Shown in pieces: positions 1 to 29,559 of a stretch of DNA of 29,559 nt. The first letter of the stretch is position 1. Each line of letters starts with the position of its first letter. Source of the stretch: a virus (Duplodnaviria; Caudoviricetes); the IMG/VR virus record IMGVR_UViG_3300042528_000247, positions 1-29,559 of that record, one strand, 5' to 3'. The notes under the pieces were generated by a model. It had not been told where the DNA came from and searched no databases. It saw only the letters and a program-made list of their open reading frames with translations. Both the position numbers and the translations under genes were made by a program.

Positions 1-2
1 CT

Positions 3-161
3 GACCAACTCCAAGCCGAATACGACGCGAAACTAGCCGAACTAGACAGACTCATCGCGGAGAATAACGCGAAGCTCGCGGCAAATCACCTCGCCATGCA
101 AGCCGCCATTGCCGACGCGCAATCCGCCATTGCCACAGCTATTGAAAAACTGAGCAAATGA
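3..161 (+). CDS. 5'-truncated coiled-coil hypothetical protein
   Basis: Open frame DQLQAEYDAKLAELDRLIAENNAK...IEKLSK*, translated by hand; its TGA overlaps the next ATG (ATGA at 158-161). Confidence 0.7.
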   Translation, partial: DQLQAEYDAKLAELDRLIAENNAKLAANHLAMQAAIADAQSAIATAIEKLSK

Positions 162-346
162 AACGCTTTCCTCTTTCCTCAATCCCAAACGTCGCGGGAT
201 TCCGCTTCATCGGCATCACGAAGGATGACAGGCGCATTGTCTGCTATGTCGCAACAAATGAAAGCTGCCAGCACGAAGCACGCGACGAATCAGACGGCAG
301 TAATTGCTTTCATCGTCTCGCATATTGGGAGATAATCACGGGCTGA
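158..346 (+). CDS. hypothetical protein (62 aa)
   Basis: ATGA-coupled to the upstream ORF and ends 1 nt before terS. Confidence 0.7.
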   Translation: MKRFPLSSIPNVAGFRFIGITKDDRRIVCYVATNESCQHEARDESDGSNCFHRLAYWEIITG

Positions 347-347
347 T

Positions 348-851
348 ATGGCAAAGAATACACAAAACGACGGCACAGGCGCGCCAGCGGCGTTAAAGCG
401 ACTAGAGACGGAAGAGTTGAAGTGCTACCAGTCGAAAGAGGCGCTAGAGGCGGCGCTTTCAGAACTTGCGGAGCCTTCGCTTAATGCAACAAGCGAACAG
501 CGCGAATTATGGATTGCGCAAAAGACGCGAATCGAAAGCGATCTGCTTTTCAGTTTCAAAAGATGGGACGTGGCGAGGAAGGCGCTGATGGAATACGATA
601 AGTCCGTTGCGCCAGAAAAACGCGAGGGCGAAAAGATACTTGTGAGCGAGTGCAAGGAGATTTTCGCGCAGTATCAACTCAGCATAGACCTCGCCATTGA
701 GCAGACCATAATCGCAGACGCGCAATCCGCCGCACTGTGCGACTCTCCTGAGGCTTTTCACATCGCCCATGCTGGAAACTACCGCGCAGCAAAGGAAGGC
801 GCGATTACGGCGGCGAAGAATGACGGTGTTTTGCCCTCATGGATACTCTAG
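348..851 (+). CDS. terS: probable terminase small subunit
   Basis: Helical 167-aa protein directly upstream of, and overlapping, a gpA-type terL; 'EREGEKILVSE' resembles the Nu1-like 'xxEGELV' segment. Mostly a positional call. Confidence 0.6.
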   Translation: MAKNTQNDGTGAPAALKRLETEELKCYQSKEALEAALSELAEPSLNATSEQRELWIAQKTRIESDLLFSFKRWDVARKALMEYDKSVAPEKREGEKILVSECKEIFAQYQLSIDLAIEQTIIADAQSAALCDSPEAFHIAHAGNYRAAKEGAITAAKNDGVLPSWIL

Positions 852-2626
852 CCTTCGCCCGCAAGCATATTGTCTTTAACAAGTCGTCGCCTATCACGGG
901 GCCGTTTCGTGATGAGTTCTACCCGTTTCTTAGAAAGCCTCTAATGGCGGCGGATGACATCACTTGCAAGCGGCTTGTGATTTACAAGGCGTCTTCGTGC
1001 ATGGGGACGGTTACGGGGCAGATTATTAACACTAAGCGCATCGTGTGCGACGTTGGCGATCAAAAGATGGTATGTCAGAGCGATGACGATGCCGCGCTTT
1101 GGGCAAAGACGCGTGGCAAAGAATGGGTGCGGGCGAATAAGGACGCGATGCGGCTTGTGTCTCGTGACAAATACGCAATCACAAATGACTTGATGATTTT
1201 TCGCCACAAATTTCTCGAAATCTCAGGGCCGGGAATTACCTCGGCGCAGTCAGTGCAAGTGCGTTATCTGCAAACGGACGAATCGCACTTGGAGGCGTTT
1301 CCAGATGGGCGACTAATCGAGTTTGAAAAGCGAATGGGCGGAAGATGGGACAGACAAGGAACGCACATTACCACCGCGCCCGACGAAGGCCGCGAAGTTG
1401 ACACATTCTTTCTAGCAGGCCAACAAGACGAGTGGCATTTCCGCTGCCCGAAATGCGCGGAACTATTTTGGCCGCTTTGGGCGGAAGATGCAAAAGAGAA
1501 ATACGGCGCGGAGGTGTTCGTGATTAACGGCGACTCGATTTCTTGCGTTTGCCCGCATTGTCACGAATCATTTCAAGACACCGCACGCGAACGCTACGCG
1601 CTCGTGAAAGATGGCGACTATGTTTCGCAGAATCCGACATCATCGCCGGAAACTCGTTCGTTTCGGTGGGCGGTTTGGGCTGCTCATTGGATTTCATGGC
1701 GCGAAATGCTGATTGAGTCAGCCGCGGCAATGGAGGCGGCGAAGCTCGGCAACTTGAAACCGTTAGAAGATTTTCACAAGAAGCGCCTTTGCAAATCTTG
1801 GAAGCCTTTTCTTCCCGATTTTGGCGGCGGCAAAGGCGTCAACGATTACAAGCTGGGCGACGCATGGGAAAGCGCGGAGGAAAAGATAAGAATACTCAGC
1901 GCGGATTTCCAAGCTGGCAGCGGAGATGAAGGCGCGCATCTTCACGCGCTTTGCGTGGAATATGACCGCCTTGGAAACTCTCGCCGCATTGAATACAGGC
2001 GCTTAGATACTTTCGAGCAGCTTCATCAAATGGCGCTCACTTTGGGCGTTCGTGAAGCTAAGGTTGACGGCAAACTTACGGGAAAAGGAACGTGCGTTAT
2101 CGTGGACTCAGGCCATGAGAATAGGCTGGTTTTCCGTGAGTGCTCAAAATATGGCTGGTATGCCTATCGTGGAAGCGACCTAGAGCAATTCCACGTTGCG
2201 ACGATTGACGGCAAGCAAGTCTCGCATCCTATGCCTTACTCAGTGCCAAAGCCGGAAAGCGGCATCGTTGGAGAGAAGCAGCCGGATAGACTGCGCGGAG
2301 TTGCCAAGGGCGCATTACCCGCAGGCTGGGCGTATTGCATCGTCGGCGACAATAACACGCTTTACGGCTATTTGTCGGCGCTTGTAGGAGGCTCTAGCGG
2401 GCGTTACTTCGGCATTGCGTCCGATATGCCGGAGATTTACGTCGCCAATATGCCCGCGTTTATCCCGCTTGTGGAGACGGACAAAAAGACGAACAAGGCA
2501 AAGGCAACGGTGTGGAAGCGCGTTCGCAGGGATCATTTTTGGGATTGCGAGGTAATGGCGTTGACTCTCGCAATGAAGCACGGACATTTTCCGCTAGCTA
2601 TAACCAAAACACAGGAGACAAAATGA
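839..2626 (+). CDS. terL: terminase large subunit, lambda gpA family
   Basis: N-terminal 'GPFRDEFYPF', deviant Walker A 'KASSCMGT', Walker B 'YLQTDE', motif III-like 'TTAP', CPKC/CPHC Zn knuckles, nuclease acidic motifs 'SADFQ', 'VDSGH' and 'DHFWDCEVMA'. Confidence 0.9.
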   Translation: MDTLAFARKHIVFNKSSPITGPFRDEFYPFLRKPLMAADDITCKRLVIYKASSCMGTVTGQIINTKRIVCDVGDQKMVCQSDDDAALWAKTRGKEWVRANKDAMRLVSRDKYAITNDLMIFRHKFLEISGPGITSAQSVQVRYLQTDESHLEAFPDGRLIEFEKRMGGRWDRQGTHITTAPDEGREVDTFFLAGQQDEWHFRCPKCAELFWPLWAEDAKEKYGAEVFVINGDSISCVCPHCHESFQDTARERYALVKDGDYVSQNPTSSPETRSFRWAVWAAHWISWREMLIESAAAMEAAKLGNLKPLEDFHKKRLCKSWKPFLPDFGGGKGVNDYKLGDAWESAEEKIRILSADFQAGSGDEGAHLHALCVEYDRLGNSRRIEYRRLDTFEQLHQMALTLGVREAKVDGKLTGKGTCVIVDSGHENRLVFRECSKYGWYAYRGSDLEQFHVATIDGKQVSHPMPYSVPKPESGIVGEKQPDRLRGVAKGALPAGWAYCIVGDNNTLYGYLSALVGGSSGRYFGIASDMPEIYVANMPAFIPLVETDKKTNKAKATVWKRVRRDHFWDCEVMALTLAMKHGHFPLAITKTQETK

Positions 2627-2905
2627 ACACATATAAATCAACACAAAAAGACGACTGGTTATCCACCTCAGCGAATGAGGTTTTTAAGAGCGAAGTATTT
2701 ACAGATGAAAGCCCGATTGATGACGATAATCGTTTAGACTACGCGGATTTTCAAAAACGCTCTGAAATTGTAACGAAAACTATGGCCTTCAAGTTAGGAT
2801 TGCAGCACGGGCCGGGATTTGTTGAAGTAGAGACTTGGAGATGCGAAGCTACGCGCGCAAACATGATTAGAGTGAAGCTGACTGTTTTCACTTTCCGCTA
2901 GCTAT
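2585..2905 (+). repeat. 17-bp direct repeat CAYTTTCCGCTAGCTAT (2585-2601 and 2889-2905)
   Basis: 16/17 identity, read directly; the copies bracket ORF 2623-2901. Confidence 0.85.
2623..2901 (+). CDS. hypothetical protein (92 aa), moron-like insert
   Basis: ATGA overlap with the terL stop, AGGAG at 2613-2617, AT-richer than its flanks. Confidence 0.75.
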   Translation: MNTYKSTQKDDWLSTSANEVFKSEVFTDESPIDDDNRLDYADFQKRSEIVTKTMAFKLGLQHGPGFVEVETWRCEATRANMIRVKLTVFTFR

Positions 2906-2908
2906 TTC

Positions 2909-3028
2909 GCGGCAGTCGGTGTAAAAGCCAACTCAGTGACGGACAACAGTATTGTTTCGGCCTATTGGTGTGGGCTGGTTATCTCATACGCTGGGGCGGT
3001 AAAAACGTAAAAGCGCGCCCGCCGTCGC
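2909..3028 (+). ncRNA. possible structured intergenic RNA
   Basis: Hand-folded multibranch: GCGGCAG/CCGTCGC (1 mismatch), CTCAGTG/CGCTGGG, ACAA/TTGT and GGCCTA/TGGGCT hairpins. Confidence 0.3.
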
Positions 3029-3078
3029 CTAACTTTGCGCTTGCTAGTTGTTAGGTGTCTCTGCTATATGTCCGCGAA

Positions 3079-3342
3079 ATGCCTAGCCCGCGCAGACTTT
3101 TTCGCAACTTTACTACCGCCCAAATACAGCAGTTGCTCGCTAGCGGGTTTGATCGCGCCCTTTACGGCACATTCACAAGCCTTAGCGGAGGCGCAAAATC
3201 CAGCGGGATTCAAAACATGGACTTGAGTGAATTACTCATGGAAGCAAACTATGAGCTAGGCATCCGTGGCGGCACACTTGGGCCGTCTAAAACATATCAA
3301 GACTTCACGGGTAATCGCCCGCCAATTACCGTCAATGACTAA
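3079..3342 (+). CDS. probable head-tail joining protein (gpW-like position)
   Basis: 87 aa between terL and portal, as in lambda A-W-B; ATG at 3079 preferred over GTG at 3055. Confidence 0.6.
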   Translation: MPSPRRLFRNFTTAQIQQLLASGFDRALYGTFTSLSGGAKSSGIQNMDLSELLMEANYELGIRGGTLGPSKTYQDFTGNRPPITVND

Positions 3343-6016
3343 GCCCGCACTCTCTCAACGAATCAAAGCAGGCATCCAAGGCATCGCGCTCGGCGTTGCT
3401 AAGTTTGCAGGCTACAATGCGGCGATGCCGAATAAGGCGCAAGCGCCAGCAACGCGCACGGGCACTAATCCAAACTCCAGCTACGCGCAACAGCAGCGCG
3501 TGCGGTTGTCTTTTGAGGGTGAGAACGCGATTAAAAACACTAGCTTTGCGCGCAACTACATTAACAAACGCCGGATGTATTGCAGCAGCGGAATCACATA
3601 CGCGCCCGATACTGGCGACCACGCGCTAGATGAAGCGGTGAGCGCGTATTGCATGGAACAATGGAAGCACATGGGCGTTGGATGCTCCATGCAACAGGCG
3701 TTTGCCCGTGCGAGCGATGTGAACTTACCGGAACGCGGAGACTCGGCGCTGCAATGGTATCGTGACGAGGGGCGCTTGCGCTTGTTGGAAGTCACGGCGG
3801 ATCGCATTGGCGAGCTTTATCAGTTCACTCGACCCGTGCGCGATGTTCGCAGCGGCGAAGTCTATTTTTCCGGCTTGTATTTGCAGGGGCCGAATACCGC
3901 CGCCTATCGCATTTACGAGCGCGGCTTTGACGCGATTTACACAAACCCGCAGCGCGTGGAAGCGTGCGACATTATATTTTTCAAGGACGACATCACGGGC
4001 GGCGTTCGCGGCGTTTCAATCTTCGCCTCGGCGCTGGAAGATGTGAACTCGCGCTATCAGATTTTGAAGAGCACGAAAGACACGATGCAGCAGCAGTCGA
4101 AGATTGCGGCTATCGCGTCAAATAATAGCGGGCAACCAAACGAACTCGACTACGAGACGCAAGTGAGCAGCCAGGGCGCGGTTGAATACGTGGAGACGAT
4201 GGCAGACGGAGCTATCGTGAAATACCAGTTCAACGGCGACAACTATCAAGTGTTGAAAGGCGAGCATCCAAGCGATTCGTTCATTAACGGGATGCGCTAC
4301 TTGGACGCATCGGCTTCGCTTGCAGTTGGCTTTCCTTACGAGTTTTTATTCAGCGGAGCACAAAGCGGCGGCGCTCCTTTCCGTGGCGCATTTGAGGCGG
4401 CAGGGCGCGAGATTATGCGGCTCCGAAATGACGTTCACCGCCCTCGATTGGACGTTATCAGCTACGTGACAATCATGGACGGCGTGGAGCGAAAGAAGCT
4501 CCCGCCCATGCCAAACATTGCGCGTGGTTGCTGGGGCTTTACTACGCTGCCCACGGCAGACGCCTTCCGCGACGATGCTTCGGACATCAAGGCGATTCGC
4601 AGCGGCATCACGACGAAAAGCGCCGTCATCATGGCGAACAGCGGGCGCAGCTTTCCCGTGGTTCTGCGCGAGTCCATGCAGGAAGCGGTGGCAACAGCGA
4701 TGGCAGTGGAAGATGCAAACCGCGCACTTGTTAAAGCTGGATACAAGCCAAGCGTGACCATTGCCGACATCGCGCAAGTGAGCGACAATCCGCAACAGGC
4801 GGCAGCGGCCGAAGGAATGACCCTTTCGCAAGAAACCTCAGTGCCGCTTCCAGATAATTCTCAAAAAGCACGCTTGTCGGAAATGATTTCTGAAGAATGT
4901 GAAGGCTGCGAGTATTGCGATGACTCGATTGCGAGAATGGAAGATGATTCTGAGAAACGATTTGAAAAAGTCGTGAAAGATCCAGAGACAGGAAGAGAGC
5001 GGACGGTGAGATACGGCCAAGCTGGCAAGGCGGCAGATGGCGGCGACCGAATCAGGCCGGGAACCGCCAAGGGTGATTCCTATTGCGCCCGCAGTGAGAA
5101 AATAAAAGGCGACTGGAGGTCAGACCCAAACTCTCCGAACAATCTATCTCGCAAAAAATGGAATTGTCGCGGGCCAAAATCATTAGCAAAACTCGCGTTT
5201 GACGAATCAAAGCATCCTCGCGCCGATGATGGGAAGTTTGGCAGCGGGGGCGGAAATAAAGCAGCAAATCCCGCAGAAGAGTTTAAGAAAAAGCACGGAC
5301 GCGATCCGACATTCCAAGAGCTACACGGAGGAAAAGGCGGCTTGATTGAAAAACTCGAAAAGAAAGACGGCGGAAACAAGGCCGCAATCCGCGACGTTAC
5401 GCCGGAAGGATTCGGGCCGACTGAAAGCAATTACAACGCAGGCGCAGACCCGGAGCGACTGCACGTTGATCCAGTTGAATTTAACAAGCTGAAATCCTCT
5501 ATCAATGAAGCGCAAACGCTTTTGAAGGGCGATCTTTCGCCGGAAAAACAAGCACAAATTCACCGCAGCTTAGAGGCGACGAAAAAGAAGCTGGAAGACT
5601 TACAGAATCACGAACCCACAAGCCCAAGCCAGCCAGCCGCTAAGACCGGCGATGCAGCGCCAAAGAAAGAGGGCGCGCCAGCGCCTAAGCAAAGCAAGCT
5701 AGAACAATTAAAAGCCAAGCATGAGGCACTAAAAGCAAAGAACGCGAGCAACGCAAAGAATCTTGCCGATGCAAATGCGCGCGTTAAAGAATTACACGGG
5801 CAGCTTGTGGAGCAACTAAAGGTCGGAACAGGAACGGCAAATGACGACTTGAAAAAGACCGTCAATGAACTTGGCGCTAAGATTGCGGAAACGGAAACCC
5901 ATACGGCGACTATTCAGCACGCACTAAAAAACGAGGATATAGCCGCAGATGAGAGCGGGCAAGATTCTCCAGAACATGAGGCGGCGCGCAAGCGAACAGA
6001 ATACGTCTCGAAATGA
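3335..6016 (+). CDS. portal protein, lambda gpB family, with long C-terminal extension (893 aa)
   Basis: 'GYNAA' N-terminus, 'ERGD', 'LLEVTADRI', 'GVRGVSIFASAL', 'GFPYEFL', 'DIKAIRSGITTKS' follow the lambda-type portal layout over ~500 aa; the ATG overlaps the upstream stop. Confidence 0.88.
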   Translation: MTKPALSQRIKAGIQGIALGVAKFAGYNAAMPNKAQAPATRTGTNPNSSYAQQQRVRLSFEGENAIKNTSFARNYINKRRMYCSSGITYAPDTGDHALDEAVSAYCMEQWKHMGVGCSMQQAFARASDVNLPERGDSALQWYRDEGRLRLLEVTADRIGELYQFTRPVRDVRSGEVYFSGLYLQGPNTAAYRIYERGFDAIYTNPQRVEACDIIFFKDDITGGVRGVSIFASALEDVNSRYQILKSTKDTMQQQSKIAAIASNNSGQPNELDYETQVSSQGAVEYVETMADGAIVKYQFNGDNYQVLKGEHPSDSFINGMRYLDASASLAVGFPYEFLFSGAQSGGAPFRGAFEAAGREIMRLRNDVHRPRLDVISYVTIMDGVERKKLPPMPNIARGCWGFTTLPTADAFRDDASDIKAIRSGITTKSAVIMANSGRSFPVVLRESMQEAVATAMAVEDANRALVKAGYKPSVTIADIAQVSDNPQQAAAAEGMTLSQETSVPLPDNSQKARLSEMISEECEGCEYCDDSIARMEDDSEKRFEKVVKDPETGRERTVRYGQAGKAADGGDRIRPGTAKGDSYCARSEKIKGDWRSDPNSPNNLSRKKWNCRGPKSLAKLAFDESKHPRADDGKFGSGGGNKAANPAEEFKKKHGRDPTFQELHGGKGGLIEKLEKKDGGNKAAIRDVTPEGFGPTESNYNAGADPERLHVDPVEFNKLKSSINEAQTLLKGDLSPEKQAQIHRSLEATKKKLEDLQNHEPTSPSQPAAKTGDAAPKKEGAPAPKQSKLEQLKAKHEALKAKNASNAKNLADANARVKELHGQLVEQLKVGTGTANDDLKKTVNELGAKIAETETHTATIQHALKNEDIAADESGQDSPEHEAARKRTEYVSK

Positions 6017-6207
6017 GAGTATCACCACGACGCACGCCGATAGCACGCGCCCGCCTTTCCGCTGGATTGCAGCAGAAAGAAATGGCCGCGAAGATTGGCG
6101 TTTCTCAAAGCTATCTGCAAAAGGTAGAGCTTGGAGTCTTAAAGCCTAGCCTTCGTTTGCAGGAGATAGCAAAGGCGCTTTACCGCGTTAAAGCGCAATG
6201 CGTTTAG
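6013..6207 (+). CDS. XRE/Cro-family helix-turn-helix protein
   Basis: 'ARLSAGLQQKEMAAKIGVSQSYLQKVELGVLKPS' is a typical HTH_3 pattern; ATGA-coupled to the portal. Confidence 0.9.
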   Translation: MRVSPRRTPIARARLSAGLQQKEMAAKIGVSQSYLQKVELGVLKPSLRLQEIAKALYRVKAQCV

Positions 6208-6221
6208 CTTCCCTCGCTTTG

Positions 6222-6242
6222 CCTAATCGGATTAGGTATAAG
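6222..6242 (+). promoter_or_regulatory. palindromic operator-like site plus -10-like box
   Basis: Perfect inverted repeat CCTAATC-G-GATTAGG (6222-6236) abutting TATAAG, 7 nt before the protease ATG. Confidence 0.5.
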
Positions 6243-6249
6243 CGCGGAA

Positions 6250-7212
6250 ATGGCAACAGCTTTAGCATCACTTAGGCACGCATCGTTTTCGCAAGATAGC
6301 ATCAACGGCGATGTGCTTTTGGGCGTAAAGATTGCAGAACTAGGCAAGGTCGCGTGCTTCAGCGGGCCGGATGGAAAGCCGCGCTATGCGACAATCACGC
6401 CCGCATTTGTGGATGCGCTACTTTCTCATGCTGGCAGTCGTTCTATTCCCGTTCATTGGACGCACGATTACAAGCAGGGCAACGGCGATGCGCTGCACGC
6501 CAAGGTCGGCAAACTTAAAGACATTCGCAAAGACAGTGAAGGAAACCCCATCGCAGACCTTCACCTAGCGCCGGGCCAGTATAAGGAGACTGCTCTATGG
6601 AACGCAGAGCACGACCCTGAGAATATGATGCTGTCGCCCGTGTTTTCCTACGACCCATCCGACAAGGACAGCACGCCTCTCGATTTTCAAGCCGCCGATT
6701 TAGTCGAATGTGGCGCAGCGACTACGGCTCTTTTTTCCGCAGCACAAACACAAACACAAACACAAACCAAAATGACAGACGAAGATAAAATCGAAGTCGC
6801 TAAGATGATTGCAGACGCAATCGCCGCAGCGAATAAACCAGCGGACGCGCCCGTCGTGCCCGACACCGCCGAAATGGAAGCAACCGCAGGCGTCACCGAT
6901 GCCGACAAAAAGCCAGAGGACGAAAAAGCGCCCGCGCTCATGGCCGCGTTCGCACGTTGCAACCGCGCAATCAAACGCCAACTCGAAACTGCCAAAGGTG
7001 AAGCCGTCGTGCTCGCAGAGGCTAAGTTCACCGCCGCTCTCGGCGCTGGGAAGTTCACGCTTCCAGCCGCGCCAGCCGCGAAGGACGAAGTCGAAGAGGC
7101 TATCGCCGCTCAAATCTCAGCAGGCGCTAAAGATCGCTCCACGGCAATCTTCCGCTTGGCTAAAGATAAACCCGAAATCTACAACTCTGCTCGCAAAGCA
7201 GGAAAGCTCTAA
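6250..7212 (+). CDS. prohead protease / scaffold protein
   Basis: Position between portal and capsid genes; N-terminal domain with 'HWTH', 'VGKL' and 'LSPVF' (HK97/Mu gpI-like layout); Ala/Glu/Lys-rich helical C-terminal half. Confidence 0.72.
   Translation: MATALASLRHASFSQDSINGDVLLGVKIAELGKVACFSGPDGKPRYATITPAFVDALLSHAGSRSIPVHWTHDYKQGNGDALHAKVGKLKDIRKDSEGNPIADLHLAPGQYKETALWNAEHDPENMMLSPVFSYDPSDKDSTPLDFQAADLVECGAATTALFSAAQTQTQTQTKMTDEDKIEVAKMIADAIAAANKPADAPVVPDTAEMEATAGVTDADKKPEDEKAPALMAAFARCNRAIKRQLETAKGEAVVLAEAKFTAALGAGKFTLPAAPAAKDEVEEAIAAQISAGAKDRSTAIFRLAKDKPEIYNSARKAGKL
6772..7212 (+). CDS. putative nested scaffolding protein (in-frame internal start, 146 aa)
   Basis: In-frame ATG preceded by (ACAAAC)n-CAAA, the same A/C-rich leader seen before other genes of this genome. 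Confidence 0.55.
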   Translation: MTDEDKIEVAKMIADAIAAANKPADAPVVPDTAEMEATAGVTDADKKPEDEKAPALMAAFARCNRAIKRQLETAKGEAVVLAEAKFTAALGAGKFTLPAAPAAKDEVEEAIAAQISAGAKDRSTAIFRLAKDKPEIYNSARKAGKL

Positions 7213-7225
7213 TACCTAACTCATC

Positions 7226-7603
7226 ATGGCTACTACAAACACAGCTACAACTAACATCAAAATCCAGAAGACGGTAACGGCAACCGCCGTTGCGATTTCT
7301 CGTGGTGCTCGTCTCCTGCTCAATACTAACGGTCTCGTTAGCGTTGCGGGACTTAGCATTTGCGGCGATTACGTCGCACTTCAAGACATTCCGGCTTCCG
7401 GCACGGGCCTCGCGGCTCCTATCGGTAGCGGCGGCAGCGTGCCAGTGCTCGCTTCCGCAAACTGCACCGTCGGCGCAGCGGCTTACTCCGCAGCATCCGG
7501 CAAAGCGTCCGCAACATCAACTAACGCCGTGCTAATCGGCAAATGGCTGCAAGCTCCTTCGACCGATACTCTCGGCGTGGTGGAACTCGGCTACGTTGCT
7601 TAA
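7226..7603 (+). CDS. capsid decoration/cement protein (DUF2190-like)
   Basis: 125 aa, Ala/Gly/Thr-rich, 'AVAISRG...GDYVAL...IGKWLQA', immediately before the major capsid gene. Confidence 0.7.
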   Translation: MATTNTATTNIKIQKTVTATAVAISRGARLLLNTNGLVSVAGLSICGDYVALQDIPASGTGLAAPIGSGGSVPVLASANCTVGAAAYSAASGKASATSTNAVLIGKWLQAPSTDTLGVVELGYVA

Positions 7604-7622
7604 TTACTAACTAAATAATACA

Positions 7623-8618
7623 ATGCCAGCATATACTAACTCAACAGCCCGCCCTCGGCAGGAACTCGCATCCGTCATTCGTGAAGGGCGCGGGATTAAC
7701 AAGCTCAACATTCATTCGCAGATTCTTCCGGCCCTCCCGGTGAACAAGCGCACGGTGCATTTGGTCAAAGCCAAAATCGCAAACGCGCAGCTTGCTCGAA
7801 TCCTCGATGATTACTTCATCACCGCGCCCGGCGCAAACGTCGAGCGCATGACGGCAACTCTTAACGATGACTCGTTCACCGTTACGATCCGCAAGCGCGA
7901 GATTCAAGTGCCCGACGAAGTTGAAATGGATTACGCCGATTATCTCAGCGTGGAATCCCTCATGGCAGCGCAGGCCGCAGAAGCCGTGGAAATCACCACG
8001 GAGTATCTGACCGCCGCTGCGATCATGAATACGACCAACTTCGGCAGCGCAACAAACAGCGCCGTTGCTTACACGGAAGCCAACCTCGCCACGGTCAACT
8101 TCGTGCGCGATGTGTATGACTCGATTGAGCGCGTGCTGGATAAAGGCGAAGTCGCCGACACCATCGTGCTCAGCTCGCAGGTATATAAGCGCATCCGCCG
8201 CTCTACCTTGCTGACTAACTTCGTTGTTTCCCAACTCGGCAAAGGTTACGAAGTCAACCAGAGCAATCTGCAACTCGCGTTTGCCGACGCTGGCATCAAA
8301 AAGGTGCTCATCGGCAACAGCGTCTATAACAGCGCAAGCGACGGCGCAACGCCAGTTATGTCTCGCATTTGGGGCAATACTTACGTCTGGGTCGGCGCGG
8401 CTGGGGACAGCGCAAGCGCGCAGGAAGACGGAATTGCAACGCTGCAAGGCGCGGGCGTTAATGCCTACTGGGATTCCTACACGCCCGCAGACGGCTACGG
8501 CGTGGATACCTACCGCGAAGAAAAAACGGAGTCGAACATTGTTCGCACGAAAACCTCGAAAGCGCCCTACATTGCGAACGGCAATGCGGGTGACCTTATC
8601 GCCACACAATACAGCTAG
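7623..8618 (+). CDS. major capsid protein (HK97 fold, lambda gpE-like)
   Basis: 331 aa, position, 'ILPALPV', 'DTIVLSSQVY' and 'RIWGN' features; followed by a strong terminator. Confidence 0.85.
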   Translation: MPAYTNSTARPRQELASVIREGRGINKLNIHSQILPALPVNKRTVHLVKAKIANAQLARILDDYFITAPGANVERMTATLNDDSFTVTIRKREIQVPDEVEMDYADYLSVESLMAAQAAEAVEITTEYLTAAAIMNTTNFGSATNSAVAYTEANLATVNFVRDVYDSIERVLDKGEVADTIVLSSQVYKRIRRSTLLTNFVVSQLGKGYEVNQSNLQLAFADAGIKKVLIGNSVYNSASDGATPVMSRIWGNTYVWVGAAGDSASAQEDGIATLQGAGVNAYWDSYTPADGYGVDTYREEKTESNIVRTKTSKAPYIANGNAGDLIATQYS

Positions 8619-8641
8619 TCTCTAGTTTGAACTAGATACAC

Positions 8642-8674
8642 AAAGCCCGCGCTTGGAAACAGGCGCGGGTTTTT
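8642..8674 (+). terminator. rho-independent terminator
   Basis: GCCCGCGCTTG-GAAA-CAGGCGCGGGT stem-loop followed by a T run. Confidence 0.9.
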
Positions 8675-8715
8675 GCTTGCCAATAACCGCATCCTGTAAT
8701 AGCTAGTCTGCACCT

Positions 8716-9015
8716 ATGGCAAAAGAAACACCATCAAACGACAGGCAAGTTGACGCACTCAAACGGCAGATTGCTAAACAGGAATCAGAACTAGACACGT
8801 TGAAAGGCAAGGCGCTAACGAAGGTCGCAAAGACCGACGATTCGTTCTCTGGATACAGCGGCAAATACAAAGACATTCGCACGGGCGAAATCGTTGCGCT
8901 AAAGGTTCTAGACGCGCATGAGGTTCGCTTTCTCCGAACGCACTTAGTCAAAGGCGAAAAGACAAGCGGCGATTACACGGCGGCGGATTTCCGCAGGCTT
9001 TTCGACAAGCTCTAG
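8716..9015 (+). CDS. hypothetical protein (99 aa)
   Basis: Clean ORF in operon orientation with an N-terminal coiled coil. Confidence 0.75.
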   Translation: MAKETPSNDRQVDALKRQIAKQESELDTLKGKALTKVAKTDDSFSGYSGKYKDIRTGEIVALKVLDAHEVRFLRTHLVKGEKTSGDYTAADFRRLFDKL

Positions 9016-9019
9016 GAAT

Positions 9020-9649
9020 ATGGCATCGAAGCTATTCGTGCCGATTCTCGATAACGGAACTGGCATCATAAAGGCGCAATATGTCTATTCCGCTTTAACG
9101 GCATTGACGGGACGCGGCATCGCGCTCGCTCGCTTTTCTCAGCCCTACCCAACTAGGATTATGAACATGGCAACGGCCACGTTTCTTTCCAGCGATTGCG
9201 ATGAAATGCTGATTATAGATTGCGACATCAACTTCACCCGCGAAGATGTGGACAAGTTGCTTTCGCATGACGTTCCGCTTGTGTATGGTCTCTATCCCAA
9301 GAAGGCACTTCCTCTGCAATGGTGTGTTGCCACGCTAACCGATGAAAACCCGTTCGGCGGCGACGAGCCGCTAGTTGAAGTCAAACGCGCAGGACGGGGC
9401 TTTATGCGCGTGCATCGCAGTGTTTTCGAGCGGATGAAACCGCTGGTGCCGGAGTATCACAACCACGGGCGTCCTGAGTGGCAATTCTGGCATGAAGGGT
9501 GCGACAATGACGGAGAATGGCGAAGCGAGGACTGGTGGTTTTGCGACAACTGGCGCAAGTTAGGCGGAAAAGTATTGGTGGATCAAACTATATGCTTGCA
9601 ACATATAGGCGATTACTCTTATGGTTCGCCTATTCCTAACAACTCCTAA
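9020..9649 (+). CDS. GT-A fold (GT2-like) glycosyltransferase
   Basis: 'MLIIDCD' DxD motif, 'VYGLYPKK', 'AGRGFMRVHRSVF', 'SEDWWFC' and 'LQHIG'. Confidence 0.85.
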   Translation: MASKLFVPILDNGTGIIKAQYVYSALTALTGRGIALARFSQPYPTRIMNMATATFLSSDCDEMLIIDCDINFTREDVDKLLSHDVPLVYGLYPKKALPLQWCVATLTDENPFGGDEPLVEVKRAGRGFMRVHRSVFERMKPLVPEYHNHGRPEWQFWHEGCDNDGEWRSEDWWFCDNWRKLGGKVLVDQTICLQHIGDYSYGSPIPNNS

Positions 9650-9661
9650 CCACATACTCAC

Positions 9662-10078
9662 ATGGCAGACCTCGCAGTAACAGCAGCTAACGTCCTTAAA
9701 TCTTCAAACGGCACTATTGCCGTTTTGACAGCAGCAACCGCAATCACACGCGGGCAATACATCTATACACTCGCCGCAGGAACGGCAGGGCTCGCGGACA
9801 GCAACGGCACGACTCCGGCCAATAGCGTAACGGGCGTCGCGCTCGCGGACGTTGCGGCGGGGCAACCCGTGCCATACGTGCCGACAGACACGGCGCTGAC
9901 TACGGGCTTCACCGCTAGCGCGGCTGGCGTTGTCATCTATCTCAGTAGCGACACGGCAGGCGCGGCGACCGAGACTTACGCCGACTTGGATTCCGGCTCT
10001 ACGGTGATTGTTCTCGGCAGTATGCTGACCACTACCACGATGAAATTCTCGCCACTTGTCGGCGGCGTCAAGCCGTAA
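9662..10078 (+). CDS. second decoration/cement-like virion protein
   Basis: Thr/Ala/Gly-rich, 'ATAITRGQYIY...TGVALADVAAGQPV...IYLS', resembling gene 7226. Confidence 0.6.
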   Translation: MADLAVTAANVLKSSNGTIAVLTAATAITRGQYIYTLAAGTAGLADSNGTTPANSVTGVALADVAAGQPVPYVPTDTALTTGFTASAAGVVIYLSSDTAGAATETYADLDSGSTVIVLGSMLTTTTMKFSPLVGGVKP

Positions 10079-10082
10079 GGCT

Positions 10083-10400
10083 ATGGCCTTGGATTTCAAG
10101 GCAGCGTCGTTGCGGGCGTTTAACGCCATGCTTAGTCCGTCTATGTATGGCGACACGCTTACATTCAACGGCAAAATCTATCCGTGCATTGCTCCGCCGA
10201 TTGAGCACACGAAGCGCATGGCTAACGCGAATTATGAAGAGCAGATGCCCGCAACTTTTCAAATGCTGGCGACTGATTTCACGGCCAGTGAAATTGCGAT
10301 TAAATCGGTGTTCGCCCATAACGACAGCGCGTTTCAAGTTATAGGAATCAAGCCACAGCGAGACGGCAGCGTTGAACTTCGCGCCAACCTCAAACAATGA
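10083..10400 (+). CDS. probable head-tail connector (gpFII-like)
   Basis: 105-aa beta-rich ORF at the head-tail junction; positional call. Confidence 0.55.
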   Translation: MALDFKAASLRAFNAMLSPSMYGDTLTFNGKIYPCIAPPIEHTKRMANANYEEQMPATFQMLATDFTASEIAIKSVFAHNDSAFQVIGIKPQRDGSVELRANLKQ

Positions 10401-10984
10401 AAAAGCCGGGCTTTAGCATTAGTGTTTCAACGATGCGAAAAAAAATCGCAGCGATGAAGCAGATTGCGGCAAGCCAATTTAAGCCGGACGTGATGGACTA
10501 CACGAAAAAGACGCTGGCGACGGCTTCGCGGATTACTCCCGTTCGTGATTTCTCGGTGATTCGTTCAAATCAAATCCAGAAAAAAGGAAACCAGTTTCAG
10601 CGCTGGCGCGAGCAAGGCGGGCGCGGAAAGACTAAAGCGCAATTTCTCGCGGGACGTGCTCCTGCGCGATTCCTTTACCGCGCATCATGGGGGCAGCTTG
10701 CGCGTTCGCTCGGCTTGCAGATTCCAGAAAGCCAGCAGGTCAAAAACGCCACGTCGCGACGCGACCCGATAAAAGCACCGCCTCGCGCCTACGGTCAAAT
10801 ACGCGGAGGAAAGCGCACGTTTTCAGTGGCGATGTTCAATCCATTTTTAGCCATACCTTCGCGCTATAAGAAATTCACGGGCGAACAAATCATTGCCGAC
10901 GCGCAGAAAAAACATGAGCGGCAATTCCGGCGCCAAGTGAACAAAAGGCTAAAGGTAACGCTTTTTGCCATAATGAACAAATGA
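10397..10984 (+). CDS. basic neck / tail-completion protein (HK97 gp10 or gpZ-like position)
   Basis: Very Lys/Arg-rich, ATGA-coupled on both sides; positional call. Confidence 0.5.
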   Translation: MKKPGFSISVSTMRKKIAAMKQIAASQFKPDVMDYTKKTLATASRITPVRDFSVIRSNQIQKKGNQFQRWREQGGRGKTKAQFLAGRAPARFLYRASWGQLARSLGLQIPESQQVKNATSRRDPIKAPPRAYGQIRGGKRTFSVAMFNPFLAIPSRYKKFTGEQIIADAQKKHERQFRRQVNKRLKVTLFAIMNK

Positions 10985-11460
10985 GCACCGATGAAATCTT
11001 CCAGTTTGAAAACAACCTAGAGTCTGCCTTTTGCGGGATTCTCAAAACTGCCACGCCTCACGTTTATCTTTCGCGCATGGTGGACTCGGCGCAATCTCCG
11101 CGCCTAGAAATCAAAGCGACAACGGGGCAAACACAGAATCACGCCAAGCTAGCCGTTGACCGCGTGCGCTGGATTTATGACGCATACGACGGCACGATTG
11201 AAGTGAAGGTTGTCACGAATCGCACAAGCGAGTCAAAGAGCGATGCACACGCAAAGCTAGTAGGACAGGCGCGGGCGCGTATGCAGCTTTACTACATCAC
11301 GCAGGAGTGGACTAAGCAGAACTCGCCATTGCTAGTTATGGACGTGCGCGAGGCTAGCTCTGACACTAGCTTTGACGATGAAATGAACCTCGACACTTCT
11401 ACGTTGACATTTGCAATATATTTCTCTATTAACCCTAACGCTTGGCCGACGAATCTCTAA
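10981..11460 (+). CDS. probable tail terminator protein
   Basis: 159 aa directly before the tail tube gene; positional call. Confidence 0.55.
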   Translation: MSTDEIFQFENNLESAFCGILKTATPHVYLSRMVDSAQSPRLEIKATTGQTQNHAKLAVDRVRWIYDAYDGTIEVKVVTNRTSESKSDAHAKLVGQARARMQLYYITQEWTKQNSPLLVMDVREASSDTSFDDEMNLDTSTLTFAIYFSINPNAWPTNL

Positions 11461-11478
11461 ACCTAACCACTCACTCAA

Positions 11479-11859
11479 ATGGCAATACCGAACCAGATCC
11501 TTGATGGCACTCCCGCCTATGGGACAACCACGATCACAATCAACGCAGTCACATACATCGTCAATAAAAAGACGATCACGCCTAACTGGGCATCTACGGA
11601 AGATTTCACGGCGGCTGGATTGCCTAACCGTAAGCACTGGACAAAGGGGCGTTACACTTGGCAGGCTGAATTGCAGCTTGCTAGCGGCTCGACAGCGTTT
11701 CCTGCTCCGGGCGCGACCTTCACCGATACGCCTCCGAACGAGACTAGCGCCGTAACTTTTGCCGTTACCGTAGTCCCGCAGGAAGAGGACAACACGCCGG
11801 GCGGAATCCGCGTCGTGAATGTCACAGCAGAGAGCGGTTCGTCCTTCACCACAGCCTAA
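11479..11859 (+). CDS. major tail tube protein
   Basis: 126-aa Thr-rich beta protein with an A/C-rich leader, upstream of the chaperone and tape measure genes. Confidence 0.65.
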   Translation: MAIPNQILDGTPAYGTTTITINAVTYIVNKKTITPNWASTEDFTAAGLPNRKHWTKGRYTWQAELQLASGSTAFPAPGATFTDTPPNETSAVTFAVTVVPQEEDNTPGGIRVVNVTAESGSSFTTA

Positions 11860-11863
11860 TAAT

Positions 11864-12568
11864 GTGGCGGGCCAATCTTGCATCCTCGGCTTTGATGAAG
11901 CGATAGCGAGCGAAAGGCGCGACCGTTCCAAGGCGTTGCTTGGACTCCCTGAGTTAATTGGCGGCATCGTTTGTATGCCTTTGACTCTTCGCCGCTTTGA
12001 GTGGTTGCGTGCGTATGATTCGCCGTTCGTTTGCGGCGGGAAGATAACGGACGCGGCGGTGCTGCAATTCCTTTGGTTCGTTTCGCCGCTATTCCCGTTT
12101 GATGCCGTGCAGGAGGGGCGAGACGCTTTCATTGAAACAAACGCGACCTTGGATGTTGTGGCAGCATTGGAGGGCATAGACGCATTTCTCGATGCGGCAT
12201 TTCTCGATGCTCCTACTGGCTCAACGTGCAAGCCGTATTACTCGCCAACGGCGGGACTGTATCACAGCTTAAACGAAAGCTATCCATCCGGCGAATGGAC
12301 ATTGGAGCGCGTGCTAGATTCGCCGCTGAACGTCATTTATCAGCTAATCAAAGCGGCGGATCGTTCTCGCGGTTGCGTAGTAGTCAATCGCAGAAGCGAC
12401 GAGATTGCTAGCAAATGGGGCGATGCGCTCGAAACAATCACAAAGCCGGAGAAAACCGTTGTGCGCGAGATTAACCGCAAGCGCAAGCAGGGCTATCTCC
12501 TAGTCAGCCAACCGTCACGCAATCGAGACGGCACTTACTCTTTTTCAATGCAGAAACCTAACAACTAA
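11864..12568 (+). CDS. probable tail assembly chaperone
   Basis: Between tube and tape measure genes; GTG at 11864 avoids overlap with the tube gene; start uncertain. Confidence 0.5.
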   Translation: MAGQSCILGFDEAIASERRDRSKALLGLPELIGGIVCMPLTLRRFEWLRAYDSPFVCGGKITDAAVLQFLWFVSPLFPFDAVQEGRDAFIETNATLDVVAALEGIDAFLDAAFLDAPTGSTCKPYYSPTAGLYHSLNESYPSGEWTLERVLDSPLNVIYQLIKAADRSRGCVVVNRRSDEIASKWGDALETITKPEKTVVREINRKRKQGYLLVSQPSRNRDGTYSFSMQKPNN

Positions 12569-12569
12569 G

Positions 12570-14195
12570 ATGGCCGGAAAAAACGACATACTAGCGACGG
12601 CGGGAGTGGATTTGTCAGCGTTTGAAGCTGGCATTGCCAAGCTAACCTCGCGCTTGGATGCCGTGGAGAAAAGCGGAGATAGGGCAGGCAAGGGAATTAA
12701 GAAAACCGTAGAAGAGGTTCAGAAACTAAAAAACATCCAAACAGCGCAGGCTTTTTCGTCCGCGCTTTTGGGGATAGCCAGCAACGCAGGAGTCGCGGCG
12801 AGCGCCGTATCTGAATTAAATGCGTCCTCTGGAATCGGCGGGTCTTCGCCATTGCTTAAAACATTCTCAGCAATCAGTGATGCCGCCGCAAATATCCCCG
12901 GCGCTGTTGGAATTATAGCGTCCGGCGTTAGCGCTGCAACGGCACAAATAGCGCAGAGCTTTACTGTCCTAAACAAGTATCAGGGACTAGCGCGAAAGGA
13001 TGGAATTTCTACCAAGTCGGCAATAGAGAAAGAAATCGAACTGCAAAAGGAATTTATCGCGGCACAAAATACAGCCTTTGCCGCCGCACATCATTTATTT
13101 GGAGCGCAAACAGACAACGAGCGCACGCTTGCGAATATGCGCGAGGCGAACTCTTCTCAGTTCGGACTTCAATCCAAAAAAGAGGTTGCCCTAATTAAAG
13201 ACAAAACAGCGGGCGCGGCAGAGCGTTTATCGCTGATGCAGGTAGAGCAGGAACGGCAGCAAAATATATCCGATCTGAACGCTGAATTGCAAAATCAGTT
13301 TAGCGGCGGCGTGATGGATAAAGATGCGCTAAAAGTGCGCGATGCTGTGCTCAACAAGATTAACGCGGAAGCGGAATCTAAGAAGAAAATACTGGCGGTT
13401 GCGGAGACAACAGAGAAATCGGAAACCGACCTTTCAAACATTATCGCTAAGCGTGACGTGACGCTAGGTTCTCAGCTTACAATCATTGAAGCAACAGGCA
13501 CGGCGGTTGAACGCCAGCTTGCGGAAATCGAAAAGCAGGGACTCGGCCAAACGAAACAAGCGGCAGACTTGCGCGCAGAGTTGAATGAGCAGGTTTTAGC
13601 AAAGCAGAATTACTATTACATAAACGGCAAAGACCTAGAGCAGCAAAAGCTAATCACAGCGCAGATTAACGCGCAGGCGGCGGGCAATAAAAAGCTCGCG
13701 GCACTAGCTCAGATTCGCGCTCAGTTTGAATTACAGATTGCGGACGCTATTCGCCAAGGCAACGCGCCAAAAGCTAAGGAGCTTGCGAATCAACAAGCGG
13801 CGGCAGAGCTAGGCGTTCGGGCGGCAGACATCCGCAAAAATCCACAGCAGAGGGCGCAGGAAGTGAAGGAACAGCAGGCGCAAGGGCTGGCCGAAAGAAC
13901 TGCAAACGCTAGGGATAAAGACATTAAAGCTAGGGCCGACGCCATTAGGAAATCAAAACGCAAAGACGACCCTTCGCTTTTTAATGAAAAGGAAGGAAGA
14001 TTCAAAACAGACGATGAGCTATTAGGCCGCACAGATTCAACTAATCGCAAAAGCAAGGCGGACGAAAAAGCGCGTCAGGAATTTGCGGATAGAAACGAAA
14101 AGCGCCTTTTGGATGCAGGAAAAGACGCAATCAACAAAGCGAATAACTTCCAAGCGGAGAACTTTATTGCAGGAAAAATAATGAACGCACCATGA
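12570..14195 (+). CDS. tape measure protein (541 aa)
   Basis: N-terminal 'GVDLSAFEAGI', long Ala/Gln/Glu/Lys helical sequence, position. Confidence 0.8.
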   Translation: MAGKNDILATAGVDLSAFEAGIAKLTSRLDAVEKSGDRAGKGIKKTVEEVQKLKNIQTAQAFSSALLGIASNAGVAASAVSELNASSGIGGSSPLLKTFSAISDAAANIPGAVGIIASGVSAATAQIAQSFTVLNKYQGLARKDGISTKSAIEKEIELQKEFIAAQNTAFAAAHHLFGAQTDNERTLANMREANSSQFGLQSKKEVALIKDKTAGAAERLSLMQVEQERQQNISDLNAELQNQFSGGVMDKDALKVRDAVLNKINAEAESKKKILAVAETTEKSETDLSNIIAKRDVTLGSQLTIIEATGTAVERQLAEIEKQGLGQTKQAADLRAELNEQVLAKQNYYYINGKDLEQQKLITAQINAQAAGNKKLAALAQIRAQFELQIADAIRQGNAPKAKELANQQAAAELGVRAADIRKNPQQRAQEVKEQQAQGLAERTANARDKDIKARADAIRKSKRKDDPSLFNEKEGRFKTDDELLGRTDSTNRKSKADEKARQEFADRNEKRLLDAGKDAINKANNFQAENFIAGKIMNAP

Positions 14196-14860
14196 GTGTC
14201 CCAAATCAAATCAGAGACGGCGACTGGACGGTTGCAACGCAAGACGGCCCGGCTACGTGGTCGCTTCCGTTTCAGTCGAAAGGCGACACGCAGAGCTTTG
14301 AATACAAGGCGAAGTTCATGCAATACGCGGCGAATTATACGCCGTTGAAAAACTCACTCGCGCCGTTCAACACGCCACCGACGACGAATCACGAGCAGCT
14401 TTCAACGATTACCGTGACACGCGGGGGCGTTCCAGTTACCGCATACCTCATTGACGAAAGCGACACGACGGACGAGGGGTGCGGCATCCTTTCCTTTACG
14501 CGCACTTACGCCAGCTTGCCTAGCACGCGCACGGAGCAGAGCACTATTACCTATCCTTTCCAGTTTGTTAGCACGACGCTTTCTTACGATTGGACATCGC
14601 CGCCAGTTGCGCCGGAGGTTGCGGAGCTTCCCATCACAGTGAACGCTGATATTGTTTATGAATACAGCCTCACGAAGCCCTCGATTATCTACGCGCCGAA
14701 AGTGTTCTCCGTGTTTGGGCGGCTGGTTTATATCGGCTCGCCTACTCCGCTAGGCGCGGGCTACTTTGTCGCGGAAGATTCAGCGATTGAACTTTATCGC
14801 GGATTCTTTTACCAGCGCAAGGCGGTTTATGTTAGCTGGTCACAATTTACTTCGCCATAA
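14192..14860 (+). CDS. tail tip / distal tail protein
   Basis: ATGA-coupled directly after the tape measure gene; beta-rich. Confidence 0.6.
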   Translation: MSVPNQIRDGDWTVATQDGPATWSLPFQSKGDTQSFEYKAKFMQYAANYTPLKNSLAPFNTPPTTNHEQLSTITVTRGGVPVTAYLIDESDTTDEGCGILSFTRTYASLPSTRTEQSTITYPFQFVSTTLSYDWTSPPVAPEVAELPITVNADIVYEYSLTKPSIIYAPKVFSVFGRLVYIGSPTPLGAGYFVAEDSAIELYRGFFYQRKAVYVSWSQFTSP

Positions 14861-15879
14861 TGGATAAGCTGCCACAAATGGGAGAGGATGCGTTCAAAGA
14901 TGGATTTCTTTCTAAGCAATTCGGAAACCGCATTATTGACCGCATGAATAGAGATTGGCAGGTTTTCCTGCCTCCCGGCGCGGGCAGCGGGCGCGTTATC
15001 GAGAGCGATCTAAACATCTGCCTCGATTTGACAAAGGCGAAACTTGGATGGGACGGCACATGGAATCAGCCGTCACCTCCGCCCTATTTGCCGCCGTGGA
15101 ATCTTTACCCCACGATGCGCGGCACGCTAGCAATTCCTTTCGGCTACGACAGCGGCACGGGCACTTGGACTTGCACGAACATTAACCACGGGCTAGAGCT
15201 TAATTCACCCGTCACGATTGCGCTGACTACGGCAGGCACGGGCACGATGAGCAGCGCGTTTGCGACGGCGACAACCTACTATGCACGCGACATTACAGCC
15301 AGCACGCTAAAGCTGGCGGCATCAGCGGGCGGGGCGGCAATCACGGGCGGAACGAACGGAAGCGGCATGACGCTGGTTTATGCGGGGCTAGCGTTGAAGA
15401 TAAATCCGATTTCTACGTTGATGCGGACGTTCGGGTATCGCGGACAGTGGGTGGACTCCACATGGAAAGACCGGATGACCGTGACCAATTTCACGAACAC
15501 GTTCATTTTAACAAATTCGGATCATGTGGTTTATACGGAGGTCGCCTATACGAGCGGAGCCATCAGCACCGCTACCGTAAAAAGCGGAGCAAGGTGGGAT
15601 TCAAATCTAACGTATGCATTGACTGACAATCGCGTCTCAGCGGGTGGAACTTTCACATGGTATCAACTTCTAGGATATTTGAAAATTTCCACAGACCCCG
15701 GCGGCGATGGATACGATGTAAAAATAAGCGGGACATGGTATAGGCTCATGTGTCCTACTACCACGCACTTGATGCAGGGATATGTTAGGGGATCAGACGA
15801 CAGCTCAAACATCGATCCGACTCCTATTGATTTATATGCAATCGTTCCTTGGCATGGATGCGTCTGGCAAGGTTCATAA
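14860..15879 (+). CDS. minor tail protein
   Basis: TAATG-coupled; Pro linker, then an 'NHGL...YYARDITASTLKLAAS' beta module of the kind seen in phage tail proteins. Confidence 0.6.
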   Translation: MDKLPQMGEDAFKDGFLSKQFGNRIIDRMNRDWQVFLPPGAGSGRVIESDLNICLDLTKAKLGWDGTWNQPSPPPYLPPWNLYPTMRGTLAIPFGYDSGTGTWTCTNINHGLELNSPVTIALTTAGTGTMSSAFATATTYYARDITASTLKLAASAGGAAITGGTNGSGMTLVYAGLALKINPISTLMRTFGYRGQWVDSTWKDRMTVTNFTNTFILTNSDHVVYTEVAYTSGAISTATVKSGARWDSNLTYALTDNRVSAGGTFTWYQLLGYLKISTDPGGDGYDVKISGTWYRLMCPTTTHLMQGYVRGSDDSSNIDPTPIDLYAIVPWHGCVWQGS

Positions 15880-15907
15880 TTGACATATTTTTTCACCTAG
15901 CTATAAC
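15880..15907 (+). promoter_or_regulatory. sigma70-like promoter for the fibre/lysis genes
   Basis: TTGACA-N16-TATAAC, 10 nt before the ATG at 15918. Confidence 0.6.
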
Positions 15908-15917
15908 ACTTTAAGCG

Positions 15918-18900
15918 ATGCCTCTCGACCTAATAACCAATACAGCAGACCCGCAACAACGCGGACTAATCGTCAGCATCTTAGAGGGAGGCATCGCCCC
16001 TTTTCCCAACTTCACGCGGAATGATACAAGCGTGGCAATTCGTATCTTGCCCGTCGTGCCTTCGACAACAGAGACGCGGGCGTTTGATGTGGATTATGTT
16101 GCCGGAGATAGCTACGCGGTAAGCATCGGCGCAGCGAATGAAGCACCAACGGCGGGCACCTTTTCGCTGGAGGTTGACGGCGTGAGCACAGACCTAACCT
16201 CGCTCGACTTCGATGTAAGCGCGGAAGACTTGGAAGACCCACTATCGGCGGCAAGCGTAGCGGGCGGTAATCCAGCCGTGACGGTCACGCTTTTGAGCGA
16301 GGGCGTCTATCAAGTGGACGGAGCAACGAATGGCGTGCTTCCTACAATCACGGCAGATGCCGCAAACCTAATCCCAGTCTGCTCTGCGGTCGTCACCGTC
16401 ATCGCAGCGGGAACCGTTTCGACAAAGGGGCAGCAAATCATACGGCTTGTGCAACAGCCCGCAGCCTATGCTACTCCAGCGACCGCGCTCCCCGTTGCCA
16501 GCGTAACGGTATCTACTGAACAAGCCGCAAGTTCATCGCTGAATAAAATAATTCGCATTGCGTTCGCCGCTGGCACGTATGGCGGGCTTTATAGTCTCTC
16601 CGCGACGGTCAACGGCGTTACGGCGGTGTGCGGCAGCGTTTCGCCCGTGGCGAGCGTTGGCGAGCTTTCTACGGTGCTGGGGCGTCATCCTCAGCTACGC
16701 TATAATAGCACGACGGCGGCAGATAACTTTACCGTATCGACAGACGGCGCGGCGTTTCTTGTGGAGTTTATCGGCACTCTCGGCGGGCCATCCGATCCTA
16801 GTCTAAGCGCAACGGATATTTCGCTGCTCGCCCCGTTTGGCGCGAGCGGAACGATTTCGCTAAATACGGTCAACATGGCGAAGCTCTTTTGGAGCGAGGG
16901 GGTTGATTCGCTCGCGCTTACGCTAACCGTTGTCAGAACGCGGGCAAGCGGCGAGGTTAAGACGATTCTCTCGATTCCCGTTACGGTGCCCGCTGACTTG
17001 ATTGACGCGGGCGCATTAACCACGCTGGACGGTTACGCGGGCGTTGTTCGCTTCGATGTTGCCCAAAGCCTAACAGCGGGCCAAAAGCTGCAAGCCGTCA
17101 CAAATCAGGGGTTGAACCTAACCGCCTCACAGTTACTTGGACAAGCGAGCAGTGGAGGAACTGGATTGCCAGTTGCAATCACTCTAGGCACAAACCTAAG
17201 TATGAGCGGCACGACGCTGAACGCGGTGGATTCAGCTACGGGCACAGTGACTAGCGTTTCCGTGACAACGGCAAACGGCGTTAGCGGAACGGTGGCAACA
17301 GCGACAACCACGCCAGCGATTAGCTTAACGCTTGGCGCAATTACGCCGACTAGCGTGAATGGCGTCACGTTCAGCGGCAGCGGATCGCTAGCCAATAGCG
17401 GCACAAGCTCACTTACTGGATTCACGGGCAGCGGCACTAGCAGCGGCACGAACACCGGAGATCAGACCAGCGTGAGCGGAAACGCAGGAACGGCGACGGC
17501 GCTTGCTACGGCTCGCAACATTTTCAACATTAGTTTTAACGGCACGTCAAATGTTGCTGGCGATGCAGTGAACACGGGACACTTCGCTAGTATTCCAGGC
17601 ACTGGCGAGGCGGGCCATTTCATCACTGAGAACGGAACCGTGCCGACACTTATAGCCGGACGCTCGGCTTGGTATTCCAATGGCAGCGGAGTCCCTTCTT
17701 TCAAAAATGGAACTGGCACTGCTGTTACGCTTGTGCGTAGTTCCGACTTAGGCACAGGAGTTGCAACTTTCCTCGCCACTCCAAGCTCTGCAAATCTCGC
17801 GGCGGCAGTTACGGATGAAACTGGCAGCGGTGCGTTGGTGTTTGGCACTTCCCCAACAATCACCACAGGGATCGTCGCAGGCAGCGCGACAATGGCTTTG
17901 CTGAACACCATGGCAACGACCGTGAACGCTTTTGGCGCGGCGGCAAATATTGTGATGGGCGGGGCGAATGCCAGTGGGACAACAACACTCTCACAAGTAT
18001 ATGTGCCGCTCAATTCTCTAACATCCGGCACAGGGCTTTATCTAGCTTCAACCTCTTTAACGTCAGGCAAGCTGCTTGATATTTCAACCACTAGCTTAAA
18101 TGTAAGCGGTTCAATCGTTGGATTAAACATTGGACTGTCAGGCTCTAACTTTACCTCAGTTGTCACAACCACAGGCGCGGCGATCTCAAATACGCGCACG
18201 GGGTCTTTCTCAACTAACAATGCGCTTACGCTGACCGCATCCGGAGGGACAACTAACAATGCGCTGAACATCACGGCGGGCAATTCGCTCTTCCCTAACG
18301 GTTCCGCAAGCGCGCCTTCTATCCAATTTGGATCGGATACCGATTGCGGGATATATTACATCGGAACAAATAATTTTGGATTTGCAACTGGCGGAACTTT
18401 GCGCTGGCATATTTCCAGCAGTGGTCATTTGTTCTCTGGATCAGGCAACTATGATTACAACATCAGTGCGTCTTTGATCAAAGGCTCAAGCGGATCTGTC
18501 TCAACGCCGACATTCACCTTTGGAAGCTCCGGCGACGAAAACACTGGGATGTATCGCGTGGGCGAGGATCAAATCGGTTTCACGGCTGGCGGCACATTGC
18601 GCGTCACGGTCAGCACAACTGGCGTTACTATTGCTAACGCTCTCGCCGTCACAGGCGCAACCACGCTGACGGGGCTTCTCACAGCTAACGGCGGAATCAC
18701 TTTAGGCGATGCGCAGAACATCGCTTTCAACACGACGACCGGAACGAAGATAGGCGCGGCAACAACGCAGAAACTCAGCTTCTGGAATGCGACGCCAATC
18801 GTTCAGCCGACAACGGCAGTTGCCAGCGCAACCGTTGCTCACACGGGCGGCGGGACAAATATCAAAACGGACGACACGTTTGACGGCTACACGATTGCAC

Positions 18901-18941
18901 AAGTAGTCAAAGCACTACGAAACGCCGGACTCTTAGCCTAA
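15918..18941 (+). CDS. tail fibre / receptor-binding protein (1007 aa)
   Basis: Thr/Ser/Gly/Ala-rich with fibre modules 'AQSLTAGQKLQAVTNQGL', 'GTVTSVSV', 'SGNAGTATALATAR', 'TPSSANLAAAVTDETGSG' and two 'GS.S.P...F..D..TG.Y'-like repeats. Confidence 0.85.
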   Translation: MPLDLITNTADPQQRGLIVSILEGGIAPFPNFTRNDTSVAIRILPVVPSTTETRAFDVDYVAGDSYAVSIGAANEAPTAGTFSLEVDGVSTDLTSLDFDVSAEDLEDPLSAASVAGGNPAVTVTLLSEGVYQVDGATNGVLPTITADAANLIPVCSAVVTVIAAGTVSTKGQQIIRLVQQPAAYATPATALPVASVTVSTEQAASSSLNKIIRIAFAAGTYGGLYSLSATVNGVTAVCGSVSPVASVGELSTVLGRHPQLRYNSTTAADNFTVSTDGAAFLVEFIGTLGGPSDPSLSATDISLLAPFGASGTISLNTVNMAKLFWSEGVDSLALTLTVVRTRASGEVKTILSIPVTVPADLIDAGALTTLDGYAGVVRFDVAQSLTAGQKLQAVTNQGLNLTASQLLGQASSGGTGLPVAITLGTNLSMSGTTLNAVDSATGTVTSVSVTTANGVSGTVATATTTPAISLTLGAITPTSVNGVTFSGSGSLANSGTSSLTGFTGSGTSSGTNTGDQTSVSGNAGTATALATARNIFNISFNGTSNVAGDAVNTGHFASIPGTGEAGHFITENGTVPTLIAGRSAWYSNGSGVPSFKNGTGTAVTLVRSSDLGTGVATFLATPSSANLAAAVTDETGSGALVFGTSPTITTGIVAGSATMALLNTMATTVNAFGAAANIVMGGANASGTTTLSQVYVPLNSLTSGTGLYLASTSLTSGKLLDISTTSLNVSGSIVGLNIGLSGSNFTSVVTTTGAAISNTRTGSFSTNNALTLTASGGTTNNALNITAGNSLFPNGSASAPSIQFGSDTDCGIYYIGTNNFGFATGGTLRWHISSSGHLFSGSGNYDYNISASLIKGSSGSVSTPTFTFGSSGDENTGMYRVGEDQIGFTAGGTLRVTVSTTGVTIANALAVTGATTLTGLLTANGGITLGDAQNIAFNTTTGTKIGAATTQKLSFWNATPIVQPTTAVASATVAHTGGGTNIKTDDTFDGYTIAQVVKALRNAGLLA

Positions 18942-18959
18942 CTCACAACCCACAAACCC

Positions 18960-19241
18960 ATGAAATCACTGTTTGAAATTCAAACCGAATCCGGCCAGCT
19001 ATGGCTCGACATCAAAGCGCAACTCGACGCGAAGGATGCGGCGTTTGCGGAATTATCAGCCGAGTGCAGCCGACTCGCCGCGCTGCTCGCAGAAGCCTCC
19101 GCCGCTTTTGACGAGGGCGACATTGCCAAGCTGACAGCGATGCGCGCTGCTGCGCTGCAAACTGAGAACGAAAAGAAGCTCGCCGCCGCACTTGCTAAAA
19201 AGGCAGAGGCGGAAGCGGAGATTGCTGCGCTTACAGAATAA
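18960..19241 (+). CDS. Ala/Glu-rich coiled-coil protein, possible fibre chaperone
   Basis: A/C-rich leader; follows the fibre gene. Confidence 0.65.
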   Translation: MKSLFEIQTESGQLWLDIKAQLDAKDAAFAELSAECSRLAALLAEASAAFDEGDIAKLTAMRAAALQTENEKKLAAALAKKAEAEAEIAALTE

Positions 19242-19244
19242 GCC

Positions 19245-19475
19245 ATGACACTTGAAAACGCTTTGCTCATAGCCGTAAGTTCCGTGACAGGCGCGTTATG
19301 TTTTCTTGCAAGGATTCTTTGGCATCGCAGCGAGCAATGCGAGTCAGACCGCAAAGAGCTACGAAGTGCAATCGAGTCAGTGCGGGCGCAAGCTGGAGAG
19401 AACCACGGTATGCTAATGGCTTACAGAATGTGTCCCGGCAAGCCATGCCCTTTCAAAGAAACCATAAAACCATGA
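19245..19475 (+). CDS. membrane-anchored coiled-coil protein, lysis cassette
   Basis: One N-terminal hydrophobic segment, coiled coil and a C-terminal CPGKPCP. Confidence 0.65.
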   Translation: MTLENALLIAVSSVTGALCFLARILWHRSEQCESDRKELRSAIESVRAQAGENHGMLMAYRMCPGKPCPFKETIKP

Positions 19476-19645
19476 ACAACTACAAAACAACCATCGCAGC
19501 CATCGCCTATGCACTAGGAAAGTTCCTTCAAACATATCAAGGCGGGCCAGCTTGGATTTATCTTGTCGGACAAGTTCTCGAAACAGCAGCAATCGGCGGC
19601 GGCTTTGTTGTCGCCCGTGACGCAATCAAACAACCAAAACAATGA
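19472..19645 (+). CDS. holin-like small membrane protein (57 aa)
   Basis: MNNYKTTIAAIAYALG...GGFVVARD; two hydrophobic stretches; ATGA-coupled on both sides. Confidence 0.6.
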   Translation: MNNYKTTIAAIAYALGKFLQTYQGGPAWIYLVGQVLETAAIGGGFVVARDAIKQPKQ

Positions 19646-19860
19646 ACCCATTTCTTAACGACCCTCGCCGCATCGTCCTAGCTTTCGTCTATGCCGTTTT
19701 CGCAATCCTCGCGTGTTTGTATCTCACAAGCTGCTCCGCTATCAAATACCGCGCTGGCGTCACCTATCACGGTGCTACGCTTTCCTATGACGGCAAGGCG
19801 ATAGTTCTCGGCGTTGACGGCGATAGGCTCGAAAACGACATTCGCGGATACTCAAAATGA
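19642..19860 (+). CDS. putative lipoprotein, possible spanin-like component
   Basis: RR plus hydrophobic core plus lipobox-like LTSC. Confidence 0.6.
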   Translation: MNPFLNDPRRIVLAFVYAVFAILACLYLTSCSAIKYRAGVTYHGATLSYDGKAIVLGVDGDRLENDIRGYSK

Positions 19861-20414
19861 CACGCGAGGAAATCCAAGACATTCAGCGAAAGATTGACGC
19901 CGAGCCGGACGGCTTTTGGGGGCCAAAGTCTATCGCGGCGTGTCAGTCTTATTTGCGCTCGCTCATGCCCGTGCCGAACCCTTGGCCGGAAAGCGACCAG
20001 CGCAGTTTGACGGCTTTCTTTGGCGAGGCTGGCGACGAATCGCAGCTTGTCAGCTTGCCTGCGCCGGAATGGATGACTTACGAGGGCGTGAAGGTGAAAA
20101 CCATTCGCTGCAATCGGCGCGTCGCTGAGTCTTTGGAGCGCGTTCTTATTAAGGTTTCAGAGATTGAAGGGTTCCAGCCGATTGTCTATGACGGATGCTA
20201 CAATAACCGCCCCATGCGCGGCGGGAGTCTCCCGTCGCTACACGCAAGGGGCGCGGCGATTGACCTCTGCGCCGACACAAACGGCAATCTTACATCTTGG
20301 CCAGTTTCGGCAAGGATGCCCTTTGCGGTCATGGAGTGTTTCGCACGTGAAGGATGGCTATCAGCGGGCGCGTTTTGGGGGCGCGATGCAATGCACTTTC
20401 AAAGCACGCGGTAA
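19857..20414 (+). CDS. endolysin, M15-family Zn peptidase with short peptidoglycan-binding-like N-terminus
   Basis: SxHxxGxAxD ('SLHARGAAID'), 'DAMHFQ' and N-terminal 'DGFWGPKS'. Confidence 0.88.
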   Translation: MTREEIQDIQRKIDAEPDGFWGPKSIAACQSYLRSLMPVPNPWPESDQRSLTAFFGEAGDESQLVSLPAPEWMTYEGVKVKTIRCNRRVAESLERVLIKVSEIEGFQPIVYDGCYNNRPMRGGSLPSLHARGAAIDLCADTNGNLTSWPVSARMPFAVMECFAREGWLSAGAFWGRDAMHFQSTR

Positions 20415-20569
20415 AGCTCAGGATAGTGCTTCCGCGCCCACTCGCGCGCCTCATTCTCGGCAAACTCGACAACCGCCTTAGACGGCAGCGCGCCTAGCGT
20501 CATAATGCCGATGCGCTCGTCAACTCGATAGGCGATTTCACGGCGGAGTTGTTCGGGCGTTTCTATCAT
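20399..20569 (-). CDS. hypothetical protein (56 aa)
   Basis: MIETPEQLRREIAY...; ATGA-coupled to the upstream ORF; overlaps the endolysin 3' end by 16 bp. Confidence 0.65.
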   Translation of the reverse strand: MIETPEQLRREIAYRVDERIGIMTLGALPSKAVVEFAENEAREWARKHYPELYRVL

Positions 20570-20934
20570 TTCGTAAGTTCGTTTGCGATTTTTAGCGCGG
20601 ACAATAGGCGATTGCCGTCCTCTACGGTTATCGGCTGAACAAGCCCGCATCGGCTATCGGTAGCCCGCGATTGATCTGCTGCATACGCTTCCGCTGCCGC
20701 CTCAAGTTCGATTAGCGCGTGTTTCAGCGCATCCCGCTCGGCCTTATCTTCTTCCCTAACTATGCTTCCATCTCGCCACATCTCCAGCTCTGCGGTGACT
20801 GCGGCGAGCGAGCGTTCGAGGGTGCGGGCGAAGTCGAGATAACGCTGCGCGATTAACCGCTGTGATTCTGGCTCACCTAATGGCCATTGTGAAACCGCGT
20901 CAGTGAGCGGAGTTGGTCGTTCGTTTGGTATCAT
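20566..20934 (-). CDS. hypothetical coiled-coil protein (122 aa)
   Basis: 'PTPLTDA...DFARTLERSLAA', a pattern I recognise from phage early hypothetical proteins. Confidence 0.75.
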   Translation of the reverse strand: MIPNERPTPLTDAVSQWPLGEPESQRLIAQRYLDFARTLERSLAAVTAELEMWRDGSIVREEDKAERDALKHALIELEAAAEAYAADQSRATDSRCGLVQPITVEDGNRLLSALKIANELTK

Positions 20935-21059
20935 AGTATTTGTTTAGTGATGTATTCCTTGAGAGTTTCCCCTTCTTCACGATCTATCGCCCAAGCTATT
21001 GTCAGGATTGCCCACGCGATAAAGCATATCGGGATGGTGATTAGTTTGATGATGTTCAT
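20931..21059 (-). CDS. small membrane protein (42 aa)
   Basis: Hand-translated MNIIKLITIPICFIAWAILTIAWAIDREEGETLKEYITKQIL*; ATGA overlaps at both ends. Confidence 0.7.
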   Translation of the reverse strand: MNIIKLITIPICFIAWAILTIAWAIDREEGETLKEYITKQIL

Positions 21060-21469
21060 ACAATGTTTTGTTTTGAATTGTTCAACTCGGCTAGCTCTTC
21101 GGCTTTGACGAGTTCAGCGAAGCGATTAACGGCGCGCTCGTGGTCGTCAATCTCGCTCTTCCCGTCATCACCTTCGGGCAAGTCTCTTTCGATTGCTGCG
21201 GCAAGCTCCCGTTCCGCATCAGCAAGCGCACGCCTCGCGGCTTGTAGCTTCGTCGGTTTCGTTGGTTCGATGTTGAATAGTGTGTCTGTTGTCATGGTGT
21301 TTTTGGTTTGTTTTTTCTCTAAAATCTGTTCGCACTTCGCGCAATTCGTCTCTTCCTTTTCGACAAGCTCCATTCCGCAATTCTCGCAGCAAGCGGCGGC
21401 GATTGTCTCGGCAAGGTCGGCGTCAAGTGCGCGGTCGGCGTGGTATTCGTATCGGCGTTGTGCGGTCAT
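21056..21469 (-). CDS. hypothetical protein with N-terminal CxxC..CxxC; possible internal start at 21295
   Basis: CENC/CAKC; ATGA-coupled; A/C-rich leader before the internal Met. Confidence 0.7.
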   Translation of the reverse strand: MTAQRRYEYHADRALDADLAETIAAACCENCGMELVEKEETNCAKCEQILEKKQTKNTMTTDTLFNIEPTKPTKLQAARRALADAERELAAAIERDLPEGDDGKSEIDDHERAVNRFAELVKAEELAELNNSKQNIV

Positions 21470-21708
21470 TTGGTTTGGTTGTGTTTCTCAATTTCCTTAA
21501 ACATCATATCAATTCCGGCGCGAATTGACGGCCATTCATTTTGTTCAAGACTGATTTCGCCCTTTTCGCTTTCATCATTGCATTGGGTTATTTTCAGATA
21601 CTCGCCAGCGGCATCGTCGGAAATCGCGATTGTCGTTGCGGTTTCACAGAAGATTTTTTCTCCCTCTGGTAGTATCATAATGCTCATGGTTCGTTGGATG
21701 TATTTCAT
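21466..21708 (-). CDS. hypothetical protein (80 aa)
   Basis: ATGA-coupled on both sides; 'DDAAGEYLKITQ'. Confidence 0.75.
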   Translation of the reverse strand: MKYIQRTMSIMILPEGEKIFCETATTIAISDDAAGEYLKITQCNDESEKGEISLEQNEWPSIRAGIDMMFKEIEKHNQTK

Positions 21709-21893
21709 GGTTTTTGATTTTCTAGTTCTCTGACTTTCCTTTCAAGTGCTTCAAGTCTCACGAAAACCGATGCGCGGCGTTCAAGTTCAATCAGGTCGCA
21801 AATCAGGCGCGATGCGGACGAGTCGCGTTTGCGAGCCTCGGCTTGCGTCCACGCGAGCAAATCGGCGGGCATTGATACTGAGGTTTTTGTCAT
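21705..21893 (-). CDS. ribbon-helix-helix (CopG/Arc-like) DNA-binding protein
   Basis: MTKTSVSMPADLLAW...SASRLICDLIE: alternating beta strand followed by two helices. Confidence 0.7.
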   Translation of the reverse strand: MTKTSVSMPADLLAWTQAEARKRDSSASRLICDLIELERRASVFVRLEALERKVRELENQKP

Positions 21894-22921
21894 ATCATTC
21901 CTTCGCTGAGTATTCGCCATGCGAGAGCGGCGCATTGCGGCACTTGTCCGTTTCCAGTGGCTTTAAGTCTGTCCACCCTAGAGGCCACCCCATAAGCCAC
22001 TCTACCCACGGCGGGTTCAGCGATCCACCATTTGCATCCGGCTTCACCGCTGTTGACAATCCAATTTGCTTGCCAATTTCTATCCGTCTCTTTACGGCGC
22101 TGTCGCTCATGTTCCCGCGATCCCGATTGTCTGACGCTTGCGGTGTCGGCCAGGTTTTCATCCGCGCAGGGCGCAATGTCCCCTCCGCCATTCCCTCCGC
22201 CATTCCCTCCGCCAATACTCCCGCGTCCACTAGCTCCCGCAGTTGCAATATCGCACCCTCCGATCTCCATCCGTTCACTGTTGGCGTCGGCCATTGTCTC
22301 CTCCCCACTACTGTTTCCAGATTCGGAAACCTGTCCGCCCATGCTGATTCCGGCGTTATCGTCGCGGACATAGCGGAGCAACTTCGGGGAGTCGGCCAAG
22401 TATCCAAGTATCCAGATTCGCTCCCGCTTGTGAGGGGCCCCGGAATCGCAAGCTCCAAGCACACACCATTTCGCATCATACCCCATCGCGGCCAAGTCTC
22501 TAAGGACGACTCCAAGTCCTCGAATAGTGAGCATTGGCGAGTTTTCCACGAACACGTAACGGGGTCTAACTTCGCAAACCACTCTTGCCATTTCTCCCCA
22601 TAATCCGCTTCGCTCTCCGCTGATACCAGCTCCTTTTCCTGCACTTGAAATGTCTTGGCAAGGAAATCCGCCCGCGACGACTTCGACAAGTCCTCTCCAC
22701 GGCTTTCCGTCGAATGTTTTAACATCGTCAAAGATGGGAAACCAAGGAAGGAAACCGTCTTTTTGCCGTGCGTGTAGGACTTGCTGGCAATAGGGTTCGA
22801 TTTCGACAGCGCAGACGGGTTGGTGTCCGAGTAGTATGTCGGCAAGTATCCCGCCGCCAGCCCCCGCAAAAAGGTGGAGAGTTCTGAGTCTGTGCAATTT
22901 ACTGGTGTGTTCATAATTCAT
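21890..22921 (-). CDS. C5-cytosine DNA methyltransferase, alpha chain (motifs I-VIII and X)
   Basis: LFAGAGG, VEIE, GGFPCQDIS, ENSP, HKRERIW and RLKATGNGQVP; the ATG at 22921 overlaps the stop of the DnaC-like gene. Confidence 0.92.
   Translation of the reverse strand: MNYEHTSKLHRLRTLHLFAGAGGGILADILLGHQPVCAVEIEPYCQQVLHARQKDGFLPWFPIFDDVKTFDGKPWRGLVEVVAGGFPCQDISSAGKGAGISGERSGLWGEMARVVCEVRPRYVFVENSPMLTIRGLGVVLRDLAAMGYDAKWCVLGACDSGAPHKRERIWILGYLADSPKLLRYVRDDNAGISMGGQVSESGNSSGEETMADANSERMEIGGCDIATAGASGRGSIGGGNGGGNGGGDIAPCADENLADTASVRQSGSREHERQRRKETDRNWQANWIVNSGEAGCKWWIAEPAVGRVAYGVASRVDRLKATGNGQVPQCAALAWRILSEGMI
21895..22914 (-). CDS. overlapping +1-frame ORF, putative methyltransferase beta chain (motif IX)
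   Basis: 339 open codons, three WPTP repeats and C-terminal LNPPWVEWLMGWPLGWT (motif IX-like); true start uncertain. Confidence 0.72.
   Translation of the reverse strand: MNTPVNCTDSELSTFLRGLAAGYLPTYYSDTNPSALSKSNPIASKSYTHGKKTVSFLGFPSLTMLKHSTESRGEDLSKSSRADFLAKTFQVQEKELVSAESEADYGEKWQEWFAKLDPVTCSWKTRQCSLFEDLESSLETWPRWGMMRNGVCLELAIPGPLTSGSESGYLDTWPTPRSCSAMSATITPESAWADRFPNLETVVGRRQWPTPTVNGWRSEGAILQLRELVDAGVLAEGMAEGMAEGTLRPARMKTWPTPQASDNRDRGNMSDSAVKRRIEIGKQIGLSTAVKPDANGGSLNPPWVEWLMGWPLGWTDLKPLETDKCRNAPLSHGEYSAKE
22181..22214. repeat. 12-bp tandem repeat CCCTCCGCCATT, about 2.8 copies
   Basis: Read directly; encodes GGGN repeats in the alpha frame and AEGM repeats in the beta frame. Confidence 0.9.
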
Positions 22922-23637
22922 ATCGCTGGTTTCTCTCTGAATGACTCCCATTCGCAAGGGATGATCCCGCCGTGTTCGTTCAGCCGGGAGATAATGGAGG
23001 GGCTTGTAGCCTTGGAAAACTCGATTGCGGATTGGTTGCTGATTAAAAGCGTGTCCTTTTTCGCGGCGTAGCGTGCGTCTAGTATGTCGGACAGTATGCG
23101 GTCTTTGTGTCTGCTATCGTCGGCTACTTCGTGGAGTTCGTCTATGATGAGCAGGTCAAGCGCGTGCGTTAGAAACTCCTTATACGCCTCTAGTCTCGCC
23201 ATATCGGTTGTGCCAAAATCACCGTAGAACGCCTTGAGCTTTGCGACTATCGTTGTGAGTTTTGTGTAGTGAAACCATGAGCACTTCGCCGTGCCATGCT
23301 CTGCCCAAAGCCGATCAATGACGTATTGCGCGGCAATCTGAGTTTTACCAATGCCTCTTTGACCTATCATCGCGGCGATTGCGCCCTTTCCGCATAGCAT
23401 ATTGGTCAATGCCGCCAGTGTGCGCTTTTGAAGCACACAGCGCCCGTCTGCGCCGTCCATTAGGCCATCGGCGCGATAACGGCACTCAAAGCCAAATCTT
23501 TTTAGCTGCGGGGCGATGTATGCTTTAAAGTCGTAGGCGTGGCGCTCGGCTTCGGTCGCTGGCTTTATTTCGGCCAACAGTCTTTCAACCGCCTCGACGA
23601 TTCCAAGTTCTCCCGTGTGTTTTGGGGTGTCGGTCAT
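22918..23637 (-). CDS. DnaC/IstB-like AAA+ helicase loader
   Basis: Walker A GQRGIGKT, Walker B LLIIDE, 'ILDARY', 'LLISN', 'SRL' and 'WESFR'. Confidence 0.9.
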   Translation of the reverse strand: MTDTPKHTGELGIVEAVERLLAEIKPATEAERHAYDFKAYIAPQLKRFGFECRYRADGLMDGADGRCVLQKRTLAALTNMLCGKGAIAAMIGQRGIGKTQIAAQYVIDRLWAEHGTAKCSWFHYTKLTTIVAKLKAFYGDFGTTDMARLEAYKEFLTHALDLLIIDELHEVADDSRHKDRILSDILDARYAAKKDTLLISNQSAIEFSKATSPSIISRLNEHGGIIPCEWESFREKPAI

Positions 23638-24419
23638 ATTGTGATGATTTTCCCCACAATGGTTTCGGGATATTCGCCCGATCTACGGTTCTGAGGGCTT
23701 CCGGCCTTTTGACTTGGGAAGAATCCGCCGCGTTGCCAAGTTCGCATCGCCGCTTTCCAATCCTTCACGGGCTTTCCGTTTGCCGTAAATCCGTTTGAAA
23801 GCCAGCCGTCAAACTTGAACGCGCCGTCATTCTTGGTAAGCCCTAGCTCTACTGCATACGCTTCAACTTCCTGCTGAGTCGGCTTTTTAGAAACAATAGA
23901 AGGCGAAGCCGCTTCTTGTTTTTTGGAAATGGAATCAGGAATAGGAGACGGAGACGGAGACGGAGACGGAGACGGAGACGGAGACGGAGACGGAGACGGA
24001 GACGGAGACGGAGACGGAGACGGAGACGGAGACGGAGACGGAGAGTTGCTATTCGGTTGAGCCTTTGGTTGCCCACTCGGTTGAACCGTGGTTGAACCGT
24101 GGTTGAACCGAGCCTTGGCGGAAGCCTTGCCTTTGGCCGATTGTCCGGCGCGATACAAACGCTGCTTTTCTCTTTCAATTTCCATGCGCTCGTTTCTCAG
24201 CTTGCCGTCAGGACACAAAGCAAACTTGTGAGTGATTGCGTTGATCTCGTTTTGCCCGCACCTTGCCAAGTCTGACAACTTAGCGGTGTCGTTCGGAAGA
24301 AAGCCCAAATCCCACTGATAGCAAAGTAGTCGAATATACGCGCCCACTTCAACGCATGAAAACAGGGCCGTGCCGCCAAGAAAGTTGTCGGGATAGAATT
24401 GAAACGCGGGAGGCTTCAT
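23634..24419 (-). CDS. replication initiator, DUF1376/YdaU-like N-terminus
   Basis: 'PAFQFYPDNFLGGT...EVGAYIRLLCYQW', 'LRNERM', C-terminal 'KDWKAAMRTW'; directly upstream of the loader. Confidence 0.85.
   Translation of the reverse strand: MKPPAFQFYPDNFLGGTALFSCVEVGAYIRLLCYQWDLGFLPNDTAKLSDLARCGQNEINAITHKFALCPDGKLRNERMEIEREKQRLYRAGQSAKGKASAKARFNHGSTTVQPSGQPKAQPNSNSPSPSPSPSPSPSPSPSPSPSPSPSPSPSPSPSPIPDSISKKQEAASPSIVSKKPTQQEVEAYAVELGLTKNDGAFKFDGWLSNGFTANGKPVKDWKAAMRTWQRGGFFPSQKAGSPQNRRSGEYPETIVGKIITI
23944..24044. repeat. perfect hexanucleotide microsatellite (GGAGAC)16 plus partial unit
   Basis: Counted 96 bp (23944-24039) plus GGAGA; encodes a Ser-Pro run in the initiator. Confidence 0.97.
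24054..24110. promoter_or_regulatory. putative replication origin iterons
   Basis: GGTTGAACCG(T) three times at an 11-bp period (24079-24110), plus degenerate GGTTGAGCC and GGTTGCCC; inside the initiator gene, as in lambda O. Confidence 0.65.
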
Positions 24420-24622
24420 TTTTCTTCCAGCCTCCAAACCCTAACCTTGCTTCCCTCTGCGCGCTGAGTCATGCGCCATTTATTGTATCTGCCGTAATTG
24501 ACAAGACACCTTGCGGTTTCAGCGTCCACCAAAACAGAGAATCCCGGCTTAATGCTTTTAAGCGTATCATCAAGTCTGCGAACGTGAATCCGCTCAGGTG
24601 GCGGAGGAATGTTTTTATTCAT
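24416..24622 (-). CDS. small basic hypothetical protein, possibly DNA-binding
   Basis: MNKNIPPP...'LKSIKPGFSVLV'...'KVRVWRLE'; ATGA-coupled to the initiator. Confidence 0.7.
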   Translation of the reverse strand: MNKNIPPPPERIHVRRLDDTLKSIKPGFSVLVDAETARCLVNYGRYNKWRMTQRAEGSKVRVWRLEEK

Positions 24623-24628
24623 GCGGTG

Positions 24629-24656
24629 ATTATTCATATTATTCTATATTTGTCAA
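24629..24656 (-). promoter_or_regulatory. sigma70-like promoter for the replication operon
   Basis: TTGACA-N16-AATAAT in a very AT-rich patch, 6 nt before the ATG at 24622. Confidence 0.6.
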
Positions 24657-24709
24657 TGTTTATTATTATGAAGGCGTGAAAATACGTGTCTCATTTTGTT
24701 TTTACTGCG

Positions 24710-24904
24710 CTACTTGCGCGCTGGTATCAGCGGCAAAGATTCGTCCGCTAAGGTTTGTTTCCACCGCTCGACTTCCTTCGCGGCAATCGTGATTTCGTGG
24801 AGTTGCGCCGTGCCAGCGTTAAGGCGGGCAAGGCGAGTGCGCGCAAGGCCAAGCATCATCTTGGCGTGGCTTTCGCGCCGGGGGCGTGGTGTTTTGGTTT
24901 TCAT
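24710..24904 (-). CDS. basic hypothetical protein (64 aa)
   Basis: MKTKTPRPRRESHAK...; operon orientation. Confidence 0.6.
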   Translation of the reverse strand: MKTKTPRPRRESHAKMMLGLARTRLARLNAGTAQLHEITIAAKEVERWKQTLADESLPLIPARK

Positions 24905-24920
24905 TAGTTCGTAAAAAGGT

Positions 24921-25041
24921 GTCCCCATCCTCCGCAATCGCGGTTTCTGCTACCGAGGACTTTACCCACCACTAAATGAACAATCCCAAGTAAGGATAGG
25001 CTTTAATAGCAGACTCGGCAGGACTAGGTTTAGTCAGGGAC
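24921..25041 (-). ncRNA. putative structured intergenic RNA
   Basis: Closing stem GTCCCT/GGGGAC, hairpin GACTA-AACC-TAGTC, stem CTGCCGAG/CTCGGTAG and hairpin CCGC-GATT-GCGG. Confidence 0.45.
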
Positions 25042-25047
25042 GTTAAA

Positions 25048-25425
25048 TTATGGGTAGGTTATCGTGATTTGCGTGTGCTCTTCCTCGCCTTTCGCGGCTT
25101 TGCGTTGCGCGGTTTCGAGCGTGATTTTGTCGTGCTCATCTCCCGCAACAAGGCCGATGCGTCGGCAACAGTCGAGCAACCATTTAACGCTAACATTATC
25201 GGGATCGATAAGGCGTTTTCGGACAGAGATAAACTTGAAATGAACTCTTCCAGATGCTTCTTTTTTTCCTTTGCTCGCTGCCAATGGTTCATCGCAAGCA
25301 GCGCGTTCCAGCTTGGCAATCTGCCCATCACTTTGAATGTAAGGTTTTCCGTAGTCTTGTTCATTTGCGGCGATTAGTGATTGAGATGCGTGAGGAAAAA
25401 GGCGGCGGATTGTGTGCGGGTTCAT
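25048..25425 (-). CDS. RusA-like Holliday junction resolvase, catalytic half
   Basis: 'RKRLIDPDN...KWLLDCCRRIGLVAGDE' matches the RusA D-x-D-N..K...D....G....DD pattern; C-terminal 'TQITIT' strand. Confidence 0.75.
   Translation of the reverse strand: MNPHTIRRLFPHASQSLIAANEQDYGKPYIQSDGQIAKLERAACDEPLAASKGKKEASGRVHFKFISVRKRLIDPDNVSVKWLLDCCRRIGLVAGDEHDKITLETAQRKAAKGEEEHTQITITYP
25059..25364 (-). CDS. nested +1-frame ORF carrying a RusA-like N-terminal segment
   Basis: 'LTFKVMGRLPSWNALLAMNHWQRAKEKKK' resembles the beta1-PSxN-helix start of RusA-like proteins. Confidence 0.6.
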   Translation of the reverse strand: MNKTTENLTFKVMGRLPSWNALLAMNHWQRAKEKKKHLEEFISSLSLSENALSIPIMLALNGCSTVADASALLREMSTTKSRSKPRNAKPRKARKSTRKSR

Positions 25426-25724
25426 ACTGCGCGCCACACGGTTGCCTTCTTGCCGCTATCGTTCGTCCGCGTCTCTCCCGTGTCGGCAATCTTGCCAAGC
25501 GCGAGCAATTCAGTCAGGCGAGGTCGGATTGACAAAAGCGACTTGCCAACTTCCGCCGCGCACTCGTCAGCGGTCAGGTCTTCATGAAACAGAACGTCTA
25601 GCACCTTTTGCCGCAACGTGGGCGCTTTCTCGCGCATCGAATCAGCAGCCGCCTTGGATGTGCCGCCGCGCTTGTAGCCGGGGGCGCTAGGGTATCGCGC
25701 AAAGTCTAGTTCGGGATGGTTCAT
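25422..25724 (-). CDS. winged-helix DNA-binding protein
   Basis: 'TSKAAA...LRQKVLDVL...LTADECAAEVG...IRPRLTEL...G.I.DTG..R...SGK.A.VW'. Confidence 0.8.
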   Translation of the reverse strand: MNHPELDFARYPSAPGYKRGGTSKAAADSMREKAPTLRQKVLDVLFHEDLTADECAAEVGKSLLSIRPRLTELLALGKIADTGETRTNDSGKKATVWRAV

Positions 25725-25897
25725 TTGGTTTTCTTGTTCGCGGGCTGTTGAATCGTGCTAAAATCTACTTTCGCCATTCCGCGTTTTTCGAGGAAGTTGT
25801 CTAGTGCGATGTTCACCGCAACCGTCCCGCACTTGCGGTCAAATCGAGGATGCCCGCCTAGTCCGCTTTCGATGTATTCAGTGCCGTTGCGTTTCAT
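25721..25897 (-). CDS. hypothetical protein (58 aa)
   Basis: ATGA-coupled on both sides; AGGAG upstream. Confidence 0.65.
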   Translation of the reverse strand: MKRNGTEYIESGLGGHPRFDRKCGTVAVNIALDNFLEKRGMAKVDFSTIQQPANKKTK

Positions 25898-26061
25898 TTG
25901 ATTCTCCTTTCCCATCTGTCTTTCCTCGCGCCTTTGTTTCCAAAGATTGCATCGAGGAAATAGTTGTCAGTCTCTTTGCGCTTGCGTCCCGCCGTGCGGT
26001 GAGACGCTGCGCTGCCTGTGGTTCTCTCTTGGCGTGGTTTGGCTGGTTTTAGGATGCTCAT
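25894..26061 (-). CDS. basic hypothetical protein (55 aa)
   Basis: Hand-translated MSILKPAKPRQERTTGS...WERRIK*; A/C-rich leader; ATGA overlap. Confidence 0.65.
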   Translation of the reverse strand: MSILKPAKPRQERTTGSAASHRTAGRKRKETDNYFLDAIFGNKGARKDRWERRIK

Positions 26062-26089
26062 GGTGTTTTATTTGAAAGATTCCCGCCGC

Positions 26090-26686
26090 TTATAAAAGCG
26101 CGGGTTGTGCGATTTGCCTATTCCATTCCGGCAATGGTTTCGCGTGTTTCCTGCTATTGCAAGGCTGGCAAGAAATACAGAGATTTTCTATGCTATGCGC
26201 TCCGCCCCTTGCGAGCGGCTGAATGTGATCCATGTGAGCCTTATTTCCCGCTACGCGCTTATTACACCAGTAACACTTTACGCGCTTGGCGGCTCTCCAT
26301 TGCTTTTCCCATACGTAAATCGCCCTCGGATCAACTATGGTCGCGGCGACTTTTCTTGCACGCCTTATATGCCTATTTGCGCTTTGTGTGGCACGCCCAG
26401 ATGAAGTATGTCGGTATTTTCTGTAGTAAGCCGCTCTTTTATCACGATTAAGAAATAGGTATAATGCAGAGCCTTCCTTAATTTTTTGCTTATTAAGCTC
26501 TTTGTATTTTCTATCGCTTTCTTTTTTGCGAGCCTTATTTCTTGCTCGATAGTCAGCGTTCCATGCTTTTATTGCGTCTTTATTCTTGGCTCTGTATTCC
26601 TTCTTGTATGCATTCTTTCTGGCCCTCTGCTCAGTTGTAAAAACTCGCTTTTTCTTTTCTATGGGCTGATTTTCGCTAGTAATCAT
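26090..26686 (-). CDS. HNH endonuclease
   Basis: CYWC...HMDHIQPLARGGAHSIENLCISCQPCNSRK, with a basic helical N-terminus. Confidence 0.92.
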   Translation of the reverse strand: MITSENQPIEKKKRVFTTEQRARKNAYKKEYRAKNKDAIKAWNADYRARNKARKKESDRKYKELNKQKIKEGSALYLFLNRDKRAAYYRKYRHTSSGRATQSANRHIRRARKVAATIVDPRAIYVWEKQWRAAKRVKCYWCNKRVAGNKAHMDHIQPLARGGAHSIENLCISCQPCNSRKHAKPLPEWNRQIAQPALL

Positions 26687-26808
26687 TTTGCTCCCTTCCG
26701 CTTTGCGGCAAGCGCAGCACGAGCCTTCACAATGCTCTTTCCAAGCGCGGCCTTGCGCTTCTCGGTCATCGTCTTGCCTCCCTTGGAACTGAATTGCTTG
26801 TGTGTCAT
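26683..26808 (-). CDS. small basic protein (41 aa, KGG-like)
   Basis: Hand-translated MTHKQFSSKGGKTMTEKRKAALGKSIVKARAALAAKRKGAK*; ATGA-coupled to the HNH gene. Confidence 0.7.
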   Translation of the reverse strand: MTHKQFSSKGGKTMTEKRKAALGKSIVKARAALAAKRKGAK

Positions 26809-26815
26809 TTACGCC

Positions 26816-26843
26816 AATTTATTGAAAGCGGCTTCAATGTCAA
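26816..26843 (-). promoter_or_regulatory. sigma70-like promoter with palindromic spacer
   Basis: TTGACA-N16-TAAATT, 7 nt before the ATG at 26808; ATTGAA-N6-TTCAAT inverted repeat (26821-26838). Confidence 0.65.
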
Positions 26844-26862
26844 TAATCTATTCTATAAAAAA

Positions 26863-26984
26863 TTCCGCGCCGCCGATACGCTCGCCCGTGTTCACAGACG
26901 CTACACTGCGCACCGCTTCGCCCCTTTCAATGTCCATCGAAAATTTCCAATGGCAGGACTCGGCAAGTGGATGCACGGCGGGAA
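26863..26984 (-). ncRNA. putative structured intergenic RNA or terminator region
   Basis: TTCC/GGAA closure, TGCCGA/TCGGCG stem, CCATTG/CGATGG and CGTCTGT/ACGGGCG hairpins, then a T-rich tail. Confidence 0.4.
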
Positions 26985-26994
26985 AGTGGTTAGG

Positions 26995-27561
26995 TTACGC
27001 AAAGAGTGAAGCCGCCGCGCCTAGTCCGGCGATGAACGGGGCAAATGGAATAGCAAATGGGATGTCGTCCGGTGCAACGTCAAGGTCGGCATCTTTCGGC
27101 GGTTTCGGCGCAGACTTTGGCGCGGATTTCGGCGCGTCCTTTGCCTCTTCTTGTGTCGCCGCGTGCCTCGATTCCGATTGCAGAGAAACATAATCCTTCA
27201 CCACGTTCTTTGCGGCAAAGTTCCCGTTCGCAGGATCAATCCCGATTTTCACAAATAGCTCTTTGCCTTCGCAATCGTCGGCTGAAAGCGTTCCAGCCTC
27301 GTATTTATCCATGTTCCCCGTTGCCTCCGCGAAGTGAAACAGTTTGTGCGCCATTGCTTCCATGAGGTAGTCGGTCACGATTCGATGCGAGCCGTCATCG
27401 GAATACACCTTGAGCTTTATTTCAATCATTTCGTTCCCGCTTTTCGACGTTTTATCAACGGCTGATTCTACGGTTGCGGGATACGGTTCTTTGCGCGCTG
27501 GCAATAAAAGCCGCTCGTTTTCCTGTTGAAGTTCCTTTACTGTTTTTGGAGTGAATTGCAT
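26995..27561 (-). CDS. DUF669-like single-stranded DNA-binding protein
   Basis: 'LLP...Y.ATV', 'TSKSGNEMIEIKL', 'KNVVKDY', low-complexity linker and DDIPF; follows the Sak4-like gene. Confidence 0.8.
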   Translation of the reverse strand: MQFTPKTVKELQQENERLLLPARKEPYPATVESAVDKTSKSGNEMIEIKLKVYSDDGSHRIVTDYLMEAMAHKLFHFAEATGNMDKYEAGTLSADDCEGKELFVKIGIDPANGNFAAKNVVKDYVSLQSESRHAATQEEAKDAPKSAPKSAPKPPKDADLDVAPDDIPFAIPFAPFIAGLGAAASLFA

Positions 27562-27578
27562 GGTTGTTTTTGGTTAGT

Positions 27579-28460
27579 TTAGTTGGTGATTTTCTTGTTG
27601 AGCCAAGCGAGCGTCTTTGCCGCTTGATCTTCGTTCAGTTCTGAAATGCTTTCGGCATTAGCCTTCGTGAGTAGTTTTTCAAACTCGCCCTCCGCGAGCT
27701 TCACCACGTCCAAGAGGCGCGTGATTTCCGCTACCTGCTCCGCGCTGGCGAGCACGATAGGCTTGCTCTCGGCTTCAATGAAGTCCTTGCCGTAGCGCGA
27801 TGCGAAGTCAGCGTATTCAAGCGGGAATGTATCGGACTCTGGAAATCCAATGAGGCGAGACTTACGAACGATTGCGACACGTTGCGGCCCGCGCTTTTGA
27901 AGGTGCAATGTCAAATCCAACTCGTAAATGAGCTTGTCGAAAATGTCCGGCAGCTTGCCGATTTCTTCGCGCTGCCCGCTCTTTGGATTCAGCCCCCATT
28001 CGTTTGTTTCGTGGGCGACAAAAAGCACGTTCATATCTAGGCGCATTGCCCATGAAATCATCCGGCGCATATTGGCGACGGCTGGTTTCTTGGATGCTCC
28101 AAAGGCGTCTTTATCACCAAGGCGCTCCGCTTCGTTTGCGATGCACGTTTGATATAGCTTCGTGACGCTATCAATGATGAGCGTGCGGTAGTCGTGCTTT
28201 TCCGTGGCGAGCGCCTGCATCTGTCCGATCACCGTGTCAAAGTCTAAGGTGCCTTCATTTGGCCCCATATAGACGCCGCCAGCGTTCGCCAGCCGCTTTT
28301 GATAGTGCGCGAGGTCTGCGCCTCCCTCCGTGTCAATGTAGTAGGGCTTGGGGAAGGACAGTGCAAACCATGTTTTCCCGACGCCGCTAGGCCCGAAGAG
28401 AAGTTGTTTGATGTGTCCGGGCGGTGTTTCGCCGGGTGTTTTTGCTTTAAGTTTTGTCAT
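27579..28460 (-). CDS. AAA_24 / Sak4-like ATPase (recombination)
   Basis: Walker A GPSGVGKT, 'IDTEGG', Walker B 'LIIDSVT', 'FVAHE' and 'KSR'. Confidence 0.88.
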   Translation of the reverse strand: MTKLKAKTPGETPPGHIKQLLFGPSGVGKTWFALSFPKPYYIDTEGGADLAHYQKRLANAGGVYMGPNEGTLDFDTVIGQMQALATEKHDYRTLIIDSVTKLYQTCIANEAERLGDKDAFGASKKPAVANMRRMISWAMRLDMNVLFVAHETNEWGLNPKSGQREEIGKLPDIFDKLIYELDLTLHLQKRGPQRVAIVRKSRLIGFPESDTFPLEYADFASRYGKDFIEAESKPIVLASAEQVAEITRLLDVVKLAEGEFEKLLTKANAESISELNEDQAAKTLAWLNKKITN

Positions 28461-28472
28461 TGGTATTCTTTG

Positions 28473-28676
28473 TTATTGGTTTGTTTGTTCAGGGGTGAAA
28501 GGTTTCGGCTCATCATCGGCGCGAAGTAGTTCCGCATTGTCAAAGCACGCTTTCATTGACACGCGGCCAAGGGTGAACGCGGTGATGAAGTCTGCGCGAG
28601 TTGTAGTCTGACGCCTTTCGTATGGAATCGCGCCCCATACTTCGAGTGCGGCTTTTTCGTGGTTATTTTCGCTCAT
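28473..28676 (-). CDS. hypothetical protein (67 aa)
   Basis: MSENNHEKAALE...; strong A/C-rich leader (CACCAAACCAAACCA-ATG). Confidence 0.65.
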   Translation of the reverse strand: MSENNHEKAALEVWGAIPYERRQTTTRADFITAFTLGRVSMKACFDNAELLRADDEPKPFTPEQTNQ

Positions 28677-28717
28677 TGGTTTGGTTTGGTGTTTTGTTAG
28701 TTCATTTGTTAAAGCAA

Positions 28718-28820
28718 GGAGCGCGGCGAGAATCGAACTCGCAAAGAAGCCGGTGTAATTATCCGTCCCGAAGCCATACCGTTTGGCTTTGCTGTAACGG
28801 CGTATTGTTTCCACGCGCTC
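28718..28820 (-). ncRNA. tRNA-like element (pseudo-tRNA or tRNA mimic), 103 nt
   Basis: Perfect 7-bp acceptor GAGCGCG/CGCGCTC and perfect T arm GCGAG-TTCGATT-CTCGC in canonical register; no canonical D or anticodon arm, no CCA. Confidence 0.7.
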
Positions 28821-28826
28821 ATATTA

Positions 28827-28964
28827 TTAAATCAAGCTGGCAAAAGCGAGTGCCGCGATAATCAGCGCGATGACAAAGCAAAGCGCAGAGCGGTGGAATT
28901 GCGAGGCACGCCATGAGGCTAGGTTGTCGGCGGCTTCTTCGTGTAGTTCTTCGATGGTTTTCAT
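28827..28964 (-). CDS. small membrane protein (45 aa)
   Basis: Hand-translated MKTIEELHEEAADNLASWRASQFHRSALCFVIALIIAALAFASLI*; ATGA overlap. Confidence 0.7.
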   Translation of the reverse strand: MKTIEELHEEAADNLASWRASQFHRSALCFVIALIIAALAFASLI

Positions 28965-29206
28965 TTGGATTTTGATAGCTTTGCGACCGCGTCACGATAC
29001 TGGCGCACCCTCGCCGTGGTGATTGTTGCCTTGCCGGATTCCATCAGCGAAACGTAGCCGTGGGAGACGCGAAGGGCGGTCTTTACGGCGGTCAGCGAAA
29101 GGCCAGCGTCTTTGCGGAGTTTCTTTAGCCGCTTGCCAATCGTGGCAGGGTTTGGCACTAGGCCGGAGCCTAAGCATTTTGAGCATTTTATGTTGTCGGG
29201 TTTCAT
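28961..29206 (-). CDS. Cro/XRE-like HTH regulator with N-terminal CxxCxGxG
   Basis: 'CSKCLGSG', then 'LKKLRKDAGLSLTAV...VSHGYVSLMESGK'. Confidence 0.85.
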   Translation of the reverse strand: MKPDNIKCSKCLGSGLVPNPATIGKRLKKLRKDAGLSLTAVKTALRVSHGYVSLMESGKATITTARVRQYRDAVAKLSKSK

Positions 29207-29230
29207 TCGTGATTTGATTGACTGTTTGAA

Positions 29231-29258
29231 GTTGTAGCTAGTTACTAAAAGGTTGCAA
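29231..29258 (-). promoter_or_regulatory. putative early promoter
   Basis: TTGCAA-N16-TACAAC upstream of the HTH gene; shares CTAGC-TAYAAC with the 15880 promoter. Confidence 0.55.
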
Positions 29259-29281
29259 GGAAAAAGTGAAAGAATCTGATT

Positions 29282-29557
29282 TTACCTACGGCGCGAGAGG
29301 TTCAACTTCACGGCCTCATTGCCAAAAAGAAGGAGCGATTCAAGCTGCTCGCGGCTTTTGTCGGCGTATTCATCGCGCACTGGCAAAAGGCTATCGCCGT
29401 CAAGTTCCCGCCAATCGGGTTTCGCGGGCTTAGTCTTTGGTTTCTGGACTGGACGCGCTGGCGGGGGCGTAGCGTTCGCGGATTGACCGCAAGATAGGCC
29501 GACGACATAGCCAAAATACCAGTTGGCGGCGGATGATGTGACGATGAGGATGCAGAG
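29282..29557 (-). CDS. 5'-truncated membrane-anchored hypothetical protein
   Basis: Hand-translated LCILIVTSSAANWYFGYVVG...PPPARPVQKPK...LSRRR*; frame is open to the window edge. Confidence 0.6.
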   Translation of the reverse strand, partial: LCILIVTSSAANWYFGYVVGLSCGQSANATPPPARPVQKPKTKPAKPDWRELDGDSLLPVRDEYADKSREQLESLLLFGNEAVKLNLSRRR

Positions 29558-29559
29558 TA

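Follow-up and report, generated by a model that had tools for sequence, protein, structure and literature searches.

RusA-like resolvases, represented by Escherichia coli RusA and related phage proteins (1Q8R, 2H8C and 2H8E; PF05866; phrog_34 and phrog_1682), are single chains of about 120 aa whose dimers cleave Holliday junctions with Mg2+. According to PMC1636454, the RusA monomer consists of four strands and two helices and dimerizes, with D70, D72 and D91 forming a cation site and residues 13-16 seeming to contact DNA. For M.EcoHK31I, PMC2836561 describes a single methyltransferase made of two chains, alpha and beta, in which the coding sequence of beta lies inside that of alpha in a different frame, both chains are needed for activity, and the nested chain supplies motif IX.

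The locus analyzed here lies in IMGVR_UViG_3300042528_000247, a 29,559-base linear virus fragment (CheckV completeness 28%) whose whole length is referred to as the window, and it comprises an open reading frame, B, and a second one, A, nested within it (Table 1). As in RusA, the gene stands amid recombination and replication genes, and B aligns with RusA residues 48-117 and has equivalents of D70, D72, N73, K76, D80 and D91 (D74, D76, N77, K81, D85 and D96, respectively, in the hhalign residue pairs). Unlike RusA, B is missing the strand and helix of the N-terminus, for both of which a candidate is found in frame +1; it carries a variable N-terminal extension, and the positions of R69 and D90 fall on I73 and G95 of the window copy, while A adds a second helix and a basic tail. 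We have filed the locus as a RusA-like variant that departs from the family in not being a single chain and in falling below the Pfam cut-off. With M.EcoHK31I it would share a two-chain, nested-frame architecture; unlike that system, it would encode a nuclease rather than a methyltransferase, in which the nested chain A would provide the N-terminal portion of the fold. The overlap spans 306 of 378 bases. A third point of comparison is A_AAA_AAG, the -1 frameshift heptamer of dnaX and of IS3-family transposases. This one genome carries that heptamer in the proper frame; unlike in dnaX and IS3, the heptamer is not conserved, has no clear stimulator, and follows an upstream frame that is conserved and remains open far past the site.

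The overlapping genes form part of a minus-strand module identified by PHROG and Pfam matches in the window, in the order Sak4-like annealing protein, SSB, HNH protein, phrog_1123, A/B, replication initiator, DnaC-like loader and C5 methyltransferase. No second RusA match was found elsewhere in the record, which says little for a fragment of this completeness. Both reading frames and the heptamer reported by the first-pass annotation are present, and the ATGA arrangement that it had noted at the start of B is confirmed as an overlap of the ATG with the stop codon of the upstream gene. B occurs at 100% identity in three further viral contigs, and positions 25075-25438 are covered by contigs from four lake DNA runs, with no indel listed within the gene; the identity of these independent contigs speaks against the single-base indel or assembly error considered earlier. 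One contig from run X4 has a joint between 25104 and 25394 at which 289 bases of the gene are either missing or replaced; its short side counts just 30 letters. Six RNA or possibly RNA runs contained just 5-9% of the sequence words and carry no weight here. Family members in genome assemblies were found under Verrucomicrobiaceae, Planctomycetales, Actinomycetes and Poriferihabitaceae, three of them on short contigs. Within the same module, the replication initiator (23634-24419) contains a long (Pro-Ser)n repeat at 23940-24050, arising from a 6-base tandem repeat.

Table 1. Coordinates of the overlapping reading frames and associated features in the window.
Feature	Position	Strand	Description
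Upstream gene	25422..25724	(-)	phrog_1123, function not known; its TGA stop overlaps the ATG of B
ORF B	25048..25425	(-)	125 aa; variable N-terminal extension and RusA-like catalytic part (strand, helix, strand, strand); phrog_34 E 0.0045
B N-terminal extension, residues 1-57	25255..25425	(-)	two short helices, then coil; unrelated among homologues
B catalytic core, residues 60-125	25051..25248	(-)	hhalign alignment; model residues 53-125 on 1q8r_A 48-117
ORF A	25059..25364	(-)	101 aa; lies entirely within B, in the +1 frame; own ATG; pI 11.1
A conserved core, residues 8-45	25230..25343	(-)	P17-S-W-N20 after a strand-like segment; then a helical turn (19-24) and a long helix starting at 27; omega_A 0.28
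A_AAA_AAG heptamer	25260..25266	(-)	reads AAAAAAG; A codons 33-35 GAA AAA AAG; part of a lysine run in A
Dual-constraint zone	25216..25251	(-)	end of A helix (F41-L45) and first strand of B (R60-V68) on the same bases
A C-terminal part, residues 59-101	25062..25190	(-)	predicted second helix 59-82 and basic tail over the catalytic core of B

Comparison of the B profile with that of 16 annotated single-chain RusAs placed B residues 58-123 on RusA 52-115 (hhalign 91.9%, E 7e-7), and the catalytic segment reads D74-P-D76-N77..K81..D85..G91..D96-E97. Across 65 non-redundant family loci, the equivalent of N73 is present in 60 and an Asp in the RusA 91 region in all 65; D-x-D and the Lys were used for picking and anchoring loci, which makes their own 65/65 circular. 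A pair of Asp residues occupies the D90-D91 position in 37 of these loci, the first being replaced by Gly in the window copy. With regard to the arginine-rich DNA-binding segment of RusA (65-69), both arginines of B R69-K70-R71 are invariant across 27 sequences, RusA R69 itself aligning with I73. The match of B to phrog_34 is weak (E 0.0045); within the family, phrog_34 is matched by 18 of 27 members and phrog_1682 by 10 of 27. Neither B nor the rest of the record matched PF05866 above the cut-off, and this domain is assigned to 17% of the members in one Atlas neighbor cluster. Searches of solved structures by sequence with the B and A profiles returned no RusA, yielding 11 and 3 unrelated chance matches, respectively.

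The AlphaFold2 model of B contains strands at 61-69, 101-109 and 117-123 and a helix at 80-89, with residues 23-60 as coil (pTM 0.53). Compared with 48,161 chains (VIA), its best match is RusA 1q8r_A (66 residues aligned over RusA 48-117, rmsd 2.8) with a Z of 4.5, which is a middling fold score, though one that agrees with the sequence evidence; the next match has a Z of 3.6. Since B covers only RusA 48-117, it lacks one strand, one helix and the DNA-contacting turn. RusA 1-47 is left uncovered by the model, so B alone does not appear as a complete RusA fold, and the earlier impression that its first ~55 aa do not resemble RusA agrees with a variable extension over residues 1-57 and a RusA match beginning at about B53-58. 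By sequence and model, B is thus shown to hold the C-terminal catalytic part of a RusA-like protein, of predicted activity. The A core was found within the same chain in none of 155 B-type proteins.

The nesting of A in frame +1 relative to B holds in both coordinates and frame, and it extends to the family. Selection of loci by B alone gave 109 (105 by a B-only DNA pattern and 4 from genomes). After removal of 2 for insufficient length and of 47 duplicates, 60 remained. The A-core profile was matched in frame +1 in all 60 (13-88 bits) and above 0 bits in the frame of B in none; some of the B-chosen contigs had also fed the A profile, which makes the top bit scores circular. Pooling of loci and removal of those at least 90% identical resulted in the set of 65, of which 58 were B-selected and which form 37 clusters at 70% identity. 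The strand-PSxN-helix motif is present in frame +1 in 65/65 loci and in a near-fixed register, the PSxN proline lying at -110 bases from the first catalytic Asp in 58, at -107 in 5 and at -116 in 2. An ATG precedes the A motif in 58 of the 65 loci and an ATG, GTG or TTG in every one, compared with a control in which ATG was found in the +1 frame of ordinary genes at 15% of 1651 positions; the sequences upstream of A starts are unrelated between groups. On the question raised by the first-pass annotation of whether both frames stay open in homologues, A is open from D-45 to D+123, over the core of B, in 64/65 loci, whereas synonymous recoding of B gives an expectation of 4.8. In each of 43 loci compared, frame +2 is interrupted by stops over the 5' segment. 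B has an ATG upstream of its first strand in 53/65 loci, other B start codons being outside this count, and the three loci with a stop in frame B after the last possible start of A each have a B ATG inside A. The two-frame layout is therefore far beyond chance.

With E at most 0.001, a profile search of 1.84 billion proteins identified 264 of A type. The same layout is found in BK063671 (vir555_00024; host written as Methanomicrobiales) at L268:1507-1794, where A is annotated and B, in the -1 frame, is unannotated. Several loci depart from the common pattern. Two A/B copies about 1.7 kb apart on one 33-kb contig (L042 and L043) have near-identical cores and unrelated 5' ends, a sequence pattern that suggests module exchange. 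L016 and L017 are divergent, with an altered A motif and a two-residue insertion after D-x-D in B; their B N-terminus nevertheless matches that of the window, which points to recombination within the gene. Seven A-type chains of 183-195 aa (P0143, P0150, P0165-P0168 and P0204) share a common N-terminal extension of ~90-100 residues, and in a 249-aa protein from one contig (P0177) the N-terminal part of a C5 methyltransferase (PF00145) runs into an A-type chain.

Selection on the two frames was estimated from 28 disjoint pairs drawn from 80 indel-free sequences, as pairwise, uncorrected omega values with the 5th-95th percentile of 60 bootstrap replicates. Over the 5' part (D-141 to D-46), omega_A is 0.28 (0.21-0.33) and omega_B 1.33 (1.05-1.59), revealing constraint on A only and no purifying selection on B over the core of A. 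In the dual-constraint zone (D-45 to D-10), both A (0.52; 0.38-0.64) and B (0.39; 0.27-0.56) are constrained. Over the 3' part, omega_B is 0.19 (0.14-0.24) and omega_A 0.61 (0.53-0.72), a value that may partly reflect constraint on B. Together with the layout, these results demonstrate that A is a real, selected gene that is open family-wide.

The core of A presents its elements in the order seen at the RusA N-terminus: a strand-like segment, P-S/T-x-N, a helical turn and a long helix. The A model is extended over residues 1-18, forms helices at 19-24, 27-52 and 59-82, and ends in a disordered tail. Modeled singly, neither chain reaches a confident fold (pTM 0.53 for B and 0.43 for A), and the low pTM and disordered tail of the A model fit a chain that needs a partner. 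The strand-PSWN segment of A falls on RusA 3-15 with an hhalign probability of 3.0% (E 0.015), and of 1.0% in a second comparison; full-length A gave 0.2%, on a different segment. RusA PHROGs were matched by none of 27 A members, the start of phrog_1682 being matched weakly by 2 of 25 other A members (E 0.023 and 0.22), and in two tests 6 and 5 of 21 RusA N-termini scored above the 95th percentile of shuffles. Pfam held no match for A and the PHROGs no clear one, and the Atlas gave no usable one. The earlier proposal that the start of A resembles the strand-PSxN-helix of RusA thus stands for the motif, the predicted secondary structure and the complementarity to B, and is weak for the profile scores (hhalign 0.2-3.0%). 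We regard A residues 8-45 as a candidate equivalent of the first strand and first helix of RusA, with a weak, motif-level case for homology given profile scores of 1-3%.

A close one-chain relative bridging A and B was not found in the searches made. Annotated phages yielded one weak match to B and none to a second B; 301 genomes from the phylum of G001 contained ordinary one-chain RusAs only and no A-core match; and none of 35 B-type proteins from the last homologue search had an A core. An interleaved arrangement of the two chains found no support: B covers RusA 48-117 in one run, and the C-terminal half of A matched no part of RusA.

The reading that we favor, and hold to be likely, is that two conserved overlapping genes with their own start codons give rise to two separate chains that would assemble into one RusA-like Holliday-junction resolvase. 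The evidence supports a RusA-like protein split between two frames, and the two-chain model that the first-pass annotation had placed second emerges as the better of its two: A has a start codon in 65/65 loci and B an ATG in 53/65, each frame is under selection, and A stays open in 64/65. An unlikely alternative is that A is a real overprinted protein with a role other than that of a RusA N-terminus, acting as a regulator, inhibitor or DNA-binding partner, and that B is a truncated nuclease working alone or with another protein. The weak profile scores between A and RusA, the second helix and basic tail with no RusA match and the lack of a usable Atlas match are consistent with such a role; against it, B is one strand and one helix short of the RusA monomer with its four strands and two helices, the A core has elements in the matching order, the best local alignment in two hhalign comparisons falls on RusA 3-15, and A and B co-occur in 65/65 loci.

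We consider it quite improbable that a programmed -1 frameshift fuses the beginning of A with the core of B into a single RusA-like chain of 105 aa, the fusion put forward in the first-pass annotation. The codons, heptamer position and product length given for it are all correct, A_AAA_AAG is in frame here, and the resulting order of motifs would be right. RusA/RuvC also appears among genes known to contain a frameshift in PMC10885494, which cites refs 35-42 for its list, ref 40 being a 1991 ruvC paper. The heptamer is however not conserved: A_AAA_AAG occurs in frame A in 4/65 loci, three of them at the position seen here. Counting every X_XXY_YYZ from the PSxN proline to the first strand of B gives 6/65, all of them A-runs, and counting up to D-x-D gives 7/65. 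Its presence is not beyond chance, since it occurs in only 4/65 loci, codes for part of a lysine run in A and has AAAAAAG present five times in the window. As in the first-pass annotation, no strong stimulatory Shine-Dalgarno sequence or hairpin was seen, the best fold in the 40 nt 3' of the heptamer reaching -5.9 kcal/mol (window copy only, without a shuffle control) and AAGGA being present in the 20 nt 5' of it only where it abuts the A-run.

The course of A beyond the heptamer also argues against a fusion. The site lies midway along the predicted helix 27-52 of A, which remains conserved and open 3' of it: the F41 position is hydrophobic in 95% and the L45 position in 92% of the 65 loci. 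As the F41-L45 codons share bases with the first strand of B, no single fusion can hold both. No passing of constraint from one frame to the other was seen at the heptamer, omega_A and omega_B 3' of it being 0.52 and 0.39. Any -1 fusion would place 37 residues between the proline and the Asp, compared with 58-83 in 15 of 16 RusAs (one unscored), which leaves it short by 21 residues or more. Hypothetical chains in which A passes into B at A codons 27-37 scored 12.5-14.0 bits against the RusA profile, a small gain of up to 2 bits over B alone (12.0). Parts of B were found in one chain with A in 7 of 201 A-type database proteins (P0153, P0192, P0247, P0278, P0306, P0191 and P0281), a point in favor of a fusion; but all seven lack the first strand of B and most lack D-x-D, and by their sequences they are probably deletions, indels or mis-assemblies. 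The ATG that B has of its own upstream of its first strand in most loci is a further argument against the frameshift. The heptamer is thus incidental and not a family trait, although some slippage at it may occur in this one phage.

An assembly error, decaying pseudogene or chance shadow frame, which could be suspected from gene callers usually reporting just one frame and from the lack of Pfam or clear PHROG matches to A, is refuted and has next to no probability left, given identical independent contigs, the layout in 65 diverged loci from 37 clusters, the A-core matches in 60/60 B-chosen loci, purifying selection in both frames, the openness of A far above expectation and the stops in frame +2.

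In the two-chain resolvase that we favor, B would be translated by coupling to the stop of the upstream gene and A from its own ATG. A would contribute the strand, PSxN turn and helix missing from B, completing the fold, and the A-B unit would dimerize like RusA into an A2B2 assembly that could cut branched DNA made by the phage recombination and replication module; the extra helix and basic tail of A (pI 11.1) may assist the binding of DNA or of B. More tentatively, and as a possibility that we rate well below the two-chain reading itself, this large family of uncultured viruses, one of them assigned to an archaeal host, might build an A2B2 Holliday-junction nuclease from ~300 doubly coded bases, in which A adds a helix and a basic DNA-binding arm encoded over the catalytic codons of B and the ratio of starts sets the amount of active nuclease.

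If this reading is right, one stretch of DNA encodes two chains that together complete a nuclease fold. We found such a layout documented in a methyltransferase but in no resolvase, and searches of open-access full text revealed no description of a split or overlapped RusA, in line with the first-pass annotation, which knew of no split or recoded example. The reading would also expose a conserved gene that usually goes missing from annotation, as callers report either B or A. Since both frames are selected on shared bases, the locus also constitutes a compact test case for an intact gene becoming two overlapping ones.

The same minus-strand module contains a second fully overlapped pair of reading frames, at 21890-22921 and 21895-22914. 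One encodes a C5 DNA methyltransferase (PF00145, phrog_363), and the other, a 339-aa open reading frame in frame +1, matches phrog_1008 (DNA methyltransferase), in a layout that resembles that of M.EcoHK31I.
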